NCBI GenBank assembly: GCA_050246315.1
Contig: JBFWWG010000010.1
Location: 1-64,000 of the forward strand
Direction of reading: 5' to 3'
DNA length: 64,000 bases
Origin: Nitrospiraceae bacterium
Lineage (GTDB): Bacteria; Nitrospirota; Nitrospiria; Nitrospirales; Nitrospiraceae
Positions 1 to 64,000 of the stretch are shown here, piece after piece. A model generated the notes under the pieces. It was not told the DNA's origin, searched no databases, and saw only the letters and a list, made by a program, of their open reading frames with translations. The position numbers and the translations under genes were made by a program. Positions within the stretch are counted from its first letter, which is position 1, and every line of letters starts with the position of its first letter.

Positions 1-311
1 TGCTTATAGTAGAGGACCGACATCCCGATGTTTCCGCCACAATCCACAATCATCGGATCAGGGATGGTCGAATCAAAATGGTAGATCCGATTGATGAAGA
101 TGTCCTTGTACTGCATGAAAAAATTCTGGCCGTCGTTGATACGCACTTGGTACGAGCCGCAGGACATCAGCGCTCCCGCCTTGGCGTCGAATGAGATAAC
201 CCTCATCCGATCCACATGCCTTTGAGCTTTCCAATCGCTCAACCCGCGTTCGATGCGGCGCAGAGCAGGATGCATACGCGGCGGAATCAGGGTCTTGAGC
301 ACGGCTCGCAT
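1..311 (-). CDS. FkbM-family SAM-dependent methyltransferase (N-terminal part; runs off the window start)
   Basis: Not in the ORF track. Manual translation from ATG at 311 gives MRAVLKTLIPP...YKDIFINRIYHFDSTIPDPMIVDCGGNIGMSVLYYK, containing the FkbM-type D-x-G-x-N-I-G motif. The start lies just after the stop of the upstream glycosyltransferase. Confidence 0.8.
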   Translation of the reverse strand, partial: MRAVLKTLIPPRMHPALRRIERGLSDWKAQRHVDRMRVISFDAKAGALMSCGSYQVRINDGQNFFMQYKDIFINRIYHFDSTIPDPMIVDCGGNIGMSVLYYK

Positions 312-314
312 CTG

Positions 315-1502
315 TTAGGCCGCCAACCGGTCCTGAACGATATCCACAAACTCCTGCATCCGCTTCCGATAGGTATGGTCGCGAAGGGTTCGCGCCTTCC
401 CGGCCTCGGCGATGACCACACGCTGCCCGTCGTGTTCCAGGTAATAGCGAATCCGCTCCGCACACTCCTCAGTCGAACGATAGGTCACGACCTCTTTGCC
501 GTCTTGAAAGATCTCCTGCAAGTTCGCCTTCCAGTCCGTTATCAGCATCGCCCCCATTCCCGTGGCCTCGAACAATCGACAGTTATTAGCGAATGGCGGC
601 ACGTCACCATGGTGATTAAGCGTGATGCTGGACCGCCGCAAGATGCGATACATGTCCCGCCCCCAGACAATGCCCATGTGGCGACGGCGGAGCGGCGATT
701 GCGTCGGAATCCGCTCCACCCCGGGCCCCCAGACTCGCAATTCCGGAACGGTCTCACACAGCCGCTCCAGCCAATCGATGCGGCTTTGGTGAACCGTCGA
801 GAGACTACCGACAAAAGTCACGGGATAGACGATTTCGAGGTTCCCCTCTTGGAGGAGTGCGGCGGAATCGAAGGCCAGCCGGTGAAGCACCGCCGGAATG
901 CCTTTCCGTTGGAAGAATTCGACGGTCGGTTGGAAGGAAGACACGACGAGATCATAGCAGCGGTAGTCCTCATCATCGGCGAGAGGCGTGGCCGCATGTT
1001 GCCCTACCAATAGCCGGACCCATGGCTTGACCGTCACGAGCCATTCACTCTCCACCCCATCCATCGCCTGATTCAGCAGAACATCCGGCCGGTATTCCTT
1101 GATTTGCTCTTTGAGGATGCGACGTCCGTCGTCGTTCTGGGATACGATCCGCCGCCATGCCGAGTGCGCCAACGATCTGATTCGTGGGTGACACGCTCGC
1201 TCAACCCAATCCATGGCATGCTTGACGCCCCTGGTCAGCACCCGCGCGGATTCTGGCTTCCGCGCATTCGCTCGATGCTCGTGTTCCCATGCACGCTGCA
1301 AGGAAAGATTGTTGACGTAGAGATCATACGCCTCATGCCCCAGATCCCTCAGATTGCGCGAATAGAAGTCCGCCACACCGAAGAGACTCGCATAGCGTAC
1401 ACGAAGTTGCCGTTCATACGACTCCCCTTCCAGCCCGGGATGGCTGCGGTAAAGCGCTCCCAAGAATTCCGAATAGTCGGTGTTGACGATGAGTACTTTC
1501 AT
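315..1502 (-). CDS. Glycosyltransferase, CgeB/Glyco_trans_1_2 type
   Basis: MKVLIVNTDY start overlaps the upstream stop (ATGA). C-terminal ITLNHHG...NCRLFEATGMG...DHTYRKRM signature. Confidence 0.85.
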   Translation of the reverse strand: MKVLIVNTDYSEFLGALYRSHPGLEGESYERQLRVRYASLFGVADFYSRNLRDLGHEAYDLYVNNLSLQRAWEHEHRANARKPESARVLTRGVKHAMDWVERACHPRIRSLAHSAWRRIVSQNDDGRRILKEQIKEYRPDVLLNQAMDGVESEWLVTVKPWVRLLVGQHAATPLADDEDYRCYDLVVSSFQPTVEFFQRKGIPAVLHRLAFDSAALLQEGNLEIVYPVTFVGSLSTVHQSRIDWLERLCETVPELRVWGPGVERIPTQSPLRRRHMGIVWGRDMYRILRRSSITLNHHGDVPPFANNCRLFEATGMGAMLITDWKANLQEIFQDGKEVVTYRSTEECAERIRYYLEHDGQRVVIAEAGKARTLRDHTYRKRMQEFVDIVQDRLAA

Positions 1503-2416
1503 GATGCTTTGAGCATTCGAGCACTTTTCAAACAGAATCTGACACAGGCCGCGAGCGGGACACCGAGGGTGGTCTTCCCGATCGTATTCAGCAACAGTCC
1601 CAGTCCATGCGAGACCGTATTCCACACCTTGCAATCCGGCTCCGAACACAGCCACACATATCGTAGATAATACCGAGGATTGGCCGTCGACTTTCTCGAG
1701 AAGAGGAGCTGTAGACACTCCTTTGTCGAGAGGGTTGCCCGATCGGGAAGATGCCATCCGGTAATCCGGCAATTGGCATAGGCCTTCGCTCTATGGGAAA
1801 CCGCGAGAGTGAAGCCGGCGCGTTTCGCTCTGATCGAGAACTCATAATCGGCCCCATAGTGGGGCAGCCGGCGGTGATCAAAGGTGCCGATCCGTTCGAA
1901 CACCTCGATGGGCACCAACGTTCCTCGGCCTGGAAGCACATCGACCTGATCATCGTATTCAGTCTGCTCGATCACGACGGCATCAGCGTTCTCCGTGACT
2001 CGAAGGCGTCGATCCATCCGTAACCCGGCTACGATCCGTTCAGGATGCTCATGGTCCACCACCGTCGAACCGACGATGGCCCGTCCCAGTTTCTCGCTGC
2101 ACCGCACCAATTCAGCCACATAACCCTCGTCCACCGTCACATCATTATTCAGGAGAAGGATGAAATCGCGCTCCCTCGCGCCATTGCGGATATGTGCCAC
2201 GCCAAGCACATTCGCCCCGGTCCACCACAAGTTGCCGTTCCCTCGTAGCACACTGACCGTTGGAAAACGGCCGCTCACCGTCTCGACTGTCTCGTCCACC
2301 GAGCCATCGTCGATCAACACCACCTGTTGTTCGACCCCCTGTTGTCGCTCGAGACATTGAAGGAGGGCCATGACCTCCAGTCTATTGTTGTGGGCGGGAA
2401 TCAGGATATGAACCAT
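1499..2416 (-). CDS. GT2-family glycosyltransferase (rhamnosyltransferase-like)
   Basis: Motifs ILIPAHN, IDDGSVD, GNLWWTGA, LLNND, HYGADYEFS. Confidence 0.88.
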   Translation of the reverse strand: MVHILIPAHNNRLEVMALLQCLERQQGVEQQVVLIDDGSVDETVETVSGRFPTVSVLRGNGNLWWTGANVLGVAHIRNGARERDFILLLNNDVTVDEGYVAELVRCSEKLGRAIVGSTVVDHEHPERIVAGLRMDRRLRVTENADAVVIEQTEYDDQVDVLPGRGTLVPIEVFERIGTFDHRRLPHYGADYEFSIRAKRAGFTLAVSHRAKAYANCRITGWHLPDRATLSTKECLQLLFSRKSTANPRYYLRYVWLCSEPDCKVWNTVSHGLGLLLNTIGKTTLGVPLAACVRFCLKSARMLKAS

Positions 2417-2481
2417 CGAACCGTCTCAAAAAGGTACGAGCGGCTCTTCACCGACGACGACCTTCGGAAGGTCCCTTCGCG

Positions 2482-3489
2482 CTATACTTTCGCCCGCTTC
2501 ACCGGCAGGCAGAGACCCAGCCCGGCCAGCAATCGGCCGACCTCGAGGGCAATCGGTCCGAGTTGTTCGATTGTCCACGCTCGGTGATCGGAACATTGCC
2601 TCCACTGGGTGATGGCCTTACGACTTAACGCTCGGATGGCAGCCAGCCCTGCTCGCAGTTGGTGTAGGCGTTCTCGCCATGTACCGGCAGCATTCAGCCG
2701 AGAGGCCACCTGCCCTGAGACAAACCACCGAGATAGATGATAGCTCGTACGTAGCTTATGCTTGCCGACCCTGTGGTATACAATGAGGTGGGGCGAATAC
2801 ATCACCATGGCTTCCTCGCCGAACAGGCTCCAGACCTTCTGGAAGAAGAGCGTTTCCTCGCCCACAGACATATAGTCGCCCCGCATCCCCACCCGTGTAT
2901 CGAACCCATCCAGTTGTTGAAGTACCGCCTTGGAAACGATCATATTGGAACCGGAGAATGATTCACCGGAGCATAAACGACGCGGCACGCCGCCCCAAGA
3001 CCTTACTTCGTATTCGTCTTTGTACCAAGCAGGTTTCGGAAAGGGATAAAAGGGGAGGATCTGCCCGCCCACTGCAACAGGGGTTGGACGACTCCGTTCA
3101 AACACTTCGAGCGCCTGTTCGAGCCAATGAGGGTCGGCCTTGGCATCATCATCCATGAAGGCCACATAGGTCCCCTTCGCGCAGCGCCAGCCCTTGTTCC
3201 TTGCGTGTCCCAATCCGAGTTCCGCCTCATAGAGCAGCCGCAAAGCGCATAACGAGTGTCGTGCCTGATACTCCGCAACCACGCTCCCGGTCTCGTCCGT
3301 CGAACGGTTATCCACCACCGCAATTTCATACTGTCGCCGGTCAAGCGTCTGACAGAGGAGACTGTCCAAGGCTTGCGGCAATAGGGCCGCTCGATTGTGA
3401 GTGCAGATGACGACAGACATTCTCAGACCGCCCTGGCTGTCACCACCTCCTGAGAACTGCTGAGAGTCGACTTCAGGAGTGGGAAGCAT
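2482..3489 (-). CDS. GT2-family glycosyltransferase
   Basis: Motifs SVVICTHNR, VVDNRSTD, GLGHARNKG, AFMDDD; start uncertain. Confidence 0.88.
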   Translation of the reverse strand: MLPTPEVDSQQFSGGGDSQGGLRMSVVICTHNRAALLPQALDSLLCQTLDRRQYEIAVVDNRSTDETGSVVAEYQARHSLCALRLLYEAELGLGHARNKGWRCAKGTYVAFMDDDAKADPHWLEQALEVFERSRPTPVAVGGQILPFYPFPKPAWYKDEYEVRSWGGVPRRLCSGESFSGSNMIVSKAVLQQLDGFDTRVGMRGDYMSVGEETLFFQKVWSLFGEEAMVMYSPHLIVYHRVGKHKLRTSYHLSRWFVSGQVASRLNAAGTWRERLHQLRAGLAAIRALSRKAITQWRQCSDHRAWTIEQLGPIALEVGRLLAGLGLCLPVKRAKV

Positions 3490-3497
3490 GGATGCCT

Positions 3498-4505
3498 TCA
3501 ATTGGCCATCATGGCCAGTCGTCGCCGTACGCGTCCGACCAGATTCTGCTTCCATCCCAAATCTACCGCAACGCTCAATGAAGAACTCCAAAACCGTCGT
3601 CCTAGTGTCGGCTCAACCGACTGGCAAATCGCCTTCCAGCGTTCTCCGACGACTCGTGCAAAGGCAGGCTCCGGGTAGATCCGCTTCTCTCTGTTCGCCC
3701 GACACAGCAGTTGAAGCCACGACTCCGCTTCCATCACGAAACCATCGGTTGCGGACCACGACCATGTACTGATCGCCTCGTGCATTCGGCCCTGTGTGAA
3801 GGTTGGGGAGAGCCCCAGGCGCTCCAACTGTCCCTCTCTGATCTTTCTAGCCCAGACCCGCTGTGTCTCTGCCCGATGCTGCCCTGCCTGTGCAGCGTGT
3901 AATCGTCGCATCAACAGAACCTCCGGGATGTTCGCCAGAGGCACACAAGGTGCCGCCCGTGTCCAGAGATCATAATCCTGCGCACAAGGATAGGAAGAAT
4001 CATAGAATAATCTCGCTTTTTGCATCGTCACCCGATTCAGCATGACCGAGGGATGTGCCAAGGCACAATCGAAGAGGAGCCGAGCGTGTATCGTGTCGGA
4101 ATCCGTGGGATACTCCCATACCTGCTGGATGCCCTCGCCGCGCACCTCGATCCACGAGCCGCAAACGCCCACGTGAGGATGCGCATCCATAAAGGCGACC
4201 TGGCGGGCCAACCTTGTAGGCAAACTGATGTCATCCGCATCCATGCGGGCGATATACCGGCCAGCGGCGAGGGAGAACCCAACGTTCAACGAAGCCGCTA
4301 ACCCGAGGTTCCTGTTGTGCCGAACGACACGAATCCGAGGATCGTCGAAGGAAGTGCTGATCCTCGCACTGGCGTCCGTTGATCCGTCGTCGAGGATGAT
4401 GAATTCCAACTCCGCGCACGACTGGCCAAGAATGCTCTCGATCGCCTCCCCCAGGAAGCGTTCTCCGTTGTAGACTGACATGACGACGGTGATGACGGGG
4501 TTCAT
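3498..4505 (-). CDS. GT2-family glycosyltransferase
   Basis: Motifs VVMSVYNGE, ILDDGSTD, ARMDADD, QDYDLW; ATGA overlap with the upstream gene. Confidence 0.9.
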   Translation of the reverse strand: MNPVITVVMSVYNGERFLGEAIESILGQSCAELEFIILDDGSTDASARISTSFDDPRIRVVRHNRNLGLAASLNVGFSLAAGRYIARMDADDISLPTRLARQVAFMDAHPHVGVCGSWIEVRGEGIQQVWEYPTDSDTIHARLLFDCALAHPSVMLNRVTMQKARLFYDSSYPCAQDYDLWTRAAPCVPLANIPEVLLMRRLHAAQAGQHRAETQRVWARKIREGQLERLGLSPTFTQGRMHEAISTWSWSATDGFVMEAESWLQLLCRANREKRIYPEPAFARVVGERWKAICQSVEPTLGRRFWSSSLSVAVDLGWKQNLVGRVRRRLAMMAN

Positions 4506-5257
4506 GCCGTGCATACTTCAGCCCAGATTTCACCCCATCGGATCTCTTGGTGAAGAATCCGACAACCAGCCTGTCTGATCTCCTCCGCAAAAGATTCCAG
4601 CGTGTATTCCGTTTCGTGTGTCGGGTCCAGTCGCCACTCCACTCCCAATTCCCGTTTCAGTGGCACTTGCCAGTCCCGCTCAAACAACGGCACACGGATC
4701 AAGATTCTGGAGGGTCGCGCAGCACGCTGCACCTGCCTGAGAAAGGCAGGTCGGTCGGGGAGATGCTCCAGAATGTTGGATAAGACGACGACGTCGAATT
4801 GGCCATCCGGGCTCGTTCCCAGACCGTCCTGAACGCGATATTCAACCCTTGGATGCTGAAACCGCTTGCGCGCCATGTCGATGTTTTCCGCGCTGAGATC
4901 GACTCCGACGATCCAAGCGCCTGATCGTTCCGCGATATCGAAGGCGACGGCGCCGATGCCGCATCCAATATCGATCACCCGTTCGCCAGCCTGTATCCGG
5001 CTCGTGAAAAAGTCATGATAGCGGGTGTGTCGATGCTTGGTGTGTGTCCCCCCACCGTATTCGACCGCCTTCCTCCCGAGTGTTGGATAGAGCGCCGCCT
5101 GCAGACGAAAGAGCAGGCGCAGTGCTTCGTCCGGAGAGAGCGTATTGATCCGCTTGGTGATCATCTCGACAAAGAACGATTCCAGTTGCTCGCCACGCAG
5201 CCATTGCGCCGCATTCGCCAAGACCGCTGCCAGCCATTGGGTCAATCGCCGTCTCAT
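4502..5257 (-). CDS. Class I SAM-dependent methyltransferase
   Basis: VIDIGCGIG motif I; FDVVVLSNILEHL. Confidence 0.88.
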   Translation of the reverse strand: MRRRLTQWLAAVLANAAQWLRGEQLESFFVEMITKRINTLSPDEALRLLFRLQAALYPTLGRKAVEYGGGTHTKHRHTRYHDFFTSRIQAGERVIDIGCGIGAVAFDIAERSGAWIVGVDLSAENIDMARKRFQHPRVEYRVQDGLGTSPDGQFDVVVLSNILEHLPDRPAFLRQVQRAARPSRILIRVPLFERDWQVPLKRELGVEWRLDPTHETEYTLESFAEEIRQAGCRILHQEIRWGEIWAEVCTA

Positions 5258-5368
5258 GCTCCCGGTTCCGGCTTCCTTCCCGTCAAGAGGCTCCCGCGCC
5301 GATCCTCACCCTCGGGCATGATTTCCAACGGAGCCTTGCCGCAGATCGTTTGGTGCGAACCATATGCG

Positions 5369-6307
5369 TTAGGACTTGTCTCTCTTGAGGCGACACACCA
5401 CGCGGCTCACATCTCGGCCATCAAGATGAAGTTCTCCTTCGACAACATCGAAATAGTTGCGGACATACTGCAGCATCCGGCTCCGTTCTCTCGCCCCGCC
5501 TTCGCTATCGAGGCCATTCTCTTCAGAATTGATCTACTCAAGAATGAGATGCCCCCCGGGCTTGAGATGCGCACGGAGGCATCTCAGCGTTTGCACCGGC
5601 CTTGGAACGTGCTCGAGTACGGTCATACAGAAAATGATGTCATAGGCGACCTGATCCAGCAGATCGTCGGCGCCTGGATCCACCGCCAACGTCCGCACAC
5701 AGGGCTCCTCGCTGAATTTCCACCGCACATAGTGGAACAGCACGTGCTCGATGTCTGCACAGGTGATGCGGAGCCCGCGCTCACGATAGAACCGCGCCAG
5801 GCTGCTGGCGATCGGCGCCAATCCGCAGCCGAACTCGAGAAGCGCTCCATGACGAGGGATCCATTTGATGAATTCTCGGGCCGCTAACGGACGCAGAGCA
5901 TTTCTGTACGCCATGTGAAACAAGAGATATAGGCTTCTGGTATCGCGCCAACCTTCTTCTAGAGCGCTAGCGTCCGATACATCCGGTCATGTCTGAAACC
6001 GCTGGCGATACACTCCCTTGAGAAAATGAAAGTCAGGAGGCGTAATGGGACGAAGTCCTAATTCTCCCACCCAGTATCGCTCGAATTCCTGAAACCAACC
6101 CAACGCGGCATTCGCGTATACCATGCGTTCCCAGAGTCGCCAATCAAGCAACGCGGCCATCACTTGTCGCGCGAGTCGAATCTTCAATGGCGCCAGCAGG
6201 GTGAGGCCGTCGGCGCTGCTGGACGGCATACAACCGCCTTGATGCTTCAGGCGCTGCTCGGCCAACAGGCGCGGGACATCCAATTTCACATCGTCAAACT
6301 TGTTCAT
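5369..6307 (-). pseudogene. Class I SAM-dependent methyltransferase interrupted by two in-frame stops
   Basis: ORFs 5987-6358 and 5534-5923 share one frame. Reading through TGA (5987-5989) and TAG (5534-5536) gives a continuous protein with LLEFGCGLA and IFCMTVLEHV, ending at TAA 5369-5371. Confidence 0.75.
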
Positions 6308-7511
6308 GCGGCAGATTTGCCTCTCTCGCAATGGACAATGGCTTCGGGGCTCCCTCACCAGCTACGCCCTGCGGAGTCCGAAAGTCGGCGTCCAACTCAT
6401 CGAGCAGCTCTAATTCCATCTCCGCGACCCTGTCGAGTGAGAAGCGCTCCCCTACGTATGAGCGTGCGGCGGCTCCCATCTTGGCGCCCAGGTCGCGATC
6501 GGCGAGCACGGTCCTTACGGCAGCTCGCAGGCTTTCGGGATCAGGGTCACATAGCACTCCGGTTCTCCCATCGCTGATGAGTTCGCGAATCCCCAACACG
6601 TTGGCTCCGATAACGGGAAGACCGCACGCCATCGCCTCCAGCAATGCCTTAGGATGCCCCTCAATGAATGACGGCATGACAAACGCCGCCGCACTGTTCA
6701 AGAGCCGGGGCAATGCAGAGTTCGGTACATTGCCCATGAAGGTAACTCGGAGACGCCGATCACGCACCTCATGGCGCAACGACTCCTCAAGGGATCCGCT
6801 CCCGACCATGATCAATTCCACGTCCATCCCTTGGATCGCCTCGATCAGCGCTCTAGGATTCTTTTCTTGCTCTAAGCGTCCGACATAGCATAGGCGATTG
6901 AGGCGACGATCCTCGCCTGGGGCGGGAGAGAACAGCACCATATCGACATGATTCGGAATCACTCGCACCCGGTCTGGCTTCAGCCGATATTGTCGGATCA
7001 CCTTTTTCATGATGGCCGAGGTCGTGACCACGACACGATCTGCTCCGGCAAATACATCGCGTTCCAGCGCATGCGCTCTTTCCGCCTGCGGCGAACCCGC
7101 ACCGTAGGTTCTCTCCATGTTATCGGATAGCAGATAGCCGCACCGCGCAATGAACGGTTTATTTCCCCGACGTGCAGCTCTTAGTGCGATATCCGCACCC
7201 TCAATCTGGTTGCTCTTGACCACCACCGGCCCACGCCAAGACCACGGGACAACCGTCGTCAGGAATCGTTGATATGTTTGTGCCGGCATACCCCACCGAT
7301 TGCATTGCACCCCAATTCCCCCCCAACGACCGTGATAGGTGCGATCCTGCCGGTCTCCATAGGTCACAAATGTGATCCGACGAAGCCGGGCGGCCAACTT
7401 GCGATACAACGCCACCTCTCGATCCAACAACCCAATACCGTCCCAGGTACGCAGAGAGACGCCTCGCGTAAAAAACAGCGCCAGCCGCACCCGATTCACA
7501 TCATTAGCCAC
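6294..7511 (-). CDS. GT4-family glycosyltransferase
   Basis: Motifs YVGRLEQEKN and PSFIEGHPKALLEAMACGLPVI; likely GTG start at 7511. Confidence 0.9.
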   Translation of the reverse strand: MANDVNRVRLALFFTRGVSLRTWDGIGLLDREVALYRKLAARLRRITFVTYGDRQDRTYHGRWGGIGVQCNRWGMPAQTYQRFLTTVVPWSWRGPVVVKSNQIEGADIALRAARRGNKPFIARCGYLLSDNMERTYGAGSPQAERAHALERDVFAGADRVVVTTSAIMKKVIRQYRLKPDRVRVIPNHVDMVLFSPAPGEDRRLNRLCYVGRLEQEKNPRALIEAIQGMDVELIMVGSGSLEESLRHEVRDRRLRVTFMGNVPNSALPRLLNSAAAFVMPSFIEGHPKALLEAMACGLPVIGANVLGIRELISDGRTGVLCDPDPESLRAAVRTVLADRDLGAKMGAAARSYVGERFSLDRVAEMELELLDELDADFRTPQGVAGEGAPKPLSIAREANLPHEQV

Positions 7512-8235
7512 GCGATTCTTTCTCCAGAACCACCCACAGCGTTCCGGCATAGAGATTCTCAACGTTGAGCGACGACCGCAGCAGAATGTTCCTGGCCCAA
7601 GTGCGCACGGCGTTCTTCCACCCGTACCCCTCCACACTCCAGGCCTCATGGTCCATCTGGAGGATGCGCATTTTGTTCGCGGACGCCCGATAGGTTACGA
7701 AGGCCTTTGCCTCGTCAGCTGAAAAGAACCATTTGTGTCGATCCGTCGGAGGCTCGACGGGCAAACCGTAAAACTTCATCGGCTGCCCCTGCTGATACTC
7801 CCCATGCCGCAGCATGTTGTAAAAGTCGAGCCAGGCGTTGGGCAGCGAGATCACGGCGTAATGCTTAGTCACACGACACACGTCGTCAAAGACCGCGTGG
7901 ATATTTTCGATATGTTCGAGTACGTCCAAACAGAGCACACAATCGAAGGCTCTGGCGGGAAAAGGGATCAGTTCCTTTTCAAGATTCACGACCTGATCGA
8001 CACCGCCACCCAATCCGATCCCCAAGTAGTCGGTGCCGGGCGAGACGTGCTCTCTGAGATAACAGGCATCAGCCCCCACGTCCAGGATACGTCCCTGAAG
8101 AATCCCTCGGTATTTGAGCCAGACATACCGCGCCTTCGTCTTGCGGTCGATGTATCGAAAGTCCGTCTCGTACATCATAGCCTTACCGAAGGCGTCATCC
8201 CACCGGCTCTCGGGATTATGAATCGGAGTCGACAC
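7504..8235 (-). CDS. Class I SAM-dependent methyltransferase (Methyltransf_11-like)
   Basis: Motifs ILDVGAD and FDCVLCLDVLEHI; alternative start at 8178. Confidence 0.85.
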   Translation of the reverse strand: MSTPIHNPESRWDDAFGKAMMYETDFRYIDRKTKARYVWLKYRGILQGRILDVGADACYLREHVSPGTDYLGIGLGGGVDQVVNLEKELIPFPARAFDCVLCLDVLEHIENIHAVFDDVCRVTKHYAVISLPNAWLDFYNMLRHGEYQQGQPMKFYGLPVEPPTDRHKWFFSADEAKAFVTYRASANKMRILQMDHEAWSVEGYGWKNAVRTWARNILLRSSLNVENLYAGTLWVVLEKESRG

Positions 8236-8236
8236 T

Positions 8237-8860
8237 CTATGTTTTCATGAGGACAAGTCCGTGTTGTCCTCCATAGCGCGAAACGCCGTCCGGCACTCTT
8301 CGGCGAGACACGAGAGTGCGGAGGATGGTGAAACCTATGGACTTGGCCCACCCTCTTGCGTGGACGAGAGACACTCTCGGGCTGGTGCTGGTCACTGGGG
8401 CAGGCACTTCTTCGAATCCATACCTGATCAGCACCGACTCCGTAAGTCGCCCCAGCGCGTAGAGAAGGCGAGAAGATCTGTTGATGGTCCGATCCGACAG
8501 GGAGTACGGCTCCTTCTGTCCTGATAAGCTGCACGTAATTTACCGCTCGCACCCTAAGCGCTACCTCCACCCAATCATTGTGGTCGTGAATATCGACTCT
8601 GATCACCTGATTGAAGCATCGACTTGCAGCCGCTAGTATTCTCCATTCTCCGTGCCCAATTTCTAGGGCCGCTTTGTCTTCGGACCGCGCTTGGTAGGGC
8701 GCAATCGGTTGTGCGATGTGAAACATACATTCCCAACTCCCCCTGACAAACGACGCCTGCTTATCCTGGGCGTTGTCGAACCAGCGGAAAAAGTGCCCTC
8801 ACTCGCGCTCGCGGCGCGTAATTTCCTCGCGGAACCCCCCGACATAACCGCGAGCTTCTA
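8237..8860 (-). pseudogene. Degraded SAM-dependent methyltransferase
   Basis: Frame ...FREEITRRERE*(TGA 8799-8801)GHFFRWFDN...ALEIGHGEWRIL...VDIH, a decayed motif I. The C-terminus is in another frame (ORF 8237-8434) and the middle appears deleted. Confidence 0.6.
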
Positions 8861-8983
8861 TTCCCTTTCCTATTCCCATGAAATTGGGGAGAATCGCGTC
8901 AGCGAGCAACGTCGCCAGTCGCCTCGAATCGAACCACGGGTCACCTGGATCAGAGGACGCCTGACCCCCGAAAAGATCAGTGT

Positions 8984-11008
8984 TTACGCCGCCGCCTCTC
9001 TCAAGAGGGTGAGGTACTTGTCCGCAACCTCATCCATCGTGGGCACGGCTATCAGCCTCTGGAACATCTCATAATTCTCTACGACTTTTTCCAACTGAGG
9101 GACAATTTCCTCTCGCTCCGTAAAGGGTAACCCTCCGTAACCCACGAGTTCTGGGTGGCCGCCGTCATTCCGATAGAGCACAGGCAGCCCGCAGGCTAGC
9201 GCTTCGATCACCGCGTTCGAACACGAATCATTCTGGCTGGCTGTTATATAAATGTCGTGTTGCCGCAGCATCTCCGCTAACTGCTCGGAGGGCACGGCTG
9301 GAATGGCACGGATGCGATCAAACGGAGCTGACGAATTGCCCACGAACGTGAATTCAAACCGCCCCCAGTCGAGCTGTTCCTCCAGCCACTTGTAGATCGG
9401 CCCTCCCTTCCGAGCATTGTTGGACCAACTTGTGGCAATAACACGGATTTTCCTGGCGGGATTGAACCGGATTCGGCCACGCGAATGAAAGACATCAGGA
9501 TCGACGGCGTTTCTGATGATCACCGGTTTAACTGGGTGATAGCACATTTCCGCGATGCGTTGGTACGTCCACGTCGACTGGAGGACCGTGGCAACGGCGA
9601 ACTGCTTGTTCAGCTCGAAACAGAGTTCGTCCTTTTCGCGGTCGTATCCTCTGATGAGATGAATCGGTCCGTCGATACGGTGCACCGCGCGGAGTCGATG
9701 TCGCTTCGTGTATTCGAGAAATCGTTCGACATCAAAATGAATCGAGTTAAGCAGATACGCATCGACATCTTTGCGAAGCTGGTTCACCACCACGGCCATT
9801 CCTCGCCGCTCCAGTGCTTTCCGGAGCGCCAACATGAACTGATTGCCTCCGCCGTACGGCGGAGCAAAAAACCGGTGCCAAAGTCCCACCCGGAATCGCT
9901 TGCGACCCCACAGAGACCGCACACAGCGCAGAAAGATTGGAGCGGACGGTGTTGGTATGGGCTGTGGCACCCACGCAGCCTGAATCAGTTTTGGCACCCT
10001 CGGCCGCTCGACGCTGGCATTGTACAAGTCGAGGAACAATGGAACTGCCGCCTGAGGGCGATGATGCGTCATCACCCGCTCATAATGGCGGTGGAGCGTC
10101 CCAGCCAGGAGATTCCTCTCGATGTCCTGTTCAATCAGCGCCACAGCTTCGACCGGCGATGTATAGATACAGGCCGGATCGAGCAGGTCCTCAGCCAACC
10201 CGACAGGGGTGCTGAGGAGCTTGCACTGTGCCGCGGCCGCCTCCATCAGTGAGCGAGGCCCGCCTTCAGAACGGCTCGAGACAAGATACAAATCGAGGAC
10301 GTTGTAAAGGACATTGAGGGTCTCCCGCGGGAGGAAATTCCTGGCGTAGTCATCTTCCTGAGTGATGTGGCCCACAAACGTGTAGGGGATTCCCCATTGT
10401 TCGAGCCGTTGTCGAATCCAGTGCCGACGCGGACCAGCGAGCACGAGGTGGACGGGACACCCGCGACGATGCAGTGCCCCGATGACTTCCGCCAGAATAT
10501 CGGGCCCCTTTACTCTCTTAGGAATGCTCAGATCGAACCCGGCGGAATCTCGATGGAAGCTACCGATCAAATATCGACCGTTCGGGATCTTCCATTGTCT
10601 GCAAAACTCTTGAAGTGATTCGTGCCGGTCAGGAAGACGATGGAACACCTCTACATCTGTGGTGTATGGGATAAACGCGTGAGGGAGCCCGACGGTCGAG
10701 CACTGGCGTGTCGCTTGTTTCGTTTGAGTGATCCACGAATCGACCACATCGGCGGCATGGCGGTGACGGGGAAGACTCAAATACCGAAATGGCTCACCGG
10801 ACATGTGACAGAAAATACGTTTGCCTGCGAGATCGTCCGGTGACATAGCCAAAAGCGGTTCCCACCATACCGAATGCACAACTTCACACTGCGCCAGTTC
10901 CGTCAGCTCGGCGAATTCCTCCAACGCCTTCCGTGTCAGCCTGACGTCTTCATCTAGTGCCCACCCGATACCGTCTCCGCCCGTTAAGAACACCTTCGGC
11001 TTGTTCAT
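8984..11008 (-). CDS. Two-domain GT4-family glycosyltransferase (674 aa)
   Basis: Two GT-B C-terminal motifs: SSRSEGGPRSLMEAAA and ASQNDSCSNAVIEALACGLPV. Confidence 0.85.
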   Translation of the reverse strand: MNKPKVFLTGGDGIGWALDEDVRLTRKALEEFAELTELAQCEVVHSVWWEPLLAMSPDDLAGKRIFCHMSGEPFRYLSLPRHRHAADVVDSWITQTKQATRQCSTVGLPHAFIPYTTDVEVFHRLPDRHESLQEFCRQWKIPNGRYLIGSFHRDSAGFDLSIPKRVKGPDILAEVIGALHRRGCPVHLVLAGPRRHWIRQRLEQWGIPYTFVGHITQEDDYARNFLPRETLNVLYNVLDLYLVSSRSEGGPRSLMEAAAAQCKLLSTPVGLAEDLLDPACIYTSPVEAVALIEQDIERNLLAGTLHRHYERVMTHHRPQAAVPLFLDLYNASVERPRVPKLIQAAWVPQPIPTPSAPIFLRCVRSLWGRKRFRVGLWHRFFAPPYGGGNQFMLALRKALERRGMAVVVNQLRKDVDAYLLNSIHFDVERFLEYTKRHRLRAVHRIDGPIHLIRGYDREKDELCFELNKQFAVATVLQSTWTYQRIAEMCYHPVKPVIIRNAVDPDVFHSRGRIRFNPARKIRVIATSWSNNARKGGPIYKWLEEQLDWGRFEFTFVGNSSAPFDRIRAIPAVPSEQLAEMLRQHDIYITASQNDSCSNAVIEALACGLPVLYRNDGGHPELVGYGGLPFTEREEIVPQLEKVVENYEMFQRLIAVPTMDEVADKYLTLLREAAA

Positions 11009-11859
11009 GATCGCACCACACGAATGCCATAGCCGGTGGTGTACCGTTTGATAAATGCATGATCGCCTGCATCAATCCGTCGCTCGCGATCCACGGCGAG
11101 ACGCTTCCCCTTCGTCACCAGCCCGGTGATCAGGCGCTGCAACAGCACCGCCCGTGGACGACCTCGTCTCACCTGCTCATTGAACCATGCGCGCGTCATG
11201 TCGACAACAACACTCCAAAACAGACCTTGCGGTTCAATCGCCATGTCCTCGAACCCGATTCGTTCGAGATTCTCCCGCCAGTATTGATCGGTGTATCGAC
11301 AATAGTCGTACGGGTCTTCATGGATCGGGAACAGAAACGGAACGGTCATGAGAAGGAAACCCCGACGCCGGAGCACCCGATGCACCTCGTGCATGACTCG
11401 AATAGGATCCGCGACGTGTTCCACCATCTCCGCACAATTCACCGCGTCAAAACTCTCTTCTTTGAACGGCAATACAGACGCATCGGTCTGCACGTCAGCC
11501 CGATGCGCGGCTGACAAATTGGCGTAGCGGACTCTGACATCGTACCGCTCGATATCAAATCGCCCTCGCTTGGGAGCGTTTTGTCCGTCGAGGTCAAGCA
11601 CCCGGCTTTCAGGCTTGAGCTGCGCAGCATGATGCATATAAAATTCGTCCACACAAAACCGGCGGAGGGAGCAGTCAAGGCGATCGCCTTGCAGAAGCTG
11701 CAGGTTCACATGCATCGCGTTTCCCATCCCCCTAAAGACGACTCTGTGTCCTACCCCTCCGACGACCCGAGAGGACAGTTGCCGTTCGGCCGGGACGGAG
11801 AGTGCGGCAGCCACCTGTCTAAGCATCCGCCAGCCAGCCGCAAGGGACCAACCCGTCAC
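11005..11859 (-). CDS. SAM-dependent methyltransferase (Methyltransf_11-like)
   Basis: LPFKEESFDAV..EMVEHV..P...HRVLRRRG.L..TVPF.FPIH.DPYDY.R; motif I is atypical (LDLDG). Confidence 0.8.
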   Translation of the reverse strand: MTGWSLAAGWRMLRQVAAALSVPAERQLSSRVVGGVGHRVVFRGMGNAMHVNLQLLQGDRLDCSLRRFCVDEFYMHHAAQLKPESRVLDLDGQNAPKRGRFDIERYDVRVRYANLSAAHRADVQTDASVLPFKEESFDAVNCAEMVEHVADPIRVMHEVHRVLRRRGFLLMTVPFLFPIHEDPYDYCRYTDQYWRENLERIGFEDMAIEPQGLFWSVVVDMTRAWFNEQVRRGRPRAVLLQRLITGLVTKGKRLAVDRERRIDAGDHAFIKRYTTGYGIRVVRS

Positions 11860-11990
11860 GGCATCACAGCCTCAAACATGAGAGATGAAATGGACGCTCG
11901 CTCGCTGTCGTCAGCTGGCCAGGCCGCTCGCCAGTTATGGTGTCCCTCCGTGGACAGGCACTCCTCCTGCAATTCAGGCGGTTTGTCCGA

Positions 11991-12796
11991 TCACGGGACG
12001 ATGAAATACCGGCCGGCAGCATCGATGTGCTTCAGAAACAATGGCCGAACCAACGTCCTCATGAACTCATCCAACGCTTTCCGACATCCAGGCCATTTCC
12101 CATAGTCATCGATCACGACAATTCCTCCCGGACTGACGAGCGGGACCAACCTCGCAAGGCAGATCTTCGTCGATTCGTACCAATCACCGTCGACCCGCAA
12201 CAGGGCAATGGATTCGATGGATTCTGGAACGACTCGAAGGGTGTCCTGAAACCAACCGACATGATAGTGGATGAGTGAGCGGGGATACTGCACAAGATCT
12301 GTCAATACATATTTATTTTCTTCGAGGGTGTCGACGCACTTACCGATGCTCCGTAGCACCCCCGACGCTCTTTGGCCGGCACATAGCTTGCAGCCATCTC
12401 ACCATCACTCGCTTGATCCGGCTCCGGCAACCCTTGAAACGAATCGAACAGATGCGGCGCACGAGACGTATGGCCTGATCGTCGGTGCGCCAACGCCATC
12501 AGGGCCGAGGCGCCTCCTTTCTACCTTCCGCATTCGATTAGGGATCCCGAAACCCCGGCTCCGTCGAGATACTGTACCTGTTGCCAGAGCGTAGCGAAAC
12601 GCTGGGAGGACACCATCGTGCACTCTTCCACGGTCGCGATCGCTGCACGAGCAGCCTCTTCGTCGTCATATTGAAGCAACGGATGTTCACTCCGTTTCGG
12701 CAACTGAGGAGGTGTTACGCCCTGACTCATCCTTCCCGCCGCCCCATGCTGTCCACGCATCGTATGGAGTGCCGACACGATTCGATGATTCATCAT
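11991..12796 (-). pseudogene. TylF/MycF/NovP-family sugar O-methyltransferase, disrupted
   Basis: Reads IECGR*KGGAS (TAG 12521-12523 where W is expected) and LFDSFQGLP. After a frameshift near 12360 it continues GWFQDTL, LRVDGDWYEST, IDDYG. Confidence 0.8.
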
Positions 12797-14022
12797 CTGT
12801 TCTCCTCACCCCCGAGGTACCATTGAGCTTGAAGGGCCATGATGCCGCGCGCGCGGCCCGAACCGGACACAGTAAAACTCGCAATGCCACCAAGACGTTC
12901 CAGCGTCTCATACGATGTCTGTTCTCGGAGAGCGAAGTTCACTTCATACACACCCTTTGAAAGTCTGTGCTCCGGGTACCAGACACGAAGGTACATGGGC
13001 CCCTCCACCCCTTGGCACTGAAATCCATCCTCCGCAGACACATTCCAGATGCATACCGTTCCGGTCGCATTAAGAATGCTCACCGAAAACACCGGGTGCT
13101 CCAGCGGACGATGGATCGTGAGTTTGATCTCAATTCCAAACGGCGTTCGGGCCTGGACTTCTGTCAGCGTCTCCCCATCCGCATCAAAGATCCGAGTATC
13201 CAGGATCGTCACATCCTTCTCTGTACGGCCGAGGTGCCTCCCTTGTTGCAGTCGCAATCGCTCTTTTCCAAACACGAGCTGCTCATACGCCCTCAACCCT
13301 TCGCGTACAGAACCTTCCGCTACGATTATCCCCCCATCCAACACCATCCCACGCTCGGCAATGAACTGGAGCATGTCGAGACTATGAGTTACCAGAATGA
13401 CGGTCGCTCCGCTCTCGCGCATTTCCTTAATGCGAGCCAGACTCTTATTCTGAAATCTGAGGTCGCCGACGGCAAAGGTTTCATCGATCAAGAGGATGTC
13501 GCTCTGAATTCTGGTCGCAACGCCAAATCCCAGACGCGCGACCATGCCACTGGAATAGGTTCGTACAGGGCGGTCAAACCATTCACCAAGCTCCACGAAC
13601 TCTTCGATCTGCGGCAGTAGGGCTTCCATCTGCTTCCGCGCTACGCCCATGATGGCCCCCAGCAGAACACTATTCTCACGGCCCGTTAATTCCGGATGCA
13701 CGCCGGCGTTAAGCTCAATCATAGGAAACACACGCCCATGAACTTCGACTCGTCCTCGACTCGGCGGAGTGACTCCGGCCAAGACTTTCAGTAGGGTACT
13801 CTTGCCAGCTCCGTTGCGCCCGATAATCCCAACGGTCTCCCCTCTTTTCACCTCGAACGAGACGTCGCGTAAAGCCCACGAACCATTATCTGTTTCACTC
13901 GTCTGCCCATGGGATCGACAGTGGGACATCACCGTACGAAGCAGCTGTCCGACGCCCGGCTGAGATGAGAGTCCGTACTGTTTCCAGAGACCCTCGACTC
14001 TAATACTGACTGGACCAGTCAT
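12793..14022 (-). CDS. wzt: Polysaccharide ABC transporter ATP-binding protein with C-terminal Wzt_C domain
   Basis: GRNGAGKST Walker A, YSSGMVARLGF, LIDETFAVGD, and a C-terminal extension. Confidence 0.9.
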   Translation of the reverse strand: MTGPVSIRVEGLWKQYGLSSQPGVGQLLRTVMSHCRSHGQTSETDNGSWALRDVSFEVKRGETVGIIGRNGAGKSTLLKVLAGVTPPSRGRVEVHGRVFPMIELNAGVHPELTGRENSVLLGAIMGVARKQMEALLPQIEEFVELGEWFDRPVRTYSSGMVARLGFGVATRIQSDILLIDETFAVGDLRFQNKSLARIKEMRESGATVILVTHSLDMLQFIAERGMVLDGGIIVAEGSVREGLRAYEQLVFGKERLRLQQGRHLGRTEKDVTILDTRIFDADGETLTEVQARTPFGIEIKLTIHRPLEHPVFSVSILNATGTVCIWNVSAEDGFQCQGVEGPMYLRVWYPEHRLSKGVYEVNFALREQTSYETLERLGGIASFTVSGSGRARGIMALQAQWYLGGEENR

Positions 14023-14025
14023 GCT

Positions 14026-14838
14026 CTAGGCGGCGTCCGCGAAATGCTGGGATAGGGTTCTGAACAACGGCCAACCGATAGCCCACACCACAACGGTGGC
14101 GCCAACGGACACCCCGAGCAGTTGGAGGTCCGGCGCTTGTTGTCGAATCACTACCTGCCTGAATCCCTCGATAATCCCCACCATCGGATTCAGAATATAG
14201 AGCGGCATCCATTGCGCTGGCACTTGGCTCAAGGGATACATAATCGGCGTTGCCAACAGCCACAGTTGCATCAGTAACGGCAAGCCAAACAACACGTCCT
14301 GGATGAACATACCAAGCGCTCCGACGACCAGACCAACTCCCAAAGCAAACAAGGTGGCGAGCACGATGAGCGGGAGGAGCCATGCCATCTCAGCATCGAC
14401 GGGGATCCGAAACCACACAAGCAGCCCGACAAGAAGCGCGCCGGAGACACAAAAGTCCACAAACGCCGTAAGCGTTGCGCTCACGGGGAATACTTCGCGA
14501 GGTATGGCCACCTTCTTCAGAATCCCGGAATTGGCTCCGATGCTCGACCCGCAGCGATTCACGGCGTTCACGAAAAATGCCCAAGGTACCAGCCCGACGT
14601 AGGCGAACAGCACGTACGGCACATCGTCCGTGGCAATGTGCAGGATCCCTTGAATGATCGTAAACATGCCGGCATAGAACACCGGTGGCAGCATGGCCCA
14701 CACAATTCCCAGAGCTGAGCGTCGATATCGGCCTTTGATCTCACGGGCAGAGATCGCCCAGATCAGACCGATGAAGTGCTGCCATTGGTTGGCCGCTGGA
14801 TCGAGTCGGATATAGACCCCCTTTTCATACATGACCAT
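14026..14838 (-). CDS. wzm: Polysaccharide ABC transporter permease
   Basis: REIKGRYRRSALGIVW, LATPIMYP, LNPMVGIIEGFR; multiple TM segments. Confidence 0.9.
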   Translation of the reverse strand: MVMYEKGVYIRLDPAANQWQHFIGLIWAISAREIKGRYRRSALGIVWAMLPPVFYAGMFTIIQGILHIATDDVPYVLFAYVGLVPWAFFVNAVNRCGSSIGANSGILKKVAIPREVFPVSATLTAFVDFCVSGALLVGLLVWFRIPVDAEMAWLLPLIVLATLFALGVGLVVGALGMFIQDVLFGLPLLMQLWLLATPIMYPLSQVPAQWMPLYILNPMVGIIEGFRQVVIRQQAPDLQLLGVSVGATVVVWAIGWPLFRTLSQHFADAA

Positions 14839-14864
14839 GACCGAGCCCGCGCCTCCGGTAGGGA

Positions 14865-16025
14865 CTACGCCACCTTCCGCACAGCCTCCACCCTTCGGAA
14901 CAAACGATCCAATCGATGCCGCCAGGTGTGGGATTCGAGAACCCGTTTATGACCGGCGTCTCGAATCCGTTCTGCTGCTTTGGGATGACCTAAATAGTAC
15001 AAGGCCTTATCGATCAGCTCCTCAGGTTGGGACCACGTCTCAATTTCCTGACCCAACCGATAGTACTCCCCATGATCCGGAGCCTGCTGCACCAGATAAA
15101 ACCCACCGGACATCGGCACCTCAAAATCCCGCAAACGACACTGAAGGCTATTTGACCCCACCACCCTATCGTCAGCATGCCAGCCGGTGTCAGAAAACCC
15201 CAGATTTACTAGGCTGGATCGGAAAATGTATGGCACTTCTTCATCCTGGCAGGGCAAGTGCAATTCTGAGCCTACAAGATCCTGAACCACCTGCAGTCTC
15301 GCCAGCTTTCGCCGGATAGGCCCTGTCAGACTTTGCATACCTTCTGCACGCCAACGCGGCCACGCATAAAACCGAATATCATGTAGCACCTTGTGCCAAT
15401 CCCAGTCATATTCCCACCCGGTGGGAGCATCGCGACGCCACCCACGACCGAAGACAACCGGCTTGATACCGTGCTCGACGCACGTACTGAGCAATGCCCG
15501 TCGATACGGGTTGAAACTTCCTACGAAGCATACGGAGCGCTGATACCCCGGCGCCGACGGTCCACGGGGCTTGTAGAAATTGGGATTTGCAGCCATGGGC
15601 ATCCATTCGATATTGGCATTGTAGGGTTTGAGCTGGTCGGCATTCGTCCGTTGCGCGACGGCCAACACATCAAAGTATGGCGCTGTTCGAATCACGCGAT
15701 ACCATTGGAACGCCATATCTACATGGTAATTAATCATCGGAACGCCCAGTGCCCGAAGTCGTGCTGCCGTATCCGTACGTAGAAAATCGTCATATACTAG
15801 GCAGAAGATCAAGTCCAGGCAGCCACTGGCCTTCAGCGCACTCGCCGCCTGCACGAGACGTTCGTTCAACTCATCGCGCTCCGCCCTCCAAGTCTTAGAT
15901 CCCAGGCGTCCCATGCCCCCAGAGTAATGAAACACCTGTAGATCGTCACAATAATAGCGACGGAGCGTCGCAAGGAGATTGATCTCCATCCATCGATCGG
16001 GAGGAAGTACGGCTAGTGCCCTCAT
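14865..16025 (-). CDS. Glycosyltransferase, CgeB/Glyco_trans_1_2 type
   Basis: RLRDFEVPMSGGFYL and HTWRHRL. Confidence 0.82.
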   Translation of the reverse strand: MRALAVLPPDRWMEINLLATLRRYYCDDLQVFHYSGGMGRLGSKTWRAERDELNERLVQAASALKASGCLDLIFCLVYDDFLRTDTAARLRALGVPMINYHVDMAFQWYRVIRTAPYFDVLAVAQRTNADQLKPYNANIEWMPMAANPNFYKPRGPSAPGYQRSVCFVGSFNPYRRALLSTCVEHGIKPVVFGRGWRRDAPTGWEYDWDWHKVLHDIRFYAWPRWRAEGMQSLTGPIRRKLARLQVVQDLVGSELHLPCQDEEVPYIFRSSLVNLGFSDTGWHADDRVVGSNSLQCRLRDFEVPMSGGFYLVQQAPDHGEYYRLGQEIETWSQPEELIDKALYYLGHPKAAERIRDAGHKRVLESHTWRHRLDRLFRRVEAVRKVA

Positions 16026-16051
16026 TGGAGGACCGATACTTACGAGACAGC

Positions 16052-16819
16052 CTATCTGAATTCTCGTCGTTCAAATATGAGGCAGGCAACAGCGATCAAG
16101 AGGGCTGCGTAGAGCAGACCATAGGCGCTTGTGAGCAATTGATAGGACATCGGTACGAGCCGTCCGATGGCAGCTTGCCCCTTGATGTTCAGTACCTCTA
16201 GATTGGGACACATATAGTAGAGACCCGTCATTAGGTCCTTCACGATCCCGTCTTTACTCTTCTCCGCAATTCCTTTGAGATCGGTCGTGAGGTGGCCGAT
16301 TATAAAGACTCCCACGGTGAGAATTGCGCTGAGCGTGGCCGAGGTGAACGTCGAAAAGAACAACGCTAACGCCGTGACGAGCAACACCTCAACCACCATC
16401 AATTGGACTGCTTGCAACAATGCGAGCGAGACGGGCGCTTCACTCGCCCACAAAGTCAGCACGTACACACCGAGCATGACCAACATATTGGCGATGAGCG
16501 TGATGATCAAACCGGCGTACTTACCAAGGATGAATTGCGTCCGTGTTATTGGGCGCGCCATGATTGTGTAGATGGTTCGTCGTTCGATCTCTTTGCTGAC
16601 GAGGCCTATCCCAACAAACATGCCGAGGACGACACCCACCCCATTGATGGCGGCCAATCCCATGTCCGTCACGATCTTGTGATGTTCCATGATGGTGAGC
16701 TCACCCAGCAGGACAGATCCGCCGATTAGGGAAAGGGCAAAAAACAACAGGTTGTACAAAATCTTATCGCGCAACGTTTCGCGAACAGTATTGAGGGCTA
16801 TGATGCCAATCGCTCGCAT
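16052..16819 (-). CDS. ABC transporter permease, PilI-like
   Basis: IALNTVRETLRDKILY and KEIERRTIYTIMARPITR.QFILGKY; located downstream of the pilins. Confidence 0.8.
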   Translation of the reverse strand: MRAIGIIALNTVRETLRDKILYNLLFFALSLIGGSVLLGELTIMEHHKIVTDMGLAAINGVGVVLGMFVGIGLVSKEIERRTIYTIMARPITRTQFILGKYAGLIITLIANMLVMLGVYVLTLWASEAPVSLALLQAVQLMVVEVLLVTALALFFSTFTSATLSAILTVGVFIIGHLTTDLKGIAEKSKDGIVKDLMTGLYYMCPNLEVLNIKGQAAIGRLVPMSYQLLTSAYGLLYAALLIAVACLIFERREFR

Positions 16820-17769
16820 GAACGCGGTTCCTCTCTCTGGCTGGCCTGATGTCCTTCCTGGGTGAATAATTCTTCCAAGGAACCCTTTTGAGGGATGACT
16901 GAAATGAGTGTGCCTCGCTGCCTTCGGATCGCATCAAGAACCGATTCGACATGGTGCGGTTGCTCCAGCACTATGAGGCTCTGATTCCCGCGCTGCCAGA
17001 TTCGCCCAGCCTTCTCTTTGATGGCCGGAACCTTGTCTGCCTGAATTCCCTCGCAGACGATCTCCACTGAGCGGGTATGTCCATGATTCGCAAGCTCGTC
17101 AACACGACCGCCCGCACGCAGTTTGCCCTGAATCACGATCGCGACACGATCACAAATCATCTCTACGTCAGGAAGAATATGAGAGCTAAAGAACACTGTC
17201 TTTCCTCGATCGCGAAGCTGCAGAATGATGTCCCTCACTTGCTTTCTGCCGATGGGGTCAAGACCTGACATGGGCTCATCTAGAACAATCAACTCGGGGT
17301 CATGTATGAGTGCTTGAGCCAGGCCAATCCGTTGCAACATACCTTTGGAGAACTTCCGAAGCTGCCGGGAATGCGCATGGCTCAATCCTACGGTATCCAG
17401 TAATTCTCTGATGCGTTTGCCCAGCACGGCACGGTCAATCCCAGCAAGACTTCCATAAAAGCCCAGAAATTCCTCTGCTGTCAGATAGTCATAGAAGTAG
17501 GGAGCTTCCGGAAGAAATCCGATACGCCGCTTGATTTCCACATCGCCGGTGGGTGCTCCGAGGATCTCCGTATACCCTCCCGTTGGTTTAATGAGCCCCA
17601 ACAGAATCTTAAGTGTCGTAGTTTTCCCCGCACCATTTGGTCCTAGGAATCCGAATATCTCTCCCCGTTCGACACGCAGGCTCAAACCCGATAGCGCTCT
17701 GACAGGGGGAAGCCCCGGCCATCCCGGCGGAAAGGTCTTGGTGAGATCTTCAATTACTATGGCGTCCAT
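16798..17769 (-). CDS. ABC transporter ATP-binding protein, PilH-like
   Basis: GFLGPNGAGKTT, FSKGMLQRIG, LDEPMSGLDP. Confidence 0.88.
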   Translation of the reverse strand: MDAIVIEDLTKTFPPGWPGLPPVRALSGLSLRVERGEIFGFLGPNGAGKTTTLKILLGLIKPTGGYTEILGAPTGDVEIKRRIGFLPEAPYFYDYLTAEEFLGFYGSLAGIDRAVLGKRIRELLDTVGLSHAHSRQLRKFSKGMLQRIGLAQALIHDPELIVLDEPMSGLDPIGRKQVRDIILQLRDRGKTVFFSSHILPDVEMICDRVAIVIQGKLRAGGRVDELANHGHTRSVEIVCEGIQADKVPAIKEKAGRIWQRGNQSLIVLEQPHHVESVLDAIRRQRGTLISVIPQKGSLEELFTQEGHQASQREEPRSCERLAS

Positions 17770-17781
17770 TGTGGCTTACTC

Positions 17782-18714
17782 TCAGTTAGGTAGGTTTACC
17801 GTCTGAGAGCCTCTGGGCGTCAGACAGGTCTTATTCCGGTGCACACGTAACCGTTCTCGCCGCACGGTGGTCTGTACGCTTCCATCACGCTGGCTGACCA
17901 GGTAGCTTCCTCCGAACGGCTCATTGGGTATCCTGGCTATAATGCGAGCATCAACTAATTCTTCGATTCGAGATGGATACCGTCCATGGTCCTGCATAAA
18001 TCGTCTGACCGCGGTTTCGAGGATTTGGACCTCGCGTTCGAGCACGACCTCTCTGAGACGGACAGTCAGAGCCTCGCGCAATCCTTCCTCCTGAGTTTGC
18101 TGAATGACATTTTCGAGAAACTCCACAGCAGCGCCAGGATCACCTGCCTCGACAGATAATCGAGCGACTAATTTGGGGAGGTAGGCGGGAGCACCAGGGA
18201 GGGAAGCGGCAATCTTGAAGTACTTGGCTCCAGATGCTGCATCACACAGTTCATAAAAGTAATCGTACCCAGCGTAGAACGGCAGCTGCCATACATCGGG
18301 ATTGTGTCGCATACCCTTTGTGAGTAAACTAAGGCCTTCGGACACCATTCCCCCCCAGACGCTAAGCACCGCACCGCCTGCTAGATACGCAAACCAGAAT
18401 TGTGGGTCTAAATCCGTGACCACATCAATGGCATGATAGGCCCACCGGTACCCTTGCTCCGTTGGTTGCATATCTCCTAGATGCTGAACGGCCTTCAGCC
18501 AAATGAGATCACCGGCCGCTTGGCGATACCCCAGTACCGCAACCTTGAGATAGTCTCCCTTGGGGAGGTATGACAGTTCGCCAGCCCTTGTCTCGGCTGG
18601 CCGTTCGTACTCCAGTGCGTCGAGCACAATTCCCGACCCTGCGCCGAGACACAGACAGAGGCCGACAAGAATTACCCCTCTCCTCGTTTCGCCACCCAAC
18701 CTGTTAAGCATCAC
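17782..18714 (-). CDS. Membrane-anchored TPR-like pilus accessory protein (PilG/XapA-like)
   Basis: N-terminal TM segment; DLIWLKAVQH, VTDLDPQF, NPDVWQLPFYAG; C-terminal GRYPSRIEELV...EPFGG; lies between the pilins and the ABC genes. Confidence 0.6.
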   Translation of the reverse strand: MMLNRLGGETRRGVILVGLCLCLGAGSGIVLDALEYERPAETRAGELSYLPKGDYLKVAVLGYRQAAGDLIWLKAVQHLGDMQPTEQGYRWAYHAIDVVTDLDPQFWFAYLAGGAVLSVWGGMVSEGLSLLTKGMRHNPDVWQLPFYAGYDYFYELCDAASGAKYFKIAASLPGAPAYLPKLVARLSVEAGDPGAAVEFLENVIQQTQEEGLREALTVRLREVVLEREVQILETAVRRFMQDHGRYPSRIEELVDARIIARIPNEPFGGSYLVSQRDGSVQTTVRRERLRVHRNKTCLTPRGSQTVNLPN

Positions 18715-20768
18715 ACCTTTCCCTCAACCAAACTGATTCTGGACTCTAACGTCGCGGGTGCAACCGAAAGAAAGCGCCGATCGAGGTCGGTCTGCGCGCG
18801 GGCCGCTAGGCGCTGATGGCGATCAACTATTTCACGGTATTCCGCCCTGGCTGAAATGGGATCCTTGTTTGCTAAATGGTGATTTACGAGCCATTCGCGT
18901 GCGACCAGAAAATTGGGCTCCAAATCGATGGCTTGCCGAACATAGGTTTGGGCTCTTCCGGACTCACCGAGCGCATCGGTGACAAGGCCGGCATGATAGA
19001 CATGTTCAGCATTGAAAGGAGCCAAGTTATAGGCCACCTGATACGACTCGAGTGCCTCCATAAGATGTACGCGCTCCGTGGCGATCTTCTCACCTTTCCT
19101 GGCGTCCTTGGCCAGCGAAAAATGGACAAAGCCCCGTAGGGCCTGGAGGCGATGATCAAGTGGGTTCAACCTGATCGCCTCGCCTAGCTCATGTAGCGCT
19201 TTTTTTAGTTCGTCCCCATTACCCGTAGTCTGATACAGTTGGTAATATGTAGCGGCGAGCGAATTACGGTACAGCGCTTTGCCTGGATCCCAATTCACGG
19301 AGCGTTGATGCTTGTTGATCGCAGCCGACAAGTCACCTTGAGCAGCCAGTTGCATTCCGCCCGCATGCTCCAACCAAGCCATGCCGATTGATAACACCAG
19401 GCTAACAACTGCGGTCAAAAGGAGAATCCCCACTACCTGCCATTTCCATTGTGAGCGGATGGAGATCATGAGGGAATGTTCGCCTGCCCTCCCACTCAGG
19501 CGTGAGAAGGACAGTAAGGATCCGAGGAGGAGGACAAATTGGATAGCGATCCCAGGTTCATGAAGGTTCGAGTCCAATAGAGCATGAACCAGGACCGTCA
19601 GCACGCTCCCGCTCAAGCCCACCAACACCATCCGTTCCCATCTGCTCAGCCGACGCACCCACTGCCGATGGACCTCTCTGCACACTCGACCAATACCAAA
19701 GGCAAAGACGACGACCGCCGCGATCCCTAATTCAGCTCCGATCTGTAGGAATTCATTGTGCGGCGTCTGTGCAACTCGTTCGTGGCGTGCCACCTGCCCT
19801 TCGACCGGGAAGGCATAGCGAGGCGACACATACTGATAAAGTCCCAATCCAATTCCAAAGGGATGATCCTGCATCATACGACCGGCGGCTTGCCACATTT
19901 GTAGCCGTGTATAGGCAAATGGATTGGCAGTATGTTCCGTTATCAGACGATCACGAGCAGGATTCGGGACTACCCCCAAAACCAGAATAAGGCCCAGGAG
20001 AATCCCTATCGTGAGGCGCCCTATTCTCGCGCCAATGACCAACGAAGAGCCAAGGATGACCAGGAGTATCCCCGCCCGCGAGCCAGTTGCCACAATTCCC
20101 AACAACAACAGCGCACACAACCCCATCGGCACACAGAATCGGCCTGCTGAAGGCCAAAATCTATCCCGATCTGTGCTCCACAATCGTTTGAGCCGCCGAT
20201 AGGGAAAGAACCCGCAATAGGCTAGGACTGGCATCCACACAAGCACGAGATATCCTGCGAGAAAGTTAGGATTAAAAAAGGTTCCCGTCGCGCGGGGCTG
20301 GTCCAGAGCGAAGACTTGTGCGAGGCCCCACACCGCTTCGAATGCCGCCGTTCCCGTGAGAACCAGGAACGGAACGAATAAATGTTCCCATCTGTCAAGA
20401 AATATGACAACGAAATATAGGAATCCAGCATAGCTCACAAGAACAACGAGCCATTGCACACTGTGGTTCGTATATGCTGACAGCACTACGGACATAACCG
20501 AGAGCACGAGAAACACCAAAACGGGAATGTCCAACGACGTACGGGGCAGCTGAAACGTCCCTTCCTTCACCGCCACAGCATAGCGGCAAGCAATGAGTCC
20601 ACAGACAAGTAAGCGTATAATCATGACTGCGAGCTGTGTCGTCCCTCCCTCTAGCAGGGGGGCAAACAGTATCAAGACGCATAGACCGGACAGCATCACA
20701 GATGTACCTCTCGGCACACTGCGATCCTGGGCCCCATCATGTGTGCGAGGCGAAGGATACTTGCACAT
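18711..20768 (-). CDS. O-antigen ligase/oligosaccharyltransferase (Wzy_C) family protein with C-terminal TPRs
   Basis: RATGTFFNPNFLAGYL, TGSRAG, RLQMWQAA...DHPFGIGLG, PHNEFLQIGAELG; many TM segments followed by TPRs; start may be 20696. Confidence 0.85.
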   Translation of the reverse strand: MCKYPSPRTHDGAQDRSVPRGTSVMLSGLCVLILFAPLLEGGTTQLAVMIIRLLVCGLIACRYAVAVKEGTFQLPRTSLDIPVLVFLVLSVMSVVLSAYTNHSVQWLVVLVSYAGFLYFVVIFLDRWEHLFVPFLVLTGTAAFEAVWGLAQVFALDQPRATGTFFNPNFLAGYLVLVWMPVLAYCGFFPYRRLKRLWSTDRDRFWPSAGRFCVPMGLCALLLLGIVATGSRAGILLVILGSSLVIGARIGRLTIGILLGLILVLGVVPNPARDRLITEHTANPFAYTRLQMWQAAGRMMQDHPFGIGLGLYQYVSPRYAFPVEGQVARHERVAQTPHNEFLQIGAELGIAAVVVFAFGIGRVCREVHRQWVRRLSRWERMVLVGLSGSVLTVLVHALLDSNLHEPGIAIQFVLLLGSLLSFSRLSGRAGEHSLMISIRSQWKWQVVGILLLTAVVSLVLSIGMAWLEHAGGMQLAAQGDLSAAINKHQRSVNWDPGKALYRNSLAATYYQLYQTTGNGDELKKALHELGEAIRLNPLDHRLQALRGFVHFSLAKDARKGEKIATERVHLMEALESYQVAYNLAPFNAEHVYHAGLVTDALGESGRAQTYVRQAIDLEPNFLVAREWLVNHHLANKDPISARAEYREIVDRHQRLAARAQTDLDRRFLSVAPATLESRISLVEGKV

Positions 20769-20980
20769 GGGGTACTCCCAGCAGGGACGAATCTGCGTTT
20801 CACCTCGCCAGGACAAGGCTGGCGAGAGGGTAGATGATATGAGGATCACTCTCATCGTCGCTTGAAGGGGCACGGAAGGTGACCCAGTATCGGCTTCGGC
20901 CAGGTTCTTTCCAGTAGAACCACTCAGATGAGGGTTATTGTCAGCCGAATGCGATTATGGAGTGGAAGACACCTGAGAAG

Positions 20981-21013
20981 GACAAAGGCGGAGGGGATTG
21001 TGCCCCCTCCGCC
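20981..21013 (-). terminator. Intrinsic terminator-like hairpin downstream of the major pilin
   Basis: 10-bp stem GGCGGAGGGG (20987-20996) / CCCCTCCGCC (21004-21013), followed on the minus strand by TTTGTC (short U tract). Confidence 0.6.
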
Positions 21014-21040
21014 CCTCAGCAGCAGACCCAACAGATGGAC

Positions 21041-21535
21041 TTACACGTCGTTGTTGTCTGGCGTCTGCAAGTTCTGCTTCACATCGTTCACATGCCATTG
21101 GTCAAGAGCCGCATCCGTATCCAGATTCGCCGCGGCAGTGGCAGTAAATCCATTGACGCTCGTCGTCGCGGCCGGGGTTCCCTCGGCATCGCAGCACGTT
21201 CCGACGCCCTGGGGAATTCGGTCGACACCATTGCTATTCCCAGAGGCACCATAGGTTCCAAAGGCTCCGCCGATACGATAGGTATAGCGGTTGGACGAAC
21301 CTGCCAAGGCGAACCCGATATCCTGGAAGTTTCCATACCCGGCCCTCTCCCCGAAGAACGAGGTTTCGGCTACGAAGATTCCACCCAGGTTTGTCTTGGC
21401 CTCCGACTGTCGCGACTTTGCTTGGTACTTGAGGAAGTTGGGGATCGCGATTGCCGCGAGAATTCCGATAATCGCGACGACGATCATCAACTCAATCAGG
21501 GTAAAACCTTTCTGGCTGTGACATTTCGGTAACAT
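21041..21535 (-). CDS. pilA: Type IVa pilin (probable major pilin)
   Basis: [26 protein letters not shown] prepilin motif; GGAGG RBS; Myxococcus PilA-like QSEAKTNL. Confidence 0.93.
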
Positions 21536-21644
21536 GTACTCCTCCTTGTTGTTAATGAACCCCGCCCCTTCTCTCACGACCTGTGACAACCGCAACCTCT
21601 GTCCCTACGCCGTTCTGCTTAGCAACCTTCCGCCAACTCGAAAG

Positions 21645-21660
21645 AGCAGATCTCATGCCA
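21645..21660 (-). promoter_or_regulatory. Sigma54 (-24/-12) promoter of pilin 1
   Basis: Minus strand TGGCATGAGATCTGCT, i.e. GG-N10-GC. Confidence 0.7.
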
Positions 21661-21801
21661 TCGGACGGGTCACCAAGGAAGTGCTCGAATTTTCGACGCA
21701 TTCCTCAATCCTCATCAGCATGAATGAACGCTGCTGCCTGATTCTCGACGTTTTTTGACATGAAAGCTCGACAATCCTGGCCACTAACGAAACTGGCTCG
21801 G

Positions 21802-22299
21802 TCATAGGTTGACATCATTCACGTCCGGAGCTTGGAGATTCTGCTTGACATCGTTCACATGCCACTGGTCGATGGTGACGGCTTCCGAATCAATGTTCCC
21901 CGTTGCCGTCGCAGTAAAGCCGGGTGTTGCCGCGGTCATGGACGCTGCGCCCACTACGGTATTCTCTGCCGAAGGTCCTGAGGTAGGCACAAGCATCTCG
22001 ATTGCGCCGGGGGTTGCCGTTGCATCCGTTGCCTGAGCCCGATAGGTGTACCGCTGCGTTGTTCCTGCGACCTGATATCCGGTTTCCGTAAACCCGCTGT
22101 AACGCGTATGCTCTCCGTAAAATGTAATTTCACTTACGTACACGCCTGCCAGGTTGCTTTTTGCTTCTGATTGAATACTTTTCGCGCGCCAAGCCATGTA
22201 CGCAGGGGCAGCAATCGCCACAAGAATTCCGATGATGGCCACCACCACCATCATCTCAATCAGCGTGAATCCATCCCGTGATCGATGGATGAATTTCAT
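21802..22299 (-). CDS. Second type IVa pilin paralogue
   Basis: [22 protein letters not shown]; shares C-terminal [18 protein letters not shown] with pilin 1. Confidence 0.9.
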   Translation of the reverse strand: MKFIHRSRDGFTLIEMMVVVAIIGILVAIAAPAYMAWRAKSIQSEAKSNLAGVYVSEITFYGEHTRYSGFTETGYQVAGTTQRYTYRAQATDATATPGAIEMLVPTSGPSAENTVVGAASMTAATPGFTATATGNIDSEAVTIDQWHVNDVKQNLQAPDVNDVNL

Positions 22300-22345
22300 G
22301 TTATCCCCCTACATTCGCCTCACCTGCCATCGACACAATCCAGCA

Positions 22346-22361
22346 AGCACATGATATGCCA
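22346..22361 (-). promoter_or_regulatory. Sigma54 (-24/-12) promoter of pilin 2
   Basis: Minus strand TGGCATATCATGTGCT, i.e. GG-N10-GC. Confidence 0.7.
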
Positions 22362-22542
22362 GACAGGCGAACAGCAGAAATCTATTCATTTTTCCGACGA
22401 GTAGGAGATGACCGAGCAGTTTCATGCGCCGGTCTTTGGGATCTGCAGCGACAATATTTTGCACGACAAGACCGATTACGCCGGTGAATCTCGGCTAGTA
22501 AGCCGGGAATCCGGTTAAGCGGAGGAGGAGGTTTCGAGTTGT

Positions 22543-24408
22543 CTACCGAGGAGAATGCTGAGAGGAAATCTGTTCTGCCACGCGGCGTTTGGCCTGCTGG
22601 ATTCGCTCCTCGTGGGAAGGGTCACCGAAACCGGCTTCGCGGAAACGCTCCATGAGTTTGACGTTGTTGGGGTCTAGCTCAAGGGACTTGAGCCATGCTT
22701 CACGAGCCTCCGCCGGACGCCCCTGCTTGACATAGATTTCTCCGAGATGTTCATAGATTACCGGATCATCTCCGACAAGCGCTGCCGCCTTCTTGATCTC
22801 GATCAATGCTTCTGCCACTTCTCCCTTCTTGAAAAATGCCCATCCCAAGCTATCAATATAGTACCCGTTGTTGGGCTTGAGTGCGACTGCTTGTTGCGTG
22901 AGAGAAACCGCTTCTTCGATCTTGATACCTCGCTCCGCATAGCTATAGCCCAGGTAATTGAGAGCATCCGCGTGTTTGGGATCAAGCTGAAGCGTTTTTT
23001 CCATCGCCCGCACTACATCCTCAAATCGATCCATTTTGTCGTAGACAGTCCCAAGATTGAAATGGAGATCGGCATTCGCCGGATGAAATCGGATGCCTTG
23101 TTCAAAAGCCTGTGATGCCAACTCATATCGCTCTGCTTGAAGATAGGTTAATCCCAGCAGGAGATGCCCATCCGGTTGCTTCGGATTCAACCGGACCGCT
23201 TCAACAAGATGAGGGGTTGCATCACTCCAGCGCTTTTGGCGATAGAGCAAGAAGCCATAGTGCAAATGGCTGTCATAGTAGGTTGGATCAATGCGAAGAT
23301 TCTCCTCATACGCCAACGCCGCTTGATCAACCTGCTTGTTCTCCTCGTATACCATGGCGAGATAATCGCGCACACGTAGTTCGCCTGGCCTTTCACGCAG
23401 AATATCCTTTAGCTTCTCGATCGCTTTTGGATAGTCCTTCATCTCGCCATAGACCAGGCTGATCCTGAGTTGCGCATCGAGATCGGTGGGATCTTGGGCA
23501 ATTAGGTCTTGCAGCTCACGAAGCGCCTCTTGATAATCCCGCTCTTGAAGAAAGACACGAACTAATTGTTGACGCATTTCCCGGCTGTGAGGGTAATTGC
23601 CGCGAAGGTATCGGCGGTAAATCGCTACAGCCTTGTCTGTGTCTTGCCGAGATTCGTGCAGGGCGCCCAGTGCAAGGTAGGCCTGCTCGAAAGAGGGATT
23701 AAGATCGATGGCGCGCTCAAACTCGACCATCGCCTGATCCGGTCTCTTAGCCTCGAGCGCAAGTCGTCCCAGATAATAGTGCCCTATTGGGGCATCGGGA
23801 GTAATCTTGAGTCCCTGGCGAAATGATTCTTCGGCTTCGGGATAGCGCTTCAGATTGACCAGAAGAAGCCCCTTTGCAAAATACAACTCCGCTTTTCCAG
23901 GATCAGCCGCAGTCGCATGCGAGTACAGCCGGAGTGCCTTCTCCGCTTGGCCAGCACCCGTGTAGATCCCAGCCAGATGTGCCAACGTTTGCGCGTCCAT
24001 CATGTCCACGACCTGTACCTGGTCGGCATACAGCAACGCATTATTGATATCGCCCATCGAGAAATACAGGCTTGCGACTTTTGTCTTAAGAAGATTCGAG
24101 GTGGAATCAGCAGCAAGTGCCGCCTGGTATTCCCGGATGGCAACCTCGTAATCCTGTTGTATTTCCGCGAGGGTTCCGCGCATGAAATGGTACGAAGCGC
24201 GCGGATCCATCGGCTCTGTTGCGCGGGCAACTGCGGTTGCCTGTCCCGCCAGATCATCAGCCCCTCTGCTCGATGAAGAACTCGCGGCACAGGCGGTAAT
24301 GGCGATCGACGCGAGCACCATCGAGAGCGCCAGGAGATCCAGCCGTAGCCTCCTCGAAAGAAAGCGGGAATCGATCAAACCGGAGAATATGGGAAGATTG
24401 TGTGTCAT
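22543..24408 (-). CDS. Multi-TPR protein, probable lipoprotein
   Basis: Lipobox-like AITAC; many TPRs; ALNYLGYSYAERG...YYIDSLGWAFFK. Confidence 0.85.
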   Translation of the reverse strand: MTHNLPIFSGLIDSRFLSRRLRLDLLALSMVLASIAITACAASSSSSRGADDLAGQATAVARATEPMDPRASYHFMRGTLAEIQQDYEVAIREYQAALAADSTSNLLKTKVASLYFSMGDINNALLYADQVQVVDMMDAQTLAHLAGIYTGAGQAEKALRLYSHATAADPGKAELYFAKGLLLVNLKRYPEAEESFRQGLKITPDAPIGHYYLGRLALEAKRPDQAMVEFERAIDLNPSFEQAYLALGALHESRQDTDKAVAIYRRYLRGNYPHSREMRQQLVRVFLQERDYQEALRELQDLIAQDPTDLDAQLRISLVYGEMKDYPKAIEKLKDILRERPGELRVRDYLAMVYEENKQVDQAALAYEENLRIDPTYYDSHLHYGFLLYRQKRWSDATPHLVEAVRLNPKQPDGHLLLGLTYLQAERYELASQAFEQGIRFHPANADLHFNLGTVYDKMDRFEDVVRAMEKTLQLDPKHADALNYLGYSYAERGIKIEEAVSLTQQAVALKPNNGYYIDSLGWAFFKKGEVAEALIEIKKAAALVGDDPVIYEHLGEIYVKQGRPAEAREAWLKSLELDPNNVKLMERFREAGFGDPSHEERIQQAKRRVAEQISSQHSPR

Positions 24409-24479
24409 GAAACTTGATCCTACTCTATCACGAACGCGCCAGCACGTAGGGAAATTATAACGAGAGGGAGAAACAAGGG

Positions 24480-25826
24480 TCAAAGGCCTTCGCGATTCTC
24501 AAGGTTCTCAAACTTGGCGTATCGATCGTGAAAGAACAATTGACATTCCCCAACCGGACCATTTCGATGTTTCCGAATCAGAATCTCGGCAATCCCTTTC
24601 TTCTCCGATTCTGGCTCGTACATTTCCTCTCGATATATGAACATCACCACGTCGGCATCCTGTTCGATCGCGCCGCTCTCGCGCAGATCAGCCAGGACCG
24701 GGATTGGAGGTTTCCTCGCCTCAACGGCTCGACTCAATTGCGAGAGAGCGATCACGGGTACATTCAGTTCCTTGGCCAACCCCTTCAGCGAGCGTGAGAT
24801 GTCAGAGATTTCCTGTTGGCGCGACTCTGCATCACTTCGGCCTTGGATCAACTGCAGATAGTCCACGACGATCAGGTCCAATCCGCGTTCGGCCTTGAGA
24901 CGGCGCGCTTTGGCACGCATCTGTTGCACGGTCATGGAGCCCGAATCATCAATATAAATGGGCGCCTGTTCCAGACGCCCAGCCGCCTCCGCCAATCGCC
25001 ACCAGTCCTCCTTCGCCAAGCGACCGATTCGCAGGGAGTGGGAGTCGACGCGCGCCTCCGAGCTGAGCATTCGCAAAACCAATTGCGGCTTCGACATTTC
25101 CAGGCTGAAGATTCCAATGGTGTGATGGCTTGAAATCGCCGCGTACTGGGCCATGCCGAGCGCCAGGCTTGTTTTTCCCATGCTGGGCCGCCCTGCGACA
25201 ACGATGAGATCGGATGGTTGAAGGCCCGCCAGCTTGTCATCAAGATCGAGGTACCCGGTCGGCACGCCTGTCACGTGCTCTTTTCTCTTCGACAGTCGAT
25301 CGACGAGGTCCAGGCTCTCCTTGATCACATCCTTGAGCGGCGTGAAGGACCGCCCCAACTTGCCCTCAGCCAGACGGAAAACCGCCTGTTCCGCGGAATC
25401 CAGCAGATCACCGACGGGCGTCTCCCCCTCGTAGCCACGCGTGATGATCTCGGTCGAAACCGTGATCAGCCCTCGCACCAAAGCTTTTTCATGAATGATC
25501 TTGCAATGATATCGAACATTCGCCGCACTCGGAACAACGTGGACCAGTTCCGCCAGATACGCGACGCCACCTACCGCTTCGAGATCTCCCCTGGCCTTTA
25601 GCCGTTCTGCGAGCGTAATGGAGTCAATTTCCTCATTCGCCTCTGAAAGCTCCATCATCGCAGCAAAGATCTTCCGATGGGCGAATCGGTAGAAATCTTC
25701 CTCTGTGAGCATCTCGACGGCTTTGTTCAGCGCATCTTTATCCAGCAGGATGGCGCCAAGGATGCACTGTTCGGCTTCGATATTCTGCGGGGGCACCTTC
25801 GGATTGAGAATATCGGTGGAACTCAT
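24480..25826 (-). CDS. dnaB: Replicative DNA helicase
   Basis: PPQNIEAEQ, AGRPSMGKT, VDYLQL, DLRESGAIEQDAD. Confidence 0.97.
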   Translation of the reverse strand: MSSTDILNPKVPPQNIEAEQCILGAILLDKDALNKAVEMLTEEDFYRFAHRKIFAAMMELSEANEEIDSITLAERLKARGDLEAVGGVAYLAELVHVVPSAANVRYHCKIIHEKALVRGLITVSTEIITRGYEGETPVGDLLDSAEQAVFRLAEGKLGRSFTPLKDVIKESLDLVDRLSKRKEHVTGVPTGYLDLDDKLAGLQPSDLIVVAGRPSMGKTSLALGMAQYAAISSHHTIGIFSLEMSKPQLVLRMLSSEARVDSHSLRIGRLAKEDWWRLAEAAGRLEQAPIYIDDSGSMTVQQMRAKARRLKAERGLDLIVVDYLQLIQGRSDAESRQQEISDISRSLKGLAKELNVPVIALSQLSRAVEARKPPIPVLADLRESGAIEQDADVVMFIYREEMYEPESEKKGIAEILIRKHRNGPVGECQLFFHDRYAKFENLENREGL

Positions 25827-25851
25827 CGCCTTGACCTCGTTCTCTTCATCA

Positions 25852-27249
25852 TCAGCGAGCAGCCTTGGCCAGAACATCCGCCAAGGCTTCAACGGAGAGC
25901 ACTCGCGCCCCGGTGGCGGTGAGCACCGCGGCAGGGGTACCGGCGATCCTCGACGGCAACGAACCTGCCTCGACTAATATTCCTTGCTCGGCACCTGCCG
26001 GGGGTACACCCAAGAAGATTAGACTGGTGACATGGAGACGTCTGGCTTCGTCAAACGCATGGCCGATCGATCGAGAACCGGTCCCCAATGGCGTGCCGAG
26101 AATCGCACAGATCCCGCGCGTCCGCAGAAGTTGTGCCACGCGCCGCATAGAGGACGCCCGAGACCGTGGCGCGACCACAAGCGCCACGGTCTCGGGCGCC
26201 GTCGTATTGATCTCAACTCGTTCGGAAACTTGAAAGAGCCGATCAACATCGAAGGCGAAACCCGTGGACGGGGACATCCGCCCGAATCGCCCCAGAAGGT
26301 GGTCGTAGCGGCCCCCGCCGCCAAGTTCATACCCCACCCCCTCGGCGAACACATCGAAAATGATGCCGTCGTAATAGTCCAATCCCCGCAACTCTCCGAG
26401 ATCCAAATAGAGATGTTCACGAAACCCACTCTCTTCAAGCGCCCGATAGACCGAGCCAAGGCGGTCGAGGGCTGCGCAGACCAGTTGATCGCGACCTGCT
26501 AACGCTCGCCCTCGCTCCAAGATCTCCTCCCGGCCATAGAGCCCCAGAGCCTCGATGACGGCCTTGCCGCGGCGCGAGGCGACTCGCTCCTTGTCGAGCA
26601 GTTCTTCGAGCTTCGGAATGTCTTTTCGAGCCGCCGCCTGTTCGGCTTCTTTTCGAGCTGCCGGCCCCATGCCCGCCCGTCGCAGCAGGCCTTGCAAAAA
26701 CCCGGCATGCCCCAGCGAGATCTTGAACGATTTGATCCCAATGCGGCGCAAGCACTCGCTCATCAAGGCGATGATCTCGGTGTCCGCCTCCATATCCGAA
26801 AGGCCAATGAGCTCTGCCCCGACCTGGAGCAGTTCTCGGTCCCGTCCCAAATGTTCGGGCTCGTAGCGAAAGACCGTGGTACGATAGGCCAGCCGCAACG
26901 GAAACCGCTCGCCCAGCATCCCCATCGCCACGGTTCGAGCAATCTGGGCCGTCGCGTCAGGTCGCAGCACGAGCGTCCGACCAGTCGTCCGATCCGTGAG
27001 TTGATAGCCTTTCTCGATTGCTCGCGACTGGAGGCCTGGTGACAAGACATCGAGGTATTCGAACGTCGGGAGGATGATCTCGTGATAACCCCATCGACCG
27101 AGCATCGCCAACAGGACATCTTCCAATTGGCGAACCCGCCGAGCGGTCTCGGGCAGAATCGTGGTGATGCCGACTGGAAGCAGCGACCGACCGGTTGTCG
27201 GGCCTGGTGCATCGACGACCGGTCTGTGCCTGGAAAGACAAACTGGCAT
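25852..27249 (-). CDS. hisZ: ATP phosphoribosyltransferase regulatory subunit (HisRS-like)
   Basis: LRPDATAQIAR, RELLQVGAELIG, DYYDGIIF, GGGRYDHL; start uncertain. Confidence 0.88.
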   Translation of the reverse strand: MPVCLSRHRPVVDAPGPTTGRSLLPVGITTILPETARRVRQLEDVLLAMLGRWGYHEIILPTFEYLDVLSPGLQSRAIEKGYQLTDRTTGRTLVLRPDATAQIARTVAMGMLGERFPLRLAYRTTVFRYEPEHLGRDRELLQVGAELIGLSDMEADTEIIALMSECLRRIGIKSFKISLGHAGFLQGLLRRAGMGPAARKEAEQAAARKDIPKLEELLDKERVASRRGKAVIEALGLYGREEILERGRALAGRDQLVCAALDRLGSVYRALEESGFREHLYLDLGELRGLDYYDGIIFDVFAEGVGYELGGGGRYDHLLGRFGRMSPSTGFAFDVDRLFQVSERVEINTTAPETVALVVAPRSRASSMRRVAQLLRTRGICAILGTPLGTGSRSIGHAFDEARRLHVTSLIFLGVPPAGAEQGILVEAGSLPSRIAGTPAAVLTATGARVLSVEALADVLAKAAR

Positions 27250-27268
27250 CGGTCGGGCGGAACTCGTG

Positions 27269-28873
27269 TTAGAGTCCGGGGGACAGATCGACGACCTTGA
27301 CGGAAAGAATATTCGGCGAGGTTCGAATACGCTCGACGATGGCCGAAGCAATCGGTGCGTCGAGTCCGATGATCAAGAGCGCATTGCCCCCCCGTTCTTC
27401 CCGCGAACATTGCATGCGCGCAATATTGATCTGATGATCACCCAACGCCGACGACACCGCTCCAATGACGCCGGGGCGATCCACATTTTGGATCAACAGC
27501 ATGTGGCCCTCGGGAAAGATCTCGACCTGGAAGCGGTCAATTTCGATGATCCGAGGGTCTTTCTTGTTGAACAAGGTCCCGGCCACGTGATGAACCTTTT
27601 TCCCCGATTCGACCCGCACCCGGATCACACTCGTGAAGTCGCCGGCATCGCTGCTCTTGACTTCTTTGACCTCTATGCCACGTTCTTTGGCGAGGACAGG
27701 CGCATTTACATAGTTCACGTCGTTGCCCAGAATCGGCGTCAGAAGCCCCCTGAGCACCGCAATGGTGAGGGGTGCGACGGAGAGTCCAGACACCTCGCCG
27801 TTGTACTCCACCGTCACCCGCTCAAGGCCGCCTTCGTAGAGCTGCGCCTGGGTCAACCCGACTTTCTCGGCGAGCGATAGATAGGGCTGGAGCCGCGGCA
27901 ACAACTCCGGCGGCACCGAAGGAATGTTGACGGCCCCCCGGGCGATCCCCTTGCTGAAGTAGTCGACGATTTGCTCGGCGATCCCGACGGCCACATTTTC
28001 CTGAGCCTCGGTGGTGGACGCACCGATATGCGGAGTTGAAATGAAATTGTCCAGCGTCAGCAGCGGGTGATCCGGCTTGGCCGGCTCCTCCTCAAATACA
28101 TCGAACGCGGCGGCCGCGACCCGCTTCGTTTTCAGCGCGTCGAACAGATCCGCCTCGTTGACAATGCCGCCACGCGCACAATTCACAAGCATGACCCCAG
28201 GCTTCATCTTCGCAATCGCTTGCGCATTGATGAGCGATTTAGTTTCCGGTGTCAACGGTGTATGCACAGAAATGATGTCGGCTCGCCGATACAATTCGTC
28301 GAGATCGACGATCTCGATCCCCATCTTTTTCGCCCGCTCTTCGGCAAGGTATGGATCATAGGCAATGACGGTCATGGCGATGCCCTGGGCAAGTTTCGCC
28401 AAATAACCACCGATCTGCCCGACTCCGACGATCCCAAGGGTCTTGTTGTACAACTCCATGCCCATGAATTTTTCTTTTTCCCACTTGCCAACGCGCATTG
28501 ATGCGGTCGCTTGAGGAATTCGCCGCGTCATGGCAAAGATCATGGCCATGGTGAGTTCGGCCGTTGTCACTGTGTTCCCGCCGGGCGTGTTCATCACCAC
28601 GATTCCCCGACGAGTGGCCGCCTGGCTATCCACATTGTCCAGCCCCGAACCAGCACGGCCAACGACTTTGAGCCGCTCAGCCGCCGCAATCACTTCGGCG
28701 GTCACCTTCGTGCCAGAACGGACGATCAATCCGTCACAATCCCGGATTTCCTTCAGTAGTTCTTCTTTGGATAGCTTGGTCTTGACCACGACCTCGAACC
28801 CGGCCTTCTCAAGAAGCTCAACCCCCTGCTTCGACAAACTATCGCTCACAAGAATTTTCATGTGTCCTGCCAT
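27269..28873 (-). CDS. serA: D-3-phosphoglycerate dehydrogenase
   Basis: [32 protein letters not shown]-terminal ASB and ACT domains. Confidence 0.96.
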
Positions 28874-28902
28874 AGTAGAATTTTGGTCGCCAGGTGCGTG
28901 AG

Positions 28903-30048
28903 TTAGGTCTTCGGCATCAACAACTCTTGGGCGCGTCCTACCCCGCGCCCCAGCTGAAGCGGATGGCCGAGCCCCTTGACAACCATTTCGGTCGCCGCGA
29001 GAGCCGTGATGACATCGAACCGATCGGCGTAGCCCATATGGGAGATACGAAAGACCTTCCCCTTGAGATGATCCTGTCCACCGGCCGCGGTAATCCCGTA
29101 CTGAACCCGGAGGTTCTTATAGATCTGTTGCCCATCGATCCCTTCGGGAGCCGACACCGTAGTGAGGGCATCGCTGGGGGACTCTTTCGGAAACAGTGTC
29201 AGGCCAGCGGCCTTGACGCCCTCTCTCATGGCACACGCAAGGATGGCATGTCGCGAAAAGACATTGGCCAATCCCTCGGCCTTGAGCATGCGCAGTACTT
29301 CCTGCAGACCAAGAATCATCGAAACCGCCGGCGTGTAGGCGGTTTGATTTTTCTGCTGATTTTCCCGCTCGCGCTTGAAGTTGAAATAGAACGCGGCATT
29401 CTTCGCCTTGTCTGCCAGCCGCCAGGCTTTGTCGCTGACGCTCACGAACGCCATGCCAGGCGGCAGCATCAGGGCCTTCTGGGAACCGGTTACCACGACA
29501 TCAAGCCCCCACTCATCCGTCCTTAGATCGAACACGCCAAGTGCGGTAATGGCATCCACCACCAAGATGGTTTCATCGAGCGGGCGCACGATGTCGGCAA
29601 GAGCTTTACAATTGTGCGCCACTCCTGTCGAGGTCTCGCTCGCCTGGACGTACACCGCTTTGATGGATGGGTCTCTTTTCAACACTTCGGCGACCATCTG
29701 AGGATCGACGGCGCGGCCCCACTCGACTTTGATCTCGTGAACCTGGACTCCGAACGTCTTACAAATCTTGGTCCAACGCTCGCCGAACTTTCCCCCATTG
29801 ATACAGATCGCCTTATCGCCAGGTGACAGGAAGTTTGAGACCGCTCCCTCCATCCCGCCCGTTCCCGAACAGGCAAGCTGAAGGACGTCGTTCCTGGTCT
29901 GGAACAACCACTTCAGGTTGTCCCGGACCTCTGCGAAAATAGGGTCAAATTCCGGGGCCCGATGATGAATCATCGGACGAGCCATGGCGAGCAGCACCTC
30001 AGGCGGAACTGGGGTCGGTCCGGGCGCGAGCAAATAACGCTTTAGCAT
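28903..30048 (-). CDS. Class V PLP aminotransferase (serine-pyruvate/alanine-glyoxylate family; may act as phosphoserine aminotransferase)
   Basis: LLAPGPTPVP, ETSTGV, VDAIT, TGSQKALMLPPG; directly upstream of serA. Confidence 0.9.
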   Translation of the reverse strand: MLKRYLLAPGPTPVPPEVLLAMARPMIHHRAPEFDPIFAEVRDNLKWLFQTRNDVLQLACSGTGGMEGAVSNFLSPGDKAICINGGKFGERWTKICKTFGVQVHEIKVEWGRAVDPQMVAEVLKRDPSIKAVYVQASETSTGVAHNCKALADIVRPLDETILVVDAITALGVFDLRTDEWGLDVVVTGSQKALMLPPGMAFVSVSDKAWRLADKAKNAAFYFNFKRERENQQKNQTAYTPAVSMILGLQEVLRMLKAEGLANVFSRHAILACAMREGVKAAGLTLFPKESPSDALTTVSAPEGIDGQQIYKNLRVQYGITAAGGQDHLKGKVFRISHMGYADRFDVITALAATEMVVKGLGHPLQLGRGVGRAQELLMPKT

Positions 30049-30116
30049 TGGTCTAGCCTCCGGGGGAACGCTACCGTAAAGATTGATGATCCTGGCTTGC
30101 GGGTTGCGGAGGGCGC

Positions 30117-30145
30117 ACGCTACCACACCGCTCAGTACGAGTCAA
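30117..30145 (-). promoter_or_regulatory. Sigma70-like promoter for the aminotransferase-serA-hisZ-dnaB run
   Basis: Minus strand TTGACT-N17-TAGCGT. Confidence 0.45.
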
Positions 30146-30290
30146 GGTAAGGACATGATTTCAACGAGTTGGATCATGCTCACCAGCAAAAGCCCTTTCA
30201 TGGGTCCTTCATGAGGGTTGCGTCCAAACGATGGAGCGTTGGTGTGCAGACCACCGGCCCCCTAACCTATTGGTGAATGCCTACAATTTC

Positions 30291-30319
30291 TTGACATCAT
30301 CGAGCGACACAGATACCTT
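30291..30319 (+). promoter_or_regulatory. Sigma70-like promoter for the mltD-like gene
   Basis: TTGACA-N17-TACCTT. Confidence 0.5.
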
Positions 30320-30392
30320 TAACCCCATCATGCGGACTGACTGTGCTTGCTCGGAGAGGACTCCCGCCCGACACGCGTTTTTCGGCCGGTCC

Positions 30393-31772
30393 ATGCGAAT
30401 GCGCTCACTCCGCCAGTCCGTGATTCTCGTCATTCCTTTGTTGACCCTGTCCACGTGGAATCCGGCCAAGGCCGATCAACCGGGATTCGAGATCGTTCCG
30501 GCTATCCAGCAAAGCATTCATGCGGAAACGATTCCCGCTCACACAGGTGCGGATGGCTCCAATGGGTTGGGTCCGCCAGCTAGCGAAAGTGCCGGCACAT
30601 CCAGCCTCGATCAACCATCGGAGGCATCGCTTCCAATAGCGGCCGGTGACAGCCCTGTCGGCCAACCGGCCTCCGATCCCTCTCTGACGAATACAAACTT
30701 CCCGCAAGCTACAGCGTCACCGAATTCGGCAGCCCAGTCGCTGCAATCCGCTACAGCAACGCCACCGGCTGAGTATAGAAAGGTCGACAACTACAACGTG
30801 CCGATTGTGATCGACTCTGAGGTCGAATCACATATCCGTTACTTCAACACTGCGATCCGAGACCGATTTGAAAAATGGTTGCTTCGCCTCAGCCATTACC
30901 GACCGCTGGTCGAGCGTATATTCTCCGAGTTCGAGCTGCCCACCGACCTCGTGTATTTGTCGCTAGTGGAGAGTGGATTCAACCCCTATGCCTACTCTCG
31001 GGCGCGCGCTACCGGCCCCTGGCAGTTTATGAAAGGCACGGCCAAGGTCTATGGACTTCGGGTTGATAGTTACGTGGATGAGCGGCGCGATCCGATCAAA
31101 TCAACAGTGGCCGCGGCCCGCTATTTACGCGATCTGTACGATCTCTTTGGAACCTGGCCCTTGGCCATGGCCGCATATAATGCGGGTGAAGGGAAGGTCT
31201 TGCGCGCCCTTCAAAAAAGCCGGTCGGAGAGCTTCGTTGAGATTTCACAAACCCGTTTCATTCGACGGGAAACCAAGGAATATGTGCCACGCTTCATGGC
31301 CGCCACAATTATTGCCAAAGATCCAGAACGGTTTGGATTTCGATTGGCGGATGTGGCACCCCACGACTTCGATGAAGTGATTGTTCAACGCCCAATTCAT
31401 CTACAATCGTTGGCGGCCGCCAGCAGCGTGCCATTCGAGGTCCTAAAGAATCTCAATCCCGAGTTGCGTCGGTACGCCACACCACCGGGTGAAGCATCCT
31501 ACCATCTTAAGGTGCCGCTCGGCGCCAAAGCCAAGATTGAGTCTATTCTGGATCGCGTCCCGACCTGGAAAGCCACCCCCGAGCCCCGCTCTTTCCGCTC
31601 CATTAAGACTAAGCCGCCTTCCCACACGAGCCACAAATGGTATCGGGTGCGTGGAGGAGATACCCTCATCTTGATTGCCAAACGCTTCGGCCTTTCTGTT
31701 GAAGCGCTCAAGCATCGAAACCGCATCTCCACACGGCCGTTGCGGGCCGGCGAGCTACTCGCGATCCGCTGA
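30393..31772 (+). CDS. mltD: Lytic murein transglycosylase (SLT + LysM), MltD-like
   Basis: LVESGFNP, ATGPWQFM, DERRDP, AAYNAGEG, ETKEYVP; C-terminal LysM. Confidence 0.88.
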   Translation: MRMRSLRQSVILVIPLLTLSTWNPAKADQPGFEIVPAIQQSIHAETIPAHTGADGSNGLGPPASESAGTSSLDQPSEASLPIAAGDSPVGQPASDPSLTNTNFPQATASPNSAAQSLQSATATPPAEYRKVDNYNVPIVIDSEVESHIRYFNTAIRDRFEKWLLRLSHYRPLVERIFSEFELPTDLVYLSLVESGFNPYAYSRARATGPWQFMKGTAKVYGLRVDSYVDERRDPIKSTVAAARYLRDLYDLFGTWPLAMAAYNAGEGKVLRALQKSRSESFVEISQTRFIRRETKEYVPRFMAATIIAKDPERFGFRLADVAPHDFDEVIVQRPIHLQSLAAASSVPFEVLKNLNPELRRYATPPGEASYHLKVPLGAKAKIESILDRVPTWKATPEPRSFRSIKTKPPSHTSHKWYRVRGGDTLILIAKRFGLSVEALKHRNRISTRPLRAGELLAIR

Positions 31773-31800
31773 CACACTCCATCGTCTGCCTGTTGGTGAT

Positions 31801-32598
31801 TTATTTTGAAGAAGAGCGCGATGGCTCCTTCGCTGGCTGAGCTGCGGCCGGCTGGGACGGATTGCCGGGAGAAACGTTTCCACCTGAAGATTTTTTCACG
31901 TCTAGCACCTTCAGCCTGACACCGGCTTCGCCGGCCAACGGAGAATCCGGATAGGACTTCATCAGTTCTTGATAATGAGCCAACGCGCCTTCTGGTCTCG
32001 ACTGTGCTTCTTCTAGTTTTCCCAATTCAAACAAGGCATGGTCCCGGTTCAGAGCTCCGGGAATCTCGATGATCGCGCTGAAGGCTTTGGCTGCCAACTC
32101 CCGATCGCCTTTCACGAGATGAGCATAAGCAAGCCGTTGGTGGACCAGTCCAGCCATCAGCGGATTGCTGGCATAGGCCACGAGGGCCTTTTGATAGACC
32201 TCAATGGCGGCTGGGAGGTCATTCTGTTGGCTCAACAGGTTGCCGAGGTTGTAGAGCCCTATGGCGGCAAACGGCGTGCGCGGGTAAGTCTCGACAAGCT
32301 GTCGGTAGAGCGCAATGGCCTGCTTCACATTGTCGCCAGTTTCCTTCGACGTGTCCGATACACGCGCGAGGGACAGGCTGGTTGCCCGTTGCAGCAAATG
32401 GGACGCGGCTTCCGTGCGCTGGCCGTCATACCACAAAATCCCCCAGATAATCCCGGCCGCCGCAACGATCACGCCGACGCCTGTCAACACCGCACGCCGA
32501 TTATCCTCCAGAACGTTCAATAGACGATCCCCCCAGGTTCCGAGGTGGGCTTCATCGAGCGGGATAGATTTCGGCGGGACCTTGATTCGATACGACAT
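31801..32598 (-). CDS. Membrane-anchored TPR protein (YfgM-like)
   Basis: Single N-terminal TM segment followed by TPR helices. Confidence 0.75.
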   Translation of the reverse strand: MSYRIKVPPKSIPLDEAHLGTWGDRLLNVLEDNRRAVLTGVGVIVAAAGIIWGILWYDGQRTEAASHLLQRATSLSLARVSDTSKETGDNVKQAIALYRQLVETYPRTPFAAIGLYNLGNLLSQQNDLPAAIEVYQKALVAYASNPLMAGLVHQRLAYAHLVKGDRELAAKAFSAIIEIPGALNRDHALFELGKLEEAQSRPEGALAHYQELMKSYPDSPLAGEAGVRLKVLDVKKSSGGNVSPGNPSQPAAAQPAKEPSRSSSK

Positions 32599-32661
32599 CG
32601 GGAGACATCCTCCGATACAAGCCGATCAACCGCACCAGCCGTCGGCGACCATAAACGGTTG

Positions 32662-32690
32662 CTTATACTAAGGTTCCAACAAGTTGTCAA
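32662..32690 (-). promoter_or_regulatory. Sigma70-like promoter for the YfgM-like gene
   Basis: Minus strand TTGACA-N17-TATAAG. Confidence 0.6.
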
Positions 32691-32829
32691 CGAACCGAGA
32701 GGCGGGGAGACCGCACACGTGGCTGTTCGCCGCTTCCATTTTGCATAGACTCCATGCTTGTATAGGCTCCATGCGCTTCCTGCCGTTGGTCTGCCTAACG
32801 CCCATCACTGCCAAATTGGCAGGGTTGCC

Positions 32830-34008
32830 GTGAGCGCGCTCGATCCCCTCTTCGAGCCAGACTTGTTCCGACTTGGCGCAAAGCACTTACTCAGGCAGTG
32901 CCACGTCATCGAGTCCGCCTGTGCGCCCGAAGTCGTATATCAAGGACGCCCCCTCATCCTCATGGCGTCCAATGACTACCTCGGCCTGGCCAACCATCCT
33001 GCTGTCAAGGAGGCAGCGGCTCAGGCTATTCGGCACTATGGGGTTGGTGCCGGAGCCGCACGCCTGATATCGGGAACACAATCGCCGCACTATGACTTGG
33101 AATCCGCCTTGGCAAAATGGAAGGACGCTGAGGCTGCACTTTGTTTCAGTTCCGGCTATTTAGCGAACCTCGGCCTTATTTCAAGTCTGGCCGGTCCCCA
33201 AGACCTCATCCTGGCCGACCGCCTCTGTCACGCAAGCCTGATCGACGGCTGCCGCCTTGCCCGCTCACGGCTGCGCGTGTTCCACCACGCCGATATCGGC
33301 CATCTGGAACAGCTGCTCAAGAAGCGCCCCACCGTTCGCCGGACGCTCATCGTCACTGATGGCCTGTTCAGCATGGATGGAGATCTAGCGCCCCTCTCGG
33401 ATCTAGCCCGACTCGCCAATCAGTATGACTGTCTTCTAATCGTGGACGATGCGCACGGCACCGGCGTGATGGGCGCGCATGGGCGAGGGTCATTGGAAGC
33501 CTGCGGTGTCGAGGAAACCGTTCCCTTTCACATGGGAACCCTTGGGAAGGCACTCGGAACAAGCGGCGCCTACATCGTCGGCTCCGAAACCTTCGTCCGA
33601 TTTCTTCTGAATCGCGCTCGGACCTTCCTGTTCACCACGGCCCCTCCCGCCGCCATGGCGGCGGCCACGACCGCCGCACTCAAGGTGCTCCAACAAGAGC
33701 CAACCCGTCGCGACCGATTATGGGCGAATCGCGACAGGCTGTTCGAAGGTCTCACCAGATTGGGCCTCTCTCTGACGCCCACCGCCAGTCCAATACTTCC
33801 GGTTATCGTCGGGGATGAAGCACGCGCGCTGGAGATGGCCCAGGCCCTGCTGGACCGGGGGATTTATGCGCCGGCTGTCCGCCCCCCGACCGTTCCTCAG
33901 GGTAGCAGCCGAATCAGACTGACGGTGACAGCCGACCACACCCGGGAGCATCTGGACCGTGTGCTGCACGCGTTTCAAAACATTCTCCTATCGCATCCGC
34001 TGCCGTAG
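32830..34008 (+). CDS. bioF: 8-amino-7-oxononanoate synthase
   Basis: SNDYLGLA, SGYLAN, HASLIDG, DGLFSMDGD, VDDAHG, GTLGKALG. Confidence 0.93.
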   Translation: MSALDPLFEPDLFRLGAKHLLRQCHVIESACAPEVVYQGRPLILMASNDYLGLANHPAVKEAAAQAIRHYGVGAGAARLISGTQSPHYDLESALAKWKDAEAALCFSSGYLANLGLISSLAGPQDLILADRLCHASLIDGCRLARSRLRVFHHADIGHLEQLLKKRPTVRRTLIVTDGLFSMDGDLAPLSDLARLANQYDCLLIVDDAHGTGVMGAHGRGSLEACGVEETVPFHMGTLGKALGTSGAYIVGSETFVRFLLNRARTFLFTTAPPAAMAAATTAALKVLQQEPTRRDRLWANRDRLFEGLTRLGLSLTPTASPILPVIVGDEARALEMAQALLDRGIYAPAVRPPTVPQGSSRIRLTVTADHTREHLDRVLHAFQNILLSHPLP

Positions 34009-34214
34009 CCCACAGTTTTCATGAACGCTTCCGTTGCAGTCGCGGTCAGTAAGGCAAGACTCGCTTGAGGTGTCTACTCTCGCGCAACATCAATTAACTG
34101 GCGCTCGACCTCGCAAGCGCTTGGGACGGCGAGTTCGGCCGCGGTAGTCACACGGCCAGACTCGCCACCCGGTCGGTCAACAGACCGGTTCAAGTCTGCC
34201 TTGTATCATCATCT

Positions 34215-34380
34215 TGGAGCATATAGATGCTTGCCGATTCTTCGATAGGACGTGATAGATCGATCTGCCTCGGGTCGTCCAAGACCGGAAGGGAGCCCGA
34301 TCGTCACGTCCTCATCCACCCAAGCCCGAACAGTTGTCTGAGCCCCGAGCCCGTATCTATCGCAAGGTTGGGCGTCCCAT
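34215..34380 (+). ncRNA. Predicted IS110 bridge RNA
   Basis: 5' hairpin AGCAT/ATGCT; large stem AGGACGTGA/TCACGTCCT enclosing an internal loop whose segments match the insertion site; second stem-loop CCCAA..CC/GGTTGGG containing ACAGTTG, similar to the right-end donor. Confidence 0.7.
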
Positions 34381-34394
34381 CTCAAGGAGGACCG

Positions 34395-35345
34395 ATGCCA
34401 GACATGCCGATCTTTGTCGAATATTGATGTTTCCAAGACGCAGTTGGACCTGGCCGTGCGCCCCTCGGACGCGCGGGACACGCTAGTCCATGAGCGGTGG
34501 GGATTGACACGGTGGTCACCCATTTCAGTCAGGTCCCGCCGATCTTGATGGTACTGGCAGCCACGGGTGGGCTGGAGCGACCCCTGGTACGGGCGCTGGT
34601 CGCAGCCAGGTTGCCGCTGATTGTCGCGAATCCGCGACAGGTCCGAGACTGTGCCAAAGCGACCGGGCAATTGGCCAAGATCCATCGCCTGGATGCCGGG
34701 GTGCTGGCACGCTTTGCCGAGGCCGGCCAGCCCGTGCGCCGGCCGTATCCCGAGGCCGCCACGGAGGCGTTGGCGGCGCTGCTGGCGCGCCGCCGCCAGG
34801 TGATCGAGATGCTCACCACCGAAAAGAACCGGCTGAGTCCTGCCCCCAAGCCGATGCGCCGCTGGATCCACGCGCCTGTGCCCTGGCTCACGACCAAGCT
34901 GGCGCTGCTCGATGAGGAGCTTGATCATGCCATCCAGCAGCGCCCAGTTTGGCGAGAGCAGGAGGATTTGCTGTGGAGTGCCCCCGGGATTGGTCCCGTG
35001 GTGAGCCGGACCTTGCTGACTCACCTGCCTGGCCTGGCGACCCTGACCGGCAAGCCGATGGCCGCCCTGGTGGCCGTGGCTACCTTGACTTGCGATAGCG
35101 GCACCTTGCGAGGTCCGCGCCGGGTGTGGGGTGGCCGGGCTCCCGTCCGGGCAGCCCTGTATAGGGCCACCTTGGTGGCGACGAAGTGTACTTCCGGTGA
35201 TTCGCAATTTCTATCGCAGGCTGCGGGCCACCGACAAGGCGCCCAAAGTGGCCCTCGTGGCGTGCATGCGAAAGTTCCTGAGATTCTCAACGCGATGATG
35301 AAGCATTGTACGCCGTGGCGCTCCGTGGTGCCTCAGGGGACTTGA
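34395..35345 (+). pseudogene. IS110 DEDD recombinase/transposase pseudogene
   Basis: AGGAGG RBS; MPDMPIFV then a frameshift to IDVSKTQLDLA; LAATGGLE (E>A), NPRQVR, AKIHRLDA (TD>IH), PGIGP, DSG, GGRAPVRAALY; further frameshifts near 35190 and 35280. Confidence 0.88.
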
Positions 35346-35673
35346 CATTCAAGGCAGTGGCTCCCTCCTCGCGGCTCCGCGGCGGTACCCATTGCTCTTT
35401 CGATGCCATGGGTTCAGCGCGACGAACCGTCATGAATATTGTGGGCTAGTCATTTTCAGTAAATCCGCGCTTTCCGTCCTCCTGCCCACTACAGCCTCGC
35501 AGTCCGTGGGCTTTGCCGTTCGTAAACCTTTGCATCTTGGTGCGATTTTCTTGCGTTCCGACCTCACTATGGCATGATGCGACCAGCCGGAAACGACGCC
35601 TTTCTTTCGACATGCGAGGCCGGACCGGCATCATCTATACCTAATCCGCATTTTTCCAGGGGGGCGACGCGCA

Positions 35674-36720
35674 ATGGATATTTCCCAACTGCTCAGTTTC
35701 GGCGTGAAGGAGGGCGCATCGGACTGCCATCTCAGCGCGGGCGAACCGCCAATGCTGCGGCTCCACGGCGACATGAAAAAAGTGGACATGCCTCCCATGA
35801 CACAGGAGCAGGTCCATTCACTTGTCTACGACATCATGAGCGACGCCCAAAGAAAGAACTTTGAAGAGAATCTGGAATGTGATTTCTCTTTCGCGCTAGG
35901 TGATATCTCCCGATTCCGCGTGAATGTGTTTCTTCAGAACCGTGGATTAGCGGCGGTGTTTCGAACCATTCCGACGGAGATACTTCCACTGGAGAAATTA
36001 GGGATGCCCCCGATCGTCCGCCAGCTCTGCGACCGTGAAAAGGGCCTCATTCTCGTGACCGGACCAACTGGATCGGGCAAGTCCACCACGCTGGCCGGGA
36101 TGATCGACTATCTGAATAATTTGTACGAAGGGCACGTCATTACCATCGAAGATCCGATCGAGTTTGTGCACAAGTCGAAGAAATGTCTCGTCAACCAGCG
36201 AGAACTCGGCGTGCACACCAAGTCCTTTGCCAACGCGCTCCGATCCGCACTGCGGGAAGATCCTGATATCGTCCTGGTCGGTGAAATGCGAGATCTCGAA
36301 ACCATTCAATTGGCGCTCACCGCGGCGGAAACAGGCCACCTGGTCTTCGCCACCCTGCATACGTCCAGTGCGCCAAAGACGGTGGATCGGATCATCGACG
36401 CCTTTCCGCCCAATCAGCAGGCACAGGTACGAACCCAGCTTGCCGAAGCCCTCGAGGCGGTGCTGACGCAGACCCTGGTCAAGAAGAAGGCAGGAGGACG
36501 CGCCGCCGCCGTGGAGATTTTGGTCGCCACCACCGCCATCCGCAATCTCATCCGAGAGCAGAAGCTCCACCAAATCCCCGGCCTGATGCAGGCCAGTCAG
36601 AAGGAAGGGATGCAGACCATGGACATGGCACTGCTCGATCTGGCCACGCGGGGCATGATTACCAAAGCTGAGGCCCAATCGCGCAGCATGAACCCGAATC
36701 TATTCGCCAACGCCGTGTAG
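35674..36720 (+). CDS. pilT: Type IV pilus retraction ATPase
   Basis: GPTGSGKSTT, TIEDPIE, LREDPDIVLVGEMRD, AIRNLIRE. Confidence 0.96.
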   Translation: MDISQLLSFGVKEGASDCHLSAGEPPMLRLHGDMKKVDMPPMTQEQVHSLVYDIMSDAQRKNFEENLECDFSFALGDISRFRVNVFLQNRGLAAVFRTIPTEILPLEKLGMPPIVRQLCDREKGLILVTGPTGSGKSTTLAGMIDYLNNLYEGHVITIEDPIEFVHKSKKCLVNQRELGVHTKSFANALRSALREDPDIVLVGEMRDLETIQLALTAAETGHLVFATLHTSSAPKTVDRIIDAFPPNQQAQVRTQLAEALEAVLTQTLVKKKAGGRAAAVEILVATTAIRNLIREQKLHQIPGLMQASQKEGMQTMDMALLDLATRGMITKAEAQSRSMNPNLFANAV

Positions 36721-36778
36721 ACCATCGACTATCGGGCACGTCGCTTCGAAGACAGCCCTACCTCAGACGGAGAGAGTC

Positions 36779-37954
36779 ATGGAAATTCGCGAGTTGCTCA
36801 AGATCATGGTCGACCGGGAAGGATCGGATCTGTACCTCACCGTAGATGCACCGCCCATCTACCGCATCCATGGCATAACACACCCCACGGCGGACCCGCC
36901 CTTCACCAACGAACAACTGGAGGCCCTCTCGCTGGCGTTGATGCGAGGACCGCAGCGGAGCGAGTTCGAAGAAAAGATGGAGATGAATCTGGCCTTGTAC
37001 TACAAAGACCTGGGTCGGTTTCGCGTGAACGTCTTTCGCCAGCGGGGCAACGTCGGCCTCGTGTTCCGACACATCAAAGCCGAGATTCAGAGTGTGGAAC
37101 AGCTCGGACTGCCTCCGATCATCAAGGACCTCGCCATGACCAAGCGCGGTCTCATCCTCGTAGTCGGTGCCACGGGGTCCGGGAAATCGACCACCTTGGC
37201 GGCCATGATCGACCACCGCAACGCGGTTTCGCCCGGACACATCATCTCGGTCGAGGATCCGATCGAATTCGTGCATCCACACAAGAAATGCCTTATCACG
37301 CAACGTGAAGTCGGCTTCGACACTCTGTCTTTCCACAACGCGCTCAAGAACACCCTGCGACAGGCGCCCGATGTGATCCTCATCGGCGAGATCCGGGACA
37401 CGGAAACCATGGAGGCGGCCATCACATTCGCGGAAACCGGCCATCTCTGCCTGGGGACACTCCACTCCAACAACGCCAACCAGGCTATCGAGCGCATCAT
37501 GAATTTCTTTCCGGTCGAGCGGCATCAGCAGATCTACCTGCAATTGTCACTGAATCTGCGCGCCATTCTATCCCAACGACTCGTCCCCTCCTTGGACGGA
37601 CGGCGGGCGCCAGCGATCGAAATCTTGCTGGATACTCCTCGCATCAAGGACCTGATCAAGAAGTCCGAGATCGACACGCTAAAGGAAGCGATGGAACAGG
37701 GCGTCGAGGAAGGATGTCAGACTTTCGACTACGTCTTATTTACTCTGTACAAGGAAGGAAAGATCAGCCTGGAGCAGGCCTTGATCAACGCCGACAGCGC
37801 AAACAACCTCCGCCTCAAGATCAAGCTGGAGGGTGTACGGACGGGCGATGAACAGCTGTCGAAACTATTGGAAGCAGACCATAAGGACAAGAGCCGCGAC
37901 CGAAAACCGACCTTCCAAATTGTCGGCAACGACCCGACCCTCCGGAGGAAGTAA
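36779..37954 (+). CDS. pilU: PilU-type twitching motility ATPase
   Basis: GATGSGKSTT, LRQAPDVILIGEIRD, TLHSNNANQ; tandem with pilT. Confidence 0.93.
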   Translation: MEIRELLKIMVDREGSDLYLTVDAPPIYRIHGITHPTADPPFTNEQLEALSLALMRGPQRSEFEEKMEMNLALYYKDLGRFRVNVFRQRGNVGLVFRHIKAEIQSVEQLGLPPIIKDLAMTKRGLILVVGATGSGKSTTLAAMIDHRNAVSPGHIISVEDPIEFVHPHKKCLITQREVGFDTLSFHNALKNTLRQAPDVILIGEIRDTETMEAAITFAETGHLCLGTLHSNNANQAIERIMNFFPVERHQQIYLQLSLNLRAILSQRLVPSLDGRRAPAIEILLDTPRIKDLIKKSEIDTLKEAMEQGVEEGCQTFDYVLFTLYKEGKISLEQALINADSANNLRLKIKLEGVRTGDEQLSKLLEADHKDKSRDRKPTFQIVGNDPTLRRK

Positions 37955-37976
37955 CGCCGCGGATCGGATCGGCCGC

Positions 37977-38537
37977 TCAAGGCATAGCAGCGGATGAATC
38001 CGTCAATTGCTCCAGGTACGCGGCCATCTGATCGAGCGCTTCCGCACTTAACTTCTGTCCATACCAACGCGGCATGGCATGGGTCGGATACCCCGGCACG
38101 ATGTACACGCCGGGATTCAGTATGGACTCCACAATATACTCCCGCACCGTTTGTGCCGTTCCCTTGTACTTGGGATCGGTCAACCGCTGGGGTCCCGTCG
38201 TTCCAAGCCTGAGAGCCGGACCTTCACGCCCCTGCGCTCCATCGATGCCAGGGATCGTGTGACAGACCGGACAACCCGCCTTGATAAACATGACCTGCAG
38301 CGGCTCATTGCCGCTGACCAGCGGCACCATCTCCTGTGTCAACTGCGGCCCAGTGATGCCTCCGCCATTCGGCGGTTCCGAAACCGTCGGGGTCCGGTTG
38401 ATCGTGTACAAAGCAAACAACAGGACGGCCCCGACGACCCAGGCCGTGATGCTTCGCTCCCGTCGTCGGTTAGCGGTCTTCCTGCTGTCGGATGTGGCGT
38501 CCCTGTCTGACGACGATGTCGGTGGTGAATCTGACAA
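37977..38537 (-). CDS. Membrane-anchored monoheme c-type cytochrome
   Basis: TM segment; CPVCH heme motif; YIVESILNPG...MP distal Met. Confidence 0.85.
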   Translation of the reverse strand: MSDSPPTSSSDRDATSDSRKTANRRRERSITAWVVGAVLLFALYTINRTPTVSEPPNGGGITGPQLTQEMVPLVSGNEPLQVMFIKAGCPVCHTIPGIDGAQGREGPALRLGTTGPQRLTDPKYKGTAQTVREYIVESILNPGVYIVPGYPTHAMPRWYGQKLSAEALDQMAAYLEQLTDSSAAMP

Positions 38538-38703
38538 AGCTCCTCCCGCCCCGGCTCTTCCATCTGATGTACGCTTTAAGGTCTCGGCTCGAATCCGGCC
38601 GACCGATTCGAGCTTATCGACCTCTCAGCCCTGCATCGGATGCGCGCCTCATGGGTGAGAGAGTCTACCACCAACGCCGAGGAGGCTCTCAGCCCGCTCC
38701 CAA

Positions 38704-39549
38704 TCATTGAGGAACGGTTGTCGCCGCACAGCGGAATCCGATCGTCCGATCCCTGAATTCCGGCTCTGCTGCCACCCGGGAGGTCACACGCAACGCCACC
38801 GGCAGATCCGCCCAAGACCCACCCCGAATGACTCGTTTCTCCCCCTCGCCCGGGCCAACGGGATTTTTCGCGGGACTCTTCGGGTAATACTCGCGATCAT
38901 ACCAGTCCGCCACCCATTCAGCCGCATTCCCAGACATGTGAGTCACTCCATACGGACTCTTTCCCCCTTCCTTGAGCCCATGGCGCACGCTCATGCCTTC
39001 GCCACCGCTCGTCACCGCCGCCAGCGTGATGGCTTCGCTGACCCACTGCCCGCGATTGTAATTGGCGATGTCAACGAAGGGCTGCATGTGGCCCCACGGA
39101 TACCGCCGACCGTCGGTGCCGCGCGCGGCCTTCTCCCACTCCGCTTCAGTCGGAAGCCGTTTCCCTGCCCACTTACAATAGGCCTCCGCGTCGCTCCAAC
39201 TGACCCCGACAGCCGGCCGGTCCCCTGCCGCGGTTACAGCTTCTTCATCCCAGGTCGGGGGAGCACGGCGCTTGGCCGCTTCTAGAAACGCGGCGTATTG
39301 GCCGATCGTCACTTCATACTGATCGATATAGAAGGCGTCCAGCGTTACCTGATGCTGGGGACGCTCATTGGGCAACCCGTCGTCGCTGCCCATGGTAAAG
39401 GGCCCCTCCGGAATTTGTATCATGGGGCCATCCTTGCTCTTAACCGGCTCGGCGCCGAACGATAGGCCTCCGACAAGGATCACCATTCCCATAGTCATCA
39501 CGCCCATAGTCATCACGCCCGCCCCTACACCCGCTCGTCGTCGGTTCAT
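38704..39549 (-). CDS. FGE/SUMF1-domain (formylglycine-generating enzyme-like) periplasmic protein
   Basis: FTMGS, YEVT, KRLPTEAEWEKAARG, GNAAEWVADW, RGGSW, GFRCA; signal peptide. Confidence 0.9.
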   Translation of the reverse strand: MNRRRAGVGAGVMTMGVMTMGMVILVGGLSFGAEPVKSKDGPMIQIPEGPFTMGSDDGLPNERPQHQVTLDAFYIDQYEVTIGQYAAFLEAAKRRAPPTWDEEAVTAAGDRPAVGVSWSDAEAYCKWAGKRLPTEAEWEKAARGTDGRRYPWGHMQPFVDIANYNRGQWVSEAITLAAVTSGGEGMSVRHGLKEGGKSPYGVTHMSGNAAEWVADWYDREYYPKSPAKNPVGPGEGEKRVIRGGSWADLPVALRVTSRVAAEPEFRDRTIGFRCAATTVPQ

Positions 39550-39736
39550 GAGTCCCCCCATCCAGAGATCAAGCGCCGCGTATTATCGGGATAATCGGTG
39601 GCAGTGTACCGTCGGCCTCACTCAAACTCAACGGCTGATTGCGGGAACCCAGACAGGGAAAAGCGCCAATCAGCGCCATGACCAGAACCTGCCTCTCGTG
39701 ACAATTGTTGAGATTCGACCTGGAGAGAGAAGAGGA

Positions 39737-39814
39737 TGGTGTCCCCAACGGGATTCGAACCCGTGTTGCCGGCTTGAAAGGCCGGCGTCCTAGGCCAGGC
39801 TAGACGATGGGGAC
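39737..39814 (-). tRNA. tRNA-Glu (TTC)
   Basis: GTCCCCA...CCGGC-CT-TTC-AA-GCCGG...GGTTCGAATCCC...TGGGGAC-ACCA cloverleaf with encoded CCA. Confidence 0.96.
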
Positions 39815-40023
39815 GCGCGAGAACGTAGAGGAATTGTGGAGCGATAGTACCGGATGCGCCAGAAGAGAGTCAATCATCGGCACGGAACCGGACGCGAACG
39901 ATCGCTCCTACTTCTGTGGCGCCAGAATCGGACGAGCTGCCGGGGTCTACCCTTGTACGATGTCTGCCGGTTCAGTATGCTCACCGACATTCACACGTCT
40001 CCACTTATGACGAGGCCTTGACC

Positions 40024-41034
40024 ATGATCCTATCCGTCCTACGTTCTCTCGCTTGCCCAGTCGGCACCCTATTATCTTGGTCGCTCTGCGTCGGCTCTGC
40101 CGAAGCCGGGCCATTGGTCTCAGAGCACATCGAAACCAGCAAACTGGCCACGGTCGGCGTGCTGCAACCAGGGGAGGATCTCACAAGTCCAGCCAGCAAG
40201 ACACATTTCACGATGCGGGGGACCGCCGTGCATCTTCGGGACGGATTCATCGTGACAGCGCGCCACGTCGTGGAGAAGGACGACAACGGGAGAAAGGTTG
40301 TTCCGCATCAGATCACCGTGATGACTGCCGAACTGGAGGAAACCGACGCCTCGTTGGTCGGTGGCAGTGCCTTTCTCGATTTAGCCGTCTTTCGCATCAA
40401 CGGCGACGTAGCCGCGCGCCTGCCACCCACGCGGTTCGCGGAGGGCGAGGCATCACCGGGCCAACCGGTCTACACGATCGGATACCCGCTCGGTTGGGGA
40501 CCGGCCATGGGATTCGGGCGAGTGGGCAATCCCAACACCTTTCTCCCAACCGCCGAAACCAGATTGCTCCAACTCGACCTCTCCGCCTGCAGCGGCAATT
40601 CAGGCGGAGGAGTGTTCAACGAACAAGGGGAACTCGTCGGCCTCATGCACGCCATCATTCAAACCGAAACCGTCCAAGGCGAGCAGCGTTGCAGTCGCTT
40701 CGGCTTTGCCGTCCCCGGTTCACTCGCGCACAAAATCGTAGCAGCGATCCTCAACGGCGAGCAGCCTCGGTTTTCACGTCTCGGCGTCGGGCTCACCCTG
40801 ATGCGAATGGAAGGCCGATGGCGTATCGCCGCCTCCGACGTGACAGGACCGGCCCGCGACGGAGGTATCCAAAAGGGCGATATCATTCTGGCCATCGACA
40901 ACACCGAACTGACGGACGGCGTGCAACTCAAGAACTATCTCATCGAACATACCGCCCCGGGGCAGCAGATCTCGGTGAAGGTCCTCCGGGGACAGACCGA
41001 ACAGGTGCTGAAAGTCACGCTGGGACAGTCATAG
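40024..41034 (+). CDS. Trypsin-like (S1C) serine protease with PDZ domain
   Basis: VTARHVV, DLAVF, GNSGGG catalytic triad; C-terminal PDZ. Confidence 0.88.
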   Translation: MILSVLRSLACPVGTLLSWSLCVGSAEAGPLVSEHIETSKLATVGVLQPGEDLTSPASKTHFTMRGTAVHLRDGFIVTARHVVEKDDNGRKVVPHQITVMTAELEETDASLVGGSAFLDLAVFRINGDVAARLPPTRFAEGEASPGQPVYTIGYPLGWGPAMGFGRVGNPNTFLPTAETRLLQLDLSACSGNSGGGVFNEQGELVGLMHAIIQTETVQGEQRCSRFGFAVPGSLAHKIVAAILNGEQPRFSRLGVGLTLMRMEGRWRIAASDVTGPARDGGIQKGDIILAIDNTELTDGVQLKNYLIEHTAPGQQISVKVLRGQTEQVLKVTLGQS

Positions 41035-41150
41035 CCCGGAAGCCTGCCAGCGGACATCGTGAAGCGCCGGTCGTGAATGGTATCTCATTGAGGCCGGCGG
41101 TTCGCTGACAAGAAGGCACAGCCGGCGCTCAATATCGATTCAACCTCCGG

Positions 41151-41627
41151 TCAGCGGGCAATATATCGAGGAAGTCGTTCGACCAACGACGGGATTGCCG
41201 CCCAGATGTAGTCAATGATGCCGGTAACATAGGCCTTGGCGGCCTCGGGAGACTCCTGCCACTGCGGCAGGGCCTCGTGCAGATCGAGAATCGCGGACTC
41301 TCGACCGTAGCTGACCTCGTTGAACAACCGGACCTCTCGACCAAACCGCTGTCGACTGACATCCCGGTGATCTAAACTCATCGCCACCGGCAACACCGCT
41401 TTATCCAGCAGCGTCTGAGTGAGCCGGCGCTGAACATGACCTGTCACATCAGCCTCCTTGGCGAGCAAGAGTCCTCGCACGAACGGGTGGATCGCTTGAG
41501 GGCTGGCATCGATCCCTGCGGAGCCCACGAGGTAGCGGGCGTCTTTCCCCAGGTAGGCCTTCAGCGCGTGCTCGGCGACCAGGCTGCGGAAGATATTGCC
41601 GGTACAGATAAAGAGGATCGATGACAT
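41151..41627 (-). CDS. Low-molecular-weight phosphotyrosine phosphatase/ArsC-like protein
   Basis: [11 protein letters not shown]-loop; SAGI. Confidence 0.8.
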
Positions 41628-41708
41628 GCCACGACTCACAGGCCGATTTCACGAGCCGATCAATCCACCTCTCCCCTTTTGATTGTATCGAGAGGTAGAA
41701 TACCGCCC

Positions 41709-42605
41709 ATGATTGATTCAACCAAACCGCAATCGCGCCCGTCCGATCACGTTCTCGCCTTGACCGGCGAAGCTCGAAAACTCCAAACCCGCCTGTGCCG
41801 GCTGACCGGGCAAGCCATCGCCGATTACGGCATGATCGACGAGGGCGACACTATCATGGTCTGCCTGTCCGGCGGCAAGGACAGTTACGGGTTGCTGGAC
41901 ATCCTCCTGCTCCTACAAAGCCGGGCGCCGATCCGCTACAGCATCGTCGCGGTGAATCTAGATCAGAAACAGCCTGGGTTTCCCGCTCATGTCTTGCCCG
42001 AGTACCTGACCAAACTAGGCGTTCCCTTTCGCATCGAGACACGCGACACCTATTCGACGGTCAAACGCGTGATCCCCGAAGGCGACACGATGTGTTCTCT
42101 CTGCTCGCGACTGCGGCGTGCCATTCTTTATCAGGTCGCCACGGAGATTGGGGCGACGAAGATTGCCCTCGGCCACCATCGGGACGACCTCCTGGAAACG
42201 TTCATCCTGAATATGCTGTACAACGGCACGCTCAAGACCATGCCGCCCAAGCTCCGCTCGGACGACGGACGTCACGTCGTGATTCGACCGTTGGCTTATG
42301 TCCTGGAATCAGACCTCGCCGCCTATGCCGAAACCCGAAAATTCCCCATAATCCCCTGCGACCTCTGCGGTTCCCAAGAGCATCTCAAGCGGAAAGTCGT
42401 GAAGGCCATGTTGCGGACCTGGAACCAGGAGTCGCCCGGCTGCTTGGACAGCATGCTTGCGGCGCTAGGCAATGTCGTCCCCTCGCACCTCATGGATCGC
42501 GCCCTGTACGATTTTCAGACGCTGGAACCTGAGCATGACCCAGGCCGGCCGTCCGGGGCGATTCACCCACCCTCGCTCCTATCGTTGAAGTCATCGATGC
42601 GTTAA
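41709..42605 (+). CDS. ttcA: tRNA 2-thiocytidine(32) synthetase
   Basis: SGGKDS PP-loop, [30 protein letters not shown]. Confidence 0.95.
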
Positions 42606-42714
42606 CTCTGGCCCGATGACCGGGTCATCAAGACGACGCGGGCGCTGTCCCTCCCTGAGCAGGGAGAAACAGCGCCCGCACGGACGGCCCAGCCGACTTC
42701 TGGGTCAGAACCGG

Positions 42715-43089
42715 TTACATCGAGGTCGCTTTTTCGTACTGAACGGCCAGGAGCTTCAACATGTCGTCTACGCTCTCCCGCATCTCCGCGCCCCACTTCG
42801 AGCCATCCGGTTTGTTTTGCACCTTGTAGATTTCGCGGGCAACGTTATCTCGCGTCATGATGAGGTCCGAAACGACGGCGAAGTTCTTTTGATCCCCTTT
42901 CAGCTTGCCGATCACCTGGTCGACCTTGGCAAGAATTTCATCGACCTTGGCCTTGTAGGCGGCTGGATCCTTCGGAAGCCCTTCCACGTTGATCGAATCC
43001 GCCCAACTGACCGTGGCACCCATCCAGACGGTAGAAGCCATCACCACCGCCAAGATCATCCCTGCCTGGCCAAACATCCGCTTTCCCAT
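42715..43089 (-). CDS. Small secreted alpha-helical hypothetical protein
   Basis: AGGAGG RBS; signal peptide; amphipathic helices. Confidence 0.7.
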   Translation of the reverse strand: MGKRMFGQAGMILAVVMASTVWMGATVSWADSINVEGLPKDPAAYKAKVDEILAKVDQVIGKLKGDQKNFAVVSDLIMTRDNVAREIYKVQNKPDGSKWGAEMRESVDDMLKLLAVQYEKATSM

Positions 43090-43260
43090 GCAATCCTCCT
43101 TTCGATTACCCCTTTCAATAATTCGCAACCACAAGATGATCATGATCGACCACGCCGATTCATCGCGTGTCCATGAACGCAGACGAGCACCCCTCTCGGC
43201 AACCGGCGTCTATATCGCAACTAACCCCCAAAAGGCAAGCCCCGATCGAAGCGGCGCCGG

Positions 43261-43812
43261 CTAGGCTCCAGTCTTCAGTCGGTCGGCGAATTTCGTTCGG
43301 AACTTGGCGATCTTCGGCCCAACCACGTAGGTGCAGTAGGGTTGAGAGGGATTCCGGGCAAAGTATTCCTGGTGATAGGCCTCGGCCAGGTAGAAGGGGC
43401 CGGCCGGGACCACCTCGGTGACAATCGGATCGTTATAGAGCCGTTCGGCGGTCAGGGCTGCGATCACCTCCGACGCGACGGACTTCTGCTCGGGCGAGTG
43501 ATAGAAGATCACCGATCGGTATTGAGTCCCGACGTCATTGCCCTGCCGGTTGAGGGTCGTGGGGTCGTGGAGCACGAAGAAGATCTCCAGCAATTCGCGG
43601 AAGGAAACAACGGAGGGATCGAACCGGATCTGCACGACCTCCGCATGGCCGGTCCGTCCCAGACAGACCGCTTCATAGGTTGGACGTTCGACTTGCCCGC
43701 CCATGTAGCCGGACTCGACCGAGGAAACGCCTTTCACTCGGTCATAGACGGCCTCCAGGCACCAGAAACAACCGCCGGCGAGCGTCGCAACTTCTTGGCT
43801 TGCTGTGGACAT
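43261..43812 (-). CDS. msrA: Peptide-methionine (S)-S-oxide reductase
   Basis: GGCFWC, GHAEVV, HDPTTLNRQGNDVGTQYRS, AEAYHQEY. Confidence 0.96.
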   Translation of the reverse strand: MSTASQEVATLAGGCFWCLEAVYDRVKGVSSVESGYMGGQVERPTYEAVCLGRTGHAEVVQIRFDPSVVSFRELLEIFFVLHDPTTLNRQGNDVGTQYRSVIFYHSPEQKSVASEVIAALTAERLYNDPIVTEVVPAGPFYLAEAYHQEYFARNPSQPYCTYVVGPKIAKFRTKFADRLKTGA

Positions 43813-43953
43813 GATCCGTTCCGGTGTTCCGTCTGTTTCCCTCGGCTTGCCTGATGGCCCTCCGTCTCAGCACTGCGGAGTTTCGACGGGAACCTTACAC
43901 GACCGTGGAGCGAGATGTACAGGGCTCCTCCCGAACAGGGCGTGCAGACTTCA

Positions 43954-46500
43954 TTACGGACGGGGCTCTCGTTCGCCGGGACGTTTGGCTCGGCTGGTCG
44001 GCACCGCGCTCAGCGGGTCTTCGGGCCAATGGTGCTTCGGATAGCGCCCACGCAGTTCTTTTCGGACCTCGACATAAGATGTCGTCCAAAAGCCGGCGAG
44101 ATCGTTGGTGACCTGAACCGGCCGACCGGCCGGCGACAAGAGATGAATCGTGATGGAGACTTTCCCATCGGCGACTCTGGGCGTCTCTCGGCAGCCGAAT
44201 AGTTCCTGCAACCGCACCGCCAACACAGGCCGCTCGTTTGATTCATAGTCCAGGCGCACGCGCGAGCCGGTGGGGACCGCCATATGGGTCGGCGCGAGCC
44301 GATCCAACCGTCGCTGTTGCTCCCTGGTGAGCAGGCTATGGAGCGGCCCGGCAAGATCGAGTCGTTGCACCTGATCCCATCGCGTGAGCCCGTCCAGCCA
44401 TGGCCCTAGCCAGATAGCCAATCGATCAGACAGGGCTTCGTCGGAGACATCCGGCCAGTCGGATTTCGGCCCAGAGATCCGACGGAGCAACGCCACGCGC
44501 GCACGCCATTGATGGAGGTCCTTGGTCCAGGGCAGGCTCGACACGCCGGCTCGACGGATGGCGTCGACCAGCGCCTGACTAACCTGTTCCGGATCTGGAT
44601 CAGGCAACCCCTGATCGGAGAGCACCAAGGAACCCAACTGTCGTTGGCGGCGTGCCTGAACGACCTTTCGCCGTTCGTCCCATCGGATGAAATCGGCGGT
44701 CTGAATGAGCGGAGCGCAGGACGATTCAAGCTCATCCAACCGGACCGGCGCGGCCAAGTCGATGCGCGCCCATTGGCCGGTCCCGTCGAGACCGGCGATC
44801 ACCAAGTACTCCTCGGTCGCGAGCCCATCCGGAGAGGAAAACTGAGCACCCCGGCCGTTGGCCAGGAGATATCGGCCATCGCCGCCAGCCTGACGCTGTG
44901 CGATCCGGTCCGGATAGGCGAGCGCCACCAGCGCACCAAGCGAGCCGATCTGCGATGCCTTGGATACCGTGCGTGCCCTGGACTCATGTGCCTCCGCCAG
45001 TTGTCGCCGCAGCGACACGGCGGCTCGATGAATCCGATGGCCGAGTGTCCGATCATACCGGGCAGGGCCAGCTGGATCGTGGTCCTGTTCCAGCGCGTCC
45101 AACCGAAGACGCAAATCGGCATTGCGCCAGCCGCTTGGCCCTCGCAGAAGGTCGCGCTCGCTGAGCAAGGCCGCCACGTCGCAAGCCAGACTCCCGGCCC
45201 CCTGCTCCCAGGCGCGTTGTACCATGTGAGCCAGCCGTGGATGCAGCGGCAACTCCGCCATGCGCCGGCCATGCTGCGTCACTTTCCCCTTCCCATCGAG
45301 CCCGCCCAGTTGGATCAACAGGCTGCGAGCCTGGGTCGTCGCCCCCGTTGGAGGTGGATCGAGCCATGACAGTTCTCCCGGATCGTCTGTCCCCCACAGG
45401 GCCAATTCGAGGACCAGCGGAGCCAAGTCCGATTCGAGTATTTCCGGGGGACGCCGCGGCAGGAGCAGCTGTTGATCCGCTTCGGTCCATAAGCGATAAC
45501 AGACCCCGGGCTCCAATCGCCCGGCTCGGCCGCGCCGTTGTTCGGCCGAGTCTTGGGTCACACGGATCGTATCCAGACGTGTCAGTCCGGAGCGGGGGTC
45601 GTACCGCGGGATTCTCAAGAGTCCCGCATCGACCACAACCCGCACCCCTTCGATCGTCAAACTGGTCTCGGCGATCGAGGTGGTCAACACGACCTTGCGC
45701 CTACCGGGGCGGGGCGGGGCGATCGCCAGATCCTGCGCCTCCTGCGGCAAATCGCCATGCAACGGTGTAATGGTGATCGACTGGTCGAGGGGTGTCTCCT
45801 GCAAGCGACGCTCGACGCGACGGATCTCTGCCATGCCGGGAAGAAACACCAGGACGCTGCCGCTGTCCTGTCGGAGCGCGCGCCGGACGGTCTGTGCCAC
45901 CACTTGGTCCAGCGGAATCGAGATCCGTTGATCGAGATAGCAGGTTTCAACCGGATAACCCCGTCCTTTGCAGGAAATGATCGGTGCTTGGCCCAACAGA
46001 TCGGACAGCGCCGCAAAGTCCAACGTCGCCGACATGACGACTAGACGGAGGTCCGGTCGGAACAACCGTTGCGATTCCAATGTCAAGGCCAACCCGAGAT
46101 CGGCCTGAAGACTCCGCTCGTGGAACTCGTCGAAGAGCACGGCTCCGTATCCGGCGAGCGAGGGATCGTGCTGGAGCAGCCTGGTCAGAATGCCCTCCGT
46201 CACGACTTCGATCCTGGTTGTCCCTCCGACGTTCGTATCAAGACGGGTGCGATACCCGACCGTCATGCCAACGGCCTCTCCAAGAAGCCGCGCCATGTAA
46301 TGAGCCGCCGCCCTAGCGGCGAGGCGGCGGTGCTCCAGCAGCAGCAGCTTCTGTCCTTCCATCCAACCGGTCTTCAGCAAGGCCAACGGGACGCGGGTCG
46401 TCTTCCCGACCCCTGGCTCGGCCGTCAAGAGCACGGACCTCCGACGTTCGAGCGTGTTGCAGAGTTCGGGCAGGATCTGTTCGATCGGAAGGTTGGTCAT
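43954..46500 (-). CDS. hrpB: ATP-dependent helicase HrpB
   Basis: GKTTRVP, DEFHERS, MSATL, IAETSLTI, QRRGRAGR; C-terminal RGRYPKHHWPEDP. Confidence 0.95.
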   Translation of the reverse strand: MTNLPIEQILPELCNTLERRRSVLLTAEPGVGKTTRVPLALLKTGWMEGQKLLLLEHRRLAARAAAHYMARLLGEAVGMTVGYRTRLDTNVGGTTRIEVVTEGILTRLLQHDPSLAGYGAVLFDEFHERSLQADLGLALTLESQRLFRPDLRLVVMSATLDFAALSDLLGQAPIISCKGRGYPVETCYLDQRISIPLDQVVAQTVRRALRQDSGSVLVFLPGMAEIRRVERRLQETPLDQSITITPLHGDLPQEAQDLAIAPPRPGRRKVVLTTSIAETSLTIEGVRVVVDAGLLRIPRYDPRSGLTRLDTIRVTQDSAEQRRGRAGRLEPGVCYRLWTEADQQLLLPRRPPEILESDLAPLVLELALWGTDDPGELSWLDPPPTGATTQARSLLIQLGGLDGKGKVTQHGRRMAELPLHPRLAHMVQRAWEQGAGSLACDVAALLSERDLLRGPSGWRNADLRLRLDALEQDHDPAGPARYDRTLGHRIHRAAVSLRRQLAEAHESRARTVSKASQIGSLGALVALAYPDRIAQRQAGGDGRYLLANGRGAQFSSPDGLATEEYLVIAGLDGTGQWARIDLAAPVRLDELESSCAPLIQTADFIRWDERRKVVQARRQRQLGSLVLSDQGLPDPDPEQVSQALVDAIRRAGVSSLPWTKDLHQWRARVALLRRISGPKSDWPDVSDEALSDRLAIWLGPWLDGLTRWDQVQRLDLAGPLHSLLTREQQRRLDRLAPTHMAVPTGSRVRLDYESNERPVLAVRLQELFGCRETPRVADGKVSITIHLLSPAGRPVQVTNDLAGFWTTSYVEVRKELRGRYPKHHWPEDPLSAVPTSRAKRPGEREPRP

Positions 46501-46644
46501 GACTCGCACGCCGCATGCCGGGTTGGTCCGATGACTGTATCAGAAACAGATTGTGGAAACCGACAGAGAGAGACCGCCAATTGATAGGACAGAAAGACGG
46601 CGACCCCGTCGATGCCGGAGGCGAATCAGGGTATAATTCGCTCC

Positions 46645-46881
46645 ATGCCGTCGAGAAAACAGACTAGCCGAGTCAGCCAGCTCAGCCAGCTAAGATGGAC
46701 CAGCGGGAAGCCGATCCAACCAGGTTGGTATTGGTATCGGGGCCTGATTGATGAAGCCGATCCCTTGATCGTGCTAGTGGATGAAGCCGGGTATTTCCAG
46801 TGGCCCGATGGAGCGTTCGAGGATGTCAGACAGACCGATGGGCAATGGGCCGGTCCCATCGCTCTGCCCAGCGAAACCTAA
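46645..46881 (+). CDS. Small Trp-rich hypothetical protein
   Basis: WTSGKPIQPGWYWYR...QWAGPIALP; TATAAT immediately upstream. Confidence 0.65.
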   Translation: MPSRKQTSRVSQLSQLRWTSGKPIQPGWYWYRGLIDEADPLIVLVDEAGYFQWPDGAFEDVRQTDGQWAGPIALPSET

Positions 46882-46887
46882 CCAGCC

Positions 46888-47496
46888 TCACCCCGCTACC
46901 GACTGACCCTTCGGAACAGGTTCGCCGGACTCCGGGGAGAGTCCGAGCGTTTCGAACCTCTGTTTCAGCGAGGCGAGAATGGCGCTACGAAGCCCATCGC
47001 GATAGCGCGCGAATGACTCATCTCCGAGGTACCGGTCGAGGGTTCGCGGGAGACGCTTCCACCACGCTTGGGCCGCATTCCTCGCGCAGCGGGCGCCCCC
47101 CTCTCCACCGGAGAGGAGCGCTCTGACCTGCCGCTCAAAAAATCCGACGTGCGCCTCCTCGTCCGTGAGGATTTCGGCCATGTCCGGCCGGATTGTGACC
47201 AGCAAGGTTGCGAACTCAAGACCCAATGCCTCATACCCGTACAAGTGGACAGCCAAGGCGCACCACTGCTCAGGCACCCTCGGCAGGCGCTCCCGTTTCG
47301 ATGACTGAGCGCCCACCAGCTCCTCGAACTGCCGCAGGTGCCGTCGCTCATCCTGCTCATGTCGCTTAAGGAAATTCATGACGGAGGTGGACAGCGTTTG
47401 CCTCTGCGCGGCCTGGACCGCCCACATCGCCATGGCTTCGGCCCGAAGGAACCGCTCCAACAAGGCACGTTCGCAGCTCTGAGGCAACAAGATCAT
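46888..47496 (-). CDS. Ferritin-like (diiron carboxylate) protein
   Basis: Ligand pattern E (RAEAMA)...DERRH...E (GYEALG)...DEEAH. Confidence 0.75.
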   Translation of the reverse strand: MILLPQSCERALLERFLRAEAMAMWAVQAAQRQTLSTSVMNFLKRHEQDERRHLRQFEELVGAQSSKRERLPRVPEQWCALAVHLYGYEALGLEFATLLVTIRPDMAEILTDEEAHVGFFERQVRALLSGGEGGARCARNAAQAWWKRLPRTLDRYLGDESFARYRDGLRSAILASLKQRFETLGLSPESGEPVPKGQSVAG

Positions 47497-48248
47497 GGCG
47501 TGATCGGTTTCTCTGCGCAGACAATCAGCACCGCAGTCAACGCATCCTCACGGGAATAGCGATGAAGATACGACAGTTCGGAAAGGACCTGCTCGATGTC
47601 CGGGCTTTCCACCCCTCGCCATTCACGAATCGCGAATCCCGCCTCGCTCAGGATCGCCCGCCAGTCGGACGATCGCAGACGGTTCACGTACGAACTTCGA
47701 TTCCATTTCATCAGGTTCCATAGCCAGTCTGGATATCGCAAACAATCAAAAAGGCGGCTCCTGTCCCCGGAGGGATAGACGCCATGATCGGCCAAGTCGA
47801 TCTGCGCAATCAAGAGGCCTCCCGGACGCAACACTCGCGCGCATTCGCGGAGCACCAGCGCTGGATATCGCAAATGCTCAAACGCATTGTGTGACCAGAT
47901 CAGGTCGTACCGTGCGGAAGGCAAGGGGATCTCTCGCCCCTCGTACAGCACGTAGTCAAGTCCACTCCTCGAGGCCTCCTCCATCGAACAATAGGCGACC
48001 ACGTCAAGCGCCGTACAGCTTCGAGCCCCGGCCGTCTTCGCCAGGTGCAGAACTTCCAACGTGTGGCCCGGGCCGATTTCAAGGATGTCGCGTCCCTCCA
48101 CCGATGCAAACGACCGGTAGAAGTCGTAGACACGACGAGCCTCCCTCAGGTCGCCGTTCAATCCGGTCGAGTGAAGGCGCTGAGCGGCCCGGGCCAGGGG
48201 TGCAATCCCCATCAGCAGGTTTTGAGCAATCTCGCGCGCAATCCCCAT
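47493..48248 (-). CDS. Class I SAM-dependent methyltransferase
   Basis: ILEIGPG, DLIWSHNAFEHL, RVLRPGG, IDLADH. Confidence 0.85.
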   Translation of the reverse strand: MGIAREIAQNLLMGIAPLARAAQRLHSTGLNGDLREARRVYDFYRSFASVEGRDILEIGPGHTLEVLHLAKTAGARSCTALDVVAYCSMEEASRSGLDYVLYEGREIPLPSARYDLIWSHNAFEHLRYPALVLRECARVLRPGGLLIAQIDLADHGVYPSGDRSRLFDCLRYPDWLWNLMKWNRSSYVNRLRSSDWRAILSEAGFAIREWRGVESPDIEQVLSELSYLHRYSREDALTAVLIVCAEKPITP

Positions 48249-48845
48249 TTCGGATCTTGCTCGGCTCCTACCCAGAACTCGTCCCGGTCTGCTCGGATAG
48301 ATTGACAGGACACTACAATCATGAAATCAGGGATTGCGCAAGGGAAGCGTGCCAAGGTGAAACGCAGGCGATCGGGTCCTTGTGGCGGTTGAGGGCAGGG
48401 ACCTCGATTGCCGGATCTTTAACCCCAAGGCGTCGTGGAACGCGATCGGCGCGGCTTGACGATCATTCGTGCAGGGGTGATAGGCATCGGTCGAAACAAA
48501 AGGCCCCGTGGCGGAAACGTCCACAACCTCGAGACCTTCGTCGTACCGAGGGCGAGAGGAACATTCCCCACACCCCATTCCGTGGAAGTCGCTCCCAGAA
48601 CAGCCTCCTCGGCATCATGCCCACATGAGAGGAGCAGCCTCGATACTGTTCGCCATATGTTCGCGATTGACACAAGTCCAGGCACTCACGAGAGAAAACG
48701 AAAATGGGCATGACCGCCTCGCCTCACCCTGTAGGCTCCGACACACAATCGGCCAGCGGACAGCCGATGCACCAGTCTTAGACAAACTAGATCCTGGCAG
48801 CAACAGCCTCATTTTGCCTCAAGTCAAATGTTAGAATTTGCCACC

Positions 48846-49028
48846 ATGCCCTGCCCGATTTGCAAAACTCCTGTCACCTGGCAGGACAACCCCGCTCGGC
48901 CCTTCTGTTCCAAACGGTGCAAACTCATCGACCTGGGCCGATGGGCCTCCGGGCAGTACCGAATTCCTGGTCAAAAGCTCGCGTCGTCTCCACCCGAATC
49001 CAGTCCGACAGGGCAGAAACCGGAGTGA
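48846..49028 (+). CDS. yacG: DNA gyrase inhibitor YacG
   Basis: CPIC...[25 protein letters not shown]. Confidence 0.92.
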
Positions 49029-49111
49029 ACGGGTTTGCCGGCTGCACGACGATCCGCGGACTTCCATGACACTATTAATGTACTTGAATCGTCAGATCCT
49101 GGCACACGTGG

Positions 49112-50005
49112 TCACGGCTTCGGCAGACCGAGGACAGTGGCTACCAACCAATCATGGACCCGGTCTCCGAGCAGGCGCTTGACCGCGGCCCTGATCTTGG
49201 CATCCGTCCCGACAAGATAGCGAACGCGAGGACGAACCGCAGTCAGTGCATGGGCCACAACCTTTGCAACTGCCTCGGCCGGGATGGCGCGCCTCTCCGC
49301 ATCCTTGGCGTGGCCGGCCAAACCCTGGGTCAATGGATCGTAGAGTGCGACCAGATCGTGATCGGCCGAGGCTCGAATGGATTCGGCCAAGGCAGTTGAC
49401 TTGCTCCAGATCGGAGTAGCAATAGAACCCGGCTCCACCAGGGAGACCAGGATCCCCCAGGCCCTGAGCTCAAGGCGAAGCGCATCCGTCATGGCCTCCA
49501 GGGCGAATTTGGAGGCTCCATAGAGCCCCAGAAACGGCAGGGTTTCCAAGCCGGCAATCGACGACATATTGACGATACGGCCCCGTCCTTTGCGCAACAA
49601 GGGAAGAAATGCCTGTATGACCGCGATCTGTCCGATGACATTCACTTCGAACTGTTTGCGGACGAAATTCAACGGCACCGTTTCGATTGGGCCAGGCACA
49701 GCGATCCCCGCGTTGTTGATCAGTCCAGCCAAACCGAGGTCCCCGATCGCCTCAGAGACCGTCCGTACCGCGGCCGCGATCGAATCTCGATCCGTCACAT
49801 CGAGCCGCAGAGCTGTGAGCCGTGGAGAGGCCTTGGCCTGCAAGGCCACCCCATCTCGCTCGTCTCTCACTCCCGCAAAAAGTCGGAACCCGAGCCGATC
49901 AAGGTGAATCGCGCAAGCCTCTCCGATTCCGCTGGAAGCCCCCGTGATTACGATTCCTGTCGGCTGAGTCGACGCTGACCCTCCCGCCCTCATCTCCACC
50001 TTCAT
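49112..50005 (-). CDS. SDR-family oxidoreductase
   Basis: ITGASSGIG, NNAG, YGASK, VEPG. Confidence 0.9.
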   Translation of the reverse strand: MKVEMRAGGSASTQPTGIVITGASSGIGEACAIHLDRLGFRLFAGVRDERDGVALQAKASPRLTALRLDVTDRDSIAAAVRTVSEAIGDLGLAGLINNAGIAVPGPIETVPLNFVRKQFEVNVIGQIAVIQAFLPLLRKGRGRIVNMSSIAGLETLPFLGLYGASKFALEAMTDALRLELRAWGILVSLVEPGSIATPIWSKSTALAESIRASADHDLVALYDPLTQGLAGHAKDAERRAIPAEAVAKVVAHALTAVRPRVRYLVGTDAKIRAAVKRLLGDRVHDWLVATVLGLPKP

Positions 50006-50743
50006 GACCACACGGCCTCCAGAAGTTCACCAGGAACGGTACCACGACCCTTCTTCGGAAGATACCGCTTCCTCGACCGAGATGAACGAATCCTCTTCCG
50101 CGCAACAGGCTTTCGTTGTCATGAGGTGAATGACGCGTGGTCGATTATCGCAAGAATCGGCGGACCTCGACGGTCTCGGAATCTTGTCATCGCTACGGCC
50201 GGCTCTTGGACCCTGAAGCAATTCAGGACCGAATCTGACCGAGTGGCTGGCAGGAATCGTACGGATCCGGTGGTTTTGGCGTACCCTGTCCACAATCACC
50301 AGCGGCACGCAGCGGCCAGCTCAAGCGTCTCGATTGGTCGGCGTTGTAATCCAGAGCGTGGGTCGCCGCCGGACAGCTTCTCCACGGTCAGAGCACCTTC
50401 ATCAGAGTGCACTGGAAATTCGACCGTGTGTATAGCCCCAAGCCGCAACCGGCCGACCATGGGAGACCGGTTCGCTATCAGATGCCACCACTCCCCGGGC
50501 TCCCGTCACATACGCAGGGTGTCTTGCTCTTCATTCACCGCACCCAAGGCCTGCAGAGTCGGGCGCTCGACGACGGCTCCGACGTGTTCATTGATACCAG
50601 TCGCACCAGCATAAGCCTCTGACCTCTCATCCGGCGTTGCACAGATACGGGATGACGGGATATCGTGAAGCCGGAGGCCGCACCTTCTTGCTTGGTTCAA
50701 GTGCGTCCGGCACATGAGCGCTGCCGGAAAAGGAGCTCGCCCG

Positions 50744-52036
50744 ATGGCGTCAACCAGGTCCATGCCTTCACGCATCGTCATTGTCGGGGGCGGCTTCGGT
50801 GGCCTCGCGGCGGCACAAGGATTGGCACGGACACCGGTCGAGATCCTGATGATCGACCGGACCAACCACCACGTGTTTCAACCGTTGTTGTACCAGGTCG
50901 CCACAGCCGCATTATCCCCTGGGGACATCGCCTGGCCGCTACGGACCGCCCTGCGTGGCCAACAAAATCTCCGGCTGGTGATGGATGAGGTCGAAACGAT
51001 CGACCGCACGGCACACCAAGTCATCGTCAGGAACGGTCCTGCGATTCCTTTTGATACGTTGATTCTGGCTCCAGGGTCCCAGCCCTCTTACTTCGGACAT
51101 GACGAGTGGGCTGTTCATGCCCCGGGTCTGAAGACGTTGCCCGATGCCTTGGCGCTCCGTGAGCGGCTGCTGTTGGCCTTCGAAGAGGCGGATCACCGCC
51201 GAATGTTTGCAGCCCCCCACCCACTCACCTTCGTCATTGTCGGAGGAGGACCGACCGGCGTTGAACTGGCTGGCGCACTCGCCGAGATCGGACGCCGAGC
51301 GATGGCACCAGACTTCCCGACCTTGCGATGGGACGAGGTCCGCATTCTTCTGGTCGAAGGCGGGGAGCGACTGTTGCCGGGATTCAGTCCGAACCTGTCT
51401 GACAAGGCTACGATCGCGCTCCAACGCATGGGTGTCACGGTCATACTCAAGTCAACGGTTCATGATATACGCGATTCCGGCGTCATGGTCGGTGATCGAT
51501 TCATCGAACCGGCCTCTGTGATCTGGGCGGCGGGCAACCGAGCCTCCCTCCTCGTGGAAAGTCTTGGGAGCCTCCTGGACGGAACAGGGCGGGTCCTGGT
51601 GCGACCCGACCTGTCGATCCCAGGCGATCCGTGGATCTTCGTGATCGGCGATGCGGCCCACTGTCGCGGGATCGATGATCAGGCGCTCCCGGGACTCGCG
51701 CCAGTGGCAATGCAGCAGGGCCAATACGTCGCGGACCTGGTCCGCCGGCAATTGGAACCGGACCAACGGCCTCCCTTTGCCTATACGAACCGAGGTCTGC
51801 TCGCCACCATCGGACGCGCGAAGGCGGTCGCACAGTTCGGCTCCTGGCAATTGTCCGGCCTTCCTGCCTGGCTGATCTGGTGCATCGTCCATATCTTCTT
51901 TCTGATCAGCCTGCGCAACCGCTTTCGAGTCATGTCCGAGTGGATCTGGTATTATTTTACCTTCAAGCCAGGGGCTCGGCTCATCTACGGCGGGACGAAT
52001 CGACGTTCCGAGAGCGAGAGGTCGCACAGTCCATGA
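50744..52036 (+). CDS. ndh: Type II NADH dehydrogenase-like FAD oxidoreductase
   Basis: VGGGFGGL, FQPLLYQVAT, VGGGPTGVELAG, IGDAA, AMQQG. Confidence 0.88.
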   Translation: MASTRSMPSRIVIVGGGFGGLAAAQGLARTPVEILMIDRTNHHVFQPLLYQVATAALSPGDIAWPLRTALRGQQNLRLVMDEVETIDRTAHQVIVRNGPAIPFDTLILAPGSQPSYFGHDEWAVHAPGLKTLPDALALRERLLLAFEEADHRRMFAAPHPLTFVIVGGGPTGVELAGALAEIGRRAMAPDFPTLRWDEVRILLVEGGERLLPGFSPNLSDKATIALQRMGVTVILKSTVHDIRDSGVMVGDRFIEPASVIWAAGNRASLLVESLGSLLDGTGRVLVRPDLSIPGDPWIFVIGDAAHCRGIDDQALPGLAPVAMQQGQYVADLVRRQLEPDQRPPFAYTNRGLLATIGRAKAVAQFGSWQLSGLPAWLIWCIVHIFFLISLRNRFRVMSEWIWYYFTFKPGARLIYGGTNRRSESERSHSP

Positions 52037-52330
52037 CAGATCGACGTTTGCTCACTCGGGTCCGCACAGCGACGTGCGGAGACTCGGCTACAAGATTCTG
52101 GCCTATCCAGAAGATCCCGGTGGAATCATGATGAGCTCGCCGACATCCGCGAGCGTTCTACAGGGTTCGGGGAACCGATAATGAAGCCGGAACGGGGGAC
52201 GAGCAGTTCAAGCTCCAGTCCGATCCTCCGCTACGCGAAACTGGCGAGGATAAAGATGCCCGCCAAGAGGCTGTTCACGACAGGCGCGTGCCGGAGAATC
52301 GCAGGACAGGCCATGGATCGCAGGCCGAGT

Positions 52331-53340
52331 TCAATTGGCGACTTCGTCGATGATTGTGGATCGGATGAGTGCTCTCCACTGCTCGGTGGCGGACTCCTTG
52401 GTCAAGGAGCCCGTGGTGGCGGTCACCCTCGTGACCTGTTCGGTTTCTCAATCGTTGCGGACGGGCACGCCGAGGACCAACGACCTGATATTGGCCCGGT
52501 TGATCACGCGCGTGGCATCGATGCTGTCCATGCAAGGCATACTCACATCCATGACAACCACATCCGGCGACAGGCTGTGCGCCAGTTCGATCGCTTCGAT
52601 GCCGTTGCCGGCTTCGCTGAAGATGCAGACATCCTCGTACCCTTCTAACCCGCATTATTCATGACCGCTGCTACTGCAACCGCCGATACGCCGCTGCGAC
52701 AGGCTTGGCTGCCGGTCTCCCGCACCCAAGCGGGCAGGCTCGCCGCTCGGTCGGTCGACATACGGTTTCAAGTATGCCTTCCTTCCTCGCGGCCCCGCGT
52801 GCCCGTCTCGCGTAGCGTCTTGGCGGTTTCGTCACGAACCGTCATGAATAATGCGGGCTAACCTGCTCCGCAGCCCATGCCACACCATCGCATGGTCATC
52901 GACCAGCGGGACGCGAATCACCTTGCTCTTGTAGGAACCGCGAGGTACGGGGCCCTGGTGAAGCGTCTCATGAGACGCCGAAGGGTGAGCCGATTTCGCG
53001 ACCGGCATCCTCTGTTCTTGGGACACCACAGTGGCCGCGTGTTCGGAGTGACACACGTCACGCCCCTTCCCTACCCAGTATTGGAATCGATCACCGACGT
53101 GCCACCCATGCCCGTCATCCACTCGCCAATACTGCAGGGTCCGAACCGTAACGGCATCGTCCCGTAGATAGCCCGCTCAGTGAACTCTTCCACCCGTCCC
53201 TGGTCGATCTCGGCGATATACAACCGTTGTTGCGATCGCGTCAACTCCTCGGTCCTCTCCGTGACCCGAATTTCCAACCCTTCCGTCAATTGCTGCAATG
53301 ATGCTTCGGCCCGTTTCCGCTCGGTGATGCACGCATCATG
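52331..53340 (-). pseudogene. Collapsed sensor kinase/NarL-type receiver pseudogene, split by a MITE
   Basis: PAC-coiled-coil remnant ITERKRAEASLQQL...RVTERTEEL; receiver IRVPLVDDHAMV...GLRSRL|EGYEDV...EAGNGIEAIELA...PDVVVMDVSMP; internal TGA at 52448-52450. Confidence 0.75.
52649..52857 (+). mobile_element. MITE-like non-autonomous element, copy 2 (209 bp)
   Basis: Perfect 17-bp TIRs CCCGCATTATTCATGAC / GTCATGAATAATGCGGG; CTAA duplicated at 52645-52648 and 52858-52861; removing it restores the receiver-domain frame. Confidence 0.92.
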
Positions 53341-53360
53341 ACCATTCAGCAGCGGCGTCT

Positions 53361-54080
53361 TCACCAATCCGCGCCGAGCCGATCGACCACGATCTGATGG
53401 ACAACGGCAAAGGGCCCCAACGTTGCCAAATACAGTGCAGTTTCCGCAATATCGTAGGGACTGATTCGCTCACTGCGCAGAATTTCTGCCGGCCTGGCAT
53501 CCACCAACTCGTCGGCTACCCCACCGGGGCAAATGGCGCTCACCTTGATGCGATGGGGCCGTCCTTCATCGGCCAGCGCTTTTGTCAAAGCCATTATCGC
53601 GTGCTTCGATGCGCTGTAGGTCCCTGTGCCTGTCCAGGCCTGGATCCCCGCCACGCTCGACATATTGATGATCAACCCGCCGCCTTGCCGTTTCATCTGG
53701 TTGAACCCCGCTCGGCAGCAGAAGAACGTTCCCCGCACGTTCGTCCTCATCACTTCGTCGAACGCCTCGGTCGTCGTATCGGCAACTCGGCCACCCCCGA
53801 AGATGCCGGCATTGTTCACAAGAATATCGAGGCGCCCGAACTGCCGCACGGTTTCCTGGACCAACGCCTCAACTTGGTCCACGTCCGTCACGTCGGTGGA
53901 AATGGCAATGGCCTGGCCCTCGTGCGCGCAAATTTGGTCCGCCGTGCGTCGACATAAATCTCCCCGTCGCGCCGCCACCACCACCTTGGCACCCTCCTCG
54001 CCGAACCGAAGCGCAATGGCCTTGCCGATGCCGCTGCTGCTCCCGGTGACGATCGCAACACGGTTGTGGAGGCGCGGCAT
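53361..54080 (-). CDS. SDR-family oxidoreductase
   Basis: VTGSSSGIG, LVNNAG, YSASK, ICPG. Confidence 0.9.
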   Translation of the reverse strand: MPRLHNRVAIVTGSSSGIGKAIALRFGEEGAKVVVAARRGDLCRRTADQICAHEGQAIAISTDVTDVDQVEALVQETVRQFGRLDILVNNAGIFGGGRVADTTTEAFDEVMRTNVRGTFFCCRAGFNQMKRQGGGLIINMSSVAGIQAWTGTGTYSASKHAIMALTKALADEGRPHRIKVSAICPGGVADELVDARPAEILRSERISPYDIAETALYLATLGPFAVVHQIVVDRLGADW

Positions 54081-54167
54081 GGGTTCGTGCTTCATTCCTG
54101 GGTACCGCGGTGAGCGTTTCTGATGACGGACAGCGGCGCCGTCATGTAGTCGAGGGACTAGCAGGGA

Positions 54168-54196
54168 AGGGTACTGACGTACCGGCGAGGTGTCAA
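54168..54196 (-). promoter_or_regulatory. Sigma70-like promoter for the SDR gene
   Basis: Minus strand TTGACA-N17-TACCCT. Confidence 0.45.
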
Positions 54197-54292
54197 TCAG
54201 CCCGCCGGACGACATGTGCCGAGTCTGGGCGCTGAGTCAGCAGACGGATGCCCGGTCGATCGAACGGTAAGCCATGGGACGGATACGCACCA

Positions 54293-55198
54293 TCACACGG
54301 AGGATAGGACCGGCGGCGTCTGGCGGTCCGCTCGCTTCCAGATCGTCAAGATCGCTGGCTGGCTTCGGGCCTTGAGCGGCTCTCGATGCAGATACTGTCC
54401 AAGACAGTGTAGACCGGCTCGTATCGCCCCTTGCCGGGCGACCTGCATCTCATCGGCACTACAGTTCACCATCACGAAGGTGCCGTCGGTCGCCAAATTC
54501 CTGAACACCTGCTCGAAGAGTTTCGCCGGCTCGAACAATGCCAGAGGCAATCGCCAGGCCAGCAGCCGCTTCGGCGTCACGAAGGGATACCAAGCCAGGA
54601 TGACATCCGCCGTGAAACGAAGGGCACGATAGTCCGCGACGAGATATTCAGTGTGAGGTAAGTCCTTGGCGTAGCCTCTGGCCAGATCAAGCCGACTCCT
54701 CCAATGATGGTACAGCCGATAGGCGTCAATCTCGACTCCGACTAATCGTCTTGGCTTGAAAAAGGCTTGGAGTGACGGCGCGTAGGAAAAGGTCGCCGAC
54801 CCTAAATCATAGACGGTATTTCCTTGTGGGACTCTCCAATCCAATTCCTCACGCGCCCGATCCAGCACATCCAAATAGGCGTAGTTCCGGACTGCGGTGT
54901 CCTTTTGGTAACGGTGCTCAAAGCGAACGTGGTAGCGGGCGATCAGGCTGATCACGCGTCTGCGCTGGATGGGCGAAAGTTCGGGAAGGTTCTCCGCCGG
55001 TGTTTCGCGAACCGCACCTCGTGACCAACCGATGATTCGGCTCAGCTCGTACCGGACGCGATAGTTGAGCGAACGAACCCGGTCGCCGACCGAAATGCGC
55101 GCGCGATCTATGGTCTGCGGCTCCGGTTCGGATAACGACGGAGTTGCGGCCCTCGTGTTCGAAAAGAGATCAGGCGCTTCACTGGATTCGTGATACAT
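54293..55198 (-). CDS. Hypothetical protein with SAM-methyltransferase-like fold
   Basis: VYDLGSA, LVGVEID, VADY, DVILAWYPFV; start uncertain. Confidence 0.6.
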   Translation of the reverse strand: MYHESSEAPDLFSNTRAATPSLSEPEPQTIDRARISVGDRVRSLNYRVRYELSRIIGWSRGAVRETPAENLPELSPIQRRRVISLIARYHVRFEHRYQKDTAVRNYAYLDVLDRAREELDWRVPQGNTVYDLGSATFSYAPSLQAFFKPRRLVGVEIDAYRLYHHWRSRLDLARGYAKDLPHTEYLVADYRALRFTADVILAWYPFVTPKRLLAWRLPLALFEPAKLFEQVFRNLATDGTFVMVNCSADEMQVARQGAIRAGLHCLGQYLHREPLKARSQPAILTIWKRADRQTPPVLSSV

Positions 55199-55365
55199 AG
55201 ACCGACGCCTGTCCGGGTCTCGGGCCGAGGAGTTGGAGCTTCGGTTTCGACAGGCTGATTGTCTCGCGAGCACGACGCCGTGGCAAGCTGACTCGCACTT
55301 TCTGCAGGCCCGTTGATTCGAGGCACGATCCGCCGAACCGCGGAAGGGAGGCGCCCAGGAGACGT

Positions 55366-56214
55366 TTACTTGGTGGCAGGAGAAGGAGTCAGGGTCAAGG
55401 TCATGGTCGTCTGATGTCCGGCCGTAAGGGTGACGGTTCCCTCCTGATATCCCAACACAGGATGCCAGGCGCCGATTGTGTGCGTACCGGGAGGGATATC
55501 CGTCAATTCGAATCGTCCTTGATCGTCGGTGACGGTAGCATAGGGGTTGGCGGTGATCAACACCCACCCTTCCATGAACCGATGCTGATCGCAGCTCAAC
55601 TGAAGGATGCTGCTTCGCTTGATGTGCAGAGGAAAGCTCTGTTCCGAGCCGGGATTCAATCCGTTTGAGAAAAACGATGGGATGCGGCTCTTGTCCACCA
55701 TCTCCCATCCGCGAATTTGGTGCACGATCGTATCCTTCATCATCACTCCTAACAGTTGTCCGATGGTTCCCGTCACAACCCTCGGACCAAAGCGGCACTG
55801 CTCCACCGTGACCAGCGGCCCCGCCTTAGGCACCGGCTTGCCCTTTTCCACCTCCTGCAGAAACACGACCACGTCCGCCAGTTCCTGCGCCGCCGAAACT
55901 CGGGCCTGCGGGGTCACAATGTTTCCTTCGGCATCGGCCAGGGTGCGGCAATACTCGGGATTCGCCCCCATCGTCACCTTGTACCGTTGAGGCGGTGGGA
56001 TAGTCCCGCTGAATTTCACCACTCCGACGATCGAGGCCGGACGTGCGATACTGGTCTCCTCGTAGGCGCTGACCGGACCGTCAAGTGCCAATATCACAAG
56101 CAGCGCCACGCCGATTCCAATCCAGGCTTGTACCTCGCGCGGCTCCCTGTAGCCGCGCCTTACCGTATGTCCCCATCGCTCACGGCACCACCATGTCATG
56201 CTGTTGAGAAGCAT
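55366..56214 (-). CDS. Secreted carboxypeptidase-regulatory-like/cupredoxin-like protein
   Basis: Signal/TM segment; CRFGP; LSCDQHRFMEGW; TDDQGRFELTDIPPGTHTIGAWHP. Confidence 0.75.
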   Translation of the reverse strand: MLLNSMTWWCRERWGHTVRRGYREPREVQAWIGIGVALLVILALDGPVSAYEETSIARPASIVGVVKFSGTIPPPQRYKVTMGANPEYCRTLADAEGNIVTPQARVSAAQELADVVVFLQEVEKGKPVPKAGPLVTVEQCRFGPRVVTGTIGQLLGVMMKDTIVHQIRGWEMVDKSRIPSFFSNGLNPGSEQSFPLHIKRSSILQLSCDQHRFMEGWVLITANPYATVTDDQGRFELTDIPPGTHTIGAWHPVLGYQEGTVTLTAGHQTTMTLTLTPSPATK

Positions 56215-56420
56215 CGGTTTGCTTATCCTCTTCCGTTCAGTCCAGTAGAGACTGTGCAGGACGGCCAGACAGAACCCCCGTCAGGTGTCGCTCACCGATG
56301 AAATACGAGACAGGGTGCGATGACCATCCTCGACAGAATCTACTTGATCTGCCTGCTCCTCTCCCTATACTGTCCCCCGATCCGACAAGAACTCCTCATC
56401 ACCGCATGCACAACCGATCC

Positions 56421-57428
56421 ATGAAGAGAGGCGGGCCTTGGCTGAGTCGCGGGCCATTGATCCTGTTGGAGCTTTTGTATTCGCCGTGGTTGGGAGTTGC
56501 TGCCTTCCTGCTCTGGGCGGAACTCGCAGCCGCCTTCACCCCGGTGATCGAGGTATCGTTGGATCGCGACGGGACTAAAGGCTCGCTGGGTCCGGGAGAA
56601 CACGCTCAGCTCGTCCTCTCCGTCGATTCACCTCCCCGCCTCCATGAGGAGGATGTGGTCGCTATCCTGGAAAGTCCCTTCCTCGCTACACGACTGTTGC
56701 CACTGACGTTTGACCAGGGCACCCGCACCCTGATCGGAAACGTGGAGGTCGAGGCCCCGATGCTCAGTGCGGGTGGAGCGCTTCCGAAGGCCATGCCCGT
56801 GAAGCTGGTCGTGGCCTCCCGGCGAGGTACCAGATTGACTCCTTTGGCCCATCGTTTGCTTTATATCACAACACAACCACCTGGGGCCGCTCTCCGTGGG
56901 AGCCCTGAGGCCGGTTCCGCGCAGAAGGCCACGTCCGGCCCGTCTGCCCCAAACGGCGAGGTACAACCTGGTGTTGCCCCGCTTCCCTTCGCGAGGTCCG
57001 AGGGTGCGGTGCAGGAGCAGTCCCTGCTTCCGGAGACCGCCTCTATGCTGAGTCCGAGTTATTGGAGCACGGTCAAGGGTCGTATCGTTCAGAGTGTCCG
57101 CGAACATCTTCCATCTCGGATTCAAACAGGCTCTGCACAGGCGGTGACCGTACATTTTCGTCTCTATGCCAATGGGGACGCTCAACTCATCCAGGTTGAA
57201 CAGAGTTCCGGCAATGCGGCCGTTGATGAGGCGACCATGAAGGCGGTCGTAGAGGCACACCCCTTTCCCCCGTTTCCATCGGAGATCGTGGATCCGCACC
57301 TTGAGGTCCACATAGCGGTTCCGCATACTCGGAGTCATCCTCGTACTCGGATTGACCGGGCCGGCAGTTCCGCTTCTATCCCCCCCGCACCTTCCTCAAG
57401 TCCTGATCGCAACCAGATGTCCAACTGA
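56421..57428 (+). CDS. TonB/TolA C-terminal domain protein
   Basis: YWSTVKGRI...VTVHFRL...SSGNAAVDEATMKAV...PFPPFP. Confidence 0.75.
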   Translation: MKRGGPWLSRGPLILLELLYSPWLGVAAFLLWAELAAAFTPVIEVSLDRDGTKGSLGPGEHAQLVLSVDSPPRLHEEDVVAILESPFLATRLLPLTFDQGTRTLIGNVEVEAPMLSAGGALPKAMPVKLVVASRRGTRLTPLAHRLLYITTQPPGAALRGSPEAGSAQKATSGPSAPNGEVQPGVAPLPFARSEGAVQEQSLLPETASMLSPSYWSTVKGRIVQSVREHLPSRIQTGSAQAVTVHFRLYANGDAQLIQVEQSSGNAAVDEATMKAVVEAHPFPPFPSEIVDPHLEVHIAVPHTRSHPRTRIDRAGSSASIPPAPSSSPDRNQMSN

Positions 57429-57536
57429 CCCGCATCCGGTTCAATTCGACAAGCGGCGGGCGTTCCCTTGGTGAATCGTTCGCCGTTTTCGAGGCGACTT
57501 CCCTACGATAGAGATGGAATCCTCTCGAGTACGTGG

Positions 57537-57782
57537 CTAAGACCGTCGTCGCCCGAAGAGCATGCTCAACGCAGTCCCTAGCGTTAGCCCGGCTAGCACC
57601 AAGACAAGGGCTTCACCGTGAGACCATCCCTTGAGACCGGACTCGTGCCCCGACCGGCTGTACCCGGGCCCCACCATGGCTTCTCCGCCCAGCCACTCAT
57701 CGGAGCTGATCGATCCGAATCCAGCGGAACTGGCGATATCCGGCAGAGCTTCGACACGATGGGTGTCCCTTGGATCGTTCAT
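57537..57782 (-). CDS. Small hypothetical protein with C-terminal TM segment
   Basis: Start overlaps the upstream stop; hydrophobic C-terminus followed by RRRS. Confidence 0.5.
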   Translation of the reverse strand: MNDPRDTHRVEALPDIASSAGFGSISSDEWLGGEAMVGPGYSRSGHESGLKGWSHGEALVLVLAGLTLGTALSMLFGRRRS

Positions 57783-59155
57783 TATCCCGAATCCCTGTCG
57801 AAGTGCGACGCGCCGGAGCCCATCCGTTTATAAATAACCTTTCTCCCGATCAGCATCAACCCAAACGACGTGGCGAACGCTATCGGGACGAAAATGGCCG
57901 AAGCTAACGTGGCATTTCCCAGCCATCCTATCTCGTGTAATGCCTTGAACATATAGTTCCCAAGTCCGCTGAGATAATACGTGATGACGATGACCGAGAG
58001 ACTTTCGACCGTATGTTGCAGGATGGCCTGACTACGCGTGGTCTTATCCACGCTTGCGAGTAACTTGAGATTCTGATCCTGAGCTTCTAGATTCTGTTCT
58101 TGCAGTCGTAGCTCAATTTGTGTCCGGATCACGGCGACCGTGGCCTCGAAATCCGCCTGCATGGCATCAATCCGCCGCAGGAGCTGTTGGTAGCCGTCTG
58201 CGACGCCGGTAATCCGCCAGCGAATGTACTCCGAGATCGGTCGAATCGACGGCACCGGCTGTTCCTGCAAGGCCTCAAGATTTCCACGGACAATTTTATC
58301 GTAGGGGAATGCTCCTGACAGTCGATACCGCATAGATTCGGCGAGTCGACTGACCTGGAGCAGGTCCTGCGTCAGCGCATTCAGCCATTTCTGAAGCGAG
58401 GCCGGCGTGGCCGTTCCCATCTGTTCCATGACTACGGCGCGCTGGTAGAGGTGGCGTTGCTCGTAGTCGTGAATCTGATCGACCGCCCGTGAAAAAGCCT
58501 GCATCGGCAACATCACTAAGTGGTAGTAATTCTCGATGGCGACAATGGTGTCTACCAATTTGGCCGCGTATTGCTTGAGCGTCTCTCCGGAGCGCCCACT
58601 GACATGGTAGCGCTCCCGCGTATCCTCATCCGGCGTGAAGCTGGTCGCCACCACAATGTCCTCGCCGAACACCCGGCTGGCGTAGAGGTGCGGTCCAGGC
58701 ATCATCGGCTTCAAGGATTCTGCGGTGACCGATCCCTCGACCTGAAGGAGGATATCGAGCGCGTTGACGCGAATTCCGAGCGGACAGACGGGGAAGACAT
58801 ATCCCGGATAGGTGATTGGACCGAAAGTGAGCGGCTTGCTCTTGTCAGCCGAAAGGTGCCAAGTCTGATAACTGTAGTACTCCGTGTGCGCCTCCCACGC
58901 AACGATTAGGCGGTCGCCGTGCTCGGTCAGTTTGGCGCCAAATCCAAGACGTTCCCCTACATCCGCCTGATCCGGTGGAATGTCGAGGCAGTCGAGAATG
59001 TTCAGGAACTCTTGCCGACTCTGCGGACGATCCACGGGAGGATTGGCCATTCGGTGAGCCACATGGTGGACATGCGCCGGAACCTCCAGCGAGTTGGGCA
59101 GGAAGTGCTTGATCGGCTGATGGATGCGTCGAAGAAAAGGCTGCCCGCTATTCAC
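57782..59155 (-). CDS. DUF3422-like membrane-anchored protein
   Basis: WEAHTEYYSY, IENYYHL, LQHTVESLSVIVITYY; two C-terminal TM segments. Confidence 0.75.
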   Translation of the reverse strand: MNSGQPFLRRIHQPIKHFLPNSLEVPAHVHHVAHRMANPPVDRPQSRQEFLNILDCLDIPPDQADVGERLGFGAKLTEHGDRLIVAWEAHTEYYSYQTWHLSADKSKPLTFGPITYPGYVFPVCPLGIRVNALDILLQVEGSVTAESLKPMMPGPHLYASRVFGEDIVVATSFTPDEDTRERYHVSGRSGETLKQYAAKLVDTIVAIENYYHLVMLPMQAFSRAVDQIHDYEQRHLYQRAVVMEQMGTATPASLQKWLNALTQDLLQVSRLAESMRYRLSGAFPYDKIVRGNLEALQEQPVPSIRPISEYIRWRITGVADGYQQLLRRIDAMQADFEATVAVIRTQIELRLQEQNLEAQDQNLKLLASVDKTTRSQAILQHTVESLSVIVITYYLSGLGNYMFKALHEIGWLGNATLASAIFVPIAFATSFGLMLIGRKVIYKRMGSGASHFDRDSG

Positions 59156-59346
59156 CCGATCGCCTCCTTGGCCAACTCACATGTCCGTCCTGCCTCAGTA
59201 GCGACATCCGCTCGTACCGGATTCACCATGCCCATCAACCGACGCTGCAGAGGCGAGGCCATGAATGGGTGACACCCATGGGCGAGCACGGCGCAAACAA
59301 GGTCGTGACGGCGGAGGAGGCGTTGGCGCAGCACGGCTGGCTCCAC
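59152..59346 (-). CDS. Small hypothetical protein (64 aa)
   Basis: Overlaps the upstream stop (TAGTG) and the downstream start (GTGA); no recognisable motif. Confidence 0.35.
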   Translation of the reverse strand: MEPAVLRQRLLRRHDLVCAVLAHGCHPFMASPLQRRLMGMVNPVRADVATEAGRTCELAKEAIG

Positions 59347-59522
59347 TATTCCTCGTCTGTTTCCTCTTCCTCTTCGATATCCTCAATTCCCTCGTAGCTC
59401 GCCTCGCTCAACGAAAAGGAGGCGGCGGCTTTCTCACTCATGGAATCCACGAACTCCTCGGCCTCTTCAGGTGAATCGGCACTCACGATAAATTTGACAA
59501 TAACTCCATAACGTTGGCTCAC
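59346..59522 (-). CDS. Small acidic protein (58 aa; below the ORF-track cutoff)
   Basis: AGGAG RBS then GTG: MSQRYGVIVKFIVSADSPEEAEEFVDSMSEKAAASFSLSEASYEGIEDIEEEEETDEE*. Confidence 0.7.
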   Translation of the reverse strand: MSQRYGVIVKFIVSADSPEEAEEFVDSMSEKAAASFSLSEASYEGIEDIEEEEETDEE

Positions 59523-59903
59523 CGGACACTCCTTTGTGACAACAGAGGCCTTCGATCAGCATGGCCCAACGACTCCGCTCTTCGCGGTTTCACAGTCCCA
59601 CCGTATTGAGCGTTCTCAGTTGGAGGAGGGGCGCATCATACAACAGACTATCCGCCGCCGTCATCCATCTCCCTCGACCCGATCGAGACAAACCGACTTC
59701 TCCATCTGTGCGCCGTCGGCCACCGGCCGGTCGCCGCACCAGAGCGCCCAGCGCAATGCATTTCGCCGTCGTCAGCGATTGAGAACCAGTTCACGGGAGT
59801 GTGGAGCCGGTCGTTCCGTGAAAGATTAGAGGAGGTCAGGGCAGGGCGACCCGCCGGCTCGATCATCAAATGATCCAGCCGGCAAGGTCGCGGCAAGGTG
59901 CGG

Positions 59904-60686
59904 TTACTTCATGCTCAAGAAGAAATGGCCGCGACGGTTTTGTTGATAGCATGATTCATTGTGCTCCGAGCAGAACGGGCGGTTCTTTCCAAACGAGAGG
60001 ATGGAGACTTGCGTAGGGTTCACTCCCAGATCACTCAGCACCCGCTTGACGGCCTTCGCCCGCTTCTCCCCGAGCACCACGTTGTAATCGTTTGTACCGC
60101 GCTCATCACAATGGCCGGATATGCGAACCTGGGCGCGTGGGTTACGTTTGATCCAGTCGGCATTGGCTGACAACCCCATCATCGTCTCATTGGAAATGCT
60201 CCAGAGATCGAAGCCGAAGAAGGCATCTCTCAACCCAGCCTCGATGGCGGCCTCCTCCTCTCGGCGAAGTTCGGCCAATCGCCGATCAGATTGTTCTCCA
60301 GCCGTCGTGAGCATGCGGGAAGAAATCGCGCCTTCCCTCACGCGCTCCTCTGAGAGCTCCTGGCCTGGACCCAGTCGATCCAATCCACGCAATATTCCTC
60401 CGTCCACTGTTTCAGGGGACACGCCCGGACCCACCATTGATAAGACAGGCGTGTCATGCTTGAAGCCATCGCCGGTAACCATCTCGCGTGACGATCCTCC
60501 ATCGTCGCTGGCTGATCCGGTCGATTGGACACTTTCTCCTAGACCGGTGATTTGGGTCGGACGATCGTGCTGAGCGTACTCAGCATCCGAACTGGACGAA
60601 AACCATTTCCCACCGCTGCACCCGGGCAAAATAAGCAGGCACATCCCCGCATAGATGGCCATGTCTCTCGAAACTTTACGTGCCAT
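59904..60686 (-). CDS. OmpA/Pal-family peptidoglycan-associated lipoprotein
   Basis: Lipobox LPGC; FFGFD, GHCDERGTNDYN..LGEKRA, SFGK.RP, NRRG. Confidence 0.88.
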   Translation of the reverse strand: MARKVSRDMAIYAGMCLLILPGCSGGKWFSSSSDAEYAQHDRPTQITGLGESVQSTGSASDDGGSSREMVTGDGFKHDTPVLSMVGPGVSPETVDGGILRGLDRLGPGQELSEERVREGAISSRMLTTAGEQSDRRLAELRREEEAAIEAGLRDAFFGFDLWSISNETMMGLSANADWIKRNPRAQVRISGHCDERGTNDYNVVLGEKRAKAVKRVLSDLGVNPTQVSILSFGKNRPFCSEHNESCYQQNRRGHFFLSMK

Positions 60687-61316
60687 GGAGCGCTCCTTAT
60701 GTGTGATGACAGCTACGGGCAGATCCGCCAGGGGAGCCCATTCGGATTCCCCAAGTGTAGCGCATCCACAAGAACAGGCGAGGCGATGTCGATCTGTACC
60801 CATTTGTGCCTACTTGCGTCATGAAAACAGTGCTCTGCTAGCGGTCGACTCTGGCGCGTCTGACCTTGATCTCTCATCTCCCTCTTTCACCATTGTGAGC
60901 TGGTTGAATGAGGATCGCTTCGGCTGTGACAATTGAAAGGATCAACTCATCGCTCCGTGCCTTCGGCACAGATCCCACGAGCTTGCCAAGACAAACTCCT
61001 CGCTAGGGAAGGTCTGAATAATTCCCAATCATAATTGGTCGACGCACAAAAGACGGAGAATCTGGCCGCTCGCGGTCTAGAATTTCGAATTGATCAGACC
61101 TTCCCTGGCGAATCTACAAGACACGGCGACAGTTGTGTAGCGTGTACTTGCGTATGACATCTGCTTACGAGTCGTTCGTGCGCAGCGTCGAGTCCGAGAG
61201 GACTTGGCGACAGGTTAATAGCGTAAGCTCCGCTCCGATCACAGGGCTCCTGCGGCGAGGTGGTCCCGAACGCCAACAAGGAGCAGCCAATCCTTCCGGA
61301 TTCCAACAGTCGGACA

Positions 61317-61617
61317 ATGCGAAAGATACTAAGACACTTGCAGGACCGAAGCGGGACATGGGGGCACGAGGATTGGAGGGAGATCGATTCGGGCCTCGTT
61401 CGGCTCGATCGAGATATGTTCGAATTGGTTAGTGAGAAATGTGTACGAATCGATAAAGTTGGGCAGCACTACCGACCTGACTGAGAGTGGAAACATCAAG
61501 CGGGCCTCACCGGAGAGGAGTCCGCTGGTGAGATCGTTGGTCAGATGGTGTATCGTTCGTCTGCCTCATAGCTGGGCAACCCCTCACCTTCGGATCGCCA
61601 GATCGTCAAGGTCGTAG
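61317..61617 (+). pseudogene. Frameshifted paralogue of the 62179-62454 wHTH-like protein
   Basis: MRKILRHLQDRSGTW...LVSEKCV...GQHYR(+1 at ~61476)LTESG aligns by eye with IRAILRRVQDENGPW...LVNLGYV...GMHFRLTEAG. Confidence 0.5.
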
Positions 61618-61719
61618 AAGCGATGTCATGGCTGGTGCAAATCTCGCTATTGTCGAACTTTCTAGCGGGTGGGCCCGCTCAATCAGCTTCTTTGAACGCC
61701 CGTCCTCTCGGAGAATCGC

Positions 61720-62103
61720 TTATAGCCTCGACGCCATGAGACAGGGCCAGTTCCTCAAACGGTGTTGGATCTCGGGTTGGGGATTCACCGCTTCGATCCC
61801 AAATTCATGCCCCCGATTCCATTGCACCAGTGCTTGGTGGATCTGGAGGGGATTTGGGTCCTCTGGCATCTGAATGCGCAAGCTAAGCCGCGCTCCTTGC
61901 CGAACAGGATAGGTCCCGACCAACCGCCACCCGCCCAACGAAAAATCAGTGACCGTCGCCTGGCCTGCACGGTCCTTGCCCCAATAGAAGGCTGGCACCT
62001 GGACCGAAAACCGCTGATACTCCCGTATGATGAACCGTGCGACCGTCTCTATCCCTCCCTTGTCTGGACTTCTGAGTCGAGCTGTCCTCCCTTGGCGACT
62101 CAT
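61720..62103 (-). CDS. PilZ-domain (c-di-GMP-binding) protein
   Basis: RxxxR (REYQR), DxSxxG (DFSLGG), VQW...FGI. Confidence 0.8.
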   Translation of the reverse strand: MSRQGRTARLRSPDKGGIETVARFIIREYQRFSVQVPAFYWGKDRAGQATVTDFSLGGWRLVGTYPVRQGARLSLRIQMPEDPNPLQIHQALVQWNRGHEFGIEAVNPQPEIQHRLRNWPCLMASRL

Positions 62104-62178
62104 GAGATAGCGGGATGGTTGCCTCCGACGCAGGCACAGGATTTGTCGTGGGAAGGAGATCGCCCGCACGACAGCCGA

Positions 62179-62454
62179 TTATTGCGGCAGCATCCCGCCG
62201 GTAGCCTCCAACGCGCTAAGCCGTTGGCGGCCGGCTTCGGTCAACCGAAAGTGCATTCCGTCATCGTGCGCGTCTACATACCCCAAGTTCACGAGCGCTG
62301 CAAGGTACGGTGTGATTGCTTCCCTGCCACCGGCGAGTCCATCCCCATTTTCCACATACCACGGTCCATTTTCATCCTGCACACGCCGGAGGATGGCTCG
62401 AATAATCTGCCGACCTCGTTCGAGAACCTGAGCGACCTCCCGATCCTGTTCCAT
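62179..62454 (-). CDS. Small winged-helix-like hypothetical protein
   Basis: GGAGG RBS; LAALVNLGYV...FRLTEAG wing-like motif. Confidence 0.6.
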   Translation of the reverse strand: MEQDREVAQVLERGRQIIRAILRRVQDENGPWYVENGDGLAGGREAITPYLAALVNLGYVDAHDDGMHFRLTEAGRQRLSALEATGGMLPQ

Positions 62455-62531
62455 TTGATTCTCCTCCACCCGAACCTTCGCACTCCAAGCTAAGCGAGTC
62501 AGCATGATATCCTCACAATCTCAGACCCTCG

Positions 62532-62777
62532 TTAGGCGGCACGTTCGAAATGCACCGCGTTTGACGGTTCGACCGATACGGGTACGTCGTTCGTCAACTC
62601 ACTCGCGACCGTCACCAGACTCGCTTCATGCTGCCGGCGGTTGGCGTCCATCTGCGATTCCATCACGTTCCCACAGTTCATGCAGCGCATTGCCATAACC
62701 CAGTGCGGCCCCATCGTCTCCTGAAGATCGATGAAATAGTCTTCGACCATGAACCCTTGACATCGCGGACAGTTCAT
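62532..62777 (-). CDS. Small CxxC...CxxC zinc-ribbon protein
   Basis: MNCPRCQGFM...RCMNCG; GGAGGTG RBS. Confidence 0.8.
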   Translation of the reverse strand: MNCPRCQGFMVEDYFIDLQETMGPHWVMAMRCMNCGNVMESQMDANRRQHEASLVTVASELTNDVPVSVEPSNAVHFERAA

Positions 62778-63615
62778 CTCTCACCTCCTGGTCCTATCAT
62801 CCTTACCCGATTCTGTAGGCGTATGTTTCAAGGATAATGGCCAAGATTCAGATGGGTAGACCCGTTGAAGGTAGCTCGAAAGGAGGGAACTGGTACAATT
62901 AGGATACCGAAGCAACTCCGTGGACTTCGAGCGATGCGGCGATGTTCAAGGATTTTGAGTCAAGGATTGCGCTACTTATACCTCTGCCACGAGGTCGAAT
63001 TGGTTGTCCATTTAAATCCGTACACCCCTTCCGCTGTCCCTCCTGAGCAACGAGGAGATTCCCTCCTGCACCCGCTTTCCTCCCAGAAACCTCTTAGGAG
63101 GGGGCACGTCTTACATGATGCAGCCGTTGGGTACCATGCGCGGTCCAACAGACCACCGAGCACCGACCGACCGAAATTCCTGTTACTGAATCGACGTCCT
63201 ATCCTACTTGAGCAGTCCTGAGAGTTGGGGCGAATCAATGCAGCACTACTCAAGACAAGCGTGCGAGCGGCGCCACTCCTTTCGGTCAGAGTCTGATAGG
63301 GTGTGATCGGTAGCACCGGGCTTGTCGCCGAGTCAACCATGGCTTCCGGACACACCTGATGAACTGCCCTGACTGGTGCACAGAATGATGTGGACTAGGG
63401 CTCTTCTGAATCCGCGAAGTCGAGACATCGAGCATGTACGTACCCATACCTTACAATCCTCAAAACTCGTGGGTAGCGGACGACGGCGACATACGGAGAT
63501 GGCGGTCCGACCAGATGGACAGTGTCGGCGACGGGGTCGCTTGCCTTCAGCGGGCCTTCGGTCCATTCTATCGACCGGCTACAGGAGTGGCATGAGATTC
63601 TAGACGATCGGGAAG

Positions 63616-63691
63616 TGGTGAGCCGGCTGGGACTCGAACCCAGGGCCCTCGCCTTAAAAGGGCGATGCTCTACCGACTGAGCTACCGGCTC
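63616..63691 (-). tRNA. tRNA-Lys (TTT)
   Basis: GAGCCGGTAGCTCAG...TCGCC-CT-TTT-AA-GGCGA...GGTTCGAGTCCC...CCGGCTC-ACCA. Confidence 0.96.
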
Positions 63692-63744
63692 AACAGAAGG
63701 TGGGAAGGTATAAGCGAGATGCTGTCACCGGAGAAGGACCGCTG

Positions 63745-64000
63745 TCAACCCCGTCGGCTGGAACCCGCCCGCTGAGATGATCGCTTCTGGAGCGGGTGCT
63801 TTATCACGATCGTTTCGTGGCGTTTGGTTCCTGTCGAGACCAGATCAATCTGACAACCGGTCAACTCGTCGATCCGATCGAGATAGCGTCGCGCCAGCTT
63901 CGGTAACGCGGACCGTGAGGTGATGCCCGTCGTCGACGATTGCCAGCCCGACAGAGTTTCGTAAACGGGTTCGCAATGCGACAATCTATCAAGATCGGCT
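63745..64000 (-). CDS. purA: Adenylosuccinate synthetase, C-terminal part (begins outside the window)
   Basis: CEPVYETLSGW..STTG....LP..ARRYLDRIDEL.G..IDLVSTG..RHETI. Confidence 0.88.
   Translation of the reverse strand, partial: ADLDRLSHCEPVYETLSGWQSSTTGITSRSALPKLARRYLDRIDELTGCQIDLVSTGTKRHETIVIKHPLQKRSSQRAGSSRRG

Follow-up and report, generated by a model that had tools for sequence, protein, structure and literature searches.

The usual repeat targets of IS110 elements are the REP/REPIN sequences, short (~20-40 bp) imperfect palindromes which lack TIRs and target-site duplications and are moved by RAYT transposases. Insertion of IS621 of Escherichia coli into REP was reportedly described by Choi et al. 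in 2003, and ISPpu10 of Pseudomonas putida (IS110 group) is said in a preprint (10.64898/2026.03.19.712850) to insert into REP/BIME sequences. Among the IS110-family elements which home into other mobile elements IS4321 and IS5075 enter the ends of Tn21, while members of the IS1111 group carry their guide RNA downstream of the gene and possess subterminal repeats, in which they differ from the element described here. According to the accessible text of PMC11208160, IS621, a member of the IS110 group, inserts into REP under the guidance of a bridge RNA; that of PMC12288879 describes the insertion of ISPpu9 (P. putida, IS110 group) into REP/BIME clusters.

The window analysed comprises 64,000 nucleotides of a Nitrospiraceae bacterium (contig JBFWWG010000010.1, positions 1 to 64,000). 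At 34009-35445 it contains a MITE, ~275 bp in length without the IS110 and possessing TIRs and a TAG duplication; an IS110-group element of 1161 bp interrupts it at a CT core. The features of this locus, and of an uninterrupted MITE elsewhere in the window, are as follows, with the evidence for each in brackets.

34006-34008, + strand: left TAG copy of the MITE target-site duplication (sequence, ORF list; orthologous spacers free of the MITE)
34009-34199, + strand: interrupted MITE, left part (sequence; family alignment; nhmmer match)
34200-34201, + strand: CT core at the left junction, with the second copy at 35361-35362 (sequence)
34200-34376, + strand: left end encoding a predicted bridge RNA of ~177 nt (alignment and consensus fold of 13 lineages)
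34202-35362, + strand: IS110 body with one CT core (sequence)
34248-34311, + strand: target-binding loop module (LTG ATCTGCCTC at 34263-34271; RTG GAAGGGAG at 34288-34295)
34324-34373, + strand: donor-binding loop module (LDG ACAGTTGTCT at 34330-34339; RDG region around 34360-34367)
34395-35345, + strand: IS110-family recombinase pseudogene (Pfam PF01548 and PF02371; ORF list; tblastn frame map)
35342-35362, + strand: IS110 right end (read from the sequence; same layout in relatives)
35363-35445, + strand: interrupted MITE, right part (sequence; nhmmer match)
35447-35449, + strand: right TAG copy of the MITE target-site duplication (sequence; orthologous empty spacers)
52649-52857, + strand: uninterrupted MITE of the same family (sequence; nhmmer match at HMM positions 8-229, E 8.7e-69)

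The interrupted MITE begins at 34009 with its left TIR, CCCACAGTTTTCATGA, and carries a hairpin (CAGAC...GTCTG), the 3' arm of which plus a C forms the left target GTCTGC (34194-34199). In its right part the right target (CCCTCC...) is separated from the right TIR, ...TCATGAATATTGTGGG, which ends at 35445, by a palindromic insert module of 30 bp. The left TAG doubles as the stop codon of a bioF-like ORF (32758-34008). Since the orthologous bioF-pilT spacer of two genomes of the same genus (G001 and G003) contains neither MITE nor IS110, the MITE is a genuine insertion at this locus, placed at the stop codon (TAG) of the bioF-like gene. Using blastn against the whole genome the left flank showed 82% identity over 50 nt (E 8e-7) and the right end 92.6% identity over 27 nt (E 4e-4), and whole-genome nhmmer analysis aligned the left flank (34142-34209) with positions 86-153 (E 3.3e-7) and the right flank (35364-35455) with positions 148-233 (E 1.5e-8) of the MITE model. 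The uninterrupted copy has perfect 17-bp TIRs (CCCGCATTATTCATGAC), a CTAA duplication (52645-52648 and 52858-52861) and a vacant IS110 site, GTATGC-CT-TCCTTCC, at 52772-52785. The first-pass annotation had proposed an IS110 nested in a dispersed MITE, with flanks resembling the uninterrupted copy. Its coordinates for the three elements proved exact, the resemblance of the flanks is significant by both methods, and the nesting is confirmed.

Members of this MITE family range from ~215 to 275 bp in size, with the TIR CCCRCATTATTCATGA and a 3-4-bp (C)TAR duplication, the latter seen in the family alignment as TAR or CTAR direct repeats around the copies. An HMM made from 27 full-length copies was searched across the whole genome and gave 222 matches, 73 of them full-length; the TIR itself is matched about 150 times per orientation, and at least 45 matches are present in each of three same-genus genomes. 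The TIRs, target-site duplication, small size, absence of an ORF and high copy number are those of a MITE. The central hairpin exists in three compensatory variants (CATAC/GTATG, CGTAC/GTACG and CAGAC/GTCTG). Ninety-one copies in this genome span the IS110 site, 50 of which have the CT core, and the left target reads GTATGC in 35, GTACGC in 16 and GTCTGC in nine. Two other identities were considered for the repeat and rejected: it is not a REP/REPIN, being an element of ~215 bp with TIRs and target-site duplications, and the flanks are not an IS110-derived MITE of the MITEPpu9 kind, having TIRs and a duplication of their own and no resemblance to the IS110 ends. A literature search outside most subscription journals and ISfinder revealed no published description of Nitrospira MITEs.

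On the basis of its domains, its ends and the architecture of its left-end RNA, the inserted element is a member of the IS110 group of the IS110 family. The left end is long (~195 nt) and the right end short (~15-20 nt); the termini (CTTGTATC... and ...ACAGTTGCT) are not inverted repeats, and each of the 24 insertions examined has CT at its two junctions. A 282-amino acid frame (34497-35345) contains DEDD_Tnp_IS110 (PF01548; E 6.6e-11) and Transposase_20 (PF02371; E 1.5e-7) domains, both above the Pfam cut-offs, and PF01548 also matches the second full-length copy of this genome (copy 2). The main frame is 56% identical to the protein of G001, a complete genome of the same genus, where the homolog is an intact ORF of 316 amino acids. 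In the window the reading frame of the recombinase gene changes four or more times, and Ala has taken the place of the catalytic Glu in EATGG (LAATGG); this copy is dead and no longer self-mobile. The right end comprises TTGACA (35342-35347), which overlaps the stop codon, followed by 13 nt and the CT core. Combined with TG-TATCAT of the left end this would yield, in a circular form of the element, TTGACA-N17-TATCAT (or TATCTT) across the RE-CT-LE junction; a junction promoter of IS110 elements is described in the part of PMC11208160 that is accessible.

The consensus fold of the left end across 13 lineages, a set which includes L012 from an unpublished genome (G009), has 27 stem pairs (96.6% paired, 11 compensatory), a result equalled by none of 500 shuffles. 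When 33900-35600 was compared with Rfam under a permissive E-value none of the families approached its gathering score, the best matches being unrelated models and a weak antisense match to sX15 (21.7 bits against a threshold of 55). Because no Rfam model matched, the assignment as a bridge RNA rests on a comparison of its architecture with that given in the available portion of PMC11208160. In the target loop the LTG (5' guide) has the reading of the left flank plus the core and the RTG (3' guide) that of the core plus the right flank in reverse complement, which is the guide rule for IS621 in the same portion of that article. Over the 13 lineages the guides match their own flanks at 122 of 156 non-core positions, against a permutation mean of 60.5, and 122 was reached in 0 of 100,000 permutations. 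An independent set from public genomes, made up of the 46 of 80 loci that could be parsed by regex (loss of the other 34 is a parsing failure, not a result), contains 30 distinct guide pairs with a self score of 9.40 and a cross score of 4.73, of a possible 12. By inspection, the LDG string ACAGTTGC is identical to the right end, and in lineages L012 and L013 a T has become C in both; CTTG of the left end is complementary to the RDG CAAG. The LTGs of three sister lineages of the IS110 (TCTGC, TATGC and TACGC) correspond to the compensatory hairpin variants GTCTGC, GTATGC and GTACGC of the MITE, from which we infer that the guides have been retuned among MITE subfamilies. Together with the positions of the second copy and of seven of the ten G001 copies (below), the fold of the RNA and the matches between guides and flanks in the 13 lineages support the first reading that this IS110 is aimed at the MITE by way of its bridge RNA.

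Both full-length IS110 copies of this genome, which are 68% identical to each other at the DNA level, split a MITE after ...GTMTGC-CT. The genome of G001 contains ten intact copies which are 100% identical, a fact which argues for recent activity. Seven of these lie between two MITE halves that join at one and the same HMM position, an eighth is in a second repeat family with the same hairpin module, and two are at non-repeat sites with partial target matches. Nitrospira sp. RSF6 possesses a tandem IS110 pair inside the MITE. The first-pass annotation asked whether homologs lie at the TGC-CT position of the MITE, and in these three genomes such insertions recur among close homologs; neither of its own refuting conditions was borne out. 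More distant homologs (54-71% amino acid identity) occupy other sites and have correspondingly different guides, and of those examined at 52-71% identity none is in this MITE, lineage G033 alone lying at another site of a related one; when the MITE HMM was run on 80 loci of more distant homologs from public genomes only L038 was matched. MITEs are intergenic and presumably neutral, and nesting of mobile elements is common, which would suit an IS110 that inserts anywhere and survives only in neutral DNA such as this. Against such chance nesting, the nucleotide position and the orientation are constant in every MITE-borne copy, MITEs make up just 0.72% of this genome, and the match between guide and flank is lineage-specific. 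It is refuted by the position and guide data, and we give it virtually no credence.

It is also highly improbable that the IS110 travelled as cargo, in a MITE::IS110 composite moved in trans by the MITE transposase, even though the filled MITE retains both TIRs and the TAG duplication, which a cognate transposase could in principle recognize. While the ten IS bodies of G001 are identical, their seven MITE hosts differ, the left halves having a mean identity of 69% (maximum 90%) and the right halves of 72% (maximum 89%), and this points to independent insertions into already diverged MITEs rather than to movement of a composite. In this genome the two copies occupy different MITE subfamilies. 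Nor was an autonomous element with the MITE TIRs found: between paired TIRs spaced by 1-4 kb lie ordinary genes (e.g. GyrB-like and membrane proteins, by inspection of translations), and the eight DDE_Tnp_1/DDE_Tnp_4 loci inspected, of 28 in this genome (G000), G001 and G002, are without MITE TIRs at their ends. The early suggestion that the MITE could carry the IS110 finds no support, the G001 bodies being identical within such dissimilar halves.

The RTG of the lineage comprising copy 2 and the G001 copies is a poor fit to the MITE in its distal half, which matches two to three of the six non-core right-target positions at six of the seven MITE insertions; at the seventh (L033) it matches five of six, and at a non-MITE site (L032) all six. 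None of 34 sites in this genome resembling the ideal 14-mer of copy 2 (≤ 2 mismatches) lies in a MITE, and the full ideal 14-mer of the copy-2/G001 guides is not enriched in MITEs here, whereas the ideal target of the window copy's guides is. Given this poor RTG fit and the unenriched 14-mer, the copy-2/G001 lineage may recognize the MITE mainly through its left guide. A second (type-2) repeat family, with the right target CGGCC, may fit this lineage at least as well. It is ~125 bp in length, has the TIR CAGGATGCTGAAAAAGTCCGCCAGC and shares the central hairpin, with CGCC or CGGCC after it; its halves gave 71 and 44 BLAST matches in this genome, and it houses one of the G001 copies (L020), the L039 copy, that of the unpublished genome G009 (L012) and a truncated remnant (C3:336167-336447).

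The 14-mer result led to a different reading, that the target is not the MITE as such but a module, a ~12-nt motif at the foot of the hairpin which occurs in two or more repeat families whose ends are unrelated. The type-1 MITE would then be one carrier only, and for the copy-2/G001 lineage perhaps a secondary, half-matched one. That the type-2 repeat shares the hairpin and harbours IS110 copies favours this idea, as does the better fit of the copy-2/G001 RTG (reverse complement CTCGGCC) to type-2 right flanks than to those of the MITE. On the other hand, 13 of the 14 positions of the MITE subfamily site agree with the two guides of the window copy, whose best genomic match, GTCTGCCTCCCTTC, occurs at five sites of which four are in MITEs; this genome and G001 together have 12 full-length copies, nine of them in the type-1 MITE; and most type-2 copies here read GTACGC-TT or GTACGG-CC and lack the CT core. 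Among the first 30 of 42 empty TACGCCTYRG sites in G001, 19 are in MITEs. We regard the module as a serious but lesser possibility, which refines the best explanation and does not replace it.

The explanation which we prefer, and which the sequence data make very probable as a whole, is one of nested insertion, aimed at the MITE by a bridge RNA and followed by decay. In this Nitrospira genome a MITE of ~215-275 bp first inserted at the TAG with which the bioF-like gene stops; the IS110 next recombined, using CT as its core, into that MITE at the 3' foot of the conserved central hairpin, and it subsequently decayed. The recombinase-RNA complex presumably paired a circular copy of the IS with the MITE site and exchanged strands at CT, the second loop reading the donor junction RE-CT-LE. 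As the site lies within a MITE of dozens to hundreds of copies, it would offer the IS110 many harmless intergenic landing pads. We might further speculate, though we consider it doubtful, that this IS110 clade and the MITE family co-diversify as parasite and host-parasite, the hairpin shifting by compensatory substitutions and the IS110 lineages retuning their LTG after it; in this reading the hairpin module itself appears to be a portable attachment-site cassette, common to two repeat families whose ends are unrelated. If true, this would constitute a natural record of bridge-RNA reprogramming, and would imply that selection acts on a structure inside the MITE which the IS110 exploits, or which escapes it.

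The view that the pairing of IS110 and MITE is new stands in part: no published IS110-family element targeting a MITE was found, again outside most subscription journals and ISfinder, but homing of IS110 elements into repeats and mobile elements is well known. Between close relatives the left guide changes at exactly those positions that distinguish the MITE subfamilies, and this shows how retargeting proceeds in nature; the abundant Nitrospira MITE family, together with the second small repeat sharing its hairpin, will aid the annotation of the genomes of these nitrite oxidizers.

In comparison with IS621, as depicted in the accessible parts of its description, the element shares a DEDD plus Transposase_20 recombinase, the absence of TIRs and the CT core; a left-end RNA of ~177 nt with target and donor loops, here predicted from sequence; an LTG equal to the top strand of the left target and an RTG complementary to the right target; a sigma-70 promoter, likewise predicted here, across the RE-LE junction; and a multi-copy palindromic intergenic repeat as target, with insertion adjoining a hairpin. 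It differs in that the target is a ~215-bp MITE with 17-bp TIRs and a 3-4-bp target-site duplication rather than a 35-bp REP, and in the tuning of sister lineages to the three compensatory variants of the hairpin. With ISPpu9 and ISPpu10 it has in common, so far as their accessible accounts extend, the use of one class of intergenic palindromic repeat (there by all genomic copies), a conserved crossover dinucleotide and a palindrome beside the site; ISPpu9, however, has an AG core and REP targets, in contrast to the CT core and MITE found here. MITEPpu9, in the same accounts, is a derivative of ISPpu9 itself, whereas the MITE in this case is an unrelated TIR-bounded element serving as the target. 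As with elements such as IS4321 and IS5075 the target belongs to a mobile element, but they enter autonomous transposons and insertion sequences, at the ends or in the body, and the site used here is a hairpin inside a MITE, which is non-autonomous. The locus thus adds a further instance of the tendency, already known, of IS110 elements to land in repeated DNA, and a new natural case of a bridge-RNA recombinase, in which the known mechanism is unchanged and the landing pad is a TIR-bounded MITE instead of a REP.

An IS110 element nested within a MITE is a real feature of this contig. The layout of filled and empty MITE copies in the first-pass annotation was correct to the base, as found by direct reading of 33900-35600 and 52550-52950:

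34009-35445: interrupted MITE, from CCCACAGTTTTCATGA... to ...TCATGAATATTGTGGG
34006-34008 and 35447-35449: TAG flanks of the interrupted MITE
34200-34201 and 35361-35362: CT dinucleotide at the IS110 junctions
52649-52857: uninterrupted MITE; its 17-bp inverted ends match perfectly and CTAA is duplicated around it
52772-52785: unoccupied IS110 site in the uninterrupted MITE, GTATGC-CT-TCCTTCC

The 1161 bp inserted at the CT encode an IS110-family recombinase (Pfam DEDD_Tnp_IS110, E = 6.6e-11; Transposase_20, E = 1.5e-7). A 416-aa bioF-like ORF of the aminotransferase class (Pfam Aminotran_1_2) has the left TAG as its stop codon, and a pilT-like ATPase gene lies downstream of the MITE. The orthologous bioF-pilT spacers of two same-genus genomes (G001 and G003) contain neither MITE nor IS110, and colinearity with them is regained on deleting the element and one TAG, a comparison which reads as direct evidence of transposition with a 3-bp duplication. 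The bioF-like stop codon is the exact point of MITE insertion, and was kept by the TAG duplication; relatives have TAA at this position, without the MITE.

When the window's genome (4.39 Mb, 30 contigs) was searched by blastn with the empty copy, many matches were obtained, 27 of them near full length. When these 27 copies are aligned, their TIRs are conserved and their interiors vary, and (C)TAR direct repeats lie beyond the TIRs. An HMM made from them (cut-off E<1e-3) gave 222 matches in this genome, 73 of them full-length, covering 0.72% of it; the 16-nt TIR, with up to three mismatches, occurs 154 times in forward and 148 times in reverse orientation. Searches of three further genomes of the genus found the family in each, with at least 45 BLAST matches apiece. 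The flanks of the IS110 match the HMM significantly (left flank, positions 86-153, E = 3.3e-7; right flank, positions 148-233, E = 1.5e-8) and belong to a real and abundant MITE family. Because an extra palindromic module of ca. 30 bp (GGTACCCATTGC...GCAATGGGTCC-like) is present in the right half of only some copies (window 35382-35420; e.g. C10:113947-114218 and C1:405056-405327), length varies in a modular way within the family, between about 200 and 275 bp. No autonomous parent bearing the MITE ends was found among TIR pairs 1-4 kb apart or at 8 of the 28 DDE_Tnp_1/DDE_Tnp_4 loci of three genomes.

A PF01548 search of the window's genome returned two loci, the window copy and a second full-length element (copy 2); there is also a truncated remnant:

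C10:117980-119120, minus strand: copy 2, 68% DNA identity to the window copy, one frameshift in a G run
C3:336167-336447: third IS110 remnant, 5'-truncated, adjoining a different small repeat

The MITE interrupted by copy 2 is of a different subfamily, and the insertion, after ...CACGTATGC-CT, is at the position that the window copy uses. Protein searches revealed homologues in 17 of 81 genomes. The complete genome G001, from the same genus, possesses ten copies with identical 1147-bp bodies, seven of which lie, in one orientation, between MITE halves joining at one HMM position, and an eighth (L020) sits in a member of a second repeat family, which contains a similar hairpin ending GTACGC-CT. 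The remaining two, L026 and L032, are in non-repeat DNA after TACGC-CT and TAAGC-CT, and resemble off-target or half-match insertions arising naturally. At one of these two sites the right guide is matched perfectly and the left target has one mismatch. Nitrospira sp. RSF6 (L038) carries two tandem copies within a MITE. Thus copy 2, the seven G001 copies and the RSF6 pair bear out the expectation that homologues would occupy the window copy's position in the MITE. The RSF6 copies (about 1819-4271) are separated by a MITE-derived spacer of ca. 70 bp ending in a second target site; the sequence upstream of the first copy is N.

It had also been proposed that the IS110 could be carried by the MITE. 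This idea is not supported: the G001 bodies are identical and their hosts diverged, with mean identities among the MITE halves around the seven copies of 69% over 140 bp on the left and 72% over 85 bp on the right, and the window copy and copy 2 reside in different MITE subfamilies. Identical IS bodies in unlike MITEs are the signature of an element that has repeatedly inserted, site-specifically, into MITEs already old and diverged.

Left ends from 13 lineages entered the alignment (the window copy, copy 2, and elements of G001, G018, G079, G002, G030, G032, G017, G016, G009, G061 and G033). All 13-lineage counts include L012, from the unpublished genome G009; dropping it, leaving 12 lineages, would not alter the picture. 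The consensus fold comprises two modules, each built of an outer and an inner stem with an internal loop between them. The four stems contain 27 pairs, with 96.6% of cells paired and compensatory changes at 11 pairs; neither 500 shuffles nor slid registers gave anything near these values. RNA length ranges from 155 to 181 nt among the lineages; the window copy's RNA has 177 nt, like that of IS621 (177 nt; PMC11208160). In the first loop the 5' strand has the sequence of the left flank and core, and the 3' strand that of the core and right flank in reverse complement, a rule identical to that described for the left and right target guides (LTG and RTG) of IS621 in PMC11208160:

34263-34271: window copy, 5' loop strand ATCTGCCTC, reads ...GTCTGC-CT-C
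34288-34295: window copy, 3' loop strand GAAGGGAG, reads CT-CCCTCC
Copy 2: 5' loop strand ATATGCCTC, reads GTATGC-CT-C
G001: 5' loop strand ATACGCCTC, reads GTACGC-CT-C/T

Scored at six non-core positions per side, the guides of the 13 lineages match their own flanks at 122 of 156 positions (permutation mean 60.5, sd 6.6, maximum 103), a value reached by 0 of 100,000 permutations; the RNA-guided aim at the MITE suggested in the first-pass annotation is upheld. Among independent public loci, 46 of 80 were recovered by a simple parser (the 34 parse failures are unscored), and their 30 distinct guide pairs scored 9.40 against their own flanks versus 4.73 in cross comparison, of 12. The donor loop of the second module bears ACAGTTGC, which is identical to the right end; in L012 and L013 both are ACAGTCGC. 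Its 3' strand, CAAG, could pair with a left-end CTTG. The bridge-RNA reading of the left end is strongly supported by comparative data. TTGACA lies in the right end, separated from the core by 13 nt, and 2 nt past the core the left end has TATCTT, or TATCAT in the case of the window copy; a circle junction would therefore yield a TTGACA-N17-TATNNT promoter; RE-LE junction promoters are known for the IS110 family (PMC11208160). A weak Rfam match to sX15, a Xanthomonadaceae sRNA, is located on the minus strand at 34236-34364, antisense to the target-binding loop region; at 21.7 bits it is far under the gathering score of 55, and probably reflects chance.

The distal part of the RTG of the copy-2/G001 lineage fits the right flanks of the MITE poorly, matching 2-3 of six positions at six of the seven MITE insertions and five at L033; at the non-MITE site L032 all six are matched. 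The ideal 14-mer of this lineage is not enriched in the MITEs of the window's genome. The RTG is a better fit to CGGCC, which is the right flank in the second dispersed repeat family (ca. 125 bp, TIR CAGGATGCTGAAAAAGTCCGCCAGC, TAG-like flanks). The halves of this repeat give 71 and 44 BLAST matches in the window's genome, and its central hairpin module (ACGTAC...GTACGC) is also that of the MITE. Examples from this genome are:

C7:455-600, C6:190940-191085 and C4:51906-52048: second-family repeats
C3:336447: remnant junction

This family hosts the IS110 at L020 (G001), L039 and L012 (G009), and at the truncated C3 remnant. Another, more distantly related IS110 lineage (L013, G033:C43), whose guides differ, is nested elsewhere in a related MITE with TIR CCCGGACTATTCATGAAT, the insertion site being ...CATGGCGCG-CT-TTATTCAGCGCGCC. 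That motif is uninterrupted in a G001 MITE variant (L036).

The MITE hairpin lies at 52761-52777 in the empty copy and 34183-34199 in the filled one. Among the 91 site-covering MITE copies of the window's genome the arms are CATAC/GTATG in 37, CGTAC/GTACG in nine and CAGAC/GTCTG in six; these are compensatory changes, which suggests selection on DNA or RNA structure within the MITE. The core is CT in 50 of these copies and TT in 24, and the six bases to its left are GTATGC in 35 (read by the LTG of copy 2), GTACGC in 16 (the G001 element) and GTCTGC in nine (the window copy). The combined guides of the window copy are matched most closely, genome-wide, at five GTCTGCCTCCCTTC sites, of which four lie in MITEs. 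G001 has 42 empty TACGCCTYRG sites, and of the first 30 by genome position 19 are in MITEs. Since MITEs supply most of the available targets, seven or eight of the ten G001 insertions would be explained without any further determinant.

The window copy itself is inactive: its reading frame has at least four changes, the Glu of its EATGG motif is replaced by Ala, and its right end, GCAGTGG, has lost the match to its own donor guide.

Literature searches, with subscription journals and ISfinder outside their scope, found neither an IS110-family element targeting a MITE nor anything on Nitrospira MITEs. The value of the present case lies in natural guide retuning, and in the two repeat families that it revealed; the mechanism is that of the known IS110 family. 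IS4321 and IS5075 reportedly target the ends of Tn21. REP sequences are insertion targets of IS621 (PMC11208160), as are REP/BIME clusters for ISPpu9 and ISPpu10, and the MITE associated with ISPpu9 is described as a derivative of ISPpu9 itself (PMC12288879); ISPye46 may have a preference for IS256 and IS5 elements (PMC11578231). The present IS110 works like all of these. Unlike them, its target is a MITE bounded by TIRs and target-site duplications which is struck at an internal hairpin, and its sister lineages are visibly tuned to MITE subfamilies.

Follow-up and report, generated by a model that had tools for sequence, protein, structure and literature searches.

Structure of the locus

The window (the whole stretch of DNA that we analysed, 64,000 nucleotides in length) holds an insertion sequence of the IS110 group, together with both halves of the repeat into which it was inserted and, further along, an empty copy of that repeat. 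The ends of the element, 34202 and 35362, were placed from an alignment with 30 homologues, and its anatomy is observed directly:

34006-34201 (+), left part of the target repeat, ending TCTGC plus CT, homologous to the left flank of a paralogous element (L002) and to the empty copy; outer end approximate
34200-34201 (+), left copy of the CT core, immediately 5' of TGTATC, as it is in the aligned homologues too
34202-35362 (+), IS110-group (IS621-like) insertion sequence, 1161 bp including one CT, decayed
34395-35345 (+), pseudogene of an IS110-family DEDD recombinase, from Pfam matches and frame analysis
35361-35362 (+), right copy of the CT core, from sequence reading
35363-35449 (+), right part of the target repeat, starting CCCT, assigned by homology; terminal inverted arm GTCATGAATATTGTGGGCTA at ~35429-35448
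52646-52860 (+), empty MITE-like copy, its centre TATGC-CT-TCCT being TATGCCTTCCT at 52773-52783

The CT core is found at both element ends. At the left junction the flank TCTGCCT (34195-34201) is followed by TGTATCAT, and the right flank starts CTCCCT (35361-35366). Among the 30 homologues, the right core is CT in 29 and CA in one.

The open reading frame at 34497-35345 matches two Pfam families, DEDD_Tnp_IS110 (PF01548; E 6.6e-11, 42.7 bits, cut-off 29) and Transposase_20 (PF02371; E 1.5e-7, 32.1 bits, cut-off 21.3). The protein of the paralogue L002 matches the solved transposases of IS621 (8wt6; E 1.6e-31) and ISCro4 (9t56; E 2.7e-31). The gene in the window is dead. It contains four frame changes between 34395 and 35345; moreover, the conserved E of the EATGG motif is replaced by A (AATGG) and the first D of KTDALDA by H (KIHRLDA). 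Alignment with IS621 and the list of IS621 residues suggest that the replaced E and D correspond to catalytic acidic residues. When the whole assembly was searched with PF02371, four places were found and none of them holds an intact gene: the window copy, L002 with one frameshift, and two fragments. The window copy is no longer self-mobile. At columns that are at least 90% conserved in 28 other full elements, it agrees in 50/51 positions of the two loops described below, in 302/329 of the ORF and in 9/11 of the right-end tip, the difference in preservation pointing towards better kept loops but not being significant (~0.1 by our own rough binomial estimate, made without a tool).

Both flanks belong to a MITE-like repeat of ~215-300 bp that is dispersed in the genome. 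The right flank has 48 genome matches and the left flank 32 at E up to 10, 13 of these below 0.001. The empty copy in the window is ~215 bp long and has 46-nt imperfect terminal inverted arms that are 76% complementary; used as a query, it gives at least 66 genome alignments that span the repeat centre. The genome-wide flank matches and the empty copy thus place the element in the middle of a MITE-like repeat, in agreement with the earlier proposal of such an insertion. The left half of the occupied repeat is ~60 nt longer than in the empty copy (34104-34166) and includes two short palindromes, one at 34104-34133 and one formed by 34128-34141 with 34153-34166.

A conserved two-module RNA structure in the left end

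Of 201 same-order genomes searched with the protein, 57 gave matches, and 30 loci were taken from these (set 1); together with the window copy they form a structure alignment of 31 rows. The structural features of the window copy are as follows:

34218-34231 (+), 5' stem-loop (AGCAU, loop AUAG, AUGCU), from the MFE fold
34247-34312 (+), target-binding loop module with outer stem, second stem, internal loop and inner hairpin, from RNAalifold and pair counts
34247-34255 and 34304-34312 (+), outer stem of that module, AGGACGTGA and TCACGTCCT
34258-34262 and 34298-34302 (+), second stem, GATCG and CGATC
34273-34276 and 34283-34286 (+), inner hairpin, GGTC and GACC
34324-34373 (+), donor-binding loop module, with outer stem GCCCG/UGGGC and inner hairpin 34340-34343/34349-34352

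The RNAalifold consensus consists of a target module (outer stem, second stem, inner hairpin) and a donor module (outer stem, inner hairpin), and it leaves the guide segments unpaired, in internal loops in both stem-loops. This conserved structure is a direct observation: over the 31 rows 97.9% of the cells are paired and 13 of the 29 pairs show compensatory changes, a level of pairing that none of 500 shuffles reached and that compares with 29-45% in slid controls. Within the target module, helix 1 has 13 pairs, nine of them with a compensatory change and 97.5% of the cells paired, and helix 2 has four pairs, all paired. The window copy keeps 17/17 pairs of the target-binding module; in its donor loop, the inner hairpin carries one A-C mismatch at 34341. 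The region of the 5' stem-loop is variable among homologues and lies outside the consensus structure. L089, an otherwise normal homologue, has lost 7 nt (alignment columns 113-119), and with them some of the second stem as well as the end of the right target guide that binds the core.

A covariance model built from the set 1 alignment matches the window at 34202-34376 (+). Run on a second set of 80 loci (set 2, see below), it matched 78, upstream of the gene and on the same strand. The fold and covariance-model check that had been proposed with the first-pass annotation recovered the two-module structure, with its compensatory changes, across the homologues. A scan of 33500-36000 against Rfam with E up to 1 returned two matches far below the gathering scores, none inside 34202-34395.

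The single-sequence fold of the window copy has an energy of -67.8 kcal/mol (z -2.05, with 4/200 shuffles as good) and keeps the stems of the family. It also pairs the left with the right target guide through six pairs, and forbidding this helix costs ~10.8 kcal/mol. A fold that buries the guide segments in stems was named in the first-pass annotation as refuting it, and on this point the outcome is divided: the fold of the window copy pairs the two guides with each other, against its reading, and the family consensus leaves both unpaired, in its favour. The pairing arises in the window copy because its two targets, CTGCCT on the left and CTCCCT on the right, are almost identical words. As a real structural element the intra-loop helix was rejected: in the family 49.5% of the cells are paired, 435/500 shuffles score as high, and slid controls do no worse.

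The layout of an IS621-type bridge RNA, which the earlier annotation had taken as established, is supported by the Pfam domains of the adjacent gene, by the likeness of the recombinase to that of IS621 and by the consensus structure with its compensatory changes. The non-coding left end (~34216-34375) encodes, judging from its sequence, a bridge RNA.

The target guides and the insertion site

The internal loop of the target-binding module carries the following segments:

34264-34271 (+), left loop segment TCTGCCTC, from sequence reading
34264-34270 (+), left target guide (LTG) TCTGCCT, 7/7 to the left flank 34195-34201
34290-34295 (+), right target guide (RTG) AGGGAG, reverse complement of CTCCCT (35361-35366), 6/6
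34296-34297 (+), CC, candidate for the handshake guide in the target loop, a role taken by analogy from IS621 positions 81-82

The stems of the target loop, its inner hairpin and both loop segments lie where the first-pass annotation had placed them, and its two sequence identities hold. The first seven nucleotides of the left loop segment are those of the left flank and the eighth is C35363, the first base past the right-hand core, in keeping with its reading of this segment as the target top strand; the reverse complementarity of AGGGAG to the right flank extends over all six positions, the seventh being mismatched. The LTG has the same sense as the top strand of the left flank and would therefore pair with the bottom strand. 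Both guides take in the CT core. TCTGCCT followed after 10-30 nucleotides by AGGGAG occurs once in the 64-kb window, both strands considered; shuffled sequences hold a mean of 0.03 such occurrences, with at least one match in 3/100. The first C of the candidate handshake guide (34296) could pair with donor position 7, a G.

The empty copy at 52773-52783 does mismatch both guides, as had been noted before, with one position differing on each side. The further suggestion that this mismatch explains why the copy is unoccupied did not hold up. The exact 11-nt target TCTGC-CT-CCCT has six further occurrences in the genome (~3 being expected from composition), four of them in copies of the repeat, and these four perfectly matching copies are empty too. 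Because the recombinase gene is dead as well, the mismatch is not needed to explain the empty copy.

Guides and flanks covary

Agreement between guides and flanks was scored in set 1 at five non-core positions per side, with two LTG registers allowed in own and control comparisons alike. On the left side (n=31) the agreement is 5/5 in 20 loci, 4/5 in nine, 3/5 in one and 2/5 in one; on the right side (n=30 with a right flank) it is 5/5 in 20, 4/5 in eight and 3/5 in two. Collapsed to 20 guide classes, 182/200 non-core positions match, against a mean of 89 and a maximum of 123 for shuffled pairings, and 0/10000 shuffles reach the observed value.

Set 2 comprises 80 loci from MAG records assigned to Nitrospira, Nitrospirales, Gemmatimonadota, Methylomirabilota, delta- and other proteobacteria, and others. 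Eighteen matches were left out (eight had no right end or a short flank, five did not start TGTAT-like, four had a doubtful right end and one had no left flank). The 60 usable loci form 41 classes, in which 362/410 positions match (shuffled mean 180, maximum 222). Restricted to the 30 classes whose left loop falls outside the training rows, the count is 264/300 (shuffled mean 134, maximum 173; 0/10000 reach the observed value). Shuffled guide-flank pairings agree at ~45% of positions. Since the sets share some copies and kin are not independent, these shuffle tests overstate independence, though classes were collapsed first. The covariation of guides with flanks is observed directly, and the check that the first-pass annotation had named, covariation of the loop segments with their flanks across homologues, comes out in its favour in both sets (182/200 and 264/300, with 0/10000 shuffles as high).

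The same genome offers a more local comparison, through one further element and one fragment:

C10:117980-119083 (within C10:116480-120583), minus strand, paralogue L002, 68% identical, at the same MITE position in another copy of the repeat
L003 1440-1735, equal to C3 ~336150-336450, fragment L003, the last ~85 codons plus the right end of an L002-like element, with the 5' side cut off

In L002 the LTG reads TATGCCT, as does its left flank, and the RTG GCCGAG fits the right flank CTCGGG at 5/6 positions. In L003 the right flank CTCGGC fits the RTG of L002 at 6/6, and the right end ACAGTTG equals the donor-loop word. Comparing the guide words and flanks of the window copy with those of L002 and L003, we find that guides and flanks changed together. 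The claim that the window holds a natural guide-target pair thereby gains support from three sides, as guides covary with flanks in the same-genome paralogue and in the two homologue sets. The recombinase frame of L002 is broken once, at a G run in the EATGG region, which might reflect either a genuine frameshift or a fault in the assembly. The centre of the MITE-like repeat is a target common to both IS110 paralogues.

No close orthologue of the window copy was found in three other genomes of the genus, the best match there being 68% identical. In a complete genome of the same genus (G203, contig C1), a relative is present in at least ten copies; its left loop word is TACGCCT and its right guide GGCCGAG (L177, L181), and its matches continue into the right-hand portion of the MITE family found in the window. 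Judged by these copies, it looks like an active element.

The donor loop, candidate handshake bases and a predicted split promoter

Additional features concern the donor side and the two tips of the element:

34204-34209 (+), candidate -10 box TATCAT, from sequence reading
34330-34336 (+), left donor guide (LDG) ACAGTTG, matching the right end in most homologues
34355-34356 or 34359-34360, plus 34363-34366 (+), right donor guide (RDG), discontiguous: AU at either of the first two positions, then CAAG
34367 (+), candidate handshake guide of the donor loop, G, the base after CAAG, by analogy to IS621
35342-35347 (+), candidate -35 box TTGACA, overlapping the stop codon, from sequence reading
35354-35360 (+), left donor GCAGTGG of the right end, followed by the right core CT (to 35362), from sequence reading

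The LDG agrees with the window's own right end, GCAGTGG, at 5/7 positions, which bears out the resemblance that had been pointed out earlier. Right ends of homologues mostly read ACAGTTG, with exceptions that include ACAGGTG, ACGGTTG and ACAGTCG, and in L083, L087 and L091 the LDG bears the same change as the right end. The right end of the window copy fits decay after insertion.

For the right donor guide, the first-pass annotation had reported the lack of a clean match. The discontiguous guide of IS621, applied here as CAAG with an upstream AU, accounts for it. In the descriptions of IS621, nine RNA bases pair discontiguously with seven donor bases (PMC11208160; PMC11208158), and in its structure A157-U158 and C162-G165 pair with dT14-dA13 and dG11-dC8 (PMC11208158; PMC11208160). 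CAAG complements the core CT plus TG and is invariant in 31/31 rows.

The base after CAAG covaries with target position 7, the base that precedes the core, in 31/31 rows (28 C:G and three T:A), the three T:A rows representing two lineages or more. In 28/31 rows the RTG is followed by C, and all of the 30 homologues have G at donor position 7. Neither handshake base is able to pair with its own cognate position 7.

If the right and left ends (RE and LE) were joined, TTGACA would be followed by 15 nt to the end of the core, TG and TATCAT, i.e. a predicted promoter with a 17-nt spacer that would exist in the circular form only. TTGACA stands at the 17-nt spacing in 16/30 homologues. A scan of the integrated left end for promoter- or terminator-like sites found none. 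For IS621, excision is described as rebuilding a promoter across the RE-LE junction (PMC11208160), and the bridge RNA as weakly expressed from integrated loci (PMC13626964).

Occurrence in DNA and RNA libraries

The occupied locus is present in DNA runs from several wastewater, sludge and bioreactor studies and in some RNA libraries. Four runs were examined as assembled contigs, with a depth of 3-10 in the RNA libraries; such contigs show presence, and not transcript ends, strand or level. One DNA contig (1555 nt, 34002-35556) shows no difference from the window. A contig of 1531 nt (34026-35556, depth 5.6) from an RNA library covers the entire element and both junctions; another run of the same study gave a contig of 255 nt (34099-34353), and an RNA library of a different study one of 751 nt (34346-35095). 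The RNA-library contigs may reflect read-through transcripts or DNA carry-over. In the contigs of the four runs we saw neither the empty-site form nor the circle junction.

Likeness to known systems

As far as sequence can tell, the window shows all the features that define a bridge RNA element of the IS621 type within the IS110 group. IS621 of E. coli, with its 177-nt bridge RNA (PMC11208160; PMC11208158), is the closest point of reference. As IS621 is described there, the two share the same two recombinase domains, with detectable homology, and an RNA that the left end encodes ahead of the gene, in which a 5' hairpin is followed by two stem-loops with internal loops. Both have an LTG in the sense of the left target and an RTG complementary to the right target, with the CT core in both guides; in IS621 the LTG pairs with the bottom strand and the RTG with the top strand, core included (PMC11208160). 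Both have a discontiguous RDG ending in CAAG, and the right donor of the window, CT-TGTAT, has the letters of IS621 dC8 to dT14. A handshake base follows each right guide in either system, and a sigma-70-type promoter is split over the RE-LE junction (in the window, as predicted from the sequence). Additionally, the natural targets of both lie in dispersed repeats, namely REP elements for IS621 and the centre of a MITE-like repeat of ~215-300 bp for the window element. There are also differences. The host lineage is another one, the relatives of the window element coming from Nitrospira, Nitrospirales and other soil and water MAGs. Its left target comprises 5 nt plus the core and its right target at least 4 nt past the core, compared with the 11-bp wild-type target and 4-bp RTG given for IS621. 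Finally, unlike IS621, the window copy is a pseudogene and is known here from sequence alone.

ISCro4 (PDB 9t56), the second IS110-family recombinase with a solved structure, is likened to the window element through the protein match alone. The IS1111 group, as described, has the same recombinase family and an RNA-guided choice of target (bridge RNA or seekRNA), its RNAs being encoded in the right end of elements that bear long sub-terminal inverted repeats; the RNA of the window element is in its left end. Membership of that group was rejected on the position of the RNA and on a right end that extends only ~17 nt past the stop codon. By description, ISPpu9 and ISPpu10 of Pseudomonas putida (PMC12288879; 10.64898/2026.03.19.712850) are also comparable: they are IS110-family elements with all copies in one intergenic repeat family, and the preprint (10.64898/2026.03.19.712850) describes an added structural layer of target recognition in them.

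Interpretation

We consider it very probable that 34202-35362 is a decayed IS621-type IS110 element, that its left end is a bridge RNA and that the guides of this RNA still spell the target at the MITE centre. With its recombinase gene reduced to a pseudogene, the element preserves the guide-target pair as a fossil. By analogy with IS621, a working element would excise as a circle, and the joining of RE to LE would set TTGACA 17 nt upstream of TATCAT and drive transcription of the bridge RNA. The donor-binding loop would then hold the circle junction ACAGTTG-CT-TGTAT and the target-binding loop the target, both guides taking in the CT core, and the DEDD/serine recombinase would swap strands at CT. 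The target here would have been the centre of the MITE-like repeat, TCTGC-CT-CCCT. Transcription from the junction promoter, the chemistry of pairing and an insertion guided by the RNA of the window, or by that of an identical sibling, are inferred from the work on IS621.

How far could other explanations account for the same observations? Hairpins that happen to carry words of the flanks, with no RNA guide behind them, would agree with a single-sequence fold that beats its shuffles modestly (z -2.05, 4/200 as good) and with the lack of an Rfam match. Against it, both the structure and the guide-flank agreement covary in two homologue sets with no shuffle as high, and the handshake base covaries in 31/31 rows; of all explanations we regard this one as the least probable, to the point of being negligible. 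It is conceivable, albeit very unlikely, that the element is a bridge-RNA element whose own guides did not pick the site, either because a sibling RNA with other guides did so or because the loops changed after insertion, in which case part of the present match would be coincidence. Imperfect matches do occur in set 1, where at least one left-target mismatch occurs in 11/31 loci and at least one right-target mismatch in 10/30, and a 2026 preprint describes half-match recombination and off-target insertion. In the window copy, however, 13/13 guide positions match, later mutation would erode such a match rather than create it, and the guide pattern is expected only 0.03 times in the whole window.

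Alternatively, the RNA of the dead element might have been kept by selection, co-opted by the host or by another element, for example to guide a recombinase encoded at another locus or to serve as a regulatory small RNA. What speaks for this is that 17/17 pairs of the target module are intact and the guides still agree with the flanks, in an element whose ORF carries four frame changes along with two catalytic substitutions; that the window agrees at 50/51 conserved columns in the loops against 302/329 in the ORF; and that RNA-library contigs cover the region. Yet the contrast in preservation (1/51 against 27/329) gives ~0.1 in our rough binomial estimate and is not significant, the PF02371 search finds no intact gene among its four places in the genome, conservation over time is not demonstrable with no close orthologue in three other genomes of the genus, and the RNA-library contigs are unable to show a discrete transcript. 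We give selection on the RNA very little credence. The same low probability applies to its more specific form, in which the target-binding module would have been retained for a function that it still performs: it might serve to guide a recombinase provided in trans, or might act as a small RNA on the numerous MITE copies in which its target word is found.

Under the preferred reading of a decayed bridge-RNA element, the 'intergenic' stretch at 34.2-35.4 kb, which probably has a bioF gene on one side and a pilT gene on the other, is to be annotated as a fossil mobile element within a repeat, and not as host regulatory sequence. In principle little of this is new: bridge RNAs and the covariation with natural targets have been known since 2024 from thousands of IS110 elements, and bridge RNAs were discovered through the natural covariation of their loops, with 5,511 target pairs and 2,201 donor pairs reported (PMC11208160). 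The value of the locus lies in being a very clean natural worked example, in which the handshake-guide rule is legible from natural sequences. Moreover, two diverged paralogues in one genome target the same position of a MITE family with different guide words. The family spans Nitrospirales and several other phyla, offering many natural guide-target pairs and, within the same genus, an intact multi-copy relative.

Irregular ends among the homologues

Some homologues depart from the usual arrangement at their ends. In L073, L080, L085 and L089 the right end lies 115-129 nt past the end of the recombinase match, compared with ~30 nt usually, and an extra segment of ~90-100 nt stands between the gene and the right end. 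L079 and L087 have a tandem duplication of the left-end tip, comprising the first 18 nt in L079 and the first 14 nt in L087, each unit ending CT; for these two loci the outer boundary was scored. The LTG fits the outer boundary better than the inner one in both (4/5 against 0 in L079, 5/5 against 1 in L087), and a second recombination, at an internal CT, may have left the duplication behind.
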